DNA of 64,000 nucleotides, from positions 39,321 to 103,320 of the IMG/VR virus record IMGVR_UViG_3300029288_000109; one strand, 5' to 3'. This DNA is from a virus (taxonomy: Duplodnaviria > Caudoviricetes). Position 1 is the first letter of the stretch. Each line of letters begins with the position of its first letter. Shown here piece by piece: positions 1 to 64,000 of the stretch. The notes under the pieces are model-generated. The model saw only the letters and a program-made list of their open reading frames with translations, had not been told where the DNA came from and searched no databases. Position numbers and translations under genes: made by a program.

Positions 1-77
1 ATACTAATGAATCACGTAGATGCCCTATATGGGATCATAAAGACCATACAGGAGAAACTCATCGTATAAGACGTGGT

Positions 78-353
78 GTGCCACTTGAAATAGTACATGA
101 ATATACCCTATGTCTTGATTTCAATACTGGTGCTATTGGATACGAAAAAGGAATAGAATACATTAGAAATAAAAGTTTTACTGTATTTGAAAATGGTGAA
201 ATACAAAATAATGCATCATTTAATAGATTACACGGTATTATAAGACGATACAGTTCACTTGAAAAATTCTTGGCCGCTACCAAAAAATATGCTGTGCCAC
301 AAATAATGATTGATACATTCATGGGAAAGTACAACGAGGAGAACAAACAATGA
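78..353 (+). CDS. hypothetical protein (start uncertain; may extend 5')
   Basis: ORF in the + strand gene run, 4-nt overlap with next ORF. Confidence 0.5.
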   Translation: MPLEIVHEYTLCLDFNTGAIGYEKGIEYIRNKSFTVFENGEIQNNASFNRLHGIIRRYSSLEKFLAATKKYAVPQIMIDTFMGKYNEENKQ

Positions 354-544
354 CAGCACGAGAAGCATTAGCATTTCTGGACAAAATTAAAGCATGTGAT
401 GATATTAATATTCAAATGGAAGGATATTATTCAAATAAAATAATAAAAATTGAATTTATTAATAATGATACTAGAAAAAATATTGTCTTAGTTCCGCATT
501 CTGGTATGGGTGACGCAGAAATAAGAATTGAAAAGGAAATATAA
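350..544 (+). CDS. hypothetical protein
   Basis: SD GAGGAG upstream, ATGA overlap. Confidence 0.6.
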   Translation: MTAREALAFLDKIKACDDINIQMEGYYSNKIIKIEFINNDTRKNIVLVPHSGMGDAEIRIEKEI

Positions 545-546
545 CA

Positions 547-810
547 ATGAAATGCATGGTATGTGGAAAACTTCTTGATTGCAATCAAAGTTATAAGCTT
601 ACAATCGAGGAAGAACACTGGATGCATAAAAATTGCCGCCATAATATTACATTTTCATTATGCGAAGAGCACAAAAAGCTTTTTGAAAGCTATATTGATT
701 TTGCAGGAGATGCTTTCTATAAGGAATATTGTGAGGCAGCGCAAAAAGCAACCGATAAAATCCTTTTTCAAAATACCATAGACGGAATAATGGATAATAC
801 ACGAATTTAA
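547..810 (+). CDS. hypothetical zinc-binding protein
   Basis: CMVC...LCEEH motifs, SD AAGGA. Confidence 0.6.
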   Translation: MKCMVCGKLLDCNQSYKLTIEEEHWMHKNCRHNITFSLCEEHKKLFESYIDFAGDAFYKEYCEAAQKATDKILFQNTIDGIMDNTRI

Positions 811-1201
811 AATTGGAGAAGTAGTTATTTTATCAAATCTAACCTCTTTTAGTGTAAGTATTAGACCGCACCTAAAAGGTGCTATTGTAAGAATAATAGA
901 ATTCTATGGTGATAAAGATTGTAGAGTAGAATTTAAAACAAAAGATATACCAGGAAAACTTGGAAAACAATATTATGGACGTAATGGAACATGGGGTGTA
1001 ATGATGCAAGAATTGACAAAGAAATATAATTTTAAAATTGAGGAGGATATATAATGGAACCAGAATTTGAAAAAGAAGTAAACAACCTGCTTATTTTAGA
1101 AAAAACAAATTTTAAAGGACATAAAACAAAAGAATTGTTTGCAACCGTTAAAAGATTTAGAATGGCAATGAAAGAAAAAACTATAGGAGAGGCCCAATAC
1201 C

Positions 1202-1633
1202 ATGATTTCAATAATCGCAACTTTTAAACCAACTTCGGACGAAACAAAAATAAAAGAAATAAAATCAGAAATAGCTCATTTAATCGAATTAAAAGGTACA
1301 ACTTGCTGGGATATAGTTAAAGACGAAACACAAATTATAGGAATGAGAATTTCATTACATAGTTATGAACTTAAAGAAATAATGAAAATATATAAAACAA
1401 TTCAAAATACAAAAATAAACGAAGTATCATTAGAGATAGTTCAACATGGCGCTTTTAACGAAGAAAATACATCTTCAAAAGATATTGAATCATTTATAAT
1501 AAAAGTATCAAAAATGCGTCAAGTTATTGATGCCATGATTATAACAATAAGTGATTTTAATATAAATGATTTTGATAAACATTTTAAAACTTTTGAAAAT
1601 ACTTCAAAATCAATATTAAATCAAGTGATATAA
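1202..1633 (+). CDS. hypothetical protein
   Basis: 143-aa ORF, SD GGAG/GAGG, abuts next gene. Confidence 0.6.
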   Translation: MISIIATFKPTSDETKIKEIKSEIAHLIELKGTTCWDIVKDETQIIGMRISLHSYELKEIMKIYKTIQNTKINEVSLEIVQHGAFNEENTSSKDIESFIIKVSKMRQVIDAMIITISDFNINDFDKHFKTFENTSKSILNQVI

Positions 1634-1634
1634 A

Positions 1635-2897
1635 ATGAAAATCGGAATAGAAATGGAATTTAATCGTGTAGTAGACAAATCATCTGAATGTCAAATCTAT
1701 ACATGTGATAATTGCGGAGAAATAATTTATTCCAAAGAAAAAGACATATTATGCAAATGCGGAAATAAGATAGAAAAAACAAAATGCATCCACCATTGTG
1801 CAACGTGTAAAACAAAAGAAAGAACTCCACAAATCATTAAAGAGTGCCATTCCTGTGTAGATTATCTGCCTTGTAAAAAACAAGTATTTAATAAAAACCT
1901 TTGTATGTTATGCAAAAATTGTGTTACAAAATGTAACAAATATGAAAATACATGGGAATTTATGGAAAAATATCCACTATGTGGATTTATAGGAAATGCA
2001 ACATGTAAAATATGTGATTTCAATTCTGAAAAATATTGTTCTTATTGTAATCACATATGTACATCATGCGCAGTAATGTGTTCAAAAATATCATGTCCAC
2101 CATGTAAGCTATTTGGCAAATGCGACAAATCTGATAACGATTATGATATAATAATAAATTCTTCTAAAAAACAAAAAGGCATAATGAATGTAGTAAGATG
2201 TGGATACGAACATACTAATCAAAATACAGACCTTATCTTAAAAAGTGATGAGTCATGTGGACTTGAGCTTGTTACTCCGCCAATGGAACTAAGCAATATA
2301 GATAAAATAGAAACGTTTCTTGAAAAAATTAAAATTAGGGGATTACACATAGATAGGGCATGTGGTTTGCATGTTCATTTTTCAAGAGACAATTTCACTT
2401 TGTTTGAAACAGCAAAAGTTATTGGATACTATTATCTTATTCAAAATATATTATTTAAAATGATGCCAGAAACAAGAAAGAGTAATCAATACTGTTCAAA
2501 AATAAATGTTGATAAAATGAAAAATCTATTTTGCGCAAATATAAAATCAAACGATAAACTAACTTCAAATAATATACTCTCTTTTATACATGATATAAGT
2601 TGTTCTCATTACACGTTTATGAACCTTTCTCAACATCATGCAACATTTGAGCTAAGGATACACGAAGGAACAATGCAATTTGAAAAGATTAAACAATGGG
2701 TAATTTTTAATTATTTTCTTATAAATGCATTTAGAAACATAAGTAATGATGAGTTCGGAAAAAATATGGATACAAGCTCAATGAAATTGAAAGATTTAAT
2801 TAACATAATTGAACAAGCACCAGTTATTAAAAATATTAAAAAGAAAGATATAATAAAATATATATATAAAAGAATAATAGAAAATGGGAGCGTATAA
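1635..2897 (+). CDS. COOH-NH2 amidoligase (glutamine synthetase/GCS-like fold) with Cys-rich insert
   Basis: motifs IGIEME, SDES, ELVTPP, CGLHVHFS, YTFMNL, TFELRIHEGT; ~27 Cys between first and second motif. Confidence 0.85.
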   Translation: MKIGIEMEFNRVVDKSSECQIYTCDNCGEIIYSKEKDILCKCGNKIEKTKCIHHCATCKTKERTPQIIKECHSCVDYLPCKKQVFNKNLCMLCKNCVTKCNKYENTWEFMEKYPLCGFIGNATCKICDFNSEKYCSYCNHICTSCAVMCSKISCPPCKLFGKCDKSDNDYDIIINSSKKQKGIMNVVRCGYEHTNQNTDLILKSDESCGLELVTPPMELSNIDKIETFLEKIKIRGLHIDRACGLHVHFSRDNFTLFETAKVIGYYYLIQNILFKMMPETRKSNQYCSKINVDKMKNLFCANIKSNDKLTSNNILSFIHDISCSHYTFMNLSQHHATFELRIHEGTMQFEKIKQWVIFNYFLINAFRNISNDEFGKNMDTSSMKLKDLINIIEQAPVIKNIKKKDIIKYIYKRIIENGSV

Positions 2898-3763
2898 TGA
2901 TTGCTATAATAGCAAATAAATTTGGAAGAATTACATGTAAAAGACTTTCTGAACAAAGCGATATAAAACTTATAAAAACACATGTATTAACAAAACAGTT
3001 CAGAACACAAGATTTTACAAATGTAACTGGTGTTATACGGTTTGGAACAATAAAAACCCTACCAGGAAGTTTTGCTGAAGTAAATAATATATCAGCAATA
3101 TCAAAAGCTATAGATAAAATAAAAACCAGAACCATTCTCCAAGAACATGAGATAAGAACACCAAAAACGTGGCAAGTGTCAGAAGTAGAAGATATAAATA
3201 GTTTGCCACTTCCGCTTATAGCACAACCGCGATTTCATTTTGGTGGAAATGGTCTTGAATTTATTGATACAATAGAATCTATAAATAACTATATTAATAA
3301 CCACGATTGTTCTAATTCGTATTTTAGTGAATATATTAACAAAAAACGAGAATTAAGAGTATTCGTAACACACGGAATGTGTCTTACTGTATTTGAAAAA
3401 ATACCACCAGAAAATACTAATTGTACTGTATGGAACAGGCATATATCAAATTGCAAATTTGTACCAATAAGACAAAACGAATGGCCAAAATTTACAGTTA
3501 AAAAATGTATAAAAGCTGTTGAAGTGCTTGGATTAGATTTTGGAGCAGTAGATGTAATGATAGGAAGAGAAAATACACCTAAATATTATATCTTAGAAAT
3601 AAATACAAGTCCAGGACTAACTGGAACTTATAGCCAAACAAAAATGGCTAGTTATTTCAAATGGCTTAAAAATTATTTTAATGAACATAATTCATTTCCT
3701 CCACACAAAAATACAGAAATGGCAGAACGAATTTCAGATATTGTTTTTAAGGAAAACACATGA
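2897..3763 (+). CDS. RimK-like ATP-grasp ligase
   Basis: DKIKTR..L....IRTPKT, HFGGNG, SEYINKKRELRVFV, LGLDFGAVD, ILEINTSPG. Confidence 0.9.
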   Translation: MIAIIANKFGRITCKRLSEQSDIKLIKTHVLTKQFRTQDFTNVTGVIRFGTIKTLPGSFAEVNNISAISKAIDKIKTRTILQEHEIRTPKTWQVSEVEDINSLPLPLIAQPRFHFGGNGLEFIDTIESINNYINNHDCSNSYFSEYINKKRELRVFVTHGMCLTVFEKIPPENTNCTVWNRHISNCKFVPIRQNEWPKFTVKKCIKAVEVLGLDFGAVDVMIGRENTPKYYILEINTSPGLTGTYSQTKMASYFKWLKNYFNEHNSFPPHKNTEMAERISDIVFKENT

Positions 3764-4479
3764 GTATACAAAGTTCAACAACAAATACTGCACAATACGA
3801 TATAGAATATGAAGATGTCTTAGCTGCTGCAAGATGGGCAGCAATAGTATCTGGACAAAAAAATTCTGTTTTTGTTATTGGAACAGGTGCTATGGATGCC
3901 ATCTTCAGGAAGAACACTGATAATAAATTTAAGATAAAAAACGCAGAATCAGAAATTTTGTTTATATCAGAAATAATTTATCCTTTATTTAATAACCTTC
4001 TACGTTTGATAAAGGATAAAAAAACAAACGATCCAGAAATTTTATACTATATTGATAAATCACCAAATGTTGGAGAAATTAAACAAATACCACACAATGT
4101 TAAAGATAGAAAAACAATTACTAAGTTCATCTATGAAGAAACTAAAAAATATTTTGTTTCAATGAATATAGATAATCCGTTGACATCAAGATTCATCTCA
4201 GCAATACCATCAACACAGATAGATGTAAACGAGTTATGGGAACCAGATGAGATATCAACCTTCTGGTCAGACAAAAGTGGATGCGAAAATGAAGACGTAG
4301 CAGCATTTATACTTATGATATCTTCTATTAATCGCGAGTTTAAAACTAAATTTGTATATGAAAAAAAAGAACTTGAAAAAATAATAAAGTTATGTGAACA
4401 AAGCTCGTTTAAAAAATACAATTCAAAAATAGAAGAAATAATTAAAAATCTAACAGGAGACAAAATAGAAAATGTGTAA
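3760..4479 (+). CDS. hypothetical protein in amidoligase cluster
   Basis: 239-aa ORF overlapping both neighbours. Confidence 0.65.
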   Translation: MSIQSSTTNTAQYDIEYEDVLAAARWAAIVSGQKNSVFVIGTGAMDAIFRKNTDNKFKIKNAESEILFISEIIYPLFNNLLRLIKDKKTNDPEILYYIDKSPNVGEIKQIPHNVKDRKTITKFIYEETKKYFVSMNIDNPLTSRFISAIPSTQIDVNELWEPDEISTFWSDKSGCENEDVAAFILMISSINREFKTKFVYEKKELEKIIKLCEQSSFKKYNSKIEEIIKNLTGDKIENV

Positions 4480-5668
4480 AATTTCTGCATTTACTGTACA
4501 TGATACAAAAAGCATAACAATTAAGAAACAACAACAAACACTGGCGCGACTATTTCTTTTTAATTCTATTATTAAGCTATATAGGGAAGGTGGAAATTCA
4601 CACGCAACTGGATTTTGTATAAGATATATTGAAAATAATAAAACTAAATATATTTCATATAAAGCACCTATAGATGGTGAAGAATTTGTTCTTTTACCAA
4701 TATTTGACGATATAATGAATAATAATATGGATATAAAATCCATAATAGTACATGCAAGACTAGCAACAACTGGTTCAAATAGCATTAATGACAATAATCA
4801 TCCTGTTACAGATATAAATAACCAAGTGTTTCTTGTTCATAATGGAGTTGTTTCAAATCATACGGAACTATTTAACAAACTCGAAATAAAAAGACGAGCA
4901 AGTGTTGATTCTGAAATACTCCCAAACTTAATGGCATTAAAAGACTACCATAATGATACAACTATATTTGCAATGCCTGTAGGATGGATAATAGCTGCTG
5001 CATTGGATAGGCGCTTTAAAGACGAATTAGTTATTATAAATAATGTTGATCAAAGTGGATATTTTGTTATTAATGATGAAAAATTACTAGTAACAATGAT
5101 GTCAACAAAAAGCGCATTTACTAGCTTAAAAACTATAATAGAAAATACAAATATAAAATTTGAAGGATTAAATATCATAGTATTACCACGCGCCACAACA
5201 ATTATAAAATTAAATGGAGAAATAAAAACAATAGATATAAAAAAAGAAACAAAAAATGAATTGACTAAATCATCAACTGTTCCAAAAGTTAAATATGATA
5301 AAAAAGGTATTTATTCTGTATTATTTCGTATGCATAATTATGTTTTTGATAAAAACAACGCCGCCCCACCAGTAGATGAAAAATTTACTGTAATAGATAC
5401 CATAGTCGCTGGAATGTTAAAAGGCGATATGTTTGAAGAATTTTATAAAAAATATTCAACAACTGGAATAGTAACTGGATGGCTTTCAAATTATATACAT
5501 GTTTTTTCAGGAGTTGAAAGAACACATATTGATGTTCACGCTCCATTTTTATATTCTATTGAAAAAGTAGCTGAAGAAGTATTTGGAAGTCAGGTAGAAA
5601 AAACTAACGATATAATGAATACTGAATTTAAAGAAAAATGCGAACAATTTGTAAAGGATAACAAATGA
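4472..5668 (+). CDS. class II (Ntn) glutamine amidotransferase
   Basis: N-terminal MC, HARLATTG, NNHP, LVHNGVV, VDSE. Confidence 0.88.
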   Translation: MCKISAFTVHDTKSITIKKQQQTLARLFLFNSIIKLYREGGNSHATGFCIRYIENNKTKYISYKAPIDGEEFVLLPIFDDIMNNNMDIKSIIVHARLATTGSNSINDNNHPVTDINNQVFLVHNGVVSNHTELFNKLEIKRRASVDSEILPNLMALKDYHNDTTIFAMPVGWIIAAALDRRFKDELVIINNVDQSGYFVINDEKLLVTMMSTKSAFTSLKTIIENTNIKFEGLNIIVLPRATTIIKLNGEIKTIDIKKETKNELTKSSTVPKVKYDKKGIYSVLFRMHNYVFDKNNAAPPVDEKFTVIDTIVAGMLKGDMFEEFYKKYSTTGIVTGWLSNYIHVFSGVERTHIDVHAPFLYSIEKVAEEVFGSQVEKTNDIMNTEFKEKCEQFVKDNK

Positions 5669-6126
5669 CAGCAATAATGGTAAACGAATTAAAAGAAGAA
5701 AATAAAGAATTATATGATTTTACATTAAGTACAGTATTACAAAAATATATTCCAATACATAAATCAAATATTACAGATACAAAAATAATTAAAAAGAAAG
5801 TTAATAAAATAATTCGATGGATGTTTGAAAATAAGGAAATTAACGCTTCTGGAAATCATCTTTTGATAAGACATGAAATACCATTTATAACAATAAATGA
5901 ACTAGATCAATTTTTAAAAGGAAAGAAAACAGATAGTATAAGAAATGGTTCATTTAGTACAAAAAATAATACAATTACAATTGATATGTTTCTTATAAAA
6001 AATTCTTTCTTGTTCATTGCTGCCGTATGTAATGAATATATAGCGGCATTATATTTGTATGGATTATATGGTGAAATCAATTTCAATCATCCGATTGAAA
6101 TAATATTAACGGAGGAAACAGAATGA
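5665..6126 (+). CDS. hypothetical protein
   Basis: ATGA-coupled ORF. Confidence 0.6.
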   Translation: MTAIMVNELKEENKELYDFTLSTVLQKYIPIHKSNITDTKIIKKKVNKIIRWMFENKEINASGNHLLIRHEIPFITINELDQFLKGKKTDSIRNGSFSTKNNTITIDMFLIKNSFLFIAAVCNEYIAALYLYGLYGEINFNHPIEIILTEETE

Positions 6127-7316
6127 ATTCTGGCGATATAAAAAGCTTTCTTCAGAAACTAAAAAGAGGAAACGAAACAGAAAAAGTGTTTCGTATATGG
6201 AAAAACGAAAATACAGAAGAAACAAATACGACAACTACTAAGTATGAAAATTTGCTTAAAAATATTAAAGCAACTACAATTAGTATAATAATGTTATTTG
6301 AAGCGGATAATTCCTCTCACAAATGCGATAATTGTAAAGAAGATTGTAATCACATATATGATTGCAAAAATATTAATATATTAGAATGCACAAAAAAGAC
6401 ATGCATTATAAAAGACGAAAAAAACATATGTTCTCCACCGTCTTGTTCAAAAGTAAAATTTAATACTACTGTATGTAAAAAATGCGAGGACAAAGTTGTT
6501 GATTGTGTAAGATGTTTTTTAGAAAATAAAAATGTAGAAACGATTTTCAAACCATATGTTGATGAAACATGTGACAAACCATTTAAAACAGCAGCAAAAG
6601 GTCCTTCTGGACTTCTTTTGATTGAAACAAATCCAATAAAAGTGGATATACAAATTATTCATAAAATAGATGGAATTATTAATCTTATTACAACAAAGTT
6701 TCCTCTTAAACAAGTAGGAGAAACTAGGATAGCATTTAATCTTAGTAAAGATTTTGATGAAAATATAATTAATAATACAATAGTAATACTGAATATGCTT
6801 ATTCCATCATTAAATTTAGCTATTAAAAACGAAAAAAATAATGCAAATATTAAAAGAAGCAATATCAATATACAAAGGCCATCAACTGAAACAGAATTTT
6901 GTGGAATAAACACCGACACTTTCTTAACGCAAAATATTACTTACACAGACAATAAATTAAACATACCTATTTATGGAATAAATATCAATGGTTCAGAACT
7001 ATATATAATCAAAAAAATAATAATGGAGATATTGACAATAGCAACATACATTGCAAAAGAAAATAGAATATTAAACATCCTAAGTAATAATATGATTAAT
7101 GAAATGATATCTATATGGTCATTGTCACAAATGAGTACAAAAAATATGCATAAAAATATAAGTTCAAAGATAAATAGGGAACAAGTTGCCTTAAATAACA
7201 TATTTAGTGGATTTTTACCAGATTATTTAACAAAACTTATTTTAAAAGAATTTAAACATCCTGATGGCGTAAAAGAAGAAATTAAAAATATTTATAACAA
7301 AGGTGAATGTTCATAA
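6123..7316 (+). CDS. Cys-rich protein, possibly a degenerate amidoligase paralogue
   Basis: 13-Cys block placed like those in the flanking amidoligases; IETNP resembles ELVTPP; ExE and HxH motifs absent. Confidence 0.5.
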   Translation: MNSGDIKSFLQKLKRGNETEKVFRIWKNENTEETNTTTTKYENLLKNIKATTISIIMLFEADNSSHKCDNCKEDCNHIYDCKNINILECTKKTCIIKDEKNICSPPSCSKVKFNTTVCKKCEDKVVDCVRCFLENKNVETIFKPYVDETCDKPFKTAAKGPSGLLLIETNPIKVDIQIIHKIDGIINLITTKFPLKQVGETRIAFNLSKDFDENIINNTIVILNMLIPSLNLAIKNEKNNANIKRSNINIQRPSTETEFCGINTDTFLTQNITYTDNKLNIPIYGININGSELYIIKKIIMEILTIATYIAKENRILNILSNNMINEMISIWSLSQMSTKNMHKNISSKINREQVALNNIFSGFLPDYLTKLILKEFKHPDGVKEEIKNIYNKGECS

Positions 7317-8380
7317 TGTGTGGAATTCTTGGACTTACATTTCTTGACGATTCTCATAAAGTTAAAGAAAACAATAATCTTATAAAATTGCTTATGGCTT
7401 GTTTTGAAATAGGAATGAGAGAAACAGCAATCCGTGGTTATGATGCGGCTGGAGTAGCATATATAACTGGACATGAAAATTCATTTAAAACAAATATTTT
7501 TAAAAGCAAAAAGAACGCATGGAAAGCTACTATATCTGAAGAGTGGATTGAGACTATACAATCAATGAGAAAAAATTCTGACGCTAAAGATGTGCATATG
7601 CATTGGATTGGTCATTGTCGTAAAATGACAGAGGGTAAAACAGATAATAATGAAAATAATCACCCCCTTGAAATTGACAATAGGCTTATCATGGTGCATA
7701 ATGGGTCTGTTAAAGATTTTAAAGAAATTATAAAGAAAGATACATCAAATTTTATAAAAAACACTATGCCTGGTGAAGTTGATTCAGGTGTGTTCGGAAC
7801 GCTTGCTCTAAAATATCTAAAAGATAACAAAACAGACCTTCAAAATGGAATAAAGGAAGCTTTTGAAAACAAAGACCTGTATATTCCATTAGAAGGCGCA
7901 GTAGTAATTCTAGATAAACTTGATGCTAACAAAATATTTATGATAAGGACATATGATAGACCGCTATATGTATCAAGCATAAGCCAAATAAATGCTATAA
8001 TTTATGCATCTCAATCAGAGTTTATTTATAATTTTATTTATAATGTTTGTGGTCTTGCAAATGTATTTAATGCAGACCCAGGATTAATGAACTATTCATT
8101 GCCACAAGAATTGTTAACTGATAAAATCTTTAAAATAGATAGGAATGAACATATGTCAAAAAAGGTCTTTTCGTTTATAGATACAAAAATAAGAAAAAGT
8201 TTTTGGAATGAATATGTTTATTCATCTACTTCGTTATATGATGGAGAAAAAGTATACAACGGATCGGAATATTACTGGGAAAAAAATAAAAACAAGGTAA
8301 TTAATGCAACAATAGTAGTTCCAGAAGAAAATATATTCATGCAAATGGCGGAGGATGAAAATGAAGTTGGAATTCACTAA
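7316..8380 (+). CDS. class II (Ntn) glutamine amidotransferase
   Basis: start re-set to ATG 7316 (MCGILG, TAATG overlap, SD AAGGTG); RGYDAAG, GHCRKMTEG, NNHP, MVHNGSV, VDS. Confidence 0.9.
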   Translation: MCGILGLTFLDDSHKVKENNNLIKLLMACFEIGMRETAIRGYDAAGVAYITGHENSFKTNIFKSKKNAWKATISEEWIETIQSMRKNSDAKDVHMHWIGHCRKMTEGKTDNNENNHPLEIDNRLIMVHNGSVKDFKEIIKKDTSNFIKNTMPGEVDSGVFGTLALKYLKDNKTDLQNGIKEAFENKDLYIPLEGAVVILDKLDANKIFMIRTYDRPLYVSSISQINAIIYASQSEFIYNFIYNVCGLANVFNADPGLMNYSLPQELLTDKIFKIDRNEHMSKKVFSFIDTKIRKSFWNEYVYSSTSLYDGEKVYNGSEYYWEKNKNKVINATIVVPEENIFMQMAEDENEVGIH

Positions 8381-9950
8381 ACATAATATATATAATACAA
8401 TATCTGTAGAAGAATCAATAATGTGGAATAAAATACTTAAAGATTATTTGCAGATAGGAATTGAAATAGAACTTTCAAGTAAAGACGCTGGTAAAAAAAT
8501 AAAAAATAACTGTACGGTAAATAATATTTGTGATAAACAATGCAAAAGATTCCCATGTGAGCTAATATGCGAATCACAAAGTATTGGAAATGAATGTAGT
8601 ATAGAAAATCCATATAGTTGTGTAAGATTTTACGAAAGAGAATGTGACATAATATTAACCGAACAAGATAATTCTATTGCTATAAACAAAAGATGCCAAA
8701 CATGCAGCAGGAGAATACCAATACAATGTCACGAATGCAGATTCCCTAAATCAGTTGCAAGAAAATATGTTCAAAAATACTGTTCAAATTGTAATAATTT
8801 TGAATCAAGATGTTTTGATTGTGATTCTGGAGGAAATATTTTAAGAAATATGTTTGCTGACAATGGTATTGTTCAGTCTTATTCTCCAATAAGAGTTAAT
8901 AAAAGCGGAGTAAATGTTATAAAACATGATCATTCAATTGCTCCATATGGAACAGAAATAACAAGTTCTGGACTTCCATGTAATGATGTAACAATAATGA
9001 ATTATATATATGAAATAAATAAGGCAGCTATAAACTGTGGATTTAAATCAGACCCGTCATGTGGGATACACTTTCATTTCCTGCTTCCGTATCAACCAAT
9101 GAGAGATCCATATGCACAAAGAGAAAATATAATAGAACCATTCCCATCAATAATAATGATGAATATAATAAATTTATTTAGAATATGGTCTCCAAATCTT
9201 ATATGGCTTTCAATGAATGGAAACGATATAAACGCTCTAACAAGATATTCTATATTCAGACAAAGCATATTTCATTTTGCTCCATCTAAAAATACTATTG
9301 ATAATATTATTTCAAAAGCAATACATTCGTATGGAAAATATGGATTTCTTAATATAAATAATTCTACATTTATAAAAAATGAAAACGGAAACAACATACT
9401 TAAAACTTTTCATATTGAATGTAGATTTATAGACTCAATGATGATTCCAACTGCAATATATGCATATTCTGTTATATGTTATGCAATAATCTTAAAAGCA
9501 ATAAAAGATTCTATATATGGAGTAAGAAGCACAGATAAAAAAGGAGTAACACGTATTGCGGAACTATTTAATAAACTTTGTAATAGAGGACTTGAAGATA
9601 GAGAGAGCAACACGTCAAATTTAACAAGAGAAGATATGAATGAAATACACGATAATACCGAAGAAATGTTGAATGAGCTTAAAAACGAGATTTGCTTTAT
9701 AAGTGAACCAGCTTATAAAATTCTATGTGATTTAAATAATGAACCAATCCCATTTAGAAAAATCAGTGGAGAAACAGAGGAAACAATAGAAAAGAAATTA
9801 TGGAATGAAAATATTAAAAATACATTTTTAGATAATACATATTCAGAAGAAATAATTAAAAGACTATATAATAACGAAACAACAATAGAACGAATATTAA
9901 AACAAAATGATGGTAAAAAAATTCTCGAAAAAATAGGAATAGCAAGTTAA
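8355..9950 (+). CDS. COOH-NH2 amidoligase with Cys-rich insert
   Basis: IGIEIEL, HDHSI, GTEITS, SCGIHFHF, KYGFLNI, HIECRFID; 16-Cys insert. Confidence 0.8.
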   Translation: MKMKLEFTKHNIYNTISVEESIMWNKILKDYLQIGIEIELSSKDAGKKIKNNCTVNNICDKQCKRFPCELICESQSIGNECSIENPYSCVRFYERECDIILTEQDNSIAINKRCQTCSRRIPIQCHECRFPKSVARKYVQKYCSNCNNFESRCFDCDSGGNILRNMFADNGIVQSYSPIRVNKSGVNVIKHDHSIAPYGTEITSSGLPCNDVTIMNYIYEINKAAINCGFKSDPSCGIHFHFLLPYQPMRDPYAQRENIIEPFPSIIMMNIINLFRIWSPNLIWLSMNGNDINALTRYSIFRQSIFHFAPSKNTIDNIISKAIHSYGKYGFLNINNSTFIKNENGNNILKTFHIECRFIDSMMIPTAIYAYSVICYAIILKAIKDSIYGVRSTDKKGVTRIAELFNKLCNRGLEDRESNTSNLTREDMNEIHDNTEEMLNELKNEICFISEPAYKILCDLNNEPIPFRKISGETEETIEKKLWNENIKNTFLDNTYSEEIIKRLYNNETTIERILKQNDGKKILEKIGIAS

Positions 9951-9961
9951 AGGAGAGAAAA

Positions 9962-10120
9962 ATGGAAGTTCTGGTTGGTGGAAAAACTACTGCTGCTACA
10001 ACAACTACATATGTAACAAAAACAGATAAAGAAAAAGAAGATGAATTTATAAAATTTCTAATTTATCCTCTATTAAAAAAGAAACCAAAACAAGAGGTTA
10101 AAAATGATAACATTGTATGA
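9962..10120 (+). CDS. small Thr/Lys/Glu-rich peptide (52 aa)
   Basis: strong SD AAGGAG; MEVLVGGKTTAATTTTYVTKTDKEKEDE...; below ORF-track cutoff. Confidence 0.6.
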   Translation: MEVLVGGKTTAATTTTYVTKTDKEKEDEFIKFLIYPLLKKKPKQEVKNDNIV

Positions 10121-10787
10121 TATATTAAGATATAGAAAAGATCCAGATGGATATACAGAATTAAGAAAAGTAATAGTTAATAACTTTAAAAAAAGAATAG
10201 TTGATTGGGGAAATAAATATAAGAAAACACTACAATCAACAAAAAGTGACCTTAATACACAAGACGTAGACGACTTGTTTCAAATTGCTGAAATTGGAAT
10301 AGATAGGTGCATAAAGCGCACAAGAACAAACCCATTTAATGAAAAAGAGTTTTTTGCATTCACATCAAAAACTATAGAAAGAGATATTAGGCGATTTATA
10401 AATAATTATTATAAAATAGATTCATACGGAACTGATTGTGGTTCAATAGGACAAAGTACGTATTCTGAAAATACAACTATGTTATCATCAAGTGGTTACA
10501 AATCTACATTCTTTAACTCTTTATCTATCGTTGATACATTACCAACAACATCATCTTTAGAAGAAACATATTCTCCAGAAGAAATTGTAACAAATAGCAT
10601 GTTTTTTACAAAGAAAACATGCGAAGAAAAAATGCAAAAATTGAAATTAACAAAACGTGAAGTAGAGTTTGTTAAGTATCTACTGAATGGAAAAACAAAG
10701 AAACAGTGTGCAATAGAAATGGGGGTAAGTAATAAATGCATTGATTATTTTGAGCTCAATATTAAAAGAAAAATTGGAAGACAATAG
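10104..10787 (+). CDS. sigma-70 family RNA polymerase sigma factor
   Basis: region 2-like DVDDLFQIAEIGI; C-terminal HTH LTKREVEFV...CAIEMGVS. Confidence 0.75.
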   Translation: MITLYDILRYRKDPDGYTELRKVIVNNFKKRIVDWGNKYKKTLQSTKSDLNTQDVDDLFQIAEIGIDRCIKRTRTNPFNEKEFFAFTSKTIERDIRRFINNYYKIDSYGTDCGSIGQSTYSENTTMLSSSGYKSTFFNSLSIVDTLPTTSSLEETYSPEEIVTNSMFFTKKTCEEKMQKLKLTKREVEFVKYLLNGKTKKQCAIEMGVSNKCIDYFELNIKRKIGRQ

Positions 10788-10831
10788 TAAAAAACAACAT
10801 TATTATGCTACTATTATATTAAGGAGGAACT

Positions 10832-11824
10832 ATGGATGAAACAATAATACTACCATCAGGAGTAAAAGAAATTGGAGGTTTTAACGATTATGTTGGACAG
10901 GAGGAAATAAAAAATAGTTTAAAAATAGCAATCAGTAGTGCACAAAAATTAGGTCAGAACTTGCCAAACATAATGTTGCACGGATCGGCTGGACTTGGTA
11001 AGACGCAGATGGCCGATGTGATAGCAAAAGAAGCTGGACGTAAACTTTGTACCGTGATAGGAGGAACAATAGGTAAAAGCGACGAGATGTTTGGAATAAT
11101 TTACGCCGCTCTTAAAGAAAAAAGAATAACAAACATCATTCCTATAGTATATATTGATGAAATACACAGGCTTCCAAAGAAAGTTGAGGAGTTTTTGTAC
11201 CCCGTTTTACAAGACAATATTGTTCAAATAACTTCAGATGATGGATACCTTACAAAAAGAATAGAATCTGTTCCTCTTGGTGAAATCTCTTTCATAGGGG
11301 CTACAACGCTCCTTGGAGACCTCTCAAGGCCATTAAGGGACAGATTCAGATGTTCATTTCAATTACAACCTTATTCAGTTGTTGAAATGATAAAGATAGT
11401 AAAAATCCACTTTAGCTTGAACAAGTTTGCTTGTACTGCTGAAGCGATAGAATCAATTGCAAGGAGGGCAAGAAGCACTGGTCGTGTAGCGGTTAACCTT
11501 GTAAAAGATTGTATTGATGATGCAGTAGTAAGTAATCAGGATATTGTAACAACAAAGGTTGTAGAATCAACATTTGCTCGTCTTGGGATAGATGAGGATG
11601 GATTAACAAGGGGGGATGTGATAGTCCTAAAAGCACTTAGCAAAACAAGACGACCAGTTGGTATTGACTGTTTATCAGCAGCAACAGGTATTGAAACAAT
11701 AACTATAACAGAAACTATAGAACCATTTCTTCTACAGCAGGAATTAATAAGTAGAACGCCTCGTGGTAGGGTAGTCACGTTCAAGGGCATGGAAAAGGCA
11801 GGCGTAAACCCGTTTGCCGAGTAA
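10832..11824 (+). CDS. ruvB: Holliday junction branch-migration ATPase RuvB
   Basis: FNDYVGQ, GSAGLGKT, YIDEIHRL, EEFLYP, IGATT, LRDRF, IEPFLLQ, RTPRGR. Confidence 0.93.
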   Translation: MDETIILPSGVKEIGGFNDYVGQEEIKNSLKIAISSAQKLGQNLPNIMLHGSAGLGKTQMADVIAKEAGRKLCTVIGGTIGKSDEMFGIIYAALKEKRITNIIPIVYIDEIHRLPKKVEEFLYPVLQDNIVQITSDDGYLTKRIESVPLGEISFIGATTLLGDLSRPLRDRFRCSFQLQPYSVVEMIKIVKIHFSLNKFACTAEAIESIARRARSTGRVAVNLVKDCIDDAVVSNQDIVTTKVVESTFARLGIDEDGLTRGDVIVLKALSKTRRPVGIDCLSAATGIETITITETIEPFLLQQELISRTPRGRVVTFKGMEKAGVNPFAE

Positions 11825-11864
11825 TTCCTCCCAAATAACGTATAATAATAAAGGGGAGCAAATA

Positions 11865-12101
11865 ATGAGTAATATCAATAAGGCAGAAGTAGAGTATCGT
11901 GTTGATGGTGTTCTTAACGTATTTGCAAATGTAATTACAAATCTTATCACCAATCTTGTAAAAGAGAATGTTATTGAGGAAAATATTTCAGAAATAAGCA
12001 GAGTTATGATTCTTGAAGAACTTGTTTATAGCGCTCCTATGAAAGATAAAATTTCAAACATATTGACCTGTGATACAAATGTAAATGTAACGGTGAATTA
12101 A
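11865..12101 (+). CDS. hypothetical protein
   Basis: SD AAGGGGAG before ATG 11865 (MSNINK). Confidence 0.55.
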   Translation: MSNINKAEVEYRVDGVLNVFANVITNLITNLVKENVIEENISEISRVMILEELVYSAPMKDKISNILTCDTNVNVTVN

Positions 12102-12102
12102 C

Positions 12103-12468
12103 ATGGAAACATGGAAATTATGGGAACAATACCAAGATTTAAGTGAAAAAATAAAACAATTAGAAATGGAAAAAGATGGTTTAGAAGACATAATAATGGC
12201 CGCTGTTAAAAGAACGCCACATAAACAAATTCGTATTAATGATGGTAAAAACAGTGGCAATATTATTAAACTAATTTCTACAAAAACAATTAAACAGGAT
12301 AAAGTAAAAACAATAGTATCTCCAGAACAATGGAATACGTTGATTAAAGAAACGCTTGATATTGCAAAATTTAAAATATTTGCTTCAGATAATAGTATTG
12401 ATATTGATAGTGTAAGCGAAGAGAAAGCGCCGTATATAAGAATGGTGCATCAAGGAAGGATGTTTTAA
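12103..12468 (+). CDS. hypothetical coiled-coil protein
   Basis: 121-aa ORF; loosely resembles the C-terminal part of 29602..30774. Confidence 0.6.
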   Translation: METWKLWEQYQDLSEKIKQLEMEKDGLEDIIMAAVKRTPHKQIRINDGKNSGNIIKLISTKTIKQDKVKTIVSPEQWNTLIKETLDIAKFKIFASDNSIDIDSVSEEKAPYIRMVHQGRMF

Positions 12469-12477
12469 CAGCATTAT

Positions 12478-12511
12478 GGGCCAGACGGGATAATTATTTT
12501 CCGTCTGGCCC
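12478..12511. other. strong intergenic stem-loop without U-tract
   Basis: GGGCCAGACGGGA-taattatt-TTCCGTCTGGCCC, 13-bp stem with one G-U. Confidence 0.8.
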
Positions 12512-12515
12512 TGAA

Positions 12516-12866
12516 ATGGGGAGCGAAATGACACCACTTTATGAATATTTTAAAGAACTTTTGACAGAACGACAACTAATGCTTCTTGATTTAATTTATC
12601 GTGGATATGACCTTTATGATATAAAATTAAGAATAAATTCAGATACAGCAGGAACATATGACGCAATCAGTCTTTTCAGAGATATAGGATTTGTTGTTAT
12701 CGAACAACTACCAAATGATCTAACTTATTATATGGAAAGAAATAGAAAAAATATAGCGGTAAAAGTTATTGCGGTAGATGATGAACCAAGCGATGCCTTT
12801 TATATTAAAATTATTATGAAAATAGTGAAAATATTGCAAACACGTTCTCCATTAGTATATTTCTAG
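12516..12866 (+). CDS. hypothetical protein, possible HTH
   Basis: LTERQLMLLDL..GYDL.DI pattern. Confidence 0.55.
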   Translation: MGSEMTPLYEYFKELLTERQLMLLDLIYRGYDLYDIKLRINSDTAGTYDAISLFRDIGFVVIEQLPNDLTYYMERNRKNIAVKVIAVDDEPSDAFYIKIIMKIVKILQTRSPLVYF

Positions 12867-12888
12867 GGGATAAACATAATGTGTAAAC

Positions 12889-13344
12889 ATGGTATTCAGG
12901 AAGAATTTTGCTCAATATGTAAAAAAGAAAAAGAAAACAGGGAAAAAGCAAAAGTTATTAAAATATGTTCCAGTTTTTGCAAAAAAGAAAAGGAGGAATA
13001 TGAAAGTGAACAAAGTAAAATTGACTGATATTATGACGGAAGAAGAATATAACAGTTATATGAATAGCAGCATACTTATTAAAAAAATTAAAACAAAACA
13101 TGGTAGTCTTAAAGGATTTATCGTTGGTCTTCCGCCAGAAGAGGATAATAATAAATTCAGGATAGGTTATTCAGCCCATAATCCAATAGATGCAATGGAT
13201 ACAAAATTTGGTAGGGCTCTCGCTATTAAAAGAGCCACGAATCCTGATTTTATTCTAAAGAATAAAGGCCCACGAGCAATAGAACAACAAATAAATAAAT
13301 TCATGGATAGGTATGAAAGGTGTTTTTTCAAAAATGACAAGTGA
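12889..13344 (+). CDS. hypothetical phage protein (likely start 13000)
   Basis: SD AGGAGG before MKVNKV; IGYS....D......GRALAIKRA motif. Confidence 0.6.
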   Translation: MVFRKNFAQYVKKKKKTGKKQKLLKYVPVFAKKKRRNMKVNKVKLTDIMTEEEYNSYMNSSILIKKIKTKHGSLKGFIVGLPPEEDNNKFRIGYSAHNPIDAMDTKFGRALAIKRATNPDFILKNKGPRAIEQQINKFMDRYERCFFKNDK

Positions 13345-14005
13345 AGAATGGCGTAAAATGCTTATAAAAATGTCTGAACAACCAGTCTCCTGTCGCATTT
13401 GTGGCAGGAGACTGTATATCTTTCACCCAGAAGAAGAAACAACAGAGGTATTAAACAATTATGCTCAGGTACGTAACAATGACAACTTTGATTGGTGTGA
13501 TTTTTGTGAGGATTGTTTTAATGGGATAATGACCGTGGCTAAAGCAGTTATTAATAATGGCGTTAAAGAATTCAAAAAGGAGCAATTAACCAAATGACAC
13601 AAGAAATCATAAAGAAATGCTTAGACAGAATGGGTTTAGAACAATTAGAAAGTCTACATATACAAGAATTTATTGAGCCGCCTGAAATCAGAATAATTGC
13701 TACACAAAAAGGCGCATGGTATCCTTATGGAACATGGTATTTTACACCAGAAGGTAAATTAAAAGACTTTATGAAAGGATAGGTGAAAAACAATGTTTAA
13801 AATAACAATAGGAAAGATTTATCCAACCGATTGTAGTCTTTTTTTATTCAATCCTAATGGTGAAAAAAAGGTAGCCAATATAGGAAGCCCGGTGTGGGAA
13901 ATGCTTGGATTTCATTTTGATATAGGTAATCCAAAAGCTATTGATGGAGCAATCACACAAAAACGATTAGCCACAATATGGAATATGCCAGATAGGGATT
14001 GGTAA
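13313..14005 (+). CDS. three small hypothetical proteins (13313-13597, 13594-13782, 13793-14005)
   Basis: tightly packed ORFs; first has CxxC pairs. Confidence 0.55.
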
Positions 14006-14008
14006 ACT

Positions 14009-14905
14009 ATGAAATATCCACGTACACCACATCTTCCTTTTTCGCCTGGCGTGACAAAAGATGATAGAATCATATCAAACGCAGGCTTAAATTACTTATT
14101 TAATTGCCCAGTTATTATCACAGAGAAAGTAGATGGTTCAAACATATGTCTTTCGGCTAACGGAATACACGCAAGATCAGTAAATGGCGAACCGCGCCAC
14201 AAATCGTTTGACTTATTAAAAGCAATGTGGGCCTCAAAAATCCACAGGTTTAACGCTCTCTGCTGGGACAATACATACATTTATGGTGAATGGTGCTATG
14301 CTAAACATAGTATTAAATACAATAGGCTTCCTGGATATTTGCTTATTTTTGGAGTGCGCCAATCCTATACATGGTGGAAATGGGAACAAGTAGAAGAACT
14401 TGCTAGAGAATTAGACATACCAACTGTGCCTATGATTGGAAGCAACGTGTTTATTAGACCAAACGGTGAGAGATTTACAACTTATTTAACAAGTTCTTAT
14501 CTTGAAGAAATGTTTCGACAAGCAATTATTAATGGTAGTCTTTTAGGTGGAGAACACATCGAAGGCTTTGTTATAAGAAATTACTATGCTTTTGATAATA
14601 GAGATTTTGAAATGAATATTGCTAAATGGGTACGTAAAGACCATGTGCAAACAGATGTTCATTGGACAAACCAGAAAATAATTAAGAATGAATTAGGGGG
14701 AAAAACAATGAAAACAAATGAAACAGACGAATTATTAAAATCACTTACAATGTATCAACGATTTTTAGCATATAAATGGGGTATGGAACACGTGGCAGAA
14801 ACACGAGCTTACTTATTCACTATCGAGCAAATTGAAAAATTGCTTAAAGAAGATGGATGGATGGAGATAGCCCCATTATGGGCCAGAATAATATTAAAAG
14901 GATAA
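14009..14905 (+). CDS. ATP-dependent RNA ligase (Rnl2-like family) with C-terminal extension
   Basis: KYPRTPHLPFSPG, TEKVDGSN, YGEW, EGFVIR, AKWVR. Confidence 0.88.
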   Translation: MKYPRTPHLPFSPGVTKDDRIISNAGLNYLFNCPVIITEKVDGSNICLSANGIHARSVNGEPRHKSFDLLKAMWASKIHRFNALCWDNTYIYGEWCYAKHSIKYNRLPGYLLIFGVRQSYTWWKWEQVEELARELDIPTVPMIGSNVFIRPNGERFTTYLTSSYLEEMFRQAIINGSLLGGEHIEGFVIRNYYAFDNRDFEMNIAKWVRKDHVQTDVHWTNQKIIKNELGGKTMKTNETDELLKSLTMYQRFLAYKWGMEHVAETRAYLFTIEQIEKLLKEDGWMEIAPLWARIILKG

Positions 14906-14909
14906 CATA

Positions 14910-15266
14910 ATGCTTGATTTCGAGAATATAGCCGCGTTTATTGAACACGCACCAGATTATATTCCTTCTATCTTTATTGACGTTGATGATACACTTGTGT
15001 TTGGATATGCCAGTAAGCCTAATCAGAAACTTTGTGATACAATAAAACAACTTAAAATAACATTTGGTGACAAGATATGTATTGTTGTATGGAGTCAGGG
15101 TGGTGCAGGATATGCAAAGGAAGCAGTAGAACATTGTAAAATATCTGAATATGTTGATCATTGTCTTGCCAAGCCACTTTATATAATAGATGATATGGAG
15201 AAACAATTTGGCGGAGGGATAACACAATTTGTGTTGCCACCAGAATTTGGAGGAGAAAACAAATGA
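14910..15266 (+). CDS. HAD-superfamily phosphatase
   Basis: DVDDTL, VWSQGG, AKP, IIDD. Confidence 0.75.
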   Translation: MLDFENIAAFIEHAPDYIPSIFIDVDDTLVFGYASKPNQKLCDTIKQLKITFGDKICIVVWSQGGAGYAKEAVEHCKISEYVDHCLAKPLYIIDDMEKQFGGGITQFVLPPEFGGENK

Positions 15267-16402
15267 CATACGATAGACAAGTAACGCAATGTTCAAAAAG
15301 CAATTACGCTAAAATGGTTACAATTTCAGATGTTGTACCAGCACAGAATTCAGATAATCTAGATTGCATCCAATTCAAAGAGGTTGGGTGGCAAACCATA
15401 GCTAAAAGAGGCGAGTTTAAACCAGGGGCTAAGGTTATGTTCCTGCCGCCCGAATCTGTTCTACCAAAAGAACTTATAGACGAGCTTGGTGTTGAGGGGT
15501 ATTTATCCAAGGGTAAGGTAAAAGCTATTAAACTGCGTGGAAACCGCTCAGAAGGGCTTATAGTGGACCACAGCATCGTTAAACCATACGTTGACTATAT
15601 ACTTCACTGGGAAGAAATTGTGCCTATAGCATCTGAAATGAAGGGACAAACACAGAAAAAGATTGAAACACCTGGTTCATTTCATATATTCTACAAGATA
15701 CAGAATCTTTTGAACGAACCAGATACTTTTGTCACAGGCGAAAAAATATTCCATTCAGAAAAGGTCCATGGAACCAATTGCAGATTTGGCTATCTGTTGA
15801 ATCCACGCAACAAAAAGTATCAACTATATGTAGGATCTCACAACACCGTAAGGAGAGAATTTCCGTTAGACCCGCCATTCGTAGAAAAATTTATAAAAGC
15901 GTTCAGAAGGCTTAAAAAAGACAAAATATTTATTATTAAAAGGATATTAATGGCAGCAAAAAGAGCAACGGTAAAGGTACCAAAAGAAAGCGGCCTTTAT
16001 TGGCGCGTTGTGCGTAATTACGCCCAGGACGAGACCACGTTGCCCAAGGATATTGTTTTCTATGGTGAAATTTATGGGGCTGGCGTTCAAGACCTTACTT
16101 ATGCTCTTGACAACCAGAAACTTATTGTTTTTGCCGCATCCGTCAATGGAGAATACCTTAATGCCAACGAGGTAACAGCATTGTGCGCTATCCACAATCT
16201 TCCATGTGTTAAATTTTACGGGACAATATATAAAGATATTGAACAGATAAGGAGTTTTGCAGAAACAAAATCAGAGATGCCAGGCTTTGAAAAGAGTTTT
16301 AGGGAAGGCGTTGTGGTTGTCTCAGATGCAAAACCAATAAGGATGGCCAAGATGATTAGTCTGGAATATCTTTCCAGAAAGAAAGGAAGCGAGAAACACT
16401 AG
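15263..16402 (+). CDS. RNA ligase, DRB0094 family
   Basis: N-terminal OB-like module (GWQ..KRGEFKPG, IKLRGNRSEGL), SEKVHGTN, YGEIYGAGVQ, REGVVV, KMISLEYL. Confidence 0.88.
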   Translation: MTYDRQVTQCSKSNYAKMVTISDVVPAQNSDNLDCIQFKEVGWQTIAKRGEFKPGAKVMFLPPESVLPKELIDELGVEGYLSKGKVKAIKLRGNRSEGLIVDHSIVKPYVDYILHWEEIVPIASEMKGQTQKKIETPGSFHIFYKIQNLLNEPDTFVTGEKIFHSEKVHGTNCRFGYLLNPRNKKYQLYVGSHNTVRREFPLDPPFVEKFIKAFRRLKKDKIFIIKRILMAAKRATVKVPKESGLYWRVVRNYAQDETTLPKDIVFYGEIYGAGVQDLTYALDNQKLIVFAASVNGEYLNANEVTALCAIHNLPCVKFYGTIYKDIEQIRSFAETKSEMPGFEKSFREGVVVVSDAKPIRMAKMISLEYLSRKKGSEKH

Positions 16403-16403
16403 A

Positions 16404-17348
16404 ATGGCTATTATAAGAACTAATGCGCTTGTTGATTATCCAAAAATCCTATTGTCCCCATCATTAAATTTGTTTGTAGAAATACAAATAGAATATATCG
16501 AAACAGACATAAGACATTATTACAAAGGGGACTACGTAGTAAAATATTTATTATTTGAAAACGAACACTTAATTTATAACACAGATTTATCAATATTAAA
16601 GTCTGAAATGGCAGCTAAAAGATTTGCAAACGCTATATACAAAAAAGTACATTACGAAGGGTATGGAGAATAGAATGCTTAATACAATTATTAAAAAACT
16701 ATATAATATATATAACAATATAGACGAAGGAATAGTAGCAGAAACAGTAAGATTATGCGAAGAAGAAACAAAAAATAAGATTAAAAAACTTAACCAAATA
16801 ATTCAGATGCTTGTTGAATATATTCTTGAGAGTGTCGATTTTCAACCCGATGAATTTTATAATAATTGTATAGATAAAGATGGTAATATCACTACTGATT
16901 CTGTTATAGCATGGTTTGAAGAAAGAGTAAACAGGAGGAATAAAAATGGCTAAATGGGAACTACGACCAAATGATGAAACAATGCTTGAAGAATATAAAA
17001 AAGGTAATGTAAAATTAAGTCATGGCGGAATGAATATGGATTGTGGTAATGGACTTATTCTTTTCTATGAGTTCCCTGAGTGGCTAAACCTGTTTATTGA
17101 AGATATTAGTGAAAAAGCTTATACAAATGGACAAAATAATATAATTGAGAATTGGTAAAATGATAGGATATAAAATAATGTTGTGGCCAAATAAATCCGA
17201 ATTACGTATAACATGCTATCGTAGCAAAAAACATAAATTTTCATATATGATAGATATTGAAGATTTACATGAAGCATTAGAAGATATTGAAGCTTATTTA
17301 ACACAAAAAAAATCAGAGGACCCATGGCATGACACTTCAACAGATTAG
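16404..17348 (+). CDS. four small hypothetical proteins (16404-16673, ~16675-16953, 16946-17158, ~17145-17348)
   Basis: packed ORFs with SD-like leaders. Confidence 0.5.
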
Positions 17349-17667
17349 AGATAGGCTTAAAGAGGCCCAACGCTGCCCAAAATGTAATGGCGGTGGCGTG
17401 ATAATTCATCCAGAATGGGAAACATTTTATAAGAATGAAACATCTTCCAAAATACTTAAACTTATAAATGAATGTACTGACAAACATCAAATACGATTTT
17501 TACAGAAACAACTTGTGGATAAAGAACCTAAAGTACAAGAAAAGATACAATGCCCAGAATGTAGCGGCGCAGGTAAAAAAATAATGATGCACGATGAAAC
17601 AGTAGGGATATTACTTGACTTGGTGGGCTTTATTGATGATATAACACCAAATTATTTAGGAGGATAA
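17329..17667 (+). CDS. protein with split DnaJ-type zinc finger
   Basis: CPKCNGGG and CPECSGAG. Confidence 0.7.
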   Translation: MTLQQIRDRLKEAQRCPKCNGGGVIIHPEWETFYKNETSSKILKLINECTDKHQIRFLQKQLVDKEPKVQEKIQCPECSGAGKKIMMHDETVGILLDLVGFIDDITPNYLGG

Positions 17668-17669
17668 AA

Positions 17670-18632
17670 ATGGATACAAAAAATGTAATGTATCTGCCAA
17701 GTGGCCGTATATTTCTTTTAGATTGTGGTGGTTATACAATTGAATCTACAGAAATGAGAGACGTAAGTGTTGATGGTAAACTTCACGAGGCAGTAAGAGA
17801 AGCCACCGATCCACACATTATATGGAAACATCTTGTGCCATATAAAGATAAATGGCTTTTAACCGTTTCTACACAAAAAGGCTGTACGCATAATTGTAAA
17901 TTTTGTGATGTAGCAGATTTGCCCTTCAAAGGTAATCTCACACAATATGAAATAGAATATCAAATCTGGAATTTACTTAGGTCAACTCCCTATGTTACCG
18001 AATGTGCCAAGGCAAAAATAGGATTTGCAAGAATGGGTGAACCATCGTGGAACCTACACAATGTACTTGGTGCCATGTGTAATCTAGGAAGAATTGCTAA
18101 TGAGGCTTCAGTCAAAAGCTTCAGATGGCTTCCGTGTTTCAATACTATTCTACCAAGAAAAGCAGACTGTATATATGATGTATTAGATATTAAAGAAGGG
18201 GTATTTAATGGTTTTCTACATTTTCAAATAAGTTGCAACTCTACGGATGAAGAAAAACGAAGAGAACTTTTCGGCGGAGCCGACGTTCTTACTCTTGAAG
18301 AAATTATTACAAAGATAAACAAACGCAAAATAACCAACAGAACTGTTACTCTTAACTTTATTGTTATGAAAGATGTAGAAGTTGATGTACAGAAACTTAA
18401 AAAATTGGGTCTCAATGGTAATAAGTTTGCAGTTAAACTAATCCCACTAAATCGCACTATTAAAGCAGAAGAAAACAATCTTGAAACATATGCCAATTAT
18501 TCTAATTATGATGATCTTTTGCGGCTTAAAGATTCTTTTGAAAAAGAAGGAGTCCCAGTTGTAGTAGACGCTATTGCAAGATGCGAGGAGGCTGGACTAT
18601 GTTGCGGACAGTTAGCCCAAATATTTCAATAA
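17670..18632 (+). CDS. RlmN/Cfr-like radical SAM protein
   Basis: VSTQKGCTHNCKFC, ARMGEP, KLIPLN, C-terminal CGQL. Confidence 0.85.
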   Translation: MDTKNVMYLPSGRIFLLDCGGYTIESTEMRDVSVDGKLHEAVREATDPHIIWKHLVPYKDKWLLTVSTQKGCTHNCKFCDVADLPFKGNLTQYEIEYQIWNLLRSTPYVTECAKAKIGFARMGEPSWNLHNVLGAMCNLGRIANEASVKSFRWLPCFNTILPRKADCIYDVLDIKEGVFNGFLHFQISCNSTDEEKRRELFGGADVLTLEEIITKINKRKITNRTVTLNFIVMKDVEVDVQKLKKLGLNGNKFAVKLIPLNRTIKAEENNLETYANYSNYDDLLRLKDSFEKEGVPVVVDAIARCEEAGLCCGQLAQIFQ

Positions 18633-19291
18633 TAACTAATTGGGGATGTCGCGCAAATTGCTGGTACTGTATATGGAAAGAACACGAACTAGAACATGTA
18701 AATGAACCCACTCGTTGGGGCAAATTGGGTAAATTTCTTTATGACAATAAAGAAAAGAAAAAAGTCTCTATATCTGGTGGTGGCGATCCACTTTATAAAT
18801 TTTGGGTAAATTCCTTATGGTGGGACAAACTACTTCATACAACCAGTAAATTAGATATGAAGGTTGATATTCATACAAGGGAAGTGTTTGATTTTGATTC
18901 GTTTTGGAAAAGAATAAATAGATGTGTAATATCAAGCGATAGGCTTACGATAGAACAAAAATTATATTTCAGATATTTGTTATCATTGACAAAATTAAGA
19001 ATTACACATGTTGTTACCGCCAATACCACCTTTGAAATGATTGATGAGTATTTGCTATTCCAAAAAGAATACAATAAAATGGAGGTTGTTGGAACCAAAC
19101 AAGCCTTCTGGTTTGTGCCAAGGTGTCAGTTTACGATTAAGGAATTGTCGGGACACGACGATAATGGAATGTATAAAAAGATTAGAGAAAAATATCCAGA
19201 TATATACTACCTTGATGATGGTGATTATAATATCTATTATATGCCAGATAATTCAATAAGAACAGAGTTTATAGGAGGAAAACCACAATGA
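18581..19291 (+). CDS. radical SAM protein
   Basis: CRANCWYC and SGGGDPL. Confidence 0.8.
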   Translation: MRGGWTMLRTVSPNISIITNWGCRANCWYCIWKEHELEHVNEPTRWGKLGKFLYDNKEKKKVSISGGGDPLYKFWVNSLWWDKLLHTTSKLDMKVDIHTREVFDFDSFWKRINRCVISSDRLTIEQKLYFRYLLSLTKLRITHVVTANTTFEMIDEYLLFQKEYNKMEVVGTKQAFWFVPRCQFTIKELSGHDDNGMYKKIREKYPDIYYLDDGDYNIYYMPDNSIRTEFIGGKPQ

Positions 19292-20451
19292 ATATAACAA
19301 GAAACCAACCAGTTACAATTAAAGTTGATTCACATAATACTAAATTGTGCTTACCATCTTGTGAATTTTTTGCTTTTGAATCATCATGGATGGCAAACGA
19401 CTGCCTATATTGTAATAAATATCGTCAAAGACTAGAAAGGATGCGTTATAACCCAGAACACAAAACGCAATATAATTACGACAAAGGTGAAAGATGCAGA
19501 GCTTGTTTAGCTGATTTCGGGGAGGATAAATGACCAATAAGGAATTAGTAGATAAAATACTTGTAGCACTAAATAAAAGACAAGGTGAATACGACCTAGA
19601 ATCAAGAAGAAAAGAGTTTAGTAAAGAATTTTGCATGTTTAAACATTATGGTTTTGCTATGGGTGAAGCCAAAGTTATTGTTTTGAAATGTTTTAAAGGA
19701 GAGGAATAATGTCAACAATAAAAAAATGTTGTGATAAAATGGATAAATATATAGAAGATAAAGATGGATTTTTTAGTATTGAGCTAAGCCTTGGTCAAAC
19801 AGGTGTCTTACTAAGCTTTAACCATGATTATTATCGTCAAATTTCTTTTTGCCCATTTTGTGGGACAAAAATAGAAATTATAAAGGATGACACATAATGG
19901 ACTTACAAAAAATACGCGATTATTCAATAAAGAAATTCGATGAAGAAATAGCCGAACTCCAAAAATATATGGACGAAGATAAAGATATTGCGCTCTTTGT
20001 AGAAAAGCTCTTCTATGGTTTTGGCAAAAATGATATTTCAGAAGAATACAACAATGATATTGATTGTCGGATATCTGAAGTATTAAACAGATTTATATGG
20101 TCAATATGGAATACAAGCCCATTACACGATTTAGGGAATAAGTACCACTTTAATGGCGGATGGGTATATAACCTAAATAACTTTATTGGTAACGTTTTTT
20201 GGGACGATGCTGGATTCAGTATTAGCCGCGATAATAAACGTTATACTAAAGAATGGGTTGTGGCCCCAAACACTGATGACATGTTTTTACAAGAACCTAC
20301 GATATTAATTGCGGCGGCAGAAGACATCGCAAAATACTGGATTGAATGCGAAGCTGCACCAGATGGCAAACAAAAACGTGAAATACTTGAAAGAGGAATG
20401 ATTTCAAGCGGCAGAGTAGAAGCACTACTAAAGGAGCATTATAGAGAATAA
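19288..20451 (+). CDS. hypothetical proteins (19288-19533, 19709-19897, 19897-20451)
   Basis: packed ORFs; second has CC...CPFC zinc motif. Confidence 0.55.
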
Positions 20452-20774
20452 TGAATGAACTATTCATATCAGTAGATATAGAAACAGACGGTCCAATCCC
20501 TGGTGAATACAGTATGTTATCATTCGGGGCCTGTCTTGTTGATAATCCATCAGAGAAAATATATATTGAATTTAAGCCCATATCAGACAACCATGTTCAA
20601 GAAGCGTTGACCTGTAATGGGCTCAATATCGCAATGCTTGAAAAACACGGCTTAACGCCCCATGAGGGTATGAATACCATTGATCGGTGGTTAAAAGCCG
20701 TTAGCGGGGCAAATAGACCTGTTGTTGTTGTGCCATTCATATCGTCTAATGCTTCATGCATCATTTTGAAATAA
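20451..20774 (+). pseudogene. truncated DEDD 3'-5' exonuclease
   Basis: ExoI motif [19 protein letters not shown]; sequence diverges at RPVVVV before ExoII/III. Confidence 0.65.
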
Positions 20775-20895
20775 GCTTCGTCTGGTATGTTTACAACATC
20801 CTCTTTCTTTTCTTTTAATTTTTTTGAAAGACATTGAAGCTTTTTCAGTTTTTCTTCTTTTGTCATTTTTGTTTTCTCCATATATGAATTACCCC

Positions 20896-20927
20896 ACCCA
20901 ACGGCCTAAAAACCGTTGGGTTTTTTT
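20896..20927 (+). terminator. intrinsic terminator ending the left arm
   Basis: ACCCAACGG-cctaaaaa-CCGTTGGGT followed by T-run. Confidence 0.8.
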
Positions 20928-21087
20928 ATGATCACTACTACTAGGCGAGAGAGTTTTATTTTATTTTAATATTTATTATTTTTTTTAGTAGTAATAAAAA
21001 TTTTTTTAACGAGCCGCCGACCCCCGCGCCGTAGGTAAATATAAGTCTAGCCGCAATGAGAATCCGGGGCTAAAAATCTTGCCATTG

Positions 21088-21547
21088 TCACCCTTTCTTA
21101 TCCCAATTCTTTTTATATCGTTGCGGTAAATGACCGCTTTTTATTATTTCCCATTCTTCATCAGTACCCAATCTTGGACAAGTTTTATAATTACATTCCC
21201 ATGGGCAAGAAAATACTTCTTCTAGAAGTATAAGACAATCTCCATCTACAAAAGAACGACAATGCCTACGATATAACCACCACTGTATATATTTAAACAT
21301 TATCTATCTCCTTAAAACATAAATCACAAACATCTATATAATATTTTAAAAGTAAAGATCCATCATCTGGATTTTTCTGGCTATAACATACATCAAGAAA
21401 CCCACTAAAAATATCCGCATCTGGATGATAAATTTTATGACAAGGTGTGCGTATAGCATGATAAAACCATAATATCATACTTTGTGTAGCAGGATGATAG
21501 CTATCAAATTCTTTAACAAGTAAAAAAAGAAGTTGGTAAAATGACAT
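21088..21547 (-). CDS. two small hypothetical proteins (21088-21300, 21293-21547)
   Basis: overlapping ORFs, Cys motifs. Confidence 0.5.
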
Positions 21548-21688
21548 TATTCTTCACCGTGTTTTTCTACATCTATAAAATGTATTGTGCATTCAAAAAA
21601 TTCCATACCAATACTTCTTTTCTCTTCAACTGTCATTGCTTGCCACGTATCCATAAAATATGCCCACTTTATCCATGGCATTAGAAAC

Positions 21689-21904
21689 CTATATTCCTTT
21701 TTCAACAAGCCGCTTAAACGCTATCTTTTTGTTTTTGTGTTGATCCCTTGTTTCGCGGCACTCACCAACGGCACCAGACTCACGATGAATAATTCTGACC
21801 CCCGATTCAACTTTATCGCGGTTTTGTCCACCGCAACCACCACACCGAAAGGTCTGAACATCAAAATCATCTTTAGTTATAGAAAATAATAGTTCACGCG
21901 CCAT
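21689..21904 (-). CDS. peptidyl-tRNA hydrolase, class I release factor GGQ domain (ArfB/YaeJ-like)
   Basis: FRCGGCGGQNRDKVESGVRIIH...RDQHKNK. Confidence 0.85.
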   Translation of the reverse strand: MARELLFSITKDDFDVQTFRCGGCGGQNRDKVESGVRIIHRESGAVGECRETRDQHKNKKIAFKRLVEKGI

Positions 21905-22488
21905 ATTTAGCCTTTAACCTTTCATAAACAGCTTTTTCTTGTTGTTCTTTAACATTATTGTCTTGTATGCTTCTTTTTTGTCGTATTTTAATATCAATTG
22001 GTTCACGCAAGGCATCTTCTTCAAATATTCTTTCATAGTATATTTTGCCGCCAATAATAATTTCGTGATTTCCTGATTCAATATAAATAGCAACAACCCT
22101 ACTTTGATCGTCTTTTTGAAACCTCAAACAATCTATATTTTTAAAAGCAAATTGTATATCGTTTTTTACCTCATCTACATCAACATATTTATTATTAATA
22201 AATATGATACCCATAATTTTAGTTACCCCCCTATATCCCTAATACTTTTTTAATTTCATTCTGCTTATCTCTTTTGCCTTCTTCAAAACTATTTTTAGCA
22301 ATATCATCTATAAACGCTTTTAACCATTTAGGCATATCATAATAAATAGAATCATCTGTTTTAGAATTGTAAACAGAAAATCTACCAAATTCATACTCTA
22401 TATCGCCCTTTTTATACTTTTGCATCATAACAGACGCTTTAGGTAAATCAGACCAACTATCCATTGGTTGCCTCCGATATATCCTCAA
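21894..22488 (-). CDS. two hypothetical proteins (21894-22214, 22231-~22464)
   Basis: packed ORFs; second is paralogous to 16946-17158. Confidence 0.55.
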
Positions 22489-23251
22489 AAAATATAGGCA
22501 TTACTTTATTAAACTCTTTTAATATCTTACCAAATATCAAGGCTGTTTCAGGTTGTACATGTGGATTAAGCACACGCTCTTTAAAAATATGTCGCCACTC
22601 ACGCAAATTACAAGACATAATAAGCTCGGTCTTAACGCAGTTAGGCAAATGATACCTGGCCGCTTCTGGCGGTTGTTTATGTTTTTTAATCTTGTTTTCA
22701 TATCTTTGAAAATCAATCAAACATCCATTCAAAGAATCCAAGGCAACTTCGTCTAAATTGGCAATCTCGCGTTTTGAATTCACCCAATACGAAATAGGTT
22801 TGTCAACAACAAAGATGTAGGTATCTGGTGGCACATTGTCTTCAGGCGGCAACACAATAGTATAACTATGTTTTGACGCATAATTATTGTATCGTTGCGA
22901 TTCCTGCGAGAAAGCGCATAAACGGTGCCGCACTATCTGATGACTTGTAACGCGGCTACAAACGACTCTAACAGTCTCTGAATGATGTTCTAAGACACTT
23001 TCGTGGCCACGCTTGATAAGACTTCTAATAAACGATTTATATGAGTCTTTGGTGGTTCGTCTCTGGCTCTGATAACAAACCCTTCCAATGGCTTCTATTT
23101 TACGCTCTACCTCGCCAGCAACATTATAAGGGATATAATCGGCCCAATCAAATCCCATGAAATCGGTGGGCTCAAATGAATCCGATGTATATAAAAACTT
23201 CTGGTCATAGCAACCAAACTGTACAGATGGCTCAACAACCTTAATCATCAT
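22457..23251 (-). CDS. thyX: flavin-dependent thymidylate synthase
   Basis: GHESVLEH, SHQIVRHR, SQESQRY, ARYHLP, NLREWRH. Confidence 0.93.
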   Translation of the reverse strand: MMIKVVEPSVQFGCYDQKFLYTSDSFEPTDFMGFDWADYIPYNVAGEVERKIEAIGRVCYQSQRRTTKDSYKSFIRSLIKRGHESVLEHHSETVRVVCSRVTSHQIVRHRLCAFSQESQRYNNYASKHSYTIVLPPEDNVPPDTYIFVVDKPISYWVNSKREIANLDEVALDSLNGCLIDFQRYENKIKKHKQPPEAARYHLPNCVKTELIMSCNLREWRHIFKERVLNPHVQPETALIFGKILKEFNKVMPIFFEDISEATNG

Positions 23252-24445
23252 GGTTATATTTCCTCACTATTTCGGCACCAATAGTACCCATTACGAATTT
23301 AACTGCTTTTTCTGGACAATAATTTTCAACACTAGTTGCTATACCTAATTCTCTTGCTAGTTTATTACAAATTTGTTGATATACGCTTAATGCACACTTA
23401 GTACATAAATCAGTTATCTCATTATCATCATTATAACCATTACCAGATGGGTCCATTGACCTATCATAAGCAAAATAATATCTTTCAACATCTTTGGTTG
23501 AGTCACATTTATCACAATGTTTTTTATCCATTATTCTTCTCCATTATGTGGCCCATTAGGTGGCGCACCCTTAAGATAAGAAAACATAAGTTTTAGGACA
23601 TCTATCAGTTTTCTAAGCCATGATTGCCGTAATTCAAAATCAGGACAATGACCATTAAAATTCTTTTTATCACAATCAGAATAAAAATAAATTGGACCCA
23701 TTACAAAATCAATTGTTTTACGTGGATGAGCCATGCATCGTGCAAAAATACGACCATTTCGCAATCTATCTATAAAACCAATATGTTTACATTTGCGGCA
23801 CCAAATTATTTCTTCATTATCCATATTAATCACACCAATTAAAAATATTTTTATTCTCAAATTTGGCCGTAATATCCCTGACAAAAGCATTCCATTTACA
23901 AGAGAAAGGTAAAAGAAACAACCTTCTTATGGTCCCAATGTTTTCAGATGTAATTAGAATCATCTTTATTCATCTCCCTTAACTGGTCTCTGCTTATTTG
24001 ATCCTTCACGAATCAATACATTCTTTGGTCGTTTGGGTTTCTTAGGAAACTCATCAGGAGAACATCTCTGTGATGGAGTATCAGATGGTTGCTTCCATTC
24101 TGGCATTGTAATTTTAAATACTTCGCCAGGTTCTATTGGTGTTTCACCATCTCTTACTTCGTCTACAAGAACTAGTTGTGTATCGTTTCCTCGTTTACCA
24201 TACAAACTATTCAGATATTGCAGTACAATCAGCCCCACCCTACACCTATCTGCTACACTGGCAGTCTTTGCCCTATCTTCTGTAGCAATAGTGCTGACAA
24301 TATATATATAAAGTTTTAAAGCGCAATCGCTGCACAAATAAATTACCACGGCATGGTCTAATACTTCTTTACCAGTAAAAATTAAATCATAAGCAAAATT
24401 ATATTCTTTTATATTCTCTTCTGAATTACAATGATTACATTTCAT
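23241..24445 (-). CDS. three Cys-motif hypothetical proteins (23241-23531, 23531-~23824, 23966-24445)
   Basis: first and third share CxxC...FAYD...LCxxCAL. Confidence 0.6.
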
Positions 24446-25008
24446 TAGAACGACACTCCAATAAGTGTTTTAAAAAACACATCAGTACCAAACATAAGTA
24501 TAAATGACTTTTTATTATAGTCAGGGTGTAAAAGAACATCGGTTGCACCACTCCATGCGTAAACACCATCGGTCAACATAAATGGTTCACCAAACTTACT
24601 TTTTAGTGATGTCGTGGTTGAAGCAAAATATAGATAAAAATCACTACCATTATGTGGTTTAACATATAATACAATCGCGTCAACCTTGCTGTGCCTAAAA
24701 ATACCATCAACCATTATGTAAGTAGTGTCTGTTCTTTTATATAATGAAACAATTTTATAATAATATGGTAACTTAAACTTTGTTGCGTCTTGAAAAACAC
24801 ATGGCGACGGGTCACACGTAAAATTAGGAAAAGCAGCCAAGAAAACAGTTGAATTGCCACCAATAATGTTTGCGTCATATATTGGGTCAGCATTAACAAG
24901 TTTTACACCAATAATAATTATTAATATAGCAAGAATAAAATTAATTATAAAATGTGTATATGTGGCATTTAATGCTATTGGTTCTTTATTTCTCTTTTTG
25001 TTTCTCAT
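24445..25008 (-). CDS. membrane-anchored or exported protein
   Basis: basic N-terminus plus hydrophobic segment, VNA-D cleavage-like site. Confidence 0.6.
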   Translation of the reverse strand: MRNKKRNKEPIALNATYTHFIINFILAILIIIIGVKLVNADPIYDANIIGGNSTVFLAAFPNFTCDPSPCVFQDATKFKLPYYYKIVSLYKRTDTTYIMVDGIFRHSKVDAIVLYVKPHNGSDFYLYFASTTTSLKSKFGEPFMLTDGVYAWSGATDVLLHPDYNKKSFILMFGTDVFFKTLIGVSF

Positions 25009-25020
25009 TATTGGTCTCCG

Positions 25021-25488
25021 TTAAAATATTATGGTGCACTTTACCATTTTTTGGCGATCAAATTCAATTTCAATGCTTTTGTCTTTAAGCTTGGTAACTA
25101 TCTGTTGATACTGTATAAGGCTTTTAAACCCTTCTGTAATGGTTTGATTACTTTTAAGTTCTGGATATTTTAATAAAATGGCTGGATCAACCTTACCCAA
25201 AATACGTTCTTCATATTCAGGATATCTATCTAATTCTTTTCTTACGGACTGTTCTACCTCAACAAGTCTTTCCTGATAAAGTTTAATGCGCAATTCATTC
25301 TGTTTGAGACTAATTGGGGCCATAATCACATTGCCTATTAAAATAGCTTTGATTATAATACCAAGACCACCAGTAACTACTAAAAACATACCACCGATCT
25401 CAAGACCATCATTACCATACTTGCCACCCCATTTACGATTTGCCGCAAAACACCATGCCGCACATACTATCAATAAAACTGTAAGCAT
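25021..25488 (-). CDS. membrane protein with coiled coil
   Basis: two N-terminal hydrophobic segments; LKYPELKSN. Confidence 0.6.
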   Translation of the reverse strand: MLTVLLIVCAAWCFAANRKWGGKYGNDGLEIGGMFLVVTGGLGIIIKAILIGNVIMAPISLKQNELRIKLYQERLVEVEQSVRKELDRYPEYEERILGKVDPAILLKYPELKSNQTITEGFKSLIQYQQIVTKLKDKSIEIEFDRQKMVKCTIIF

Positions 25489-25833
25489 AACCGTACCCCC
25501 TTATCCATCTAAAAGTTTTTGAAGCTCTCTTATGAACTCTCTCTTTTTGTGTTTTTCTGCGTCCCACTTAAGAACCAAATAGCCACCAATATGCCTATAT
25601 ATATTAGTATAGATAGTTTCGTCTTTGTGGTTTTTTGTGTCATTTTTGAGTGACTCATTGCTTGTTCTGCTGTCTGGAAAGTATCTCATTTTTAACCCCA
25701 GTGGACGGAATCGAACCGCCAAAATATGCCCATCCCCATTACTGTTGAGAGCATCGTTTTGCCACTTAAACTACACTAAGGCGAAAAAATCACCATTGGG
25801 TGATGATTTTTCCATATAGGAGTATCAATCCTA

Positions 25834-26535
25834 TTAGAAGTTCTTTGCTACTCTCAAAATCGGCTGTACCCGTAGTTCCTGTTCAGGAAGCTTCAAAAGT
25901 CCAACCTGTATCTTAAGTCCCTTGAGAGTTACACCGACATAGCCAGCAATGCTGTTACTATAATAGTAGCTGTTCTCTTGGCGGAACTCTAGTGTGGCAT
26001 CGAGTATTTTTGAATATACATAGTTTATATACGCTTCACCACTAAAGGTTCTTTGGCCATCACCATTTTTTTGCGATACTACACCAAGAGAAAATGTAAT
26101 ATCGTCCCTATATTTACCCTGTCCAACTAACGCAAACCGAAGGTCTTTATCGAACGCAAATCCATCTGTAGTAAGGGCAATAGTTCCACCATTTGAGAAT
26201 CTGCCTTCAATCTCAGCAAGAAATTCAAACTGTCCACCAACCTTAAACGTTCCTCTGGCCCCCATGGATCCGACGGTAACACCATTGGTTGTCTTAGAAT
26301 CGGCCTCGATCTCTATATTGTCAAAAATACCGAACCTAAAACCAAGGGCAGCAAGATCGTTTTCGTCCACATTAACCACCATACTGGTGAGTTCTCCACG
26401 ACCTTTTTGCAAAAGGCTGCCATTTGTCACCAGAACGCCCTGTGAGGCGTTTGCGACCCCAGATAGTACAACTACACTAATCATTACCAGAAGCGCCTTA
26501 AAATCGATTCTACGCATGTTTTTGACCCCTTTCAT
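25834..26535 (-). CDS. putative outer-membrane beta-barrel protein
   Basis: signal peptide (ANA-S), amphipathic beta-strand pattern, C-terminal Phe. Confidence 0.6.
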   Translation of the reverse strand: MKGVKNMRRIDFKALLVMISVVVLSGVANASQGVLVTNGSLLQKGRGELTSMVVNVDENDLAALGFRFGIFDNIEIEADSKTTNGVTVGSMGARGTFKVGGQFEFLAEIEGRFSNGGTIALTTDGFAFDKDLRFALVGQGKYRDDITFSLGVVSQKNGDGQRTFSGEAYINYVYSKILDATLEFRQENSYYYSNSIAGYVGVTLKGLKIQVGLLKLPEQELRVQPILRVAKNF

Positions 26536-26549
26536 ACTATACTGTTAGA

Positions 26550-26828
26550 TTAACCGCTATTTCCGTTTGTTATTTCTGTTGGTGTGCTATTTATGTCGCC
26601 TGCCACATTAACAACGGGCGATGAACTATCCCCAGTCAGGGATTTTGCACCACTTGGGTATCTTGCCCCAAAGTACCAACCAACAACCACACCAAAAATA
26701 CCCCAAAGTTCTTTTGGTATTTCAATTTTTGAGAAAATACAACCAGCCACCACTGCCAGTAGCCCTATAAACCCAAGGGCTCTTATAGAACCTGGTGGCA
26801 ACCACAAAGGTTCATTTGGATTAAGCAT
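26550..26828 (-). CDS. small two-TM membrane protein (holin-like)
   Basis: PLWLPPGSIRA, two TM segments, GWYFG. Confidence 0.55.
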   Translation of the reverse strand: MLNPNEPLWLPPGSIRALGFIGLLAVVAGCIFSKIEIPKELWGIFGVVVGWYFGARYPSGAKSLTGDSSSPVVNVAGDINSTPTEITNGNSG

Positions 26829-26842
26829 TCACCTCACCCTTT

Positions 26843-27712
26843 TTAAGATACGTCAAAATACTCGACCTTTATATTCTTTGTTCTTCTGTCGCTATGCACA
26901 CGGCTTGTTTTGAACGACATTATAACCTTTGCTACGCCATTAGGAAGTGGGGCATATCCAAAGCTTTCTGCATAATTTTCCGTGCCCTGTTTCGCCCCGT
27001 GCAAAAACGAACCAGTTAGAACGCCCCACCTTACAACTGGCACAACAACCAACTCTGACCGTCCCGCCGACACAATATTTGCTTTGAACGGCATTGCTAC
27101 AAGATCGTGACTATGGCCCGTCAAAATAATGTCAACGTTCGGATAAGATATGAATATCTTTCTCAGTGTATTTATTTTGCCACCAGGGTCACGACCAGCC
27201 TGCCACCCATGAGAAGCATACATATTAAAGAAACATGATCGTTCTTTAATACCGTCGGAATAATATTCACACCTTAACGTTATAAGAGCAAGGTCTCCAA
27301 GATAAGGTGCCCCAAGAGCATTGGCCATCATGTGAGTTACGTTTAGACCATCATTAACCAACACTTTGTGTTCGTGGTTTCCTTTAAGCAGCCCAAGGCA
27401 TTTGTCTTTTATGGGCATAAAAAGCCCCTTTAGGTGCTCATACTGCTTATAGGCTATTTCCGAAATAGAATCACAGGTTAGAAACTGTTTACTGATGGCC
27501 TTACCAAGAAATCGTTTATCCCTGTGTGAAATAAATTCACCATAGTCGCCCATACCAACCCAATAAGCATTGTCGTTTGTTCTTATATGTTCAATAACGT
27601 GAGACAAAAGCTTTTCATCGCAGTTAGCAGAGCCAAAATGAATATCTCCAACTGGAATTATCTCTAAATCTTGCCCCCTTTCCAATTTTACACTCTTTAG
27701 AATTGCTTCCAT
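26843..27712 (-). CDS. calcineurin-like metallophosphoesterase
   Basis: GDIH, GD, GNHE, SHG, GHSH. Confidence 0.9.
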   Translation of the reverse strand: MEAILKSVKLERGQDLEIIPVGDIHFGSANCDEKLLSHVIEHIRTNDNAYWVGMGDYGEFISHRDKRFLGKAISKQFLTCDSISEIAYKQYEHLKGLFMPIKDKCLGLLKGNHEHKVLVNDGLNVTHMMANALGAPYLGDLALITLRCEYYSDGIKERSCFFNMYASHGWQAGRDPGGKINTLRKIFISYPNVDIILTGHSHDLVAMPFKANIVSAGRSELVVVPVVRWGVLTGSFLHGAKQGTENYAESFGYAPLPNGVAKVIMSFKTSRVHSDRRTKNIKVEYFDVS

Positions 27713-27728
27713 TTTTAGTCCCCCTTAA

Positions 27729-28178
27729 TTAAAAAGCGATATGTATACGCTCATCTTCAACAATTTCTGTAAATATTGGGGCTTTGCTAACAGTTCTAGC
27801 AATAGACTCTACAATATCTTTTCCAAGTTTATCCTGAAGTAACGGGCAAGACGATGGCAATGGATCAACGCCATCATTATTGCTGCAACACACGGTCCTA
27901 TCATCACCGTCTTTTTCAAGGGCTTCTTGAAGCTCAATCCTTGCCTTGCATTTTTCAAATATTTCATCGGAACATATATCAAGAACTATGTGTCTACAAT
28001 CGAATGTTATTCCAGTAAATCCGTCCAACAGGTTGTTTAGGGCATCATTAACCGTGGCCGCGCACTCGCTACAATTTTCTTTGTCGCACTCTTTAAATTT
28101 TGCACATTTGATTTTACCCATAACGCCAAAAACCATAGAAGCACCACTATCTTTGGCCTCTTTCATTATTTCATCCAT
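27729..28178 (-). CDS. Cys-rich hypothetical protein
   Basis: 149-aa ORF with SD GGGGGTG. Confidence 0.6.
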   Translation of the reverse strand: MDEIMKEAKDSGASMVFGVMGKIKCAKFKECDKENCSECAATVNDALNNLLDGFTGITFDCRHIVLDICSDEIFEKCKARIELQEALEKDGDDRTVCCSNNDGVDPLPSSCPLLQDKLGKDIVESIARTVSKAPIFTEIVEDERIHIAF

Positions 28179-28184
28179 ATTTGA

Positions 28185-28952
28185 TTACACCCCCTTTTTA
28201 TCTTTGACTTTGTTTGTTTCTTTGCTTAATGCAGATATTATTATACCAGCTTCAGTATAAGTCAGGTTATCAAGTTCTTTTTTAGTTGTATTAAAAGGTG
28301 CAGTTGTAAAATCAGATATATCAATACTGCACCTTTTCAAAAGCGTATTGATTGCTTTTTTCTGCCCTTCTGTTACAGATGATGGTTCTGCTTTTTCAAC
28401 CACGGCCTCTTCCACGGGTTCCTCTGGTTGAGAAGGTGTTTTTGCACCCTGCTTTCTATGGGCGGCTTTTACCTCTTCTGCCGAAGCAATACTCATACCA
28501 GGAAGAATACCATATCCATAAAAACCAAGAGCCCTGCCAACCGCAGATGTTTCCGAAATTTCAAACGGAAAATCACCGTCTGTTTTTCCACTATCACGAG
28601 AAGCAGAAGAAACACCAGTGCTAACGCCATATAAGGACGATGTACAAGTACAAACGGCAACTACCTCTTTATCAAACTTACTATCAATTATTTTTGTTTC
28701 GATAGACAGCGTACCACCCTTTTTAGCATGGTCAGCCCTAGCCATCATTACGCGACCAGCAACAGTCATATACGGAGTATATACGTCTTTCCACCTGCCA
28801 CCCCCCAAATTAACACCAGACTTTATCAATTGTATAAAATGAGAAAAGTCTTCGAGTTTAACATCAAAAATATTAGTACCGCCTTTCAAATACTCTTTCA
28901 ATTGTTCCTCGCTTGGTTTTTCATTCCATTGCATTTTTAGTCTCCCTTTCAA
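28185..28952 (-). CDS. Rad52/Sak-like single-strand annealing protein
   Basis: YMTVAGR...ETSAVGRALG...SIASAEEV; replication context. Confidence 0.65.
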   Translation of the reverse strand: MKGRLKMQWNEKPSEEQLKEYLKGGTNIFDVKLEDFSHFIQLIKSGVNLGGGRWKDVYTPYMTVAGRVMMARADHAKKGGTLSIETKIIDSKFDKEVVAVCTCTSSLYGVSTGVSSASRDSGKTDGDFPFEISETSAVGRALGFYGYGILPGMSIASAEEVKAAHRKQGAKTPSQPEEPVEEAVVEKAEPSSVTEGQKKAINTLLKRCSIDISDFTTAPFNTTKKELDNLTYTEAGIIISALSKETNKVKDKKGV

Positions 28953-29598
28953 TTATGGTTTTCATTTTTTGATAACACCTTTTTAGCTTACGATGAATAG
29001 TCATTTGTGAAACACCAAGTATTTTACATATATTATCAGTGGACAACTCGTATAAATATTTTAATTCAATAAGTTCGATGTCCTTTTTGTTTAAAATACG
29101 TTTAGCATCAACATAAATATCAGAATTACCAAATGATTTGCTGTCAGAATAACCGTATATATCACACAAAAGAGCAGCTATATACAACTGTGGTTTTAGA
29201 AAAACGTTATTTAACTCTCCGCCACGTGGAATTTTATTACCATTATCAAACATACACCTTAATGACTCAAAACTTATAATACGCCCTGGATTGTGCCATG
29301 TTTTATCAATTCCCATATTAGTCACAGTACGCTCATTATACGGTAATTTTCTCATATAATGAGAAATTCCGCCACGAATATAGTGCGTAATATAAGTCAA
29401 CAGTGCAACACCATATGACGGATCAAATCGTCTTAGACCAATAAGCGCCCCCATGCGCCCCTCTTGTAATAAGTCGTCATAATCGCCTCTATCGAAATAG
29501 ACTTGTTTATGATCCCCAATAATATTGTGGGCTATTTGTGTTATAAGCGAATCTACTTCTTCAAGCTTTTGTGCCTCCTCTTCTGGTGATAAAAGCAT
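28921..29598 (-). CDS. sigma-70 family sigma factor
   Basis: DDLLQEGRMG...RRFDPSYG...YITHYIRGGI; region 4 LGVSQMTIHR. Confidence 0.88.
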   Translation of the reverse strand: MLLSPEEEAQKLEEVDSLITQIAHNIIGDHKQVYFDRGDYDDLLQEGRMGALIGLRRFDPSYGVALLTYITHYIRGGISHYMRKLPYNERTVTNMGIDKTWHNPGRIISFESLRCMFDNGNKIPRGGELNNVFLKPQLYIAALLCDIYGYSDSKSFGNSDIYVDAKRILNKKDIELIELKYLYELSTDNICKILGVSQMTIHRKLKRCYQKMKTIIERETKNAME

Positions 29599-29601
29599 AA
29601 A

Positions 29602-30774
29602 TTACTCCCCTTTCTGTTCGTGTGTAATTACAACATAGGGGGAAGAATATGAAGTTGTTGAAGCTTGCATTATTCTGTCCATAATGTCCTTATTTGTAAT
29701 TATTTTACGCAGTTGTGTGACGTTAATAGTAGATACGCTACACAACGTATTTACGTCACAACCTGCATCAACCAAAGAACGCGGCGAAATTGAAACCTTT
29801 CTCATCTGTTTTGATCCGACTTGCATACCATTAACCGCAAAGTTACCATCATGCGCTATTCTTTCTAATAATATTCCGTCAATGTCTTTCTTTTTTCTAT
29901 CGGCTATTTTTAATATATTGTCAAGAACAACCCTTTTTTCAACAAGCTGTTCAATAGTCAATGGCAAAAGAGTGTCAACAGAATTTTGTATAACATCAGG
30001 ATTCATTGCGTCCTGATATTTTGGGCACTTTGCGTTAAAATCACAGAAGGAACAAAAGTTATTTAGTTGTGGAACCCACGTGGTATCATTCTTGATTCTT
30101 GAAGACAAATAAAACAAATAGCTTTCAAAATTGATGAGGTCTATATCGTTAGCATTAATAACAACGTCCTTCATTTCGCGCAAATAAATAAACTTGAATG
30201 TAATGTTTTCAATAGACGGGAACATCTTACGAATTACCATAAGATACATTTTAGTCTGAGTGCTACTAACAAGGTCTTCATAAGACGGTATATAAAATCC
30301 GCTTTTGTAATCAACAACCTGTATCCCATTGTTTGTCTGGTCAACACGGTCTATTTTACCAGTGACAAGAACCTCGTCTCCATCATTATTAAACAAGGAC
30401 ATATCAAATTTGTGTTCGACACACGGAGCTTCATCAACAGAAACAAGCGATGGAAATCTTGGATAGAACTTAAAAAACAAGGATATAATATCAAGACCGT
30501 CTTTATAATACTTAGGTTCGGTAAGAGGGGTTTGGGTAAGAATATTCTCAAAAAGAATCTTGGCCTCGGTAGGATGGTACTTTTTTTCTCCATTTTTTAT
30601 AAGGGTTTCAAAAACCTCATGCATAACATTCCCAAATATAAGAGATGTTCGCTCTGGTTTTTCAAGCTTTTCTATATATTGCCAGTAATAGGACTGTGGG
30701 CATTGTTCGTATTTACCCATCCTTGAAGCTGACAACACCAGTGGATGTTTTGTTTCTTCGGTCATTGTTAACAA
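29602..30774 (-). CDS. PD-(D/E)XK nuclease, RecB/Cas4-like
   Basis: LSASR..YEQCP, GNVMHEVFE, GKIDRVD, VVDYKSG, CSFCDFNAKC. Confidence 0.88.
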   Translation of the reverse strand: MLTMTEETKHPLVLSASRMGKYEQCPQSYYWQYIEKLEKPERTSLIFGNVMHEVFETLIKNGEKKYHPTEAKILFENILTQTPLTEPKYYKDGLDIISLFFKFYPRFPSLVSVDEAPCVEHKFDMSLFNNDGDEVLVTGKIDRVDQTNNGIQVVDYKSGFYIPSYEDLVSSTQTKMYLMVIRKMFPSIENITFKFIYLREMKDVVINANDIDLINFESYLFYLSSRIKNDTTWVPQLNNFCSFCDFNAKCPKYQDAMNPDVIQNSVDTLLPLTIEQLVEKRVVLDNILKIADRKKKDIDGILLERIAHDGNFAVNGMQVGSKQMRKVSISPRSLVDAGCDVNTLCSVSTINVTQLRKIITNKDIMDRIMQASTTSYSSPYVVITHEQKGE

Positions 30775-31259
30775 TCCTCCCTAAAAATATGATAACTATA
30801 ATTAGTATTGTTCTGCATGTCGTCCAATAATATTATCATAAAACATGCATAATTCATAATATCAACAAGCGTATCCATGATTGACTCGTCTTTAACTTTT
30901 CTATCTGTTTTAAACGATAATGATATTACGCGGCTAAACTTGTCTGTCAATCTTACTAGTATACCAAATACGCCAAACGGCCTAAAACAAGACATGGTAT
31001 CAACAATGTTTCCGTTATAATCATCGTTTTTACGAGAAACAAGTTCTACACAATAATTCAACAACTCAAGCGGGTCTATACCAATATCGTGTGCCGCTTT
31101 TGAAATTATGGTATAACCAAATACTCTACACTCGTTTACGTTGATATCGTGTTGTTCATTTACAACTTCGGTTGCTTTTTGTATTGCGTCTTCCCATGAT
31201 ACCACGTTTTCAACATCATTTGCGACAAGCGCATTAAACATCGTTCTGTAAAAAGTCAT
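30768..31259 (-). CDS. nucleotide modification-associated domain 1 (DUF1599-like) protein
   Basis: KNDDY, GILVRLTDKFSR, DESIMDTLVDIMNYA. Confidence 0.75.
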   Translation of the reverse strand: MTFYRTMFNALVANDVENVVSWEDAIQKATEVVNEQHDINVNECRVFGYTIISKAAHDIGIDPLELLNYCVELVSRKNDDYNGNIVDTMSCFRPFGVFGILVRLTDKFSRVISLSFKTDRKVKDESIMDTLVDIMNYACFMIILLDDMQNNTNYSYHIFREDC

Positions 31260-31273
31260 ACTATTCCCCTTAT

Positions 31274-33598
31274 TTAATTAATAGCAACGTTTTCGACACA
31301 TTGGAAGGACCTTAGCACCTTAGACAAAATATCTTTTTCGCCATCAACAGACACAGAAAGTTCTTCCGTTACCCAATTTGCGCGGTCCTCGCCATTCTTT
31401 TTGACTATAACAACCCTGTTTTTACCTGCAAACTTACCCTGAATTATTGTTGAAACAATCCCCATCATGTCACTAATGGTCATTTTTTGTGCATCAACAA
31501 GTACCCACAACTTTTTGTTAGTTTCCATTACCACACTCTCCTTTAACGGATTAAATAGGACAAAACCTATGGTTTCCAATTCAAATTCTATCATTTCGCC
31601 TTTAAGCGTATGGTGATCTTCGGACAAAACAGGCATCGGTTTAAAGTCAGACATACTAGTTTTTGCTTCTTTTTGCCCTAACCACTGTTCAAACTCTTCT
31701 TTGTTGTACTTCTTAGCCCCCTTAATGCTTTCTCTATACTCTTTTCTAAGCTCTCCAACCACCTGCATTTTCCATTTTTCATAGTCAACGACGTATTGAC
31801 CCATGTCTGATAAAAAGTTTAATGCGTCTTTTCTGTACCACGAACTACCTATAAGACAATCACAAGCACCACTTTTAATAAGGTTTTTCAAAACACCAAT
31901 ATTTATGTCTTTATCAAAATAAAGTTCATATAAATCATTGTATTTACCATGTGCAATTATTTTTTTTGCAATACGCCCACCAACCGTCTTAATGGATAAA
32001 AGTCCCATCGAAATACCATTTTGTGAAAGTTCAAGATTTAAACACGGCTCGTTAACTGACGGCGGCATCACATTAATATGAAAATCTTCTGTTGCCTCTC
32101 TTATATACAGAGGTATGTTTATAATACTTTTCTGGTCCCCACTACGTATTGCATTAGTTATTAATGACGCAAAAAACTCTGTAGGATAATGCGTCTTCAA
32201 CCACATCATACAATAACTATTTAAAGCATATGCCAACGCATGTGATCTGTTAAAAGAATATTTAGCGTGTTCCTCAAACCAACTAAAAACTTTTTCAGCA
32301 ACGTCTTGTGATATATTATTATTTGCGCATCCACTTATAAATTTTTCTTTTTGTTCGGCCATTTCCTTTATTTTCTTTTTGCCAACTGCGTGACGAAGCA
32401 CGTCTGCTTCTGCTGAAGTAAATCCGGCCATAACTTTACCAAGCTCTATGACTTGCTCTTGGTATACCAGGATACCATATGTGGACTCTAAAACTTTTTC
32501 CATTGACGGGTGTAAATATACTGGTTCGCTTCTACCGTTTTTAAAAGCAGCATAATCGTCAATATAACTCATGCTTCCAGGTCTGAATAACGCATTTGCA
32601 ATAGTTAGATGCTCAATGTTTTTGGGCCTTATTTTTCTAAGCGTGTTTTTCATGCCATTGCTTTCAAACATGAAAATACCAAGCGTCTTTAAAGCATTGT
32701 AACTTTGAAACGTTTTATAATCATTGACTGGTATCTTAAAAATATCAATATCTTTACCAGTTCTTTTTTTTATTTGTTTTAAAGTATCGTGCACAACCGT
32801 AAGCGAACGAACACCAAGTACGTCTATTTTCAACAACCCTAACTGCTCTATTCTATCCATATCTATCTGGCTGGCAATAGTATCGTTGCTAACCTTAAGC
32901 GGAACGCACTCTGTTAACGATGGTCTACATATCAAAATACCAGAAGGGTGAACAGATGAATTTCTTGGGAATCCAGAAATCTTTAATGCTGTATTCATAG
33001 TGTCTTGAAAATCACTATCTGTCCATAAATCTGTTTTGGCAAAAGCTTCCTGTAAATTTTCTGCATCGCTTTTAACAGGATCAATATAGATACTTTTTGT
33101 TATTTCATTTATTCTTTCAAAATTCATACCTTTTGTACGTGCTACGTCTTTAATGGCTCCTTTGATTTGATTTGTACCAAAGCTACCAATGTGAACTACA
33201 TGGTCTTCACCATATTTTTTAAATATATAATCAATAATCTCATCTCTACGGGTGTCTTCAAAATCCAAATCAATGTCGGCTACGCTCACACGATCTTTGT
33301 TTAAAAACCTTGAAAACAATAATCCATATTTAACTGGATCCATTTTTGTTATACCAAGCAAATAACACACAAGAGAACCGCCAGCCGAACCACGACCAAC
33401 CCCAACCATAATATCATTTTCTTTAGCAAACGCAATTATATCAGAAACTATAAGAAAATAATTAACAAGATCAAGATGTTGTATTACTTCAATCTCTTCA
33501 ACAAGCCTCTCGTAATACGCGCTCCTATCATTTATATTTACTTTTTCATCCATACCTTTTTCAAGCATAAACAGCAAGTATGATTCATTATTTGTCAT
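31274..33598 (-). CDS. dnaE: DNA polymerase III alpha, catalytic part (palm/fingers/HhH)
   Basis: YFLIVSD, GRGSAGGSLV, DIDLDF, GLLKIDVLG, YGILVYQEQV, YSFNRSHA. Confidence 0.95.
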   Translation of the reverse strand: MTNNESYLLFMLEKGMDEKVNINDRSAYYERLVEEIEVIQHLDLVNYFLIVSDIIAFAKENDIMVGVGRGSAGGSLVCYLLGITKMDPVKYGLLFSRFLNKDRVSVADIDLDFEDTRRDEIIDYIFKKYGEDHVVHIGSFGTNQIKGAIKDVARTKGMNFERINEITKSIYIDPVKSDAENLQEAFAKTDLWTDSDFQDTMNTALKISGFPRNSSVHPSGILICRPSLTECVPLKVSNDTIASQIDMDRIEQLGLLKIDVLGVRSLTVVHDTLKQIKKRTGKDIDIFKIPVNDYKTFQSYNALKTLGIFMFESNGMKNTLRKIRPKNIEHLTIANALFRPGSMSYIDDYAAFKNGRSEPVYLHPSMEKVLESTYGILVYQEQVIELGKVMAGFTSAEADVLRHAVGKKKIKEMAEQKEKFISGCANNNISQDVAEKVFSWFEEHAKYSFNRSHALAYALNSYCMMWLKTHYPTEFFASLITNAIRSGDQKSIINIPLYIREATEDFHINVMPPSVNEPCLNLELSQNGISMGLLSIKTVGGRIAKKIIAHGKYNDLYELYFDKDINIGVLKNLIKSGACDCLIGSSWYRKDALNFLSDMGQYVVDYEKWKMQVVGELRKEYRESIKGAKKYNKEEFEQWLGQKEAKTSMSDFKPMPVLSEDHHTLKGEMIEFELETIGFVLFNPLKESVVMETNKKLWVLVDAQKMTISDMMGIVSTIIQGKFAGKNRVVIVKKNGEDRANWVTEELSVSVDGEKDILSKVLRSFQCVENVAIN

Positions 33599-34539
33599 AA
33601 TTTAGTAATCACCCCGCTGTTTAAAAAGTCCACCATAGACATATCTTTTGTTTTTTTAATAAAAGTCGATATTTCAGGAACACTGTCGTCAAAAACAAAA
33701 TCAACTATTTTATTATCAATTGGCAAAATAGACGCATTACAACGTTCCGCTACCTCACAAGTATTAGATATAACTGAACTATCTTCAAAAAGCGCTCGCA
33801 TCTCATCTTCTGTTTTAAAATAATATTCAGGCGTATCGAAGTATCCCTTTTCCAAGAGTTCTTCTATGGTCATTTTCCACTGTACTGCTTGAACCATTTT
33901 TTGTAACAGATTGTCTTCCTGTTTTAAATAATGAATATCGTTTGTAGCAACTAATTTTATTTTTAACTCATCGGCCAACTGTAAAGTCTCTGGTATATTT
34001 GCAGCATCAGCGTCGTTAAAGTGGTTTTGAATCTCCATATAGAACCTGTCTTTGAAAACGTCTTTATATAATTTTGCTTTTTGGGTGGCGGCATCAATGT
34101 TGCCATTAATTATATTATTATGAATAAACCCCTGAACACACGCAGACATAATAATAAGTCCATCACTATTTTCAAAAAGAACTTTATCGTCAATACGTGG
34201 TTTAAAATACATGCCCTTTGTAAAACCAATCGTAGACAATTTGTATAAATTTTTCATTCCATCATTGTTCATGGCTAGCAAAACAATGTGCCATTTCTCT
34301 TTTGACGAATGATCATCTATGTTGTTAACCGTATAGCACTCAATACCAAATATTGGTTTTATCTCTGCCGAAATACAAGCATCATTAAAATCATATATGC
34401 CGAATAAATTACCATGATCAGTAATAGCAACAGACGACATACCGTTTAACTTGGCGGCCTGAGCCATGTCTGTAGGAGAAACGGTGCTGTCCACCAACGA
34501 ATAATACGTATGATTGTGTAAATGTATAAAGTTACTCAT
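33595..34539 (-). CDS. dnaE: DNA polymerase III alpha PHP domain as a separate gene
   Basis: FIHLHNHTYYS, AITDHG, GIECY, YMEIQNH, ATNDIHY. Confidence 0.93.
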   Translation of the reverse strand: MSNFIHLHNHTYYSLVDSTVSPTDMAQAAKLNGMSSVAITDHGNLFGIYDFNDACISAEIKPIFGIECYTVNNIDDHSSKEKWHIVLLAMNNDGMKNLYKLSTIGFTKGMYFKPRIDDKVLFENSDGLIIMSACVQGFIHNNIINGNIDAATQKAKLYKDVFKDRFYMEIQNHFNDADAANIPETLQLADELKIKLVATNDIHYLKQEDNLLQKMVQAVQWKMTIEELLEKGYFDTPEYYFKTEDEMRALFEDSSVISNTCEVAERCNASILPIDNKIVDFVFDDSVPEISTFIKKTKDMSMVDFLNSGVITKL

Positions 34540-34921
34540 TTGGTATTTTTGGCTGAAGTCCTATCCGCCATTCTCCATTGTCATTTTTGGTAGCTACGCG
34601 GCGTTCTTTTCCAACAAGAATTATTTTTGTATTACCATTAGAATTACGCACGTCTCTTATCACCGGATACTTAGTTCCTTCTATTAATAAGTAGCTCGTA
34701 TCCCTGATAAATGATAATAAGTCGTCTTTAATTTTGTAATTATTAATGGTTTTTCTTCTTGCGTCAACAAGAACGCCGCAATTTAGCAACATTTTGTGAG
34801 CAACTAGTTTTACACCGTCCCAAAAATCTGGATACAGATGTTTATAAACGCCCTCAACAAGATAGTAGGGTTCATCATTAATATACACAACTATGCTTAT
34901 TTTGGGCTTCTGTGTTGCCAT
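34532..34921 (-). CDS. hypothetical protein
   Basis: 129-aa ORF between dut and PHP gene. Confidence 0.6.
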   Translation of the reverse strand: MATQKPKISIVVYINDEPYYLVEGVYKHLYPDFWDGVKLVAHKMLLNCGVLVDARRKTINNYKIKDDLLSFIRDTSYLLIEGTKYPVIRDVRNSNGNTKIILVGKERRVATKNDNGEWRIGLQPKIPNE

Positions 34922-34922
34922 A

Positions 34923-35615
34923 TTAGTCTCCAGTAGAACCTATGCCGCCACCACGATCTGTGGTGTCTGTAAAACTAGATACATTTATAATAGCAGCCTT
35001 TCTTGCATTTGCCATAACCATTTGAGCTATTTTACGCCCTTTTGGAATCAAAACAACCTTGTCGGATATATTTGTAAGTAATACACATACTTCGTCTTTA
35101 TACCCATAGTCAATTGTGCCTGGTGAATTAGGAATAATCAAAGATGTTTTAAGTGCTACCGAACTTCTTGGCCGTATCTGCACTTCAACATTCATTGGTA
35201 TTGATATTTTAAACCCCATAGGAACCATAACTGTACAATAAGGTTCAACCTTTGTGTCCTCTGGTGTATAAATATCCATGCCTGCATCACCATCATTAGC
35301 ATAAGATGGCAATTGAGCGCCCTCGCGTGTCAAAACAACTTCCATCGGCACAGGACCAAGTATAACATCAACAACAGAGCGCATTGTTTCGTCAATGGTA
35401 CTTATAGAATTAAGGCATACTAATAGGCCACCAACCGCTAAACCGACCGCCTCTCGTATCTTGTCAAACCCTTCTTGATCACACTTCATCTCAACTGTTG
35501 TATCCAAAATACTATTAACAAGACCAATTAATTGTTCAATACTATTTACAGGAGACTCTGCAATTTTCTTTTCTTCTTCTTCCATTACCAGTGTTTCTTT
35601 CTTTTTCCTAGGCAT
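34923..35615 (-). CDS. dut: trimeric dUTPase with N-terminal extension
   Basis: DAGMD, RPRSS, NSPGTIDYGY, IAQMV, RGGGIGSTG; start re-set to MPRKKK. Confidence 0.9.
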   Translation of the reverse strand: MPRKKKETLVMEEEEKKIAESPVNSIEQLIGLVNSILDTTVEMKCDQEGFDKIREAVGLAVGGLLVCLNSISTIDETMRSVVDVILGPVPMEVVLTREGAQLPSYANDGDAGMDIYTPEDTKVEPYCTVMVPMGFKISIPMNVEVQIRPRSSVALKTSLIIPNSPGTIDYGYKDEVCVLLTNISDKVVLIPKGRKIAQMVMANARKAAIINVSSFTDTTDRGGGIGSTGD

Positions 35616-35616
35616 A

Positions 35617-37701
35617 TTAACCCCCAATTGAATATTTTTTCCTATCTCTAAGCTCGGCCATCTTGCCACGACTCCATGTTCCAACTTTTGAAAAATATCC
35701 AGTAACACGAGTTATCCACTCTAATTTTTTACCACCACAATCAGGACAATCGTCTATAAGTCCCATATGAAGTTTACCACAATCGGTACAAAGCGAAAAC
35801 TCAGGTGAAAAAACTATTTGCTTACACATTGTTTTACTGTGTATTTTTTTAATAAGATCAAGGATGCTTTTTGCGTCTGGCATCTTATCGCCCATCCATC
35901 CGTGCACAATGGCTCCAGCGGTTATAAACGGATGGAACACGCTTTGTTTTTTTATACGTTCAATAATATCTATATCTGCATCATAAGCAAAATGGATACT
36001 ATTGGTGTAATATATATCACCAGTCTCTGGATTCCCCTTTACTACCATCTTTGCACAATCTTGAAAATGGGCCATGTCAAGTCGCGCAAACCTGTAAGAC
36101 GTGCTTTCAGCAGGGGTCTCTTCTAAAACAAACTTCATATCCTCGCTTTTTTTAAATTCATCACAACATTCTTTCATAAATTTAATTATCTCAAGACCAA
36201 AGTCATACGCTTCTTGACTTTCGTGAAGTTCAGCACCACAATGATGTTTAACCATCTCATTAAGACCAAGAACTCCAATAAGATAACTTGACCTATCAAA
36301 ATAAATATATGGTTCACCATCCATACCATTAGCAAAAAACGACAATGGACCATCCTTTTGTTCAATAAGCTTTTTAATATATTCTGTCTTTTGCTTATGG
36401 GCTTTAACAGCTATTTTCATAGCATCGTGTATCTCATTAAATAGGGCTTTATCTTTGTAATTGGCCTTATATGCACACCTAGGTAAATTAACAGTTACAT
36501 TTTGAACACCAACAAATCTTACATCCTCTGGTTTGGCAAGCAGCTTTCTATCTTCTGTAGTAAGTTCAAGCGTTAATCTACAACACTGTGCTAGACTCGG
36601 AAGTTCCCCCCTATCAAAAAGAAAGTATATGCTGCCATTCTTGCTTACGCACTGTGCCGCCTTCTCAAGTAACCATATGTTTTTTTCATTAAACGATTCT
36701 TTATCAATGTGTAAGTTTGGTTTAGGAAAAAAGAACGGTGTGCCATTCTTGTCTCCATCATAGTACACATCAAGCAGGGCGCTTAAAAACTGTTGCGCTT
36801 CTTCTTCGTAGTCTTGATAGAACTTTCCTGTGTATTCTCCACCGTTACCAATGGCAGGAACATCAAGATAATGATGCGGCACATGCGTAAACAGATTAAA
36901 ATCTGTAAATGCAACTTGTCCACCACGGGCACCAGCTAATTGTGAAAATCCATAGACGAGCATTTGGGCTATTTGTTTAACCTCTTTGTCGTTCATGCCC
37001 ACAATCATTGGGGCAAAAAACAAATTAACAGCGTCAAATCCAATAGCTCCAGCAAATAACCCCTGCATAAAATTAGCAAATGTTAAAAGCTGAGTCACAA
37101 ACACTTCTGGATGTCGTGGTGGTACACTTACACATGTAACAGATGGAAGTTTAAGACCATGTTTTTTAACATATTCTGGAGAATGAGACCCACAATAAGG
37201 ACGAGTAATAAACCCAAGGTCGTGAAGATGTACGTCACCAGCCATATGAGCCTCTGCCACATCAGGAGAGAACACGCGCTGTAAAGCATACTCTTTCTGA
37301 ACCATCTCTGATAAAACAAGGTTTATAGACTCTGGCGAAAGAGGCGTGTTTGAATTCTCTTTCGCCTTATTCTGAATCACGGCCTCAATCTCAGATAATG
37401 AGATACGAACACCATCATGGAGCTTGGCCTTCCCAAGTAGTCCTCGCTCCATGAGCTCTACATCAATCAGCGCTCGTATCAACGATGTTGTAATATCAGT
37501 AATACCTAACTGTATAATTTTCTTCTCAACCGATTTGGCTATGTCTTTTGCCCTATGTTTTATTAACGATATTTCGTTGCGCAATGAGTCTTCTATCCGC
37601 ACAACGTCAAAGTCCGAGACCTCTTCTTGGGAAAAGGTACTGACTCTGAGAACCTTGTCTGTTACATCAATTTTTTCTTTTTGTTTTCTGACTCTTATCA
37701 C
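35617..37701 (-). CDS. nrdD: anaerobic (class III) ribonucleoside-triphosphate reductase
   Basis: ATP-cone, HLHDL, PYC, AQCCRL, ETPAES, YYTNS, CxxC/CxxC, RVTGY glycyl-radical motif. Confidence 0.95.
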   Translation of the reverse strand: MIRVRKQKEKIDVTDKVLRVSTFSQEEVSDFDVVRIEDSLRNEISLIKHRAKDIAKSVEKKIIQLGITDITTSLIRALIDVELMERGLLGKAKLHDGVRISLSEIEAVIQNKAKENSNTPLSPESINLVLSEMVQKEYALQRVFSPDVAEAHMAGDVHLHDLGFITRPYCGSHSPEYVKKHGLKLPSVTCVSVPPRHPEVFVTQLLTFANFMQGLFAGAIGFDAVNLFFAPMIVGMNDKEVKQIAQMLVYGFSQLAGARGGQVAFTDFNLFTHVPHHYLDVPAIGNGGEYTGKFYQDYEEEAQQFLSALLDVYYDGDKNGTPFFFPKPNLHIDKESFNEKNIWLLEKAAQCVSKNGSIYFLFDRGELPSLAQCCRLTLELTTEDRKLLAKPEDVRFVGVQNVTVNLPRCAYKANYKDKALFNEIHDAMKIAVKAHKQKTEYIKKLIEQKDGPLSFFANGMDGEPYIYFDRSSYLIGVLGLNEMVKHHCGAELHESQEAYDFGLEIIKFMKECCDEFKKSEDMKFVLEETPAESTSYRFARLDMAHFQDCAKMVVKGNPETGDIYYTNSIHFAYDADIDIIERIKKQSVFHPFITAGAIVHGWMGDKMPDAKSILDLIKKIHSKTMCKQIVFSPEFSLCTDCGKLHMGLIDDCPDCGGKKLEWITRVTGYFSKVGTWSRGKMAELRDRKKYSIGG

Positions 37702-37711
37702 TTTGCCCTCC

Positions 37712-38194
37712 CTAGAAAGGCATTCCTGTCTTCTCTTCCTCTGCTTTTGGCGCTACTGGTGCAGCAGGCGCTTCTTTAGGCTCGGCCTGTTCTTCTTTTT
37801 TTTCTGTAGTAACGGGGGCGGTAGCGTCTTTTTCCTTTTTAGGAGGTTCGTATTTCTTTTTTATGTCATCAGACACATCTACTTTTTCAACTTTAGTGAT
37901 AATCAAGAATGGGTCTCGACTACCACTTTTAGGATTAGTAGACACAGAAACACGACCAGTCAAAACAACACAATCGCCCTTATCAACCAATGCGTCAATC
38001 TTAGAAGCATCTTCACCAAAAGCCATAAAAGGAACAGAAGAGTACATTACCTTATTACCACTACCCGAATCTTTACCGCGCACAGTCATCTTCAAAAACT
38101 CCGTACCCTTTTTACTGAAAGCAGAATTCTTCCATATAACAACACCGTGAAACTTAAATCCGTTCCAACCACTTTCCCATTCCTGTCCTGTCAT
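37712..38194 (-). CDS. ssb: single-stranded DNA-binding protein
   Basis: OB-fold pattern (AFGEDA, KGDCVVLTGR), low-complexity tail ending MPF. Confidence 0.7.
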   Translation of the reverse strand: MTGQEWESGWNGFKFHGVVIWKNSAFSKKGTEFLKMTVRGKDSGSGNKVMYSSVPFMAFGEDASKIDALVDKGDCVVLTGRVSVSTNPKSGSRDPFLIITKVEKVDVSDDIKKKYEPPKKEKDATAPVTTEKKEEQAEPKEAPAAPVAPKAEEEKTGMPF

Positions 38195-38195
38195 C

Positions 38196-39260
38196 TTATT
38201 GTCCCCCTTTTATTTTGGACCTATTTTCATAAGCCTTAACAAAACTACTATTGCTTATATTGCCAGGGTCTTCTTCTTCGCCCATTTCGACTGTCGAAAT
38301 GGATTTAAAATAGTTCATAAATTTCTTGCCAGCTTTTAAAGAGTACCCCTGTTTAAAAGCGTCTCCGTCAAGACACACTACCACTTCTATGTCGTACTTG
38401 CTTAATACCCTTATTTGCTGTTCAGACGGAGTTTTCCCAAGAATTGCAACAGCATTCTTAAACCCCATTGCATAAAGTGAAACAACGTCCAAATGTCCCT
38501 CTGTAACAATCACCTGTTTTTTTGCAACTATTTCATCTACAATATCTTGATGCGATAGTCCGAAAACATAATTTCGTCTTGGAAACTTTGGAGGCCAATG
38601 ATACCATTTTGGACCATCTGTTTGTCCTTCTACACGTCTACCAGATATTCCAACCAGAGCGCCACCGGGAATCCTATTTGGAAATAATATCCTTCCTTTT
38701 AGCCTGCCAAACTTGGCGTAACATATTTCAAATTTATCTATAAGTTCATAATCTTTAATCCTGCTTAATATGTATTGGTGCACACAATTCTGATGCGGCA
38801 ATAAAACATTCTCGTCCAGCGTTGTAAAACAATTAAAATCATTTATTGTAGCATCTGTGTTTATCTGTTGTTTTAATGCTTTGGCGCTTTGTAGTGCTAA
38901 ATCATATCTAGTAGTACCATACTCAATATTAACACCAGTCATGGCGGATATTTTTTCAACAGCTTTAAAAAAACTAACACCTTCTACTTTCATAACTAAC
39001 CTAAACACATTGCCATATTCACCGCACGAATAACACCTCCATGTTCCTGTCTTTTTATTGTAATGGAAAGATGTCCCATTATTGGCATCAGAATGAATAG
39101 GGCAAGTACATCTTATTTCGCTGACATTATTACAGAAAATATTGCAACCATATGATACTAAAATTTCTTCAACATCTGCAAGATTTTTCATGCGTTCTAT
39201 AGCTACGTCAGATATTTTACCGTGAGGCACCATTTTAATTACCATATTTTCGCCTCTCAA
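38196..39260 (-). CDS. dnaG: DNA primase
   Basis: CPIH...CYSC zinc finger, TEGHLDV, LDGD TOPRIM. Confidence 0.92.
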   Translation of the reverse strand: MRGENMVIKMVPHGKISDVAIERMKNLADVEEILVSYGCNIFCNNVSEIRCTCPIHSDANNGTSFHYNKKTGTWRCYSCGEYGNVFRLVMKVEGVSFFKAVEKISAMTGVNIEYGTTRYDLALQSAKALKQQINTDATINDFNCFTTLDENVLLPHQNCVHQYILSRIKDYELIDKFEICYAKFGRLKGRILFPNRIPGGALVGISGRRVEGQTDGPKWYHWPPKFPRRNYVFGLSHQDIVDEIVAKKQVIVTEGHLDVVSLYAMGFKNAVAILGKTPSEQQIRVLSKYDIEVVVCLDGDAFKQGYSLKAGKKFMNYFKSISTVEMGEEEDPGNISNSSFVKAYENRSKIKGGQ

Positions 39261-40620
39261 ATCGTTGTTTTAATATCTTGCGCCATAATGCCATTTGATT
39301 TTCAGTAGCTATTCCAGATTCTCTAAATTTAAGTATAGGGCGATCAAACTGAAAATTAAACGCCGTTCCAGCCTCGCCATTGCGATTAACTGGTATATCA
39401 AGAATCATGTTGCCCATTATTTCGCCGTTAAAAGCTTCGCGCTCTGCGGTTAGCATATCGTCGTCTTTACTGACAAGCTGCCATCTTGCGTCACAATAAT
39501 GGTCAATACGGTCACTCATGCCTACACCCATCTCACGATTAAGCTGTGCAGCAGTTAAAACAGGAATACCTATTTCCCCACCAATCTGTCTTAAACCATC
39601 TGTAAATTTTCCGATTGCCTGATACTCTTTGTTCTCGCCAAAAGATGACTCATTTGGCATTTTTATATAATCAAAAATTAACAAATTAATATCGTGAAGC
39701 TTGGCGTATTTACGAGCAAACGTTCTTATAGTGTTGATAGAAAAAGACGGAACGGTCTTATGAAAAAGCTTTATATCGCGCATTATCTCTATGCCCTGCT
39801 TAACAGCGTCTCTGGTTTCCTGTGTTTTAAGATATTCTTTGTTCCAAAGCAAGCGTTCTGGAACCTCAGATATCATGGATAAAAGTCTATACTGTTGTTT
39901 TTTTGTACTCATTTCTGAATCAAGATATAGAACACTATTTTGACGCATGGCAACGTTTTTTGCAACATTAAGTAAAAACGTACTCTTACCCTCTTTGCGC
40001 CTTGCCGAAACAACATAAAGACAATTCTCCATCATGCCCTGCATAATTGTATCGAAATCACAATACCATGTAGGTAGTCCAGCAACGCCCTTTACCGTAT
40101 TAAGATACTTGCTTTTTTCTTCAAGAACCTGTTCTATATTGTTGCCAAGCTGAACAGCGTCTAACGTGTTTGATTGTCTTTTAAGAATAATATCAAGAAC
40201 ACCTTGTTCGAGCTTGCCAAGTATTTCGTTAGAAGCAACATCTTCTTTTTCTATTAAGTCGGCCTCAATATTTTTAACAAGCGAGTATGTATCAGCCTTG
40301 TCTGCTTCTGACTGCAATGTACACACAAGTCCTTCTATGTCCTTGTGGTTTGCTTCAAGATCAAACAGGCCGCTAACCCATTGTATAAAAGCACCATGAT
40401 CAAGCAGTTCATTTGTAGGAATGTTTTTAGCAAAAGTTAAAAGATTCTGTTTGTTAAAACTCATCTCTTGAGAATGCAAATGCAGCAATATATCAAAAAC
40501 ATTTCTAGAGTACGCATTTTGAAAATCCCCCGGCTGAATATTAAATTCAAAAACAGCATCAGGATATTTCAAAATTGCAGATAAGATGCTTCGTTCTGCA
40601 TAAACATTTCCGATAGACAT
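39235..40620 (-). CDS. dnaB: replicative helicase
   Basis: AERSILSA, ARRKEGKS, SEM, IFDYI, AAQLNR. Confidence 0.9.
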   Translation of the reverse strand: MSIGNVYAERSILSAILKYPDAVFEFNIQPGDFQNAYSRNVFDILLHLHSQEMSFNKQNLLTFAKNIPTNELLDHGAFIQWVSGLFDLEANHKDIEGLVCTLQSEADKADTYSLVKNIEADLIEKEDVASNEILGKLEQGVLDIILKRQSNTLDAVQLGNNIEQVLEEKSKYLNTVKGVAGLPTWYCDFDTIMQGMMENCLYVVSARRKEGKSTFLLNVAKNVAMRQNSVLYLDSEMSTKKQQYRLLSMISEVPERLLWNKEYLKTQETRDAVKQGIEIMRDIKLFHKTVPSFSINTIRTFARKYAKLHDINLLIFDYIKMPNESSFGENKEYQAIGKFTDGLRQIGGEIGIPVLTAAQLNREMGVGMSDRIDHYCDARWQLVSKDDDMLTAEREAFNGEIMGNMILDIPVNRNGEAGTAFNFQFDRPILKFRESGIATENQMALWRKILKQRFERRKYGN

Positions 40621-40652
40621 TAATTTTTTCCTTTATTTTTATAACATGTTGC

Positions 40653-41216
40653 TTAGCAAGCATCAAAAGCAACATGTATAAAATGACGTAGAGAATTAAA
40701 TTTGTATAAAAAATTATCTTCAGCGGTTTCTGGATCCCAATATTCTATAACAATATCACAGGGTTTTTCTTTAAGGTTCCAATCTTTATCTAAATTCATA
40801 CCAAAACTAGAAACCTCAGTAGCAAGCATAATGTTATCGGCTACCCAAATGCTTTCATCAAACGCTTGCGGTAACGAGTATTTGCGACTGATTGTACTCA
40901 TACACACACGTTCGATATCACCAAACATAGGTATCATTTTTTTGATTGGCCTTGGCACATCACCTATATAAGCTTCAGCGGCATCGTGTAATAATCCTTG
41001 TAACGCAAATTCAGGAGCAACAATATCTGATACATAAACAGAGTGCTGAGCCACCGAATAATAACTACTACAATGACCATTATAACGACAAATCAATGAT
41101 AAAGCATGTGCAATATCCTCAATATGGATATCTTTTATATTTGGCGATAATGGATATATTTTTGTTCCAGTAAATGTTTCTATCCAGTCGCCTTTTTCGC
41201 CCTGCATTTTTATCAC
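40653..41216 (-). CDS. HD-domain 5'-deoxynucleotidase (YfbR-like)
   Basis: IAHALS..CRYNGH, YSVAQHS, LLHDAAEAYIGD. Confidence 0.88.
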   Translation of the reverse strand: MIKMQGEKGDWIETFTGTKIYPLSPNIKDIHIEDIAHALSLICRYNGHCSSYYSVAQHSVYVSDIVAPEFALQGLLHDAAEAYIGDVPRPIKKMIPMFGDIERVCMSTISRKYSLPQAFDESIWVADNIMLATEVSSFGMNLDKDWNLKEKPCDIVIEYWDPETAEDNFLYKFNSLRHFIHVAFDAC

Positions 41217-41723
41217 CTAATTAATTTTATTATTTCTGCGACTATCAATAAATTTCTTTACTGTGTACAGTATTTCAAGATAACTGTCAACCATGCCATC
41301 AAGTAGTGTTTTTTTAGCCTGCAACACGGTTATTTTCTCATAAAGTTCTTTTAGCTCTGGGCGTTGCTCCATAATTAAAGCTTGTTTCTCGCCAACCGTC
41401 TTTCTCTTATCAATCTCGTTCTGCGCCCTATCCATTTCAAAACCAAACTCACGGTTAAACACGCCGTACTTCATTTGGTACGAAACCTGCTGAACCTTCA
41501 AATACGCAACATACTGCGACAGCACCATCGCCATCTCTTCAAGCGCCGAAAGCTCAACACTATTCACTTTGGTAGCATTCATGTTTAGAGCAAGGTCTAG
41601 GAGTCTTTTTTCTTCATCGCTCCTTGTTGATGGATTTTTTGCAAACGCAAACCCGTCAGTTTCAAAATCAGAACGAATTTTACTAATCAACTCTTCGCCA
41701 TTCATTATTATTCCTCCAAGCAT
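41217..41723 (-). CDS. coiled-coil protein, possible UvsY-like recombination mediator
   Basis: helical pattern, adjacent to recA. Confidence 0.4.
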   Translation of the reverse strand: MLGGIIMNGEELISKIRSDFETDGFAFAKNPSTRSDEEKRLLDLALNMNATKVNSVELSALEEMAMVLSQYVAYLKVQQVSYQMKYGVFNREFGFEMDRAQNEIDKRKTVGEKQALIMEQRPELKELYEKITVLQAKKTLLDGMVDSYLEILYTVKKFIDSRRNNKIN

Positions 41724-42682
41724 TTTGAAACTTTTTTGGATATCTCATTATATATTTTCTTGTTTTTAGACAGAAAAGAAAATGTGTTGTTAGCGCCTTG
41801 TCCCATGTTTTCATCATTATATTTATACCACGCACCAGCCCGTTCAATAATTTTATACCCTACGGCCAAATCAAAAACGTCAGCCATTGCTGATACACCA
41901 AATGATGAATAAATACTTATTTCACCTTTTCTGAATGGCGGTGCAACAGAATTCTTAACTGTTTTAATCTCAACCCTGCTGCCTATAATACGCTTATCAG
42001 AACCCTCAATAGAGCCGATCCGATGAAGTTTAAGTCTTGTCGCCGCCAAATGTTTTAATGCGTGACCACCAGGAGTATCAACACCAGTGCGCCCACTATA
42101 AAGATTCATCTTATCACGAACCTGATTAATAGCAAGGACGGTAACATCATTGCGAAGACCTTCCGTAACCAATGTTTTTATATTGCAACTTAATAGCCGC
42201 GCAAGCTCACTTACGTTTGAATCGCCAACCTCTTTTTCTCGTTCACGTTTTGTATGCAATGCGGCAACCGAATCAAGGACTATAAGGTCAGTTCCACCAA
42301 CCTCTGCAAACTTCTTCCATATATCAATAGCCGCTTCACCAGACGGAGGCTGGGCCACATGAACACGAGACAAGTCAACGCCGCAACTCTCCATGTATTT
42401 AACATCCAGTTTTCCCTCAACATCAATATATAAAACAAACCCTTCGTTTTCTAACACGGACTTTATACACGTAAAACTAATAGTTGTTTTGCCAGCGCCC
42501 TCTTCCCCAAAAATCTCAGTAATCATTCCACGTGGAAAACCGCCACCCAAAACATAATCAAGCGACGGAATACCAGTTTTAATTACTGTTCTAACAACCT
42601 TGTCAGCACTTTGAAATATCTTTTGTTTATATTGTTTTTCAATGTCAGCAACCGCTAAATCAAACGCTTCTTGCCTATTCAT
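41708..42682 (-). CDS. recA: recombinase RecA
   Basis: GEEGAGKTT, LDSVAAL, INQVR, TPGGHALK, KNSVAPPFR, GAWY. Confidence 0.95.
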   Translation of the reverse strand: MNRQEAFDLAVADIEKQYKQKIFQSADKVVRTVIKTGIPSLDYVLGGGFPRGMITEIFGEEGAGKTTISFTCIKSVLENEGFVLYIDVEGKLDVKYMESCGVDLSRVHVAQPPSGEAAIDIWKKFAEVGGTDLIVLDSVAALHTKREREKEVGDSNVSELARLLSCNIKTLVTEGLRNDVTVLAINQVRDKMNLYSGRTGVDTPGGHALKHLAATRLKLHRIGSIEGSDKRIIGSRVEIKTVKNSVAPPFRKGEISIYSSFGVSAMADVFDLAVGYKIIERAGAWYKYNDENMGQGANNTFSFLSKNKKIYNEISKKVSKCLEE

Positions 42683-43037
42683 TTTTTGTCCCCTTTATAG
42701 ACGAAAGAATAAGTTCATGTATATCTTTTTGTAAATTATCAGATTTAAAATCAGATGGGATTCTTAACAACGATGCGTTCTTGTCCTCAACATAAAGCTC
42801 TTTTGAGTTATCACGATGAACCTGACGAGCAAAATCTTTTCTATCGTTATGGAAAAATGGCACAAAGGTTTCGTGCTGCTTACCGTCTATTTCAACATAG
42901 ACGTTCAGCGGCAGAATAAAAAAATCAAAATATAGCTTGGCCCCTTCGTGCTTGGTATAAACCTCGCACTTCACGTTCTGCGGACCAAACATTTCAATAA
43001 GTATGTCCTTTACCTTGCATTGCAATATACTTTTCAT
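42675..43037 (-). CDS. DUF559/Vsr-like PD-(D/E)XK endonuclease
   Basis: FDFFI...VEIDGKQH...RD..K...LLRI; start re-set to ATG 43037 just after tRNA-Ala. Confidence 0.75.
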   Translation of the reverse strand: MKSILQCKVKDILIEMFGPQNVKCEVYTKHEGAKLYFDFFILPLNVYVEIDGKQHETFVPFFHNDRKDFARQVHRDNSKELYVEDKNASLLRIPSDFKSDNLQKDIHELILSSIKGTKNE

Positions 43038-43039
43038 AG

Positions 43040-43110
43040 TGGAGCTAACAGGATTTGGACCCGTGCTATCGCCGTGCAAGGGCGAGGTTCTCCCATTAAA
43101 CTATAGCCCC
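43040..43110 (-). tRNA. tRNA-Ala(UGC)
   Basis: cloverleaf, TCGCC-CTTGCAC-GGCGA, G3:U70; T-loop TCCAAAT. Confidence 0.9.
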
Positions 43111-43159
43111 AATAACCCTGCTGAATGCGCGAGGCAAGCCCAGTAGGGGGTAGATAACA

Positions 43160-43561
43160 CTATTCTTCTACATGATTTTTGCCATCTACAAAAACAGGAG
43201 TTTTGAACTCGGTAAAAATCTCTGTTATAAATATCCCATCGAACACAAACTTATAATTATATTCTCCGTATTTAACACGAGCACCATACATACACGCAAA
43301 CTCGTCACTCAAAACAAAGCAATCTGTCTCATAGTTATAATAGCCATTAAACCTATAGCCACCTAGCCCACGATCCAGCCTATCCTGAAAATCACGAAAA
43401 CAATTATCAAAACCATCAAAATCAACCACGTCTGACGAAGTAAAAATAATATCCCTGCTGCGCAAATCAAAAACTTCAATTAAGATTACCAAAACACTCT
43501 CCTCTTTCATATATATGCTACTTTTTACTACGTATCCAATACCCCTGTGGCGGGGATTCAA
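43160..43561 (-). CDS. hypothetical protein (likely start ~43510)
   Basis: ORF between HNH and tRNA-Ala. Confidence 0.5.
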   Translation of the reverse strand: MNPRHRGIGYVVKSSIYMKEESVLVILIEVFDLRSRDIIFTSSDVVDFDGFDNCFRDFQDRLDRGLGGYRFNGYYNYETDCFVLSDEFACMYGARVKYGEYNYKFVFDGIFITEIFTEFKTPVFVDGKNHVEE

Positions 43562-44057
43562 TGCCTAATCTTTTACATCTTTTTTTAATTGCTTTATCAG
43601 ATACACCATATTTTTTTGCTACTCTAGTCATCGGAGCGCTCCAAACTTCTTTGTGTAGTTCGTCAGCAGTAATATCAAATCGCTTTGATGCCGCCGTAGA
43701 ACAAGGAGGTGAACAATATGTTCTATTTACATTTTTTGTTTTAAATACTATTTTACACACAGGACAAGTGAATTCATAAATTTTAAAATCATAGTTGTTG
43801 TTTTTATGTAATCTTGCATGTTCACTTTTTGTTAAAATAATTAAATTTTCTAAATCATTGTTTTTCTTATTGCCATCAACATGATGGACTACCTCATTTT
43901 TGGTCAACCATCTTCCAAGTTTTATTGAAGCAATATGACGATGTAAATAAACTATACTACAACTATAACTTAGTGGGTGCGAACCATCATTAAAATATAA
44001 ATACCCTTCTTTTTCACTAAGTTTTTTATTTTTTATTTCGTATTCAATGGGTTCCAT
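43518..44057 (-). CDS. HNH homing endonuclease with zinc finger and C-terminal HTH
   Basis: HRH..S.KLGRWL...EVVHHVDGNKKNN..ENL; CxxC; YGVSD.AIKKRCK..GYW; start re-set to MEPIEY. Confidence 0.88.
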   Translation of the reverse strand: MEPIEYEIKNKKLSEKEGYLYFNDGSHPLSYSCSIVYLHRHIASIKLGRWLTKNEVVHHVDGNKKNNDLENLIILTKSEHARLHKNNNYDFKIYEFTCPVCKIVFKTKNVNRTYCSPPCSTAASKRFDITADELHKEVWSAPMTRVAKKYGVSDKAIKKRCKRLGIESPPQGYWIRSKK

Positions 44058-44084
44058 AATTTTTATTCTTTCTACGCCTTTATA

Positions 44085-44155
44085 TACGAATGGCCGTAAT
44101 CGAAACGACATCTTCTGGATGTAAGCCAGATGCACTACCTTTATGCTACATTCGC
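44085..44155 (-). tRNA. tRNA-Val(UAC)
   Basis: TCTGG-CTTACAT-CCAGA; acceptor GCGAATG/CATTCGT-A. Confidence 0.88.
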
Positions 44156-44160
44156 ATTTA

Positions 44161-44349
44161 CTATTGATACAACGCGCCCCTCATCAAACATCCACACCTT
44201 GGGCACTCACGGGCGCTACACGGCGTTTTCGTAGCATGGGTAATGGTAAGACCACACTCTGGACAAATACACCGTTCTGACGCCTGTACAGCTTGCGACT
44301 GTTTCAATTTTGAAACATGTGTTATTTTTGGCACACGTTCTATTTTCAT
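44161..44349 (-). CDS. small zinc-ribbon protein
   Basis: CICPECG..ITH....PC....CPRCG.LMR; ATG 2 nt after tRNA-Asn. Confidence 0.7.
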   Translation of the reverse strand: MKIERVPKITHVSKLKQSQAVQASERCICPECGLTITHATKTPCSARECPRCGCLMRGALYQ

Positions 44350-44351
44350 AG

Positions 44352-44425
44352 CTCCTAGAGGCGGACTCGAACCACCAGAAAACCGGAGCAACAATCCGGG
44401 GCCATACCAATTAGGCGATCTAGGA
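44352..44425 (-). tRNA. tRNA-Asn(GUU)
   Basis: CCGGA-TTGTTGC-TCCGG; TCCTAGA/TCTAGGA-G. Confidence 0.88.
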
Positions 44426-44444
44426 ATATGTTCAATTATAATAG

Positions 44445-44516
44445 CTGCCCTGAGAGGGGTCGAACCCCTATACCTTGGTCCAAGGCCAAGTGTCCTACCG
44501 TTTAGACGACAGGGCA
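44445..44516 (-). tRNA. tRNA-Gln(UUG)
   Basis: CTTGG-CCTTGGA-CCAAG (C33); TGCCCTG/CAGGGCA-G. Confidence 0.85.
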
Positions 44517-44524
44517 TTAAATAA

Positions 44525-44598
44525 AAGCCGTGGCTGAAATCGAATCAGACAAAGAAGCTTTTGCAGAGCTCCCCCAGAACCATCTGGGAACCACAGCC
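44525..44598 (-). tRNA. tRNA-Cys(GCA), non-canonical 8/4 fold
   Basis: GCA anticodon, U73, 8-bp acceptor, 4-bp T-stem, 6-bp D-stem. Confidence 0.8.
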
Positions 44599-44711
44599 AT
44601 CGGGCAGTTTTATATCGTGCCCAGGATAAATCCAATAAAAGGACGTGCTTGATAGGTTTTTGCCACCGGATCCTATCGTCCGGCTCAGAAGGAATCTTGC
44701 GACCTTGGCAA
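44599..44711 (-). ncRNA. candidate structured ncRNA between tRNA-Gly and tRNA-Cys
   Basis: three-way junction plus GATAGG/CCTATC pseudoknot and 3' hairpin. Confidence 0.5.
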
Positions 44712-44786
44712 AGCGAATGATGGGACTTGAACCCACAAAATCTCTTGGTTGGAAGCCAAGCGCCCTACCAATTAGGCTACATTCGC
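44712..44786 (-). tRNA. tRNA-Gly(UCC)
   Basis: CTTGG-CTTCCAA-CCAAG; U73. Confidence 0.93.
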
Positions 44787-44790
44787 ATCA

Positions 44791-44869
44791 TACCCCTGGC
44801 GAGACTCGAACTCGCAATTAATTTGCAGCATTAGAAGTGCTGTGCACTGTCCAGTTGTGCTACAGGGGC
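44791..44869 (-). tRNA. tRNA-Arg(UCU)
   Basis: CAGCA-CTTCTAA-TGCTG; A20; 10-nt variable region. Confidence 0.9.
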
Positions 44870-44874
44870 AAAAA

Positions 44875-45114
44875 TTATTCAATTAAGCTACAGGGGTATA
44901 AGTCTATAATATTACAAAACTCACTATACAACCTGTCTAAATTATTATACTTCCCCTTGTCATCAATTTTTATTTTGCCGCTGGCAACCATCTCGATCAA
45001 CTTATCATACACAACAAGCAAATGCCGTGAGCACAAACAATATACCTTATTGCTGCGCCACCCCAAATCTTTCGAGAGACCAATTCCTTCTTCTTCACAA
45101 AGATTACATTTCAT
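44875..45114 (-). CDS. small zinc-binding hypothetical protein
   Basis: CNLC...CSRH. Confidence 0.55.
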   Translation of the reverse strand: MKCNLCEEEGIGLSKDLGWRSNKVYCLCSRHLLVVYDKLIEMVASGKIKIDDKGKYNNLDRLYSEFCNIIDLYPCSLIE

Positions 45115-45787
45115 AGTGTTTACCTGTCCAGTATCCTTTGGTTGGGAAATTTATTCCAAACTTTTTACAACGCTTCTTTACGGCATTACCAGATACTCCA
45201 TATTTTTCTGCAATTTTTGTCATTGGTGTTTGCCACACCATTTCTCTTAACTCGTTTTCTGGTATATCAAACTTAAATAGCTTGTTATATATAGGTAATC
45301 TTTGTGCCATAAACTCACAAGCGCGAGAGCAACATCTATGTTTGCTATTTCTTACTAAAAATAAATTATTACATATTGCACAATTCTTTAATGTTAAACG
45401 AAGTGTTCTGTGTTTTTTAAAACCATCATTACTATTACTCTTGTTGTTCTTTACTTTGCATTCAATCGAACAATATTTACTACCCAACCACCCTAAAAAT
45501 AAACATCCACACACACAACATGTTTTTGAATAACTGCTAAAATGTTTTTTGGCGTGATTTGAATGCGTCATTAATTCAAGATTAGATAAATCATTATTGC
45601 TTCTATTTCCGTCTATGTGATGAACATTCTCATTAGTATTAATCCACCTTCCTATTTTCATAGACATCAAGTGTCTATGATATAAAACAACTCCACTAGT
45701 GTCCGAAAGAGGGTGCAACTTATCACAAAAATAACAGTATCCTCTTGGCATTTTAGAAATCTTTATATCTTTATTATACTCAATCAT
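45104..45787 (-). CDS. HNH homing endonuclease with two zinc fingers and C-terminal HTH
   Basis: HPLS...YHRH...GRWI...VHHIDGNRSNN..SNL; YGVSG.AVKKRCK..GYW. Confidence 0.9.
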   Translation of the reverse strand: MIEYNKDIKISKMPRGYCYFCDKLHPLSDTSGVVLYHRHLMSMKIGRWINTNENVHHIDGNRSNNDLSNLELMTHSNHAKKHFSSYSKTCCVCGCLFLGWLGSKYCSIECKVKNNKSNSNDGFKKHRTLRLTLKNCAICNNLFLVRNSKHRCCSRACEFMAQRLPIYNKLFKFDIPENELREMVWQTPMTKIAEKYGVSGNAVKKRCKKFGINFPTKGYWTGKHYEM

Positions 45788-45789
45788 AA

Positions 45790-45881
45790 CGGAAGGGGAG
45801 CGAGTTGAACGCTCAAGACACGGTGTTTCCGCATTCGGTAATTTTCAAGACTACTGCCGTCGCCAATCGGCTTGCCCTTCC
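45790..45881 (-). tRNA. tRNA-Ser(UGA)
   Basis: GTAGT-CTTGAAA-ATTAC, long variable arm, G73. Confidence 0.9.
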
Positions 45882-45884
45882 AAG

Positions 45885-45960
45885 CGTCTATGAGAGGACT
45901 TGAACCCCCAAAATCTTTCGGTTCGTAGCCGAATGCTCTATCCGGTTGAGCTACATAGAC
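45885..45960 (-). tRNA. tRNA-Arg(ACG)
   Basis: TTCGG-CTACGAA-CCGAA. Confidence 0.93.
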
Positions 45961-45969
45961 GCAAACTAC

Positions 45970-46128
45970 TTATTTCGGAAAATCCCTTATTGAATCACGA
46001 TCTTCTTTTGGAACGTATGTACCATGAGCAATAGAACCAACACAACCTGAAAGAACTGTATTGCTATGAATATCAAACTCGTTAAAATCAGAAAGTACAT
46101 GTTTATATTCTTTTTGCCATTTTTCCAT
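45970..46128 (-). pseudogene. truncated Pol-beta-type nucleotidyltransferase (RlaP-like) fragment
   Basis: GSIAHGTYVP....DSI, then stop before the catalytic DxD. Confidence 0.6.
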
Positions 46129-46150
46129 TGCTAATTGCGCCCCTTTTAGA

Positions 46151-46228
46151 CGAGACGACGGGGACTTGAACCCCGAAAATAAAATCACGGCTTAAAAGGC
46201 CGCTGCCTTACCATTAGGCTATCGTCTC
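46151..46228 (-). tRNA. tRNA-Lys(UUU)
   Basis: GCGGC-CTTTTAA-GCCGT; 11-nt U-rich variable region. Confidence 0.9.
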
Positions 46229-46231
46229 TTG

Positions 46232-46306
46232 TGGACCCACTCAGGCTTGAACTGAGAACCTGTTGATTATGAGTCAACTGCTCTAAACCATTTGAGCTAT
46301 GGATCC
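46232..46306 (-). tRNA. tRNA(CAU), probably Ile2 (lysidine) rather than Met
   Basis: GTTGA-CTCATAA-TCAAC; GGATCCA acceptor resembles Ile2. Confidence 0.85.
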
Positions 46307-46336
46307 GTCCCGCGTATAAAACGCAGGAATAACCAC

Positions 46337-47026
46337 TTATCTTACTGCAACACCACGCCACGTTTCAATACGCTTCTTTACAAACATTTTTAAATCAAAA
46401 TCTTTTTCTGGTTTGTAGATAACTATTAAAACATCATCATCGGTCTTAAATCGTGGATAACGAACCACGCTTCTATTTTCCCCAAAATCATCGGTAACAG
46501 CATCAACCGGAAGTCGATTTTGTTCTGAAATACGTTTATCCTTTTTTTCTGGCGAATCATAACACGAACCATAAATAACCCTGAATACATTTATTATATG
46601 CGGGTTACGCCAATCACTATTAATAACATCAAACGCATCACATAACGAAATCCCAGTATCAGAAATATGAGTAAAACTATTTTCATGGTACCACAAAATT
46701 TGCGGTCTAACAAAAAAATGGTTAAAATTATTTTGTGTTACACCACTATCGGCAGACTCATAAGAGTAGTAAACCGAGAATATATCCCCACCAAGCTCTT
46801 TTCCTCCGGTATAAAGAGCCTCCAACGGATCTACATTATTTTTTACTCGTGATGGAGTAGAGTTTATAACACTATCGTCTAACCTGCGAACAATAATATC
46901 ATCAATAAACCTATTGTCGTCCATTGCCCAATCTCTTGTTACACACGGCTGACCACAAAATTCACTTGTTAATTGCTTTAGCCCTTCAAATTCTTCCAAA
47001 AATGCTTTAAACCTTAATCTTTCCAT
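46337..47026 (-). CDS. hypothetical protein
   Basis: 229-aa ORF, SD GGAGGT. Confidence 0.7.
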   Translation of the reverse strand: MERLRFKAFLEEFEGLKQLTSEFCGQPCVTRDWAMDDNRFIDDIIVRRLDDSVINSTPSRVKNNVDPLEALYTGGKELGGDIFSVYYSYESADSGVTQNNFNHFFVRPQILWYHENSFTHISDTGISLCDAFDVINSDWRNPHIINVFRVIYGSCYDSPEKKDKRISEQNRLPVDAVTDDFGENRSVVRYPRFKTDDDVLIVIYKPEKDFDLKMFVKKRIETWRGVAVR

Positions 47027-47074
47027 TTTAATTACCTCCCGTAATTAAAAACTTTGGCATCCCGCCAACGACCA

Positions 47075-47113
47075 CTATTTCTTAGGCTTGCATTTCTTTT
47101 TTGCTTTAGGCAT
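47075..47113 (-). CDS. 12-aa basic micropeptide MPKAKKKCKPKK
   Basis: very strong SD GAGGGGGTGA; downstream hairpin plus T-run. Confidence 0.45.
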   Translation of the reverse strand: MPKAKKKCKPKK

Positions 47114-47138
47114 ATGATCACCCCCTCTATAATATTTA

Positions 47139-47204
47139 TTACTGTTTGTGTTTAGCCCAATATCCACGACCAGGTTTTTCTTTTCCACATTTTTCACACT
47201 TCAT
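47139..47204 (-). pseudogene. collapsed HNH remnant MKCEKCGKEKPGRGYWAKHKQ
   Basis: N-terminal CxxCG joined to the P..GYW tail shared by neighbouring HNHs; SD GGTGA. Confidence 0.55.
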
Positions 47205-47229
47205 GTTTTATCACCATTTATAATAATTA

Positions 47230-47304
47230 CAGGATCGGAGAGACTCGAACTCTCAAATTACTTGTTTTGGAGACAAGTGCCTTATCCATTTTGGCCACGA
47301 TCCT
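47230..47304 (-). tRNA. tRNA-Trp(CCA)
   Basis: CTTGT-CTCCAAA-ACAAG; AGG start, G73. Confidence 0.93.
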
Positions 47305-47308
47305 AAAC

Positions 47309-47392
47309 TGCCCAAGGTGAGATTTGAACTCACATGGCATTTCTGCCAACGGATTTTAAGTCCGCACGGTATCCCAGTTCCACCACTTGGGC
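47309..47392 (-). tRNA. tRNA-Leu(UAA)
   Basis: GCGGA-CTTAAAA-TCCGT, long variable arm. Confidence 0.92.
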
Positions 47393-47420
47393 AATCGGCG
47401 GGTAGACCCCGCCTAAATAT

Positions 47421-47834
47421 TTATTCTTTTTCTTGTTCTGGAGTAGCTTCTGACTGCATTCGTGCATTATGGCCACGATGTACAAGATGAACTATCTCAT
47501 TCAAAACCGAATAAGGCGAATTACTAATAGTTTCACTCATATAAGGTTGATCACACTGTTTGGTGTCTTCAACCATTGGCAAACACGCTGCCCCACTATT
47601 ACTATGAACATGTCTACCTACGACATTGTTTATTTTATCATTTAATCGTTCCTTAATACCATCTCTATACTGACTACAAACACTCATAATTCTTTCATCA
47701 ATCGCAAGCAAAAAACCAATAGGATCATCTTGCATAATACTAACCAACCTTTGTGCAACCTCATCTCCACCCATTTTGTTGATTTCTTCACGCAATTCCG
47801 TATCAGTTTTCATTATCCTGTCCTTTCCGCGCAT
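47421..47834 (-). CDS. hypothetical protein
   Basis: 137-aa ORF, SD-like AAGGA upstream of MKTD. Confidence 0.6.
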   Translation of the reverse strand: MRGKDRIMKTDTELREEINKMGGDEVAQRLVSIMQDDPIGFLLAIDERIMSVCSQYRDGIKERLNDKINNVVGRHVHSNSGAACLPMVEDTKQCDQPYMSETISNSPYSVLNEIVHLVHRGHNARMQSEATPEQEKE

Positions 47835-47852
47835 AGCGCATAAAATGTTTCA

Positions 47853-47877
47853 AGCGAGTAACGAGGCTTGAACTCGT
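47853..47877 (-). pseudogene. tRNA 3' fragment (T-arm plus acceptor strand, Gly-like)
   Basis: ACGAG-TTCAAGC-CTCGT-TACTCGC-T; no D or anticodon arm upstream. Confidence 0.7.
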
Positions 47878-47888
47878 ATTGTTGTAAA

Positions 47889-48464
47889 CTATATATGCAT
47901 AATGTTTTCTTTTTTTAACCAATATCCTTGGTTTTTAGTCTCTATTCCTAATTTTTTACATCTTTTTTTAACCGCAACATCAGAAACCCCATATATTTTC
48001 GCTATATCTCGCAATGACATTTTATTGACAAGTAATATTAATTCTTGTATTTCTTTATCAGTATTAATTTTTAGTTTCTCATAATGCCTATGTGCACATC
48101 CTATAGAACAATGCTTCCTGTTTTTATCTCCTTCAAATATTTTACCACAAAACAAACACACAACTTGTTTTTTCTTACAAGAAGAATCCCTATTATGACT
48201 ATGTATTTTAGCATGATCTGAACACGTAACAAGCTGCAAATTCCCAATTGAGTTGTTGTCTATATCGCCATCTATATGATGAACGTGTTCGTCGCTATGT
48301 AGCCATCTCCCAAGTTTCAACGACGCCTGATGTCTATGATAATAAACAAAACCGCTTTTATAACATAATGGATGTTCCATGTCACAAAAAACTAATCGTC
48401 CATTTATACGACGTTTGCACAAATTAATCAATTTATCATAATCTTTTGGCAATAAGTATTTCAT
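47889..48464 (-). CDS. HNH homing endonuclease with zinc finger and C-terminal HTH
   Basis: HPL...YHRHQASLKLGRWL...VHHIDGDIDNN..GNL; YGVSD.AVKKRCK..GYW. Confidence 0.9.
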   Translation of the reverse strand: MKYLLPKDYDKLINLCKRRINGRLVFCDMEHPLCYKSGFVYYHRHQASLKLGRWLHSDEHVHHIDGDIDNNSIGNLQLVTCSDHAKIHSHNRDSSCKKKQVVCLFCGKIFEGDKNRKHCSIGCAHRHYEKLKINTDKEIQELILLVNKMSLRDIAKIYGVSDVAVKKRCKKLGIETKNQGYWLKKENIMHI

Positions 48465-48466
48465 AA

Positions 48467-48543
48467 TTACGGGGATCAGATTTGAACTGATGTCTCGGAT
48501 TTATGAGACCCGCACTGGAACCAGACTCCAGAATTACCCCGTA
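48467..48543 (-). tRNA. tRNA-Met(CAU), initiator-like, enlarged D-arm
   Basis: CGGGT-CTCATAA-ATCCG; TACGGGG/CCCCGTA-A; ATCAG-TTCAAAT-CTGAT. Confidence 0.8.
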
Positions 48544-48548
48544 ATAAA

Positions 48549-48866
48549 CTATATCAAACTCAGTAATCCCAAAATAACAACAGTACCAATATCATATAAC
48601 TCTCTTATAATGCCAACCCTATTATCTGTTTTAACAGCATCGGCAAACTCAGTAAATTCCTCGAACATTACTCCCAAAACCTCGTGGGGCGAAACAAGCT
48701 TTTTATAGCCTTTCTTTTTAAGAGCCTCTTTAAAATTTTTATTCATAGCGTCAAAAACCACATGCAAAAGGTCCATGTTAAGTTCTTCAGCCATTTTGCT
48801 CGAAGCCCCCTTGTGTTTCACTAATACGCTTGTTTGCTTTTTCTGCATAATCAGCCGACAACTCAA
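48549..48866 (-). CDS. MazG-like NTP pyrophosphohydrolase fold protein (likely start ~48794)
   Basis: HE..GV..EEF.EF......ELYDI. Confidence 0.55.
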   Translation of the reverse strand: MSCRLIMQKKQTSVLVKHKGASSKMAEELNMDLLHVVFDAMNKNFKEALKKKGYKKLVSPHEVLGVMFEEFTEFADAVKTDNRVGIIRELYDIGTVVILGLLSLI

Positions 48867-49584
48867 ATCCTATAAAATTACGGTCAAGTTTCTTGCAAGC
48901 CACCCCAGTGGTTCCAAGACCAGCAAAAGGGTCTACAACAACATCATAGCGATATGTCAACTGTTGTAACAACCTGTATGGCAATTCAACAGGAAACATA
49001 GCTGTGTGACCCATTGCTTTTTGTTTTGTTTCAGGTGCCATCGTCCACATTGCAAGACTATTCTTTATAAACTCGTCTCTAGAAACAGTCGCTTCTCCCT
49101 TATCACGTCGCTTTGTTGTCTCTTTGGCAAACACCATAATATACTCAAACGGAGTTGGAAAAGACGGGCACGATGGAGACAACCACGATCCCCACGATGT
49201 TCTATTACCTATCTGACTCTTGTTCCAAATTATGGTCGTCATTGGAATATAATTCAATTGTCTAGACATAAAATAAATAATATCAACATGAGTAGGAATA
49301 GCGCCATTTTTTCGATCTCCTATATTAATAGCAACTCTTCCGCCACTTTTCAAGCGATAATACAGTTTTTCAAAAATACTTTTAAGCCACCCTATGTACT
49401 CTGTATGCTCCCGATTATCATTATACAGGTCATATGACTCTTTATGATACTTGTTGTTGCCAAGGTCCACGTTATAAGGAGGACTTGTTATAACCATATC
49501 TATCGAATTTTCACGCAAGCTGTCAATTAATAGTAAACTGTCCCCCTGTGTCACTAACTGGAACACTGGCGTCCTCCATTTCAA
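48787..49584 (-). CDS. DNA amino-methyltransferase, beta class (N4-C/N6-A)
   Basis: GDS, TSPPY, HTAMFP, DPFAGLGTT, FIGFEL. Confidence 0.92.
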   Translation of the reverse strand: MKWRTPVFQLVTQGDSLLLIDSLRENSIDMVITSPPYNVDLGNNKYHKESYDLYNDNREHTEYIGWLKSIFEKLYYRLKSGGRVAINIGDRKNGAIPTHVDIIYFMSRQLNYIPMTTIIWNKSQIGNRTSWGSWLSPSCPSFPTPFEYIMVFAKETTKRRDKGEATVSRDEFIKNSLAMWTMAPETKQKAMGHTAMFPVELPYRLLQQLTYRYDVVVDPFAGLGTTGVACKKLDRNFIGFELSADYAEKANKRISETQGGFEQNG

Positions 49585-50126
49585 GTATGATTTTTTTCAA
49601 CCTGTACGTTGCGTCAACCTTCTTGAAATCAAAACCATTAATCATTATATCGGACTGCATCAACTTAGCCGCCACAGCTATAAGTATCATAGGGTCTTTA
49701 CACACCAGTTTCAACAAAAATTCTTTTATTTTTATTAACATGTTATATGGCCCCATTCGGAACATATAGGCTGCTGCCAGGCTGCTGCGCCTGTTGTGCC
49801 ATCATTGCTTCTTCAACCGCTTTCTCAAAGTTAAGCTCCATCACTTTCAGAATTCCGACAACAACCCTGCAAAACGACAAAAGACTTTTGTTCTCTTCGA
49901 GCTCCAAATCAACACCATCGTGTTCAGCAACAAGTTTGACTATCTTATCAGAAACTCTCCCAAGAACACCGCGCTGACCTTCCTTAACATCAAAACCAGT
50001 AATCTTTTCTCCTGCTTCCTTAATCTGCTCCCATGGTATTGTCTGCAATATAGCATTCATAACCTGTTCAATCGGAGCATCCTGTGTCGTTATAATCGGA
50101 TTAGCCATTAAATATCCTCCACCCAT
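49523..50126 (-). CDS. two hypothetical proteins (49523-~49742, 49743-~50108)
   Basis: packed ORFs. Confidence 0.5.
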
Positions 50127-50578
50127 TTAGGATAAACACCAAGCCTTATTTTGTTTTGTTCAATAGCATTAGCTCTTATCATTTGTATATGAGGGTAGTC
50201 TTTGAAACTAGTCCAATCACCGCCCCAGAAAAGACCAAGCTTTTTAGATATAGCACCAAGCTTACTCCATGGCAACTTCATGTCCCATGACCAATTACCC
50301 TTATTGTCTTTTCCTACAAAATCAACTGCGACCCCATACGTGTGCATACCAGCGGTCTTAACCTTTGAATAACCCTTTTTATAAAGCTCAAGCTGCCTTG
50401 CGTTAGATCTGAATGTTTCATAAATATAAAATGGCAACTTCTGTTTGGCAAGCTCCTGCTTCACTTGTATAACTTTTTCACGAAACGGCGGATAAAGCAA
50501 ACAAATCTGTTCCTCGCCACACCACTTTGGAGATTTAAAAACATCGGACTTCACAATAACTTCTTTATACCAGTTCAT
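50108..50578 (-). CDS. M15 family peptidoglycan peptidase (endolysin-like)
   Basis: FRS...Q..LY, HTYGVAVD, WGGDW..FKDYPHIQ. Confidence 0.88.
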   Translation of the reverse strand: MNWYKEVIVKSDVFKSPKWCGEEQICLLYPPFREKVIQVKQELAKQKLPFYIYETFRSNARQLELYKKGYSKVKTAGMHTYGVAVDFVGKDNKGNWSWDMKLPWSKLGAISKKLGLFWGGDWTSFKDYPHIQMIRANAIEQNKIRLGVYPKWVEDI

Positions 50579-50671
50579 ATCACGCCTCCTAAATGCGCCA
50601 GATGTTCGCCTTTGTATTTATCCACTACTTTCGTAGTTAGAGTTTCAATACTCAAGCTATCTCTGGACTAA

Positions 50672-50743
50672 TGACCCTGCGGAGAATCGAACTCCGATTA
50701 CCAGGGCGAAAACCTGGTGTATGATCCATTATACTACAGGGCC
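50672..50743 (-). tRNA. tRNA-Glu(UUC)
   Basis: CCAGG-TTTTCGC-CCTGG. Confidence 0.9.
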
Positions 50744-50745
50744 AA

Positions 50746-50817
50746 TGTGATCGACGGGACTTGAACCCGCACCCTCTGCGTTCACAGCGCAGCGCTCTGC
50801 CTTGAGCTACGACCACC
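50746..50817 (-). tRNA. tRNA-His(GUG) with encoded G-1 and A73
   Basis: CTGCG-CTGTGAA-CGCAG; G-GTGGTCG/CGATCAC-A. Confidence 0.88.
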
Positions 50818-50840
50818 ATACATATTTTAATCATTTACAA

Positions 50841-50923
50841 TGGGCATGGAGGGAGTCGAACCCTCAAGGTTTTTAGCCACGTGGGTTTGAGCCACGCTTG
50901 GTTTCCAGTTTCAACACACGCCC
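50841..50923 (-). tRNA. tRNA-Leu(CAA)
   Basis: CGTGG-CTCAAAC-CCACG, variable arm. Confidence 0.9.
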
Positions 50924-50930
50924 ATAGGAA

Positions 50931-51851
50931 CTATTTTTTTAACCAAAAACCCTGTTTTGGTCTTTCTATATTAAGCTTATTGCATCTTTTAGCCACAGCC
51001 TTATCAGAAACCCCATATATTTTAGCAACATCACGCAATGGCATTTTATTAACATAAGAAATAAATTCTTGTATTTCTTCTTCTGTGTTAGTTTTTAGTT
51101 TTTGTTGCGCCTTGTGTGCGCACTCTTGAGAACAAAACTCATTCCTTTTATTATCAAATTCTTTACCACAATAAATACATTTATTTTTTATCTTGTTTGT
51201 TTTAGGGGCAACATCTTTTTGAAATTTTACCTTCCTGCTTCTGTGACAATTGACTCTTGGTATATATGAATAATCACTATCGTTATATACCGTTAAATCT
51301 ATAAAAATAGTGTTTGTTTCCTTCAAAAACGAAAAAGTCAAAATTCTACGTAAATTATCCCATTCAACATCACTAACACAATTATCTGTTTTCTGTGAAA
51401 ACAAAAACCAATGTAATTTAGTATGCGCCACCCTACTCATAATTAATAAATTCCTTGCAGAAAAATTTTTAGGGTTCTCGTCTATATGATGAACTACCTC
51501 ATTAAACTCAAGTTTTCTTCCTACTATAGACTCGGCTACAAGCCTATGAACATGACGTTCTCCATCATAAATATATTTTCCGAGTTTGCCATGCTGATTT
51601 TGTCTACAAATAAGATGGCAACTTTTACAATACCGCTGATTCTTTTTCCACAACCTAATTTCTTTCCCACAATTTTTACAATTACTTATGCCATACCTCC
51701 CTCCCCTATTTTTGAGTTGTTCCCCAACTCTCAAATTAAAACATTTTCTACAATATTTTCTATCTTTTAAACTTTGTTCGCCACATTTTATACATATGCC
51801 TTTTGGCACATTAATCACCGTTATTAATTCAAAGTTTCTCCACCTGGGCAT
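50931..51851 (-). CDS. HNH homing endonuclease with zinc fingers and C-terminal HTH (likely GTG start ~51809)
   Basis: HRLVAE...EVVHHIDENPKN...NL; YGVSDKAVAKRC..GFW. Confidence 0.88.
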   Translation of the reverse strand: MPRWRNFELITVINVPKGICIKCGEQSLKDRKYCRKCFNLRVGEQLKNRGGRYGISNCKNCGKEIRLWKKNQRYCKSCHLICRQNQHGKLGKYIYDGERHVHRLVAESIVGRKLEFNEVVHHIDENPKNFSARNLLIMSRVAHTKLHWFLFSQKTDNCVSDVEWDNLRRILTFSFLKETNTIFIDLTVYNDSDYSYIPRVNCHRSRKVKFQKDVAPKTNKIKNKCIYCGKEFDNKRNEFCSQECAHKAQQKLKTNTEEEIQEFISYVNKMPLRDVAKIYGVSDKAVAKRCNKLNIERPKQGFWLKK

Positions 51852-51855
51852 TACA

Positions 51856-52392
51856 TCAATTGTATTCGTTTGGTTCTACACCGAGATAAATAGACCAAAT
51901 TTTTTTGGAGTATTCGTCGCATCTGGGGCCAATTTCAGCAATAATATATTGCCTTAATTTTGGAGCATAAGGGGCCCTATTCAAATGTAAGCCAGAGTTT
52001 TTAAGACTTTGGTGTCCTTTTTTTACGTTACATGGTTTGCAACTGGTTGTCACATTATCCCAAACAGAAATACCGCCACTACACTTCGGAATAACATGAT
52101 CTATGGTCAAGGTATTAATATCGCCGCTTTTTCCGCAATATTGGCAAGTAAACTTATCCCTGATCATAACGTTCTTTCTTGAAAACTTAACGGGCTTGGT
52201 TAAACCAAAGTGACGATTAGCCACCGTAATAACCAGAGGAACCTTAATTTGAACAGAAGGGCTGCGCAAAACCTTGTCTGGGTGCTCTTCAACAACCGAG
52301 GCTCTGCCAGCAAACACCATAGAGACAGCCTTTTGAGAAGAAACCCATCCAATAAATTGATAACCCCTGTTAAGAACCATTGCTCTGCTCAT
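51856..52392 (-). CDS. HNH endonuclease, McrA-like family
   Basis: MVLN.GY, RDKFTCQYCG, TIDHVIP..SGG...WDNV..SCKPCN..KG. Confidence 0.9.
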   Translation of the reverse strand: MSRAMVLNRGYQFIGWVSSQKAVSMVFAGRASVVEEHPDKVLRSPSVQIKVPLVITVANRHFGLTKPVKFSRKNVMIRDKFTCQYCGKSGDINTLTIDHVIPKCSGGISVWDNVTTSCKPCNVKKGHQSLKNSGLHLNRAPYAPKLRQYIIAEIGPRCDEYSKKIWSIYLGVEPNEYN

Positions 52393-52407
52393 TTTAATTT
52401 CCCCCTA

Positions 52408-52482
52408 TAGCCCGTCCTGGTAACGATCCAGGTGCCTCTTGTATATCAGACAAGCGCTCTAAGCCATTTGAGCTAACGGGCC
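52408..52482 (-). tRNA. tRNA-Ile(GAU)
   Basis: CTTGT-CTGATAT-ACAAG; T-loop ATCGTTA. Confidence 0.88.
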
Positions 52483-52501
52483 ATTTTCTTTTTATTCATA
52501 G

Positions 52502-52580
52502 TGGCCGAGAAGAGAGTCGAACTCTTATGATTTCTCGCTATCTTCTAAAGATAGTGCGCCTACCGTTACGCCACTCGGCC
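52502..52580 (-). tRNA. tRNA-Leu(UAG), shortened T-loop
   Basis: CTATC-TTTAGAA-GATAG; AAGAG-TTCGA-CTCTT; GGCCGAG/CTCGGCC-A. Confidence 0.75.
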
Positions 52581-53423
52581 TTTATTTGTTCTTGTTCTGC
52601 TTCTTAAGTGTAATGACGCATGTTCAGAAATATCCATTATTTCCAAATTAGAAGGATCATTATTATCTTTGTTTCCATCTACGTGATGAACTATATTATT
52701 TTTAGTCAACCACCTACCGTCTTTAACAGAGGCAACATGTCTGTGTAATAAGACCACTCCCCTTTTATCACTTAATGGGTGCTCTTTGTCTATAAAAAAC
52801 CAATATCCGTGCAACATTTTGTCGTACTTTCTTACAACAAAACTCTTGTTGTATTCAGATGGTGTTTTAAATTTAACGCCTGGCTTAGGTCTTATTTCTT
52901 TAAAACAATTCGAGCAAACTAACAATAGGTTATCAATAACATGATTTGAATAATCACCATCCATATGAAGCACCTCTAACCAAACTTTACCTGTAGATGG
53001 AGTTATTTTATTATACCCACAACGCTCACATTTTTCACCACGAGTCTCAATTATGTGTCGTTTTACATAATTTGATACTTTAAAATCGGTTCCTCCTCGC
53101 TCCTCTCCGTTTAACCATCTTTTTATATATTCATCGTGATAATGCCTTGTTTTACATTTTATACTACAAAATTTTATCTTACCAGTTTTGTTATAAATTT
53201 CTTTGCCACAATACGTACATGTACCTGCTAAAAACATTTTAACACCATTAAAAATATATGCAACAACCCTATTGTCTAACACCGCCTTAGTATTATGTTT
53301 TCCAAATGGCGAACACTTTAAACAAAATTTTCTACTATTAATTATATGCGGAACATCATCTATTATAATACGATTAGGAAATTCATCACCACATCTTCTG
53401 CATTTTGGCATTTGTTCACCCAT
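52566..53423 (-). CDS. double-HNH homing endonuclease
   Basis: CERCG...LEVLHMDGDYSNH..DNL..VCSNC and HRH...GRWL...VHHVDGNKDNN..SNL. Confidence 0.88.
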   Translation of the reverse strand: MGEQMPKCRRCGDEFPNRIIIDDVPHIINSRKFCLKCSPFGKHNTKAVLDNRVVAYIFNGVKMFLAGTCTYCGKEIYNKTGKIKFCSIKCKTRHYHDEYIKRWLNGEERGGTDFKVSNYVKRHIIETRGEKCERCGYNKITPSTGKVWLEVLHMDGDYSNHVIDNLLLVCSNCFKEIRPKPGVKFKTPSEYNKSFVVRKYDKMLHGYWFFIDKEHPLSDKRGVVLLHRHVASVKDGRWLTKNNIVHHVDGNKDNNDPSNLEIMDISEHASLHLRSRTRTNKGRVA

Positions 53424-53458
53424 GTGTAGCTTAATTTATAACATTATTTTTTTAAAAA

Positions 53459-53535
53459 TCTGAGCGGGTAGATTTGAACTACCGAATTGTCCTGTCCCCA
53501 AAACAGGCCGGGTGGCCAGACTCCCGAACGCTCAG
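53459..53535 (-). tRNA. tRNA-Pro(UGG)
   Basis: CCTGT-TTTGGGG-ACAGG; C1-G72, A73. Confidence 0.9.
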
Positions 53536-53601
53536 TTATACACCCCGTTATATTTTATTTTGCCCGTCTTATTTTATTAGTAACATAAATTTTGTGGAAA
53601 A

Positions 53602-53793
53602 TCAAGTATTTTCTGAACTTTTTTTATTATCTGTGGAATAAAATCCATCGCCCTTAAACACAATCGGAACCGAAACTATGGTTTTTTCAGCAGCCCTGCC
53701 GCACACAGGGCACATCAAACTCTTTGTTCCAACTACTGCAAACTGGTCAAAATCTTTTCCGCACCCACTACACACATAATGATACAAGACCAT
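53602..53793 (-). CDS. FmdB-family zinc ribbon protein
   Basis: Y.Y.CSGCG..F...CPVCG...IVFKGDGFYSTD. Confidence 0.85.
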   Translation of the reverse strand: MVLYHYVCSGCGKDFDQFAVVGTKSLMCPVCGRAAEKTIVSVPIVFKGDGFYSTDNKKSSENT

Positions 53794-53975
53794 GTTTATA
53801 ACCTCTTAATTAGTTTCACAACGATGATAATAATAGCAATCAGTAGTAAAACATGGAAAATGCTACCAAAACCACTACTCACAACAAAACTATGCATAGG
53901 GAACATACCTATCAGCCACGCAATCACCAAAACCACAATCAGAAGCTCTACAATACCCATTTTACATCTCCTCAA

Positions 53976-54446
53976 TTATCCGTCTTTTCTTTCCCACTTA
54001 TACGGGACAATACTATCGTGCGGGTTTGCTCTAAATTCATCTGGGCCGCTATGGTCATACGGATTATTAATAATATTCAAAACCAAGCATTCTTTCTCGC
54101 TGATGCACTTAATACCGTGATAAACAAAAGAAGGGATATGAATAAGTTTAAGATTATGTTCACCCACCACAAACTCGTTAATAAGATTATCAGTTGGGGA
54201 CTTGCTTCCTCGACCATCCCACAAAACCACCTTGGCCATACCACTAATCACACACATATTGTCACACTGTTCTTTATGGTAGTGCCACCCCTTTACGACT
54301 CCAGGATAAGCCGTGGTAAGATAGACCTGACCAAACTTTTGAGTAAGGGTATAAGCAAAATCATCACAACGCAGAATCTCAAAAAGACGACCGCGCTCAT
54401 CTGCGTTAACCTTTAAATCCTTGACCGCCACACCATCAATAAGCAT
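53976..54446 (-). CDS. dTDP-4-dehydrorhamnose 3,5-epimerase family (RmlC-like cupin)
   Basis: DERGRL.E, YPGVVKGWHYH..Q.D, IP..VYHG. Confidence 0.9.
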   Translation of the reverse strand: MLIDGVAVKDLKVNADERGRLFEILRCDDFAYTLTQKFGQVYLTTAYPGVVKGWHYHKEQCDNMCVISGMAKVVLWDGRGSKSPTDNLINEFVVGEHNLKLIHIPSFVYHGIKCISEKECLVLNIINNPYDHSGPDEFRANPHDSIVPYKWERKDG

Positions 54447-55252
54447 TATATTGACACCCCCAATTTAGTTGCAAGGTCTCTTGCACCAGGTATATCATCA
54501 AGCCACTTATTAAAAACTATTGTGTCTTGGTTGCGCAGTTTAGTTGCTTCATCAAATGGTAAAACCCAGCACCCCCCACCAGTATCTCTATTTTGATAGT
54601 GAAAGCAAATAGCATCGGTAGCAACATAATTATCATATTTATTCAATAAAAATTCAAGAGCAAAAAGCACTTCTACACCATGAGAAATAACAGAAAAATT
54701 ATCTTTAAACCTAATCCCAGTTGTTCTATTAAACGCCATAATCCCAACTAAAAATTTAGACTTATGGTAAACAACATCAGAATTATATAGGCACAATTGG
54801 TCAATGTGTTTTTTCTCGCCCATTTCAAAATTATTATCAACGAATAATACATGCGGGTCTAAATATTTAGGAACTGGCATAATAGCCCCAACACATCCGA
54901 CATTACTCATATTTTCAAATGGATATAGAATTCTATTCAAAAATAACGAATCGCAATAATGATCGTCATCCATTTTAATAATCAAATCATATTTGGCTTC
55001 TTTAATGGCTACATTACGACTTCTAGCAGAACCACTTTTTTGTATATTCCTAATATATTTAAAATCTATTCCTTTATTTAATAATGCATCAAACATTTTT
55101 GTATTTTCTTCTACTTCATGGGCTTTTTTAGTACCATCATCAACAATAACAATTTCAAATTTTCCATCGAATTGCTGATATAGCAATGATTGTAATACTA
55201 CATTCAATCCACGTGGTCTATCTGATGTATTAATACACACAGAGCAATTCAT
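54446..55252 (-). CDS. glycosyltransferase family 2
   Basis: EIVIVDDG, SRN.AI, MDDD. Confidence 0.88.
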   Translation of the reverse strand: MNCSVCINTSDRPRGLNVVLQSLLYQQFDGKFEIVIVDDGTKKAHEVEENTKMFDALLNKGIDFKYIRNIQKSGSARSRNVAIKEAKYDLIIKMDDDHYCDSLFLNRILYPFENMSNVGCVGAIMPVPKYLDPHVLFVDNNFEMGEKKHIDQLCLYNSDVVYHKSKFLVGIMAFNRTTGIRFKDNFSVISHGVEVLFALEFLLNKYDNYVATDAICFHYQNRDTGGGCWVLPFDEATKLRNQDTIVFNKWLDDIPGARDLATKLGVSI

Positions 55253-55259
55253 AATATCG

Positions 55260-56384
55260 TTACCCCTTCTTAATTATATTTATAATAAATTGTATATTAT
55301 CATCTGTTAAAAAAAGATGGATCGGCAACGTCAATTCATTTTTACTCCATATGTCAGTAAATGGCAATTCTTTATGATACTCGTTGTAAATCGCATATGC
55401 ATCATTACGAAAATAATGAACACCAGGATTAACATCGTGATGCTTTAATTTTAATATTAATTCTTCTCGATTGTTGTTAACTAATATTGGATAAAAGTGG
55501 AAAGAACTTTTAGTATTAGTTTCGTTACAATCATATCCCATAATACTAATTCCATTTATATTTTTTAATCCATTAGCATACATTGTAGCAATTTCTTTTC
55601 TGCGATTATTGTCTTCGTCTAAAAAATTTAATTGATTAATGCCTATGGCCGCATTAATATCATTCATATGATATTTGTATCCAACATAATCAACATTATA
55701 CTTCCATAAATATTTACCACCAGTTGTTTCACCACTCCGTTTATGCGTATCCTTATCTATACCTAACCATCTTAACTTGAGTGCCTTCTGATATAGCTCA
55801 TCGTCTTTAACAACTAAAGCGCCACCATCGCCCATGGGTAAATTTTTTACAGCATGAAAAGAAAAACACGCAAAATCACCAAATGATCCACATTTTTTAC
55901 CATTATAAACCGAACCGCTAGCGTGTGCACAATCTTCTATCAAAATTAAATTATATTTTTTAGCTATCATAACAAATTTATCCATATTACACGGATAACC
56001 ACCAAAATGTACACAAACAATAGCTTTAGTTTTATTAGTAATAAGCTCTTCTACTTTACTTTCGTCTATACACCCATTATCAAGCGATATATCACAAAAA
56101 ATAGGAACACCGCCCTCGTATAAAATAACATGGTTTGTTGATACAAACGTATTAGCTGTAGTAATAACTTCATCACCCTCGCTAATTCCAGACAAAACTA
56201 TAGCTAAGTGTAAAGCCGACGTACAAGAGTTTACACAAACAACATTTTTTACACCAATGTATTCACCAAACTTTTGCTCAAACTCGTGTGTTTTAGGACC
56301 AAGACCTATCCATCCAGATTTTAATACATCTACTACATTTTGAACAGATTCATCTCTGATTTTTGGTTTAAATACCTGTATCAT
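55260..56384 (-). CDS. DegT/DnrJ/EryC1/StrS NDP-sugar aminotransferase
   Basis: GPKT.EFE, NSCTSALHLA, IEDCAH, FSFHAVKN...GDGG, GYKYHM. Confidence 0.95.
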   Translation of the reverse strand: MIQVFKPKIRDESVQNVVDVLKSGWIGLGPKTHEFEQKFGEYIGVKNVVCVNSCTSALHLAIVLSGISEGDEVITTANTFVSTNHVILYEGGVPIFCDISLDNGCIDESKVEELITNKTKAIVCVHFGGYPCNMDKFVMIAKKYNLILIEDCAHASGSVYNGKKCGSFGDFACFSFHAVKNLPMGDGGALVVKDDELYQKALKLRWLGIDKDTHKRSGETTGGKYLWKYNVDYVGYKYHMNDINAAIGINQLNFLDEDNNRRKEIATMYANGLKNINGISIMGYDCNETNTKSSFHFYPILVNNNREELILKLKHHDVNPGVHYFRNDAYAIYNEYHKELPFTDIWSKNELTLPIHLFLTDDNIQFIINIIKKG

Positions 56385-56938
56385 TATATTTTATTCTCCT
56401 TCTTCTTAATATCATATTCGTGCCTCATAATGCCCATAATAACAACGTCCCTATACGCATCTTCCTTAAATACGTGTTGTCGTTTTATACCCTCAATAAC
56501 AAAACCAGTATGTAGATGTTGATCTATTACTTGTTGATTATAATCAATAACCTCGCACCAAAATTTATTCATATTAAGGATTTCAAACACATAGAATATG
56601 GTTAAATTTTCAATTTCTCGTCCTAACCCCATTCCTTTAAAATTATTATCTATAAGTAATCTACCATATTCTGCTACCCTAGAAATATAATCTATATTTA
56701 CAACAGACGCAGAACCTACTGGTGTCCATATTTTATCTTCCTCTATTTCAGCAATAAAGTTTTTATCGCCTTTTGCAATAGCCTTCTCAATAAATTTTTT
56801 ATGCCCATATTTTGTTAATGGGTCTGAATTAAAAAAATAATGATGAATACCTTTTAAATTTCTCCACTTTAACATTAAATCGGCATCACAATCATCGTCT
56901 TCCATAAGTCGCAGTCTAATTTTGTCATTATAAATCAT
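56384..56938 (-). CDS. GNAT N-acetyltransferase (PseH-like)
   Basis: LKWRN, AEYG, GMGLG, GFVIEG..RQHV. Confidence 0.85.
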   Translation of the reverse strand: MIYNDKIRLRLMEDDDCDADLMLKWRNLKGIHHYFFNSDPLTKYGHKKFIEKAIAKGDKNFIAEIEEDKIWTPVGSASVVNIDYISRVAEYGRLLIDNNFKGMGLGREIENLTIFYVFEILNMNKFWCEVIDYNQQVIDQHLHTGFVIEGIKRQHVFKEDAYRDVVIMGIMRHEYDIKKKENKI

Positions 56939-56970
56939 ATAGTTCCATCACCTCACAGTAAAATAAAAAT

Positions 56971-57645
56971 TTATTTTATCCTTAATAGCCATCCATTTGG
57001 AAAACAAGAAAAAACAAATCTTTCTTCTCTACTTTTATCTATTTTAAAATTGTCGTTGTTGTAACTACGCATATAGTCATTTATGGCTTCATAAGGACCA
57101 TCTCCCCATCCTGGTAAAACAGGGTGCCCATTAATACCGCCATCTTCTACTACCATATACTGACCAACTGTAACAAGTTTACTATACAATATCATTTCAT
57201 TTAAAACGTGATCTTTTTGGTGATTTGAATCTAAAACAACCATAATTTTTTGCTCTTTATTAATAAAGCTAGAAATACTATTTATTATATCATTATCAAT
57301 AGACGATCCTACTAAAAACCTAATCCCTTTATTATCACCTATATTTCCCCTATTTGTTGGTTCTATATCAACGGTAATTACATTTCTGTCAATACCACAC
57401 AAGCTCATCATGTCTGAAAAAAATAGCGCCGATCCACCATAAGCCGTGCCTGTTTCAATAATAACATCTGGTTTTAGATTATAAATAATTTCATAGTAAT
57501 TCCATAGGTCGGTAGGATATTTTACACATCCAATACCCATCCACTTGTTTGCTTCTTTAATAAACATGTTTTCGGATCGTTCATTAACAATATGAAAAAA
57601 TTTTTCCACAATACGTTTTTCTTCGCTATTTAATAGGTTAAACAT
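56971..57645 (-). CDS. CmcI-family methyltransferase
   Basis: WMG..CVKYP.D, KPDVIIETGT..GGSA, VVLDS.H...HV..E, VVED, PNGWL. Confidence 0.9.
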   Translation of the reverse strand: MFNLLNSEEKRIVEKFFHIVNERSENMFIKEANKWMGIGCVKYPTDLWNYYEIIYNLKPDVIIETGTAYGGSALFFSDMMSLCGIDRNVITVDIEPTNRGNIGDNKGIRFLVGSSIDNDIINSISSFINKEQKIMVVLDSNHQKDHVLNEMILYSKLVTVGQYMVVEDGGINGHPVLPGWGDGPYEAINDYMRSYNNDNFKIDKSREERFVFSCFPNGWLLRIK

Positions 57646-58526
57646 TATATTTTAAACCCCATTTCTTCCATCGCTGTTTTTAAAAAATTATCCATACGAA
57701 GATTTTTTTTAATATATTCAAATCCTCTTTCGGCTATTTCTCTAGCTTCGTCTTGATGATTTATATAATATATTGTTTTTGCTATCAAATCAGAGATATT
57801 GTTATAATACACTATCTGATCACCATCTAAAAAATAAGGATAATCTGTTTTGCAACTTAAAACAAATCCTTTATTTGCCATAAATAAATTTATAACCCTT
57901 ACTGTTGCAAGTATAGGATTATCATAACTTTCTGTGTTTAAGCACACCTTTGCGCTATTTGCGCACTTAGCAATAAAATCAACATCACTAGTTAACGGAC
58001 CAAATCTTATAATATTATTTTTATTCAGAGCGTTTATAATCAAATCTCTTTTAGGCGTTGCATATTCTAATGCGAAAACATCACACACGGGGGCCACACA
58101 TGAAATATATTTAGTATTGTCAATTCTGGTCATGCTCTCGTGATAACCAAACGGAGCAAATATCACTGGAGTAGTAGACACGCTTGTTGTGTAAGAAAAC
58201 ATCTCTGGAGACTGCTCTAAAACAAAATTTGCATATTTTTGTTCTTCAGTATATCCAGACAAATACAACTCATTTCTATGTATTTGTTCCATCTGTAATA
58301 ACACAACACACTTACTTTTACCAAAAATTTCTTTAAAATGCGATAAGCTTCTATCTCGCATATGAAAACTATGTAATGCTAAGAACGTAATATCATCATT
58401 AAAAAAATCTTGTGGAATAAAGCCCTCGTGAAACTCGTGTCCCCATTGCGTAAATATTTGATTATATGCCAAACTATAATATACGGAACCTTTTAAATTA
58501 AAAAAACCTATTTTCAAAATAATCAC
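57645..58526 (-). CDS. glycosyltransferase (GT-B, CgeB-like C-terminus)
   Basis: AKVCLN...RVI...MANKGFVLS...YY..HQDEAREIA..G. Confidence 0.7.
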   Translation of the reverse strand: MIILKIGFFNLKGSVYYSLAYNQIFTQWGHEFHEGFIPQDFFNDDITFLALHSFHMRDRSLSHFKEIFGKSKCVVLLQMEQIHRNELYLSGYTEEQKYANFVLEQSPEMFSYTTSVSTTPVIFAPFGYHESMTRIDNTKYISCVAPVCDVFALEYATPKRDLIINALNKNNIIRFGPLTSDVDFIAKCANSAKVCLNTESYDNPILATVRVINLFMANKGFVLSCKTDYPYFLDGDQIVYYNNISDLIAKTIYYINHQDEAREIAERGFEYIKKNLRMDNFLKTAMEEMGFKI

Positions 58527-58532
58527 ATCCGT

Positions 58533-59432
58533 TTATTTGTAATGTTCTATAATTTTATCCATAATTTCCTTAACAGAGTCTATAAATAAATCATGTGTAG
58601 AAATATAATTAAATGCACTATCAGCTATTTGTCTCGCTTCGTCTTGATGTATTAAATAATATTTCATTTTATCTATCATGTCGTCATTATTATCAAAATA
58701 TACAATATGTTTACCGTCGACAATACCCTCAAAATCATATTTCTCAGACATTACAAAACCACTATTTGCCATAAACTTACTAATAATCCTACCTGATGGG
58801 AAATAGCTATGTTTAAATATTGGACCATTATTGCTTATATAACTATAGGTGTTCAAACAAATCTTAGAGCACCTACTATAATTGCCTATTGTAATTGGAT
58901 CAAAAACGTTATCTTTAAAAAAAACAATATTGTTTCTACCCATGCGTTCTTCTATTTTTTTTCTATATGGCAACACACTTTCAATTTTAAAAATATCCCA
59001 TCCCAATTTCAAATCAGAACTAGTAAATGTACGCAAAGATGGATGATATCCAAATTTTAACAATAACACTGGTTTCTTACTAATTGATACCATAAAATCA
59101 AAAATTTCTATACCGCATTCAACATTAATATCTACAAAGTCTTGGATATTAATATACTGATAAGTATATTTTTTCACAATTTCGCCCAACTCAAACCCCA
59201 TTTGCTGCGTTTGTAATAGCACAACAAGACTATTATGCGCTTTAATATTCATAATATCTTCTGGTACCCATCTATTATGAACACAGCAAAGCGTAACATC
59301 GTTCCCCTTACATAAATTAGTATCATTTATTTGTAATGTTGAATCATAACCAAGTTCTAATAAAACAGTATTTAATAGCATAGGGAAAAAATGACTATAC
59401 GATGGAAAATATGTAAAAACACCTATTTTCAT
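58533..59432 (-). CDS. glycosyltransferase (GT-B, CgeB-like), paralogue of previous gene
   Basis: SKICLN...RII..FMANSGFVMSE...YYL.HQDEARQIA. Confidence 0.7.
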   Translation of the reverse strand: MKIGVFTYFPSYSHFFPMLLNTVLLELGYDSTLQINDTNLCKGNDVTLCCVHNRWVPEDIMNIKAHNSLVVLLQTQQMGFELGEIVKKYTYQYINIQDFVDINVECGIEIFDFMVSISKKPVLLLKFGYHPSLRTFTSSDLKLGWDIFKIESVLPYRKKIEERMGRNNIVFFKDNVFDPITIGNYSRCSKICLNTYSYISNNGPIFKHSYFPSGRIISKFMANSGFVMSEKYDFEGIVDGKHIVYFDNNDDMIDKMKYYLIHQDEARQIADSAFNYISTHDLFIDSVKEIMDKIIEHYK

Positions 59433-61603
59433 AAATTGCCACCAATCATAGAGTTAATTTCTATCCCCATTCTATTACAACGTACACCATTATCAAAACA
59501 TCCGCGCTTACAACTCCATTTCTGATCATAGTTTCTAACAACCATATTTTTAAACTCGCCTAAATCACTAGTCACTTTCCCAATTCTGCATTGTTTTGCC
59601 GTAGGCGTAGCAACCGTAGAACATTTATAAACATACCCATCAGCACCATAGGTTATCTGGTAATAACCATAAGCGCATCTATCAAACGTATATAAATCAA
59701 CATCTGTAAAATGCGGCCCATTCCAGAAAATATATGGTTTAGCCGACTCGTCGGTGGATAAATATTTCTGCACCATGTTATAATATGCATCTTTATTTTT
59801 TTGTTCAACATTGTCTCTGTATTTATGTACTTTCTCAAAAGACTGGTTATAGTTCGCAAATGGAATAGAAAATCGTAACGAATCAACTTTAAACTCTATA
59901 GCAAATTCACATATGGCATCAATATCTTTCTGAGTTGCATTAGCGCCAGACATCAAGTAACACAGTCTAATAGACGGGCCCTTGGCGTTCGTCTCTTCTC
60001 TTATTTTGAGGCCAAGCGCTATCCCATTTAGCGCATTGTCTAATTCGTTTCCTCTTGCGCCAGTAACCTTTCTAAAAGAGTCGTTGGTTCCGGCATTAAT
60101 ACTGATAGATAAGTAATCAACCCTATCCGTCGCTAAACGACACAACTCGGTTAACCATCCATAATTAACCTCAAGATCATACAACATTGTGCCATTCGTG
60201 TGAATACCAAAATGAGATCCGGTAGCTTTAGTAGTGGCCAAAAACGTCATAAAATACGGATTCATCAACGGCTCTGTGTAAGCGCCACCATAAATATGAT
60301 ACGGTATTGCGCCATCTAACTTATATAATAATTGTATAGCGTCGTTTTCCCATCTACCAAGTGACTTATCAAACAATTTCCCAGCACAATTTTTAACTAA
60401 CAAAAATGGGGCCACAAAAGAATGTGTTCCGCTCGTCTTTATGTCATAAACATCTCCACTATAATCATAGCTCTCTATTTCTTTTACTTTTACTTTTATA
60501 TAATTGTGTCCATTTATACATACGACCATAGAATTATATTTTGTTTTTAATGAAGACCACGAAACAATATACAACAAATGACTATTTACAACTCTCCCTT
60601 GTATTAAATTTCTGCTACTTCTATTATCAACTGAAATACTAGGTAGCATTTTTAGCGATAACACCAAAGACGATAATTTATATGCTAACATAGTAGAAAC
60701 AGTATATGCCCTTATCTGTTTACCGCCATGCCTATAGTTTCCATCGCAAGCAAGATATCCTTGTAAAAACGCTTCTTTTATGCTTTTATTGCCATTCATA
60801 ATAACATCTGGAATAGTTTTATTATTAGATCCTATTCCACACATTGAACCAATCAAAATCGCAATATCCGACGGACGACGCACATAAAGAGCATATGCCT
60901 TATCGCTTGTATACGCAATGCCCGTCTGTTTCTTAAATTTGTTGTGCAATATGTTTATAATTTTATCTCTCACTATATTTTTATAATCAGATAAGCAAAA
61001 CGATAACGCATAAGTATTTTTTCTATTTTTATTTTTTGTGACACACCCATCTCCAACGTAAGCACCTAATAAATACGCAACATCCTCATCAACAGTAATA
61101 GTATTACTTCCTAAAGTAATACTATTACTTACTTCTGGTAGCACTATTTCTGGAACAACCATCACGTCCCCAACATTAATTTCTCTAGCCATTTTTGTTC
61201 TTAACGTACTCGTACTAACATCATAATAATAAACATTATGGTTTCCGGTACAATTTAACGAAAATAAATAATCTGTTTTAATTTTTACACAATCTCCACA
61301 ATAATGATGGGTAATAACATCTTCAACATTGTTAATACCATTTTCACCAACAACAATGTCTCCACAAGATACATCTTCAATGCGTTTAAAATCAATTGTA
61401 TTTACCTTTATTGTTTCCCCAGGTAATAGGCAAAAATGGCAGTTTAAATTACAACTTCTATTATGATTACCAGGCAAATGAATCTCAAATTGACGCGGCC
61501 ACACAAATTTATCTGAAAAAATAATCTCAGGATCTTTTATGTGGTCCAGTAGTTGGTTCCAGTATTTATATTCTGGAAGCCTAAAATCATTTTCAAATAA
61601 CAT
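59429..61603 (-). CDS. radical SAM protein with C-terminal SPASM/twitch-like Cys domain, intein-containing
   Basis: CNLNCHF|C, GGAYTEP, TNG, DGYVYKC. Confidence 0.85.
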   Translation of the reverse strand: MLFENDFRLPEYKYWNQLLDHIKDPEIIFSDKFVWPRQFEIHLPGNHNRSCNLNCHFCLLPGETIKVNTIDFKRIEDVSCGDIVVGENGINNVEDVITHHYCGDCVKIKTDYLFSLNCTGNHNVYYYDVSTSTLRTKMAREINVGDVMVVPEIVLPEVSNSITLGSNTITVDEDVAYLLGAYVGDGCVTKNKNRKNTYALSFCLSDYKNIVRDKIINILHNKFKKQTGIAYTSDKAYALYVRRPSDIAILIGSMCGIGSNNKTIPDVIMNGNKSIKEAFLQGYLACDGNYRHGGKQIRAYTVSTMLAYKLSSLVLSLKMLPSISVDNRSSRNLIQGRVVNSHLLYIVSWSSLKTKYNSMVVCINGHNYIKVKVKEIESYDYSGDVYDIKTSGTHSFVAPFLLVKNCAGKLFDKSLGRWENDAIQLLYKLDGAIPYHIYGGAYTEPLMNPYFMTFLATTKATGSHFGIHTNGTMLYDLEVNYGWLTELCRLATDRVDYLSISINAGTNDSFRKVTGARGNELDNALNGIALGLKIREETNAKGPSIRLCYLMSGANATQKDIDAICEFAIEFKVDSLRFSIPFANYNQSFEKVHKYRDNVEQKNKDAYYNMVQKYLSTDESAKPYIFWNGPHFTDVDLYTFDRCAYGYYQITYGADGYVYKCSTVATPTAKQCRIGKVTSDLGEFKNMVVRNYDQKWSCKRGCFDNGVRCNRMGIEINSMIGGNL
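60389..61432 (-). mobile_element. intein (348 aa) with LAGLIDADG homing endonuclease
   Basis: CLLPGET start, CTGNH block B, LLGAYVGDG and FLQGYLACDG, VYDIKT..HSF....LVKN|C end. Confidence 0.92.
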
Positions 61604-62483
61604 TGTTTATCCTCAACCGTTGAAGTTTTGCGCTAACCTCTTCTGATAACTCAAGGTTATCGCCTATTTTGCCACATAAAATATCGTGCCAATGAGTAAT
61701 GGCGCGGTCAATACCGCGAAACTCATCATTCTCCATGCACCAATTATTATCTCCTTCGCCATAACACTTAAGAGGTATAGTATCAAACATATTATAATGC
61801 AAATGAAACCCTCTTTGATATATAGAAACTTTTGTTTCTTTAGATGGCGCCTCAGTGTCTAAATAAATACTACCAATACCGTCGTCCCCTAAGTGAAATC
61901 CAATTATACTAGTAACACATTTTTTACCAAACATCCTAAGATTTTTACTAACACAATCACCGTACCCCCATTTTAATCCTAATGCTTCAGTAATTGAAAT
62001 AGCATGAGAACCCAAAACATCATAGCAATCAGAATCACTATCGCTATTCCTACAAATAGCGATATTAACATAATTTACTTGATCTGGCACAACCAATTTG
62101 GCCATATGTTGTATTGATGGCGATAACGTCATAATATAATCAGTGTACACTGTTTTGTCTGCTTCTTCGGCTACATCTTGAATAAATAAAGTATCTTCAT
62201 ATGTTTCGCACAATGGTTTTTCAACCCATACGTGTTTGCCACTATAAAGCGCTGCCTCAGCTATAGCAATATGGGTATTGTTAGGAGTAGCTATAACAAT
62301 ACCTTCAACGCTTCTATCATCCCATATCTTTTGTAAATCGTACTTTGAATTAGCAACATGCTTGACATTAAACAAATCTTTACGCAAACTAAAACCATTA
62401 ATAAGTTTTGAGCCCCATTTCCCTTTACCAATTATAGCAATATGAATTGGCATTCTAAACCTCACAGTTTGATTATTAAACAC
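61593..62483 (-). CDS. Gfo/Idh/MocA oxidoreductase
   Basis: IIGKGKWG, IATPNNTH, GKHVWVEKPL. Confidence 0.9.
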   Translation of the reverse strand: MFNNQTVRFRMPIHIAIIGKGKWGSKLINGFSLRKDLFNVKHVANSKYDLQKIWDDRSVEGIVIATPNNTHIAIAEAALYSGKHVWVEKPLCETYEDTLFIQDVAEEADKTVYTDYIMTLSPSIQHMAKLVVPDQVNYVNIAICRNSDSDSDCYDVLGSHAISITEALGLKWGYGDCVSKNLRMFGKKCVTSIIGFHLGDDGIGSIYLDTEAPSKETKVSIYQRGFHLHYNMFDTIPLKCYGEGDNNWCMENDEFRGIDRAITHWHDILCGKIGDNLELSEEVSAKLQRLRINNVI

Positions 62484-63103
62484 TGACCAGTGGGTAAATA
62501 TATAGGTGTTTCTTTTTTATCAATAAAGAATTCGTCTACGGCTCTTTTAGCAGCATCAGCATAACCAGGAAAACCATAATCATCACAAAGTATTACTCCA
62601 CCAATAACCATCTTATCATAAAAAAATCCAAAAACATCCCTTGTGCTTGCATATAAATCAACATCAACATGTAAAAAAGAAACTTTAGGCACATTGACCG
62701 TCTTGAATGTTTCTGGCATAACACCACGATAAAAACAAATGTTATTAAATCCTGATAAAAACGAAACAACGTCATCAAAATTGCTCTTATAATCACCGCT
62801 CTTCTCTGGAGCAGGATCATTATTTGCCAATTCTGGCATTCCATCAAATGTATCAAAAAGATGTAATACAGTATCGTCAGAAATAGCATTAGCAATTATA
62901 TATGCAGTACCGCCTTTATAAACACCACATTCTACAAAATCACCACCAATAACAGAACAATGTTTACAAAAAGAATAAATATTCCAACAACGGTCTTTAG
63001 ACACAAGAGTTCTTTCTTGGCCAGGCAATGTTATTTTTTTAAATATTGTAGCAAATGGGTCACTTACCCACAATGCTAACTTACCATTTTCATATGTCAA
63101 CAA
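62462..63103 (-). CDS. TylF/MycF-family sugar O-methyltransferase
   Basis: GDFVECGVYKGG, LFDTFDG, LHVDVDLY, GGVILCDDY. Confidence 0.92.
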   Translation of the reverse strand: MLTYENGKLALWVSDPFATIFKKITLPGQERTLVSKDRCWNIYSFCKHCSVIGGDFVECGVYKGGTAYIIANAISDDTVLHLFDTFDGMPELANNDPAPEKSGDYKSNFDDVVSFLSGFNNICFYRGVMPETFKTVNVPKVSFLHVDVDLYASTRDVFGFFYDKMVIGGVILCDDYGFPGYADAAKRAVDEFFIDKKETPIYLPTGQCLIIKL

Positions 63104-63109
63104 TACAAA

Positions 63110-63985
63110 CTACCCCCCCGTAGTTGAATTAAACAATTCAATTCTCTTTTCCATTATTTTTGGATGTGTTCCGCAAAATTTTTCAACCATTGAACTATTG
63201 GCCAAACTAACATCGTATACACTATTAACCGAATCCTTAATATTGTCAAAATACTTAAGAAGCTTGGATAGATATAATATACGGGCCTTATCTTTTTCGC
63301 TTTCCAAATCTTTAGTTATGTGTTCACGCATCTTGTTTAAATAAGAACGCGGTGTTTTAACATGTCCATAATGAAAAATTTCAAATCCGCCTTTCAATAT
63401 AATTGGTTTGTACTTATCGTGCACACCAATATTCCACCCATCACCAATATGCTCTATGTGCCCACTACCATTATAATAGAACTTAACATATTTTTCACGA
63501 CTTGGTTCACTATCTAATCTCAATATTGTTGAATAATCATTATAAAAATGTACCATTGGTGAAAGGAATAAATAATCTCTACATTTATCAAAAGCATTCT
63601 TATTTTCTACTGAAGTTATCATTCCCAACAATGTATCGATATTTTTTTCATGGAAAACATCATCTATGTCAAATATAAATCTCCATTTGTAAGAACAATG
63701 CTTTGATGAATTGTCTTTTTGCTCCCCCAACCAGTTTTGCTTACCGCTCTTTCCCCATTCATAATTAAATATTTTCAATTGCGTTTTCCCGCACGATATA
63801 TCTTTTACAACATTTTGTAACTCAATAAGAATTTCAAATGTACCATCATCAGACTTCCCATAATTTACAATTATTTCATCAGAAAAATGGACAACAGATA
63901 AGATGGCTTCACGAATTGGAAAATCAAATTTTGCCCCATTACGAATTATAGAATAAGAAGATACCGGCTCCACACAAACCACCAT
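63110..63985 (-). CDS. glycosyltransferase family 2-like (start near window edge uncertain)
   Basis: FPIREAI.S, SDDGT, DIDD, IFHYGHVK, HPKIM. Confidence 0.8.
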   Translation of the reverse strand: MVVCVEPVSSYSIIRNGAKFDFPIREAILSVVHFSDEIIVNYGKSDDGTFEILIELQNVVKDISCGKTQLKIFNYEWGKSGKQNWLGEQKDNSSKHCSYKWRFIFDIDDVFHEKNIDTLLGMITSVENKNAFDKCRDYLFLSPMVHFYNDYSTILRLDSEPSREKYVKFYYNGSGHIEHIGDGWNIGVHDKYKPIILKGGFEIFHYGHVKTPRSYLNKMREHITKDLESEKDKARILYLSKLLKYFDNIKDSVNSVYDVSLANSSMVEKFCGTHPKIMEKRIELFNSTTGG

Positions 63986-64000
63986 CCTATATCTTTTGTA

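Follow-up and report, generated by a model that had tools for sequence, protein, structure and literature searches.

In a large, uncultured phage, four open reading frames (ORFs) begin exactly 2 nt after the discriminator base (N73) of a tRNA gene or tRNA-like element, with the A of the start codon at tRNA position 76. This N73-YT-ATG geometry is real and non-random. Judged from the sequence, processing-dependent, near-leaderless translation of the four ORFs is its best explanation, to which we assign a probability of roughly 0.5. If a broader reading, which we hold slightly less probable, is true, gene output in many phage lineages would be tied to tRNA maturation in a distinct, Shine-Dalgarno (SD)-independent mode of expression, which homing endonuclease genes would exploit in this phage and ordinary enzymes elsewhere.

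The window (the whole 64,000-nt stretch of DNA that was analyzed) is part of a 103-kb contig, 64% complete, of a novel phage of ~160 kb. A search for close relatives returned none; two other metagenomes carry an identical sequence, and no variant without the nuclease genes was seen there. A search for RNA sequencing runs containing the sequence also gave no match, the runs examined being DNA contigs. ARAGORN, Rfam, and reading of the sequence revealed a co-directional array of ~20 CCA-less tRNA genes, among which lie six HNH genes, one PD-(D/E)XK-like homing-endonuclease-like gene, and further ORFs. All array elements are on one strand, and the spacers are mostly 2 to 9 nt long (2 to 4 nt between tRNAs, 5 to 9 nt from ORF stop to tRNA). 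ORF stops had been placed ~5 to 10 nt from tRNA 5′ ends; for the five ORFs with stops at 44161, 44875, 45970, 48549, and 50931, we measured gaps of 5, 5, 9, 5, and 6 nt, respectively, in agreement with that estimate. No terminators were found inside the array, and sigma-70-like promoter sites occurred there at chance level only, in a scan by which phage-specific promoters are not recognizable.

Table 1. Features of the tRNA array and its ORFs in the window
Feature	Coordinates	Strand	Details
Co-directional array, ~20 CCA-less tRNA genes	43040-53535	-	ARAGORN, Rfam, sequence reading
tRNA-Ala(UGC)	43040-43110	-	A73 at 43040, trailer CT, ATG 43037; Rfam 61.3 bits, ARAGORN
tRNA-Asn(GUU)	44352-44425	-	G73 at 44352, trailer CT, ATG 44349; Rfam 49.5 bits, ARAGORN
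tRNA-Ser(UGA)	45790-45881	-	G73 at 45790, trailer TT, ATG 45787; ARAGORN, Rfam clan match
CAU tRNA-like element	48467-48543	-	A73 at 48467, trailer TT, ATG 48464; Rfam 27.4 bits
tRNA-Leu(UAG)	52502-52580	-	A73 at 52502, trailer CT, ATG 52499; Rfam 54.8 bits
Homing-endonuclease-like ORF, 120 aa	42675-43037	-	follows tRNA-Ala; PHROG matches
Zinc-ribbon orphan ORF, 62 aa	44161-44349	-	follows tRNA-Asn; two CPxCG zinc knuckles
HNH_3 endonuclease, 227 aa, C-terminal HTH-GYW tail	45104-45787	-	follows tRNA-Ser; HNH_3 2.2e-11
HNH_3 endonuclease, 191 aa, HTH tail	47889-48464	-	follows CAU element; HNH_3 8.8e-10
Mini-ORF, 8 aa (probably a chance ATG)	52473-52499	-	follows tRNA-Leu(UAG); enters tRNA-Ile by 10 nt
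HNH_3 paralogue, non-abutting	43518-44057	-	27-nt spacer after tRNA-Val; HNH_3 5.8e-14
HNH gene, non-abutting	50931-51851	-	Pfam, sequence
HNH gene, non-abutting	51856-52392	-	15 nt after tRNA-Ile; GGGGG SD; Pfam
HNH gene, non-abutting	52566-53423	-	35 nt after tRNA-Pro; stop inside tRNA-Leu(UAG); Pfam

Junctions were read on the minus strand, with N73 fixed by T-arm geometry and Rfam ends. The initial annotation had listed five tRNAs ending in N73-YT-ATG, and reading confirmed all five junctions, positions included; the YT-ATT that it had noted for Gln and Cys was likewise recovered as YTA-TT after tRNA-Gln and a putative tRNA-Cys. Its tRNA-Met at 48467 was upheld in part: the element has a CAU loop and a cloverleaf that is its minimum-energy fold (-26.6 kcal/mol, z = -3.0), but its Rfam score lies below the cut-off of 29 bits, its D-arm is unusual, and ARAGORN did not call it. 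A G3:U70 pair is present in the tRNA-Ala(UGC) sequence.

Behind four of the five junction ATGs lie intact ORFs that show either homology or clear motifs; three of these encode homing nucleases. The 120-aa ORF matched phrog_559 (2e-14), phrog_9084 (4e-12), and an Atlas DUF559 cluster (0.95), contains a DUF559/Vsr-type motif (D..VEIDGxxH), and has an identical start in a protein-collection entry; its stop overlaps the start of a UvsX-like gene. The label of DUF559 nuclease given to it previously thus agrees with the PHROG homing-endonuclease families and the Atlas cluster, but a Pfam search yielded no match. The 62-aa zinc-ribbon ORF, whose stop lies 5 nt before tRNA-Val, had a weak UPF0547 match (0.0023), and a homologue search with it returned itself alone. 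In the HNH_3 proteins, the H/N/H columns are invariant in the paralogue alignment (A1). The mini-ORF, formerly counted as a fifth case, probably owes its ATG to chance, the YTA trailer being common; it runs into tRNA-Ile, and nothing supports its status as a gene.

A fixed-offset ATG in at least 5 of 21 tRNAs has a p value of 7e-5. Within the genome, TG follows A76 in 5 of 12 tRNAs, against an expected 7% (p = 9e-4), so that the 2-nt spacing exceeds what decayed CCA in AT-rich DNA would give by chance, a comparison that had been named as a possible refutation. For reference, we used an unselected sample of 241 tRNAs from other phage loci, where TG follows A76 in 15 of 178 (p = 0.004) and an ORF starts at +3 in 2 of 241, versus 4 of 21 here (p = 4e-4). 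A76 itself is carried by 12 of the 21 tRNAs of this phage and by 178 of the 241 reference tRNAs. Spacers from tRNA to ORF are bimodal, with four of exactly 2 nt and the rest of the array at 15 nt or more (a 6-nt case lies outside the array); abutting junctions make up 4 of ~11.

None of the 21 trailers reads CCA, consistent with the previous statement that no tRNA encodes it. The reading of YT(A) as degenerate CCA needs revision, since the trailers are not merely decayed: U is found at position 74 or 75 of 20/21 tRNAs (expected, 57%; p = 1e-4), and a YTA trailer follows 9/21 (p = 5e-7), four of them without a following TG. The YT(A) trailer is better read as a putative RNase Z signal. A passage in PMC10100781, citing Pellegrini 2012, states that Bacillus subtilis RNase Z is activated ~200-fold by uracil there, and in a Streptococcus in which all tRNAs are CCA-less, cleavage is reported to occur directly after the discriminator (PMC8549757). 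Neither RNase Z (PF12706) nor the CCA-adding enzyme (PF01743) was found in the 103-kb, 64% complete contig, and both would need to be supplied by the host.

All four start codons are ATG, and the bases upstream of them are those of the acceptor stem. As had been claimed, reading revealed no usable SD upstream of the four ATGs; the sole AGGAG, at the Asn junction, is 2 nt from the ATG and thus too close. SD-less starts are unexceptional in this phage, in which an SD core of at least 4 nt precedes only ~43% of the starts taken at the first ATG. No -10 (TANNNT) box was read 6 to 8 nt upstream of the four ATGs. The N termini of the HNH paralogues align from residues 1 to 6, and the homologues in L091 and L092 begin with MYNK, matching M-IE-YNK here, which indicates that the junction ATGs are the true starts. 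The 5′ folding energies of the four ORFs are 0.0, 0.0, -3.5, and -8.3 kcal/mol (genome background, -3.6 ± 3.5); both tRNA-abutting HNH genes are unstructured (0.0 kcal/mol), and the Asn-linked ORF has its -8.3-kcal/mol structure close to the 5′ end.

Tabulating tRNA-end-to-ATG distances in related phage tRNA arrays had also been suggested. In a matched IMG/VR survey with the same T-arm word and a YT trailer, ORFs of at least 80 aa were opened by 38% of 78 ATGs at a spacer of 2 nt (YT-ATG; 21 protein families), by 19% of 72 at 3 nt, by 6% of 67 at 6 nt (2 versus 6 nt, p = 3e-6), and by 7% of 28 at 0 nt, the last being a small sample. At YT-ATG junctions of the survey, Pfam profiles begin at residues 2 to 5 in GDP-mannose dehydratase, Metallophos, and PTH2 proteins. 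The survey thus shows that genuine genes of many phages favor the N73-YT-ATG arrangement. Over spacers of 2, 3, and 6 nt, the ORF fraction declines in parallel with leaderless initiation, which has been measured to fall off as leaders become longer (PMC8459731).

The arrangement had been described as serving mostly nucleases. This is correct for three of the four ORFs here, but the geometry is no nuclease-specific control; a dehydratase, a phosphoesterase, and PTH2 occupy the same position elsewhere. Nucleases predominate here because homing endonuclease genes colonize tRNA arrays, as already known for T4 SegB (PMC2330249). The closest HNH homologues also lie directly after tRNAs, but with spacers of 10 to 24 nt and an SD in 3/4, which argues that the +3 geometry is no family trait. 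The region at 50931-53423 of the minus strand, which holds three of the non-abutting HNH genes, also includes tRNA-Leu(UAG) and tRNA-Ile.

In the mechanism that we propose, free-standing homing endonuclease genes would have invaded a densely packed, co-directional tRNA array, and the four ORFs would be pressed to the tRNA as near as the U74/U75 signal permits, placing the A of AUG at position 76. The array would be transcribed into long precursors, from which the tRNAs would be excised by host RNase P and RNase Z; the RNase Z cut would generate a 5′-monophosphate mRNA with a leader of 0 to 2 nt, and its translation would be SD independent and leaderless-like. On the uncut precursor, the folded tRNA lying 2 nt before the start codon should impede the loading of ribosomes, and expression of the four ORFs would then follow tRNA excision. 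The interpretation given in the initial annotation is thereby retained with respect to geometry, non-randomness, starts, and absence of an SD, but is revised in its CCA-decay and nuclease-specific readings and given up for the mini-ORF. A cut after N73 predicts a leader of 2 nt (YU), not 0 nt, and a leader of 0 to 1 nt requires a cut further downstream. In Caulobacter, the one system measured, a 2-nt leader lowered leaderless initiation to about one-quarter, and a 1-nt leader is already inhibitory in Escherichia coli (both PMC8459731).

Several points speak against this mechanism. A truly leaderless N73-AUG junction would keep U75, yet it is unused here and unenriched in the survey (at small n), and +3 ORFs are rare, with 2 cases among the 241 unselected phage tRNAs. 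The penalty of a 1- to 2-nt leader, the wider spacers of the closest HNH homologues, the structure near the 5′ end of the Asn-linked ORF, and the failure to find RNase Z and the CCA-adding enzyme in the contig count against it as well. Since SD-less starts are common in the phage, SD-independent initiation needs no special route. Moreover, 5′-monophosphate RNAs are substrates of RNase J1 in Firmicutes, and the cut could therefore destabilize the mRNA instead of activating it.

The same geometry might be a side effect of the compaction of the array and its colonization by homing endonuclease genes, with tRNA processing having no selected role in expression, which we regard as somewhat unlikely. 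Either insertion or deletional trimming would then have brought the genes to the nearest position sparing the YU(A) motif, and weak SD-independent translation, helped by an A-rich start (ATGAAA), would occur on any RNA, the uncut precursor included. The packing is indeed tight throughout the array, the HNH stop inside a tRNA looks accidental rather than designed, YTA trailers also occur where no TG follows, about half of the phage genes lack an SD, the spacers before HNH homologues elsewhere are of the ordinary, SD-bearing kind, and low expression would be tolerable for the three of four ORFs that are selfish nucleases. However, compaction would be expected to yield short spacers of varied length, while the array has four of 2 nt and none of 3 to 14 nt. 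Across phages, real ORFs are six times more common at a spacer of 2 nt than at 6 nt, housekeeping-type enzymes included, and a tRNA folded only 2 nt before the start codon should impede attachment of the 30S subunit.

That the true starts are further downstream, or that promoters inside tRNA genes give rise to primary leaderless or short-leader transcripts, appears improbable. In-frame ATGs do exist (e.g., codon 13 of the Ser-linked HNH gene), but the internal ATGs have no SD, and the N-terminal 25 to 30 residues are homologous among paralogues and distant homologues, from residues 1 to 6. Promoters of a phage-specific type would escape a sigma-70-like scan; against them stand the missing TANNNT box and the chance level of sigma-70-like sites. 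An accident of AT-rich DNA, in which TG happens to follow an A76 that is common as a CCA remnant, is scarcely credible: the frequency of A76 both here and elsewhere, the 8% of A76-bearing tRNAs elsewhere that precede TG without a gene, and the mini-ORF would fit, but the 5 of 12 observed here against an expected 7% disfavors it statistically, and four of the five ATGs open intact ORFs.

Processing-dependent translation of the four ORFs invites comparison with organelles, and the tRNA arrays of many phage lineages may, as a tentative analogy, function as punctuated operons of the mitochondrial type with AUG on position 76. Animal mitochondrial tRNA punctuation was reportedly described by Ojala, Montoya, and Attardi in 1981. 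As in mitochondria (reviewed in PMC4394434 and PMC8601606), the phage tRNAs adjoin ORFs at distances of 0 to a few nucleotides, with four starts 2 nt after N73, and RNase P and RNase Z excision is predicted to set mRNA ends with nil or nearly nil leaders and no SD. In contrast to mitochondria, only some of the tRNA-to-ORF junctions of the phage abut (4 of ~11), the YU spacer is retained at a constant 2 nt, ORFs end in complete stop codons that precede the next tRNA by 5 to 9 nt, and a bacterial ribosome would translate the mRNA.

With bacterial leaderless mRNAs (lambda cI, Tn1721 tetR, and Caulobacter reporters [PMC8459731]; reviewed in PMC9031893), the phage ORFs share an AUG without an SD, a 5′ end predicted to coincide with the start codon or to adjoin it and, in 2/4 cases, an unstructured 5′ region. 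The known examples are primary transcripts with AUG first, whereas the predicted phage 5′ end would be processed, carry a monophosphate, and lie 0 to 2 nt before the AUG. Similarity also exists to CCA-less tRNA maturation by RNase Z in Firmicutes (Pellegrini 2003 and 2012, as cited in a passage of PMC10100781; Streptococcus, PMC8549757), in that the phage tRNAs lack CCA and have a uracil at most 2 nt after the discriminator in 20/21. The trailers described there are discarded, whereas the phage trailer would be coding mRNA.

Several paralogues in one array are also a feature of homing endonuclease genes in other phage tRNA clusters. The HNH nickases of T5 are further homing endonucleases in such a cluster. 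A literature search found no description of tRNA-flush start codons for known tRNA-cluster homing endonuclease genes. As with T4 SegB (PMC2330249), nuclease genes lie between phage tRNA genes; SegB, however, is a GIY-YIG enzyme, whereas the proteins here are of the HNH_3-HTH and PD-(D/E)XK-like types.

Between positions 43040 and 53535, ARAGORN and Rfam identified 18 minus-strand tRNA genes, which together with one odd tRNA-like gene elsewhere in the window, a cloverleaf with a CAU anticodon (CAU element) and a putative tRNA-Cys make up the set of 21 tRNAs analyzed here. The discriminator base (N73) was placed by T-arm geometry, and the Rfam ends agreed. Read in this way, all five N73-YT-ATG junctions described in the initial annotation were present; likewise, no tRNA of the set encodes CCA, and ORF stops lie 5 to 9 nt before the next tRNA, as it had stated. 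Spacers between neighboring tRNAs of the array measure 2 to 4 nt (His-TT-Glu, Arg-CTT-Ser, Met-CAA-Lys). An unusual D-arm (TTCNGGAGTCTGG...) is common to the CAU element and tRNA-Pro, the latter an ARAGORN call absent from the Rfam matches at E ≤ 0.1. In the odd tRNA-like gene, for which ARAGORN gave an undetermined anticodon, the trailer TTAAAA is followed by the ATG of a 62-aa ORF (spacer of 6 nt, no Shine-Dalgarno [SD] sequence).

Positions of the tRNA genes, junction start codons and ORFs discussed in the text
Feature	Position	Strand	N73	74-75	ATG	Remarks
tRNA-Ala	N73 at 43040	minus	A	CT	43037	opens 120-aa nuclease-like ORF
tRNA-Asn	N73 at 44352	minus	G	CT	44349	opens 62-aa zinc ribbon ORF
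tRNA-Ser	N73 at 45790	minus	G	TT	45787	opens 227-aa HNH_3 ORF
CAU element	48467-48543 (N73 at 48467)	minus	A	TT	48464	opens 191-aa HNH_3 ORF; Rfam 27.4 bits, under cutoff of 29; cloverleaf fold z = -3.0
tRNA-Leu-UAG	N73 at 52502	minus	A	CT	52499	8-aa ORF
Putative tRNA-Cys	44525-44598	minus				spotted in initial annotation; called by neither ARAGORN nor Rfam
21-aa ORF	47130-47200	minus				follows tRNA-Trp
tRNA-Pro	53459-53535	minus
Odd tRNA-like gene	25695-25781	minus
120-aa ORF	42675-43037	minus
285-aa HNH ORF	53423-52566	minus				overlaps tRNA-Leu-UAG at 52566-52580
71-aa GGQ ORF	21689-21904	minus

Two of the ORFs starting at these junctions encode HNH_3 endonucleases (E = 2e-11 and 9e-10) with a common C-terminal HTH-GYW tail, confirming their earlier label as HNH nucleases. 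The 120-aa ORF matched PHROG homing-endonuclease families (2e-14 and 4e-12), contains the motif D..VEIDGxxH and also matched an Atlas cluster labeled DUF559; that label came from PHROG and Atlas only, matches to Pfam all being sub-threshold, and the supposed tRNA-Met is the sub-cutoff CAU element. One of the sub-threshold Pfam matches, to FAST_2 (E = 0.05), is probably a coincidence; FAST_2 is a domain of the FASTK family, and FASTK processes mitochondrial junctions without tRNAs. For this ORF, AlphaFold produced a model too poor for use (pLDDT 39). Two CPxCG knuckles mark the 62-aa ORF after tRNA-Asn, an orphan; homology searches with it and with the 120-aa ORF returned each ORF itself only. 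The 8-aa ORF after tRNA-Leu-UAG, the fifth proposed case, runs into tRNA-Ile and was treated as chance rather than as a gene. Except for this mini-ORF and some labels, the original observation was confirmed.

Since the probability of an ATG on the minus strand is 0.021, its occurrence at one offset in 5 of 21 tRNAs is hardly expected at random (P = 7e-5). Conditioned on A76, which is found in 12 of the 21 tRNAs, TG follows in 5 (P = 9e-4). For comparison, we used protein anchors to retrieve 241 unique tRNAs from loci of other phages: here TG follows A76 in 15 of 178 cases (Fisher test versus the window, P = 0.004), and an ORF of at least 60 aa begins at +3 in only 2 of 241 (P = 4e-4). Spacers between tRNAs and ORFs in the array are bimodal, with four of exactly 2 nt and the others of 15, 22, 27, 35, and 93 nt. 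The junction pattern is thus more than chance, an explanation we regard as very improbable. That the starts are misplaced, or that internal promoters serve these genes, also appears improbable, if somewhat less so. Alignments of three short HNH paralogues begin at residues 1 to 6, the nearest homologues in other phages start with MYNK where the counterpart here reads M-IE-YNK, and no internal ATG of the ORFs is preceded by an SD; because of these sequence comparisons, we take the junction ATGs to be the true starts. A promoter and terminator scan found sigma-70-like sites at chance level and no terminators within the array.

The trailers themselves are also biased. A U occupies position 74 or 75 in 20 of 21 (P = 1e-4), and YTA was found in 9 of 21 against 1.1 expected (P = 5e-7). 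According to PMC10100781, which cites Pellegrini 2012, Bacillus subtilis RNase Z is stimulated about 200-fold by a uracil no more than 2 nt from the discriminator, and in Streptococcus, where all tRNAs lack CCA, the enzyme cleaves immediately 3' of the discriminator (PMC8549757). Because of the U74/U75 bias, this uracil rule and the Streptococcus cleavage site, we read YT as a probable maturation signal, which replaces the earlier reading of a degenerate CCA. The start codon occupies the earliest position that spares this signal.

Distances from tRNA ends to ATG were then counted in other phages by scanning IMG/VR with one common T-arm word plus 11 bases and varied trailers, requiring ARAGORN-confirmed tRNA 3' ends; the survey compares ORF-opening fractions among the matches listed, not total counts. 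Among these matches, ORFs of at least 80 aa were opened most often at a spacer of 2 nt (YT-ATG; 30 of 78 junctions, 38%, from 21 protein families), followed by 3 nt (YTN-ATG; 14 of 72, 19%), 0 nt (N73-ATG; 2 of 28, 7%) and 6 nt (YTNNNN-ATG; 4 of 67, 6%), with P values, again among the matches listed, of 3e-6 for 2 versus 6 nt and 0.02 for 2 versus 3 nt. Of ATGs picked at random in the first-scan loci, 17% opened ORFs of at least 60 aa and 9% ORFs of at least 100 aa. Pfam domains of spacer-2 proteins start close to the N terminus (GDP-mannose 4,6-dehydratase at residue 4 to 5, with GxxGxxG next, Metallophos at 2, PTH2 at 5), and the TT-ATG or YT-ATG spacing is kept where homologous proteins adjoin different tRNAs. 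To judge from these sequences, N73-YU-AUG recurs across many phage contigs, unrelated to one another, as a position-specific start for real genes, although the +3 geometry is still rare in the unselected sample. In IMG/VR loci L300 and L314, several ORFs abut tRNAs with spacers of 2 and 3 nt on single small contigs; a group of homologous proteins (about 205 aa) is joined by TT-ATG to tRNA-Tyr in some contigs and to tRNA-Thr in another. In another IMG/VR locus (L150:10651), tRNA-Gly encodes CCA followed by TG, and the A of CCA is the start-codon A of a 189-aa ORF (MKKIILSLFDYSGNW...); one base would there be contested by tRNA and mRNA. No cultured relatives were found for two IMG/VR example contigs.

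We favor, with a probability of about 0.5, near-leaderless expression that would depend on tRNA processing. In the uncut precursor, loading of the 30S subunit should be hard at an AUG 2 nt past a stable acceptor helix and without an SD. The tRNAs need excision for function, and cleavage by RNase Z would produce an RNA with its 5' end 0 to 2 nt ahead of the AUG; read most simply, such an RNA would be translated in the manner of leaderless mRNAs. Counting against this mechanism, N73-AUG, which would be truly leaderless and keep U75, was not favored in the survey (at small n), a clear SD is missing anyway from about half of the genes in this phage, one of the four ORFs has a structured 5' region, and RNase J1 of Firmicutes takes 5'-monophosphate ends as substrate. 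In Caulobacter, leaderless initiation is lost roughly two-fold per added nucleotide, and a 2-nt leader therefore implies about a quarter of full efficiency, a further point against it (PMC8459731). On the other hand, the share of ATGs that open ORFs in the survey declines as the spacer grows from 2 nt to 3 and 6 nt, which parallels this loss with leader length. A less likely alternative is that compaction and invasion by homing endonucleases created the arrangement and that processing plays no role.

Homing endonuclease genes are known to settle in the tRNA clusters of phages (T4 SegB, PMC2330249), and the four closest HNH homologues (loci L091, L092, L094, and L096 in other contigs) each lie directly 3' of a tRNA; their spacers are 10 to 24 nt, with an SD in three of four. 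Among these homologues, placement just after a tRNA is evidently a habit of the HNH family, and the 2-nt geometry is not a family trait. The predominance of nucleases at the junctions, noted initially, reflects this colonization of tRNA arrays. From the initial reading of tRNA-maturation punctuation, the geometry, its nonrandomness and the true starts remain, without the CCA remnant and the mini-ORF; a phage variant of tRNA punctuation joined to leaderless-type initiation is partly supported by these sequences.

No description of phage tRNA punctuation or of tRNA-generated leaderless mRNAs was found in the literature searched. If the cut RNA is the translated form, phages would make leaderless-type mRNAs by RNA processing and not by transcription, a route so far established in organelles only. 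This would account for the expression of genes wedged in tRNA arrays without promoter or ribosome-binding site, couple the expression of selfish nucleases and auxiliary enzymes to the RNase Z activity of the host, and provide gene callers with a start-site rule beside tRNAs. The spacer dependence among the matches listed (2 > 3 >> 6 nt, with 0 not favored) is a concrete, testable prediction.

The source contig, of which the window covers bases 39321-103320, is a 103-kb IMG/VR virus with an estimated completeness of 64%, and landfill and groundwater metagenomes carry near-identical DNA. Contigs of three DNA runs were identical in sequence, and no nuclease-less variants were present among them; we disregarded one weak joint (43038; side 21, depth 2.4) as unreliable. 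Megablast returned no match to the array in cultured phages, the DnaE-type polymerase shares no more than about 39% identity with counterparts in Moorella phage MTATph1 and others, and the best identity of the UvsX-like recombinase in IMG/VR and metagenome contigs is 38%; the phage is therefore novel. Searches of IMG/VR and metagenomes with the HNH proteins, the 120-aa nuclease and UvsX found no close relatives, only distant ones (≤38% identity). MTATph1 has one tRNA only in the region compared. Neither an RNase Z nor a CCA-adding enzyme was found encoded within the 103-kb contig.

Three further ORFs were observed. The 21-aa ORF after tRNA-Trp (MKCEKCGKEKPGRGYWAKHKQ) has a C-terminal GYW, as in the tails of the HNH paralogues, and may be what is left of a homing endonuclease gene that has decayed. 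The 285-aa HNH ORF extends 15 nt into tRNA-Leu-UAG, with its TAA in the D-arm, and its mRNA would lose the stop codon if RNase P cut at the 5' end of this tRNA. The 71-aa ORF, with a GGQ motif and an RF-1 domain (PF00472, 4.7e-18), resembles a small release or rescue factor of the ArfB type, which could matter if truncated mRNAs arise from tRNA excision.

Follow-up and report, generated by a model that had tools for sequence, protein, structure and literature searches.

A candidate short-armed tRNA-Cys with an 8/4 acceptor/T branch and a Sec-like D arm in a phage tRNA array

The 7/5 split of base pairs between the acceptor and T stems is near-universal in tRNA. It is among the most conserved tRNA features, and its natural exceptions define the tolerance of the translation machinery; non-7/5 tRNAs also supply scaffolds for genetic-code engineering. 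tRNA-Sec has a UCA anticodon, a long variable arm, a 13-bp acceptor/T branch (8/5 in bacteria) and G73. (8/4) tRNA-Ser and tRNA-His are known in phages and some bacteria (Mukai et al. 2017, Nucleic Acids Res 45:2776, PMC5389517). Two classes with a long variable arm are described in the same study: allo-tRNAs, in which the branch is 8/4 or 9/3 and the D arm is Sec-like, and the selC* tRNA-Cys, which has a Sec-like body. The authors further report that 8/4 tRNAs, an 8/4 tRNA-Cys among them, are active in E. coli translation, and that some irregular 8/4 tRNAs are charged yet unused in translation, or uncharged. According to this source, the main identity elements for CysRS are U73 and the GCA anticodon, both of which are present in the gene described here. 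The preliminary description of this gene had cited rare 8/4 tRNAs, among them selC*-type tRNA-Cys, as precedents, in agreement with that work (PMC5389517). In full-text literature searches we found no earlier report of a short-armed 8/4 tRNA-Cys, and a later review (PMC7609411) adds none.

The candidate gene lies in the window, that is, the whole 64,000-nucleotide stretch of DNA that was analysed, which is part of a 103-kb IMG/VR record of an uncultured phage (estimated to be about 64% complete, 35% G+C). It fills a gap in a tRNA array, between tRNA-Gly (113 nt upstream) and tRNA-Gln (8 nt downstream). The array is flanked by a UvsX-like recombinase gene and a DnaB-like helicase gene and includes at least five HNH homing-endonuclease genes. 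Sixteen of the 18 ARAGORN array tRNAs scored above the Rfam tRNA cut-off. Scanning the surroundings of the array for promoters and terminators yielded nothing informative. CCA is encoded by none of the array tRNAs, and we therefore assumed host 3' maturation for all of them; no CCA-adding enzyme domain was found in the 103-kb record. The tRNA-His of the array has an encoded G-1 opposite A73. The coordinates of the features are given in Table 1.

Table 1. Features of the candidate gene, its surroundings and the actinomycete genes compared with it (positions refer to the window unless preceded by a locus label)
Feature	Position	Strand	Basis or remark
tRNA array, 18 genes interspersed with HNH endonuclease genes	43039..53535	minus	ARAGORN
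Spacer from tRNA-Gly to the candidate, 113 nt	44599..44711	minus	context
tRNA-Cys(GCA)-type gene, 74 nt	44525..44598	minus	G1 = 44598, discriminator U = 44525; CCA not encoded
Acceptor stem 5' strand, positions 1-8, preceded by U at -1	44591..44598	minus	RNAfold and pair probabilities
Connector UU, 2 nt (positions 8 and 9)	44589..44590	minus	RNAfold
D arm: 6-bp stem, 4-nt loop UGGU, tRNA-Sec/allo-tRNA-like	44573..44588	minus	pair probabilities 0.96-1.0
Anticodon arm: 6-bp stem, loop CUGCAAA; anticodon GCA at 44562-44564	44554..44572	minus	sequence and RNAfold
Variable loop UUUGU, 5 nt, class I, no long arm	44549..44553	minus	sequence and RNAfold
T arm: 4-bp stem, loop UUCGAUU; fifth pair would be U.C	44534..44548	minus	RNAfold and probabilities
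Acceptor stem 3' strand	44526..44533	minus	RNAfold and pair probabilities
Accessory Cys-type tRNA genes, 77-78 nt	L265:1501-1578; L299:1489-1565; L289:1501-1577; L293:1501-1578	minus; minus; minus; plus	

The preliminary description had remarked on the many Cys-rich proteins encoded here. The predicted phage proteins indeed contain 2.2% Cys, roughly double the usual bacterial level, with 608 Cys codons (438 UGU and 170 UGC). This high content is due to proteins such as zinc-finger HNH nucleases and radical-SAM enzymes. The record (103 kb, about 64% complete) contained no second tRNA-Cys or other Cys decoder. The window also carries genes for an RNA ligase (PHROG 968; 15263-16402, plus strand) and the anaerobic ribonucleotide reductase NrdD (35617-37701, minus strand), which hint at a tRNA repair capacity and an anaerobic host.

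The cloverleaf proposed in the preliminary description, with an 8-bp acceptor, a 6-bp D stem with a 4-nt loop and a 4-bp T stem, is exactly the minimum free energy (MFE) structure given by RNAfold (-29.8 kcal/mol, z = -3.06); 2 of 200 shuffled sequences were equally good. The same cloverleaf was retained on folding with 351 nt of context, and all 24 pairs are standard (G-C, A-U or G-U). Direct reading also confirmed the minus-strand sequence quoted there, its GCA anticodon and its U73, and the variable loop is short, as stated. The acceptor pairs, between 44591-44598 and 44526-44533, are G.U, G-C, C-G, U.G, G-C, U-A, G-C and G-C. The 8/4 geometry hinges on G8-C66 (1-74 numbering), which had an ensemble probability of 0.99; the terminal G1.U73 wobble had one of 0.75. 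The 4-bp T stem is A/U-rich and weak alone (0.34-0.56). No 7/5 fold can form, since the fifth T-stem pair, at 49:65, would set U against C. The branch of 12 bp is thus predicted to divide into 8 bp of acceptor and 4 bp of T stem, which places it in the 8/4 class.

The loops are canonical. The anticodon loop has U33, GCA and A37, the T loop is UUCGAUU, and the D loop contains GG. The GCA in a 7-nt loop with U33, together with the discriminator U73, marks the gene as Cys-type by direct sequence reading. Six pairs form in the anticodon stem, as the preliminary description had it, but the sixth is a Watson-Crick 26:44 pair on an ordinary 5-bp stem and deviates only modestly from the norm. What truly sets the fold apart is the additional acceptor pair, which goes with a shorter T stem, and the lengthening of the D stem by G14-C21 and A15-U20a. 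The D arm abuts the anticodon stem with no nucleotide between them, and its 16-nt length is that of the canonical tRNA-Cys D arm. All canonical array tRNAs have T at position 8; in the candidate it is at position 9, moved there because of the extra acceptor pair. An architecture descriptor matched this site alone on both strands of the window and, with relaxed thresholds, matched nothing in 2.8 Mb of other fetched phage DNA.

A 7/4 reading that starts at the second G, as drawn by ARAGORN -mt, would shorten the branch to 11 bp and place G instead of U at -1, and we judged it less likely for these reasons. RNase P and EF-Tu measure the canonical 12-bp acceptor/T helix. The 8/4 reading was favoured since it restores a 12-bp helix and places U at -1, which is common to 11 of the 16 canonical array tRNAs. 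In addition, a canonical phage tRNA-Cys (L187) also has a G.U first pair before U73, and we counted this precedent for the 8/4 reading.

The candidate escaped the standard tRNA finders. In a 171-nt slice it was matched by neither the Rfam tRNA model (RF00005, cut-off 29 bits) nor the Rfam tRNA-Sec model (RF01852), even at E <= 10, and ARAGORN did not call it in bacterial mode. ARAGORN -mt reported an mtRNA-Cys(gca) at 44526-44597, with the outer G.U pair omitted. After almost any single change in silico that loosened the long D stem, ARAGORN drew an 8/4 tRNA-Cys, indicating that the D arm is what drops the candidate below threshold. When G34 alone was changed to U in silico (GCA to UCA), ARAGORN called a tRNA-SeC. 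The scaffold is therefore Sec-like by the criteria of ARAGORN, and the Sec-like D arm of the preliminary description, with its 6-bp stem and 4-nt loop, is present. The failure to detect the sole Cys decoder of the record illustrates that standard tRNA finders undercount phage tRNA repertoires.

Several other irregular tRNA-like elements were observed in the window. A CAU-anticodon tRNA-like gene (48466-48544, minus strand) lies directly upstream of an HNH ORF. It scored 27.4 bits with the Rfam tRNA model (cut-off 29), was missed by standard ARAGORN, and has a possible 6-bp D stem with a 5-nt loop and an unusually long connector. The tRNA-Ser(UGA) at 45789-45882 (minus strand) carries 3 nt, CAA, between its acceptor and D stems. 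The Rfam tRNA model does not accept it, the tRNA-Sec model gives it 37.9 bits (cut-off 47), and its MFE structure is an ordinary 7/5 fold with G73. An isolated tRNA-like gene far from the array (25695-25781, minus strand) scored 39.2 bits with the Rfam tRNA model. ARAGORN gave it a 2-nt 'anticodon' and, in intron mode, a CAA anticodon with a 12-nt anticodon-loop insert and no long variable arm. ARAGORN drew 8-bp acceptors for tRNA-Arg(UCU), tRNA-Ser, the CAU gene and the isolated gene. These are not 8/4 tRNAs, because the eighth pairs are only fortuitous -1:73 pairs on 7/5 tRNAs. Finally, a T-arm-like hairpin at 47866-47872 (minus strand; 5-bp stem, loop UUCAAGC) was rejected, as it has no surrounding cloverleaf. 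It sits between two ORFs and may be a tRNA remnant or a terminator.

We determined the sequence kinship of the candidate with R1, a covariance model built from the candidate alone. R1 recovered tRNA-Cys genes only, at 32-49 bits, from other phages and 40 actinomycete genomes. Canonical 7/5 tRNA-Cys of other phages scored 33-42 bits, and the canonical 72-nt tRNA-Cys of the actinomycete genomes scored 32-49 bits, the closest reaching 43-49 bits. The global identity was 72% to the actinomycete 7/5 tRNA-Cys genes, 61-67% to phage tRNA-Cys and at most 59% to the array neighbours. In the alignment with canonical tRNA-Cys, the acceptor strands, T loop and discriminator match up, and both share a 16-nt D arm with CCC...GGG flanks and a UGGUU centre. 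Three differences were found. First, the candidate has an extra G after position 7, opposite C65, with the 49:65 pair lost. Second, substitutions make positions 13-15 complementary to 20a-22. Third, there is a Watson-Crick pair at 26:44. Since the closest sequences are canonical tRNA-Cys, we regard the candidate as a remodelled tRNA-Cys and not as a tRNA-Sec that lacks its long arm.

No homologue of the candidate was found across IMG/VR, the JGI metagenomes, the GTDB genomes and cultured phages, and the fold is thus predicted from this one sequence. An exact 19-mer had no match in IMG/VR. A loop-anchored pattern gave 25 matches in IMG/VR, all of them canonical 7/5 tRNA-Cys in a shifted register, and a closed-D-tetraloop pattern gave 26 random matches there. 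The same kind of pattern gave 40 matches in the GTDB genomes, structured only in an Actinospica element. blastn against 50,697 cultured phages returned short chance matches only. An R1 match of 19 bits in a 190-kb distant relative (L195) was rejected as coding-like sequence with no D arm. The neighbouring UvsX-like recombinase had nothing closer than 38% identity among viral or metagenome contigs, no relatives of the phage DNA polymerase were found, and the loci of the UvsX-like relatives held no comparable tRNA.

The first match in Actinospica was a 78-nt gene found by a genome-wide pattern scan. Four such genes occur in three actinomycete genomes, two of them in Actinospica acidithermotolerans and the others in two related genomes. 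They carry a GCA anticodon and U73, and their stems measure 8 bp (acceptor), 6 bp (D, with a 3-4-nt loop), 6 bp (anticodon) and 4 bp (T). They share these stems, the absence of nucleotide 26 and a short variable region with the candidate. An invariant extra 3-bp helix (GCC:GGC) that encloses the D and anticodon arms is found in the Actinospica-type genes only; unlike the phage gene, they are chromosomal, high-GC and located downstream of tRNA-Leu genes. A canonical tRNA-Cys is kept beside the accessory genes in at least two of the three genomes. All cells of the set are paired (100%), four pairs show compensatory change, and only one of the four sequences would also permit a 7/5 fold. This shows that, elsewhere, Cys-type tRNAs with a short variable region combine the 8/4 branch and a long D stem as a selected design. 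R1 scored an Actinospica element at 44 bits, and R2, a covariance model built from the Actinospica elements, scored the candidate at 48 bits. Because canonical tRNAs reach similar cross-scores, common descent of the two is not established. R2 recovered canonical tRNA-Phe and tRNA-Cys only over 151 genomes of the class, and 150 other genomes of the class yielded no further elements. The tally includes seven genomes flagged as unpublished (G137, G145, G154, G159, G161, G165 and G172), on which none of our conclusions depends. We found no description of this gene type in the literature searched.

Given this evidence, the candidate is probably a working phage elongator tRNA-Cys of the known (8/4) class that arose from a canonical tRNA-Cys, as judged from its sequence and predicted fold. 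Transcription would take place as part of the polycistronic array. Since the coaxial acceptor/T helix, at 8+4 = 12 bp, is of canonical length, RNase P would be expected to cleave between the U at -1 and G1. After 3' trimming and CCA addition by host enzymes, the tRNA would be recognised via U73 and GCA and charged by host CysRS, and EF-Tu would bring it to the UGU and UGC codons of the Cys-rich, AT-rich phage proteome. As to its origin, the gene probably arose in two steps. A canonical 7/5 tRNA-Cys first lost the 49:65 pair and gained a G after position 7 that pairs with C65. Substitutions then made positions 13-15 complementary to 20a-22, converting a 4-bp D stem with an 8-nt loop to a 6-bp stem with a tetraloop. 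The remodelled D arm is the same core solution as that of tRNA-Sec and allo-tRNAs. With the D stem extended, A14, A21 and the 15:48 pair are lost. Because the CysRS of E. coli relies on the tertiary core of the tRNA, charging could be poor in some hosts.

The candidate might instead be a decaying or neutral relic of a tRNA-Cys, shaped by insertion and drift, which folds but is poorly processed or charged and has little role in translation. It is missed by all standard detectors, has no relatives in the searched collections and has a weak T stem. Furthermore, the other irregular or sub-threshold tRNA-like genes in the array, where mobile HNH endonucleases are abundant, could mean relaxed selection. 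Decay should break pairs, yet all 24 are intact. The change from 7/5 to 8/4 needed two matching changes, the D-stem extension needed about four substitutions, all mutually complementary, and every functional loop motif is retained in what is the only Cys decoder of the record. We consider such a relic unlikely, albeit the strongest competitor of a working tRNA-Cys.

It is rather improbable that the gene specifies a tRNA-shaped RNA without a decoding role, which would either punctuate the polycistronic transcript for RNase P/Z or, as a decoy or sponge, bind a host tRNA-targeting defence or some enzyme with affinity for tRNA. Irregular 8/4 tRNAs that are charged but unused, or uncharged, set a precedent for such an RNA (PMC5389517), and phage tRNAs are described as countering tRNA-targeting defences (PMC11555353). 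Mere punctuation would have no need of a perfect 7-nt anticodon loop (U33, GCA, A37) and U73. To our knowledge, there is no tRNA-Cys-specific nuclease, and we counted this against a decoy.

A bolder proposal, to which we give only a slim chance, is that the rebuilt core is itself an adaptation. The gene would then provide a Cys decoder that is accepted by host CysRS, EF-Tu and the ribosome but hidden from a tRNA nuclease or factor that reads the elbow or core, and the Actinospica likeness would reflect an undescribed class of short-armed 8/4 tRNA-Cys. A core without the U8-A14 and 15-48 contacts, with a shifted acceptor/T junction, might evade a host tRNA-targeting nuclease.

The preliminary description had called the gene an unusual and possibly Sec-derived tRNA-Cys. 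The Cys-type gene, the 8/4 branch and the Sec-like D arm stand, whereas Sec ancestry does not. A tRNA-Cys that is derived from tRNA-Sec or depends on SelB, comparable to the selC* tRNA-Cys of Deltaproteobacteria, is very improbable here. The 8-bp acceptor, the 6-bp D stem with its tetraloop and the tRNA-SeC call after the GCA to UCA change are as expected of such a tRNA. The candidate, however, has no long variable arm and a branch of 12 bp in place of 13 bp, and U73 and the lack of a match to RF01852 also speak against such an origin. Moreover, the closest sequences are canonical 7/5 tRNA-Cys (72% identity, 43-49 bits with R1), and GCA reads ordinary Cys codons. Neither a GTP_EFTU domain (SelB/EF-Tu-type GTPase) nor a tRNA-synt_1e domain (CysRS) was found in the 103-kb record, which is about 64% complete, with ~36% of the genome missing.

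Least probable of all are chance hairpins or an assembly artefact that put a spurious extra G into a 7/5 tRNA: the extra base does sit in a GG dinucleotide (44591-44592), but the inserted G and the loss of 49:65 are matched changes, since one G fewer leaves U.C at 49:65, the D-arm remodelling is independent of that base, and chance origin is excluded by an analytic expectation of about 5e-5 per window (about 0.375^24 x 8e5 placements) together with an architecture that is unique in the window and absent elsewhere.

If the candidate is a working tRNA-Cys, it would add a class-I tRNA-Cys with a Sec-type D arm to the known 8/4 set of Ser, His, selC* Cys and Sec, and would show that a Sec-like core can exist without a long variable arm. 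The practical consequence is modest unless activity of the candidate is demonstrated.

Among the known systems, the phage (8/4) tRNA-His and tRNA-Ser resemble the candidate in their 12-bp branch split 8+4 and in their occurrence in phage tRNA clusters, and tRNA-His also belongs to a class that is normally short in the variable loop. The candidate differs from both in its Cys identity (GCA, U73); the comparison covers branch, genomic setting, variable-loop class and identity. A similar branch was seen in the annotated tRNA-Asp of the cultured Bacteroides phage crAss001 (MH675552; L224:2068-2143, plus strand), which is 8/4 by MFE, with an 8-bp acceptor, a 4-bp T stem, C.C at the would-be 49:65 and a normal D arm. 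The selC* tRNA-Cys shares the Cys identity (U73, with GCA or UCA in selC*), the tRNA-Sec-like body and the 8-bp acceptor, and Cys insertion in E. coli was shown for a selC* member with an 8/4 branch. In selC*, but not in the candidate, the variable arm is long and an A51a bulge is frequent, and the gene lies upstream of selB* in two Deltaproteobacterial subgroups, in one of them also of cysS*. The selC* hosts possess the Sec machinery, whereas the candidate record, about 64% complete, is without selB*- or cysS*-type domains. Allo-tRNAs likewise combine an 8/4 branch with a long D stem and tetraloop, but they have a long variable arm and mostly Ser identity, whereas the candidate is class I with Cys identity. 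tRNA-Sec (RF01852) has the same 6-bp D stem with a 4-nt loop; the candidate differs from it in the GCA anticodon, the 5-nt variable loop, the 8/4 branch of 12 bp and U73. Finally, the canonical 7/5 tRNA-Cys shares its acceptor sequence, D-arm length and flanks, T and anticodon loops and discriminator with the candidate, which is set apart by the extra acceptor nucleotide paired with C65, the missing 49:65 pair, the 6-bp D stem and the Watson-Crick 26:44 pair. The 8/4 style is already known in phages, and its combination with a short-armed tRNA-Cys was found nowhere in the literature searched.
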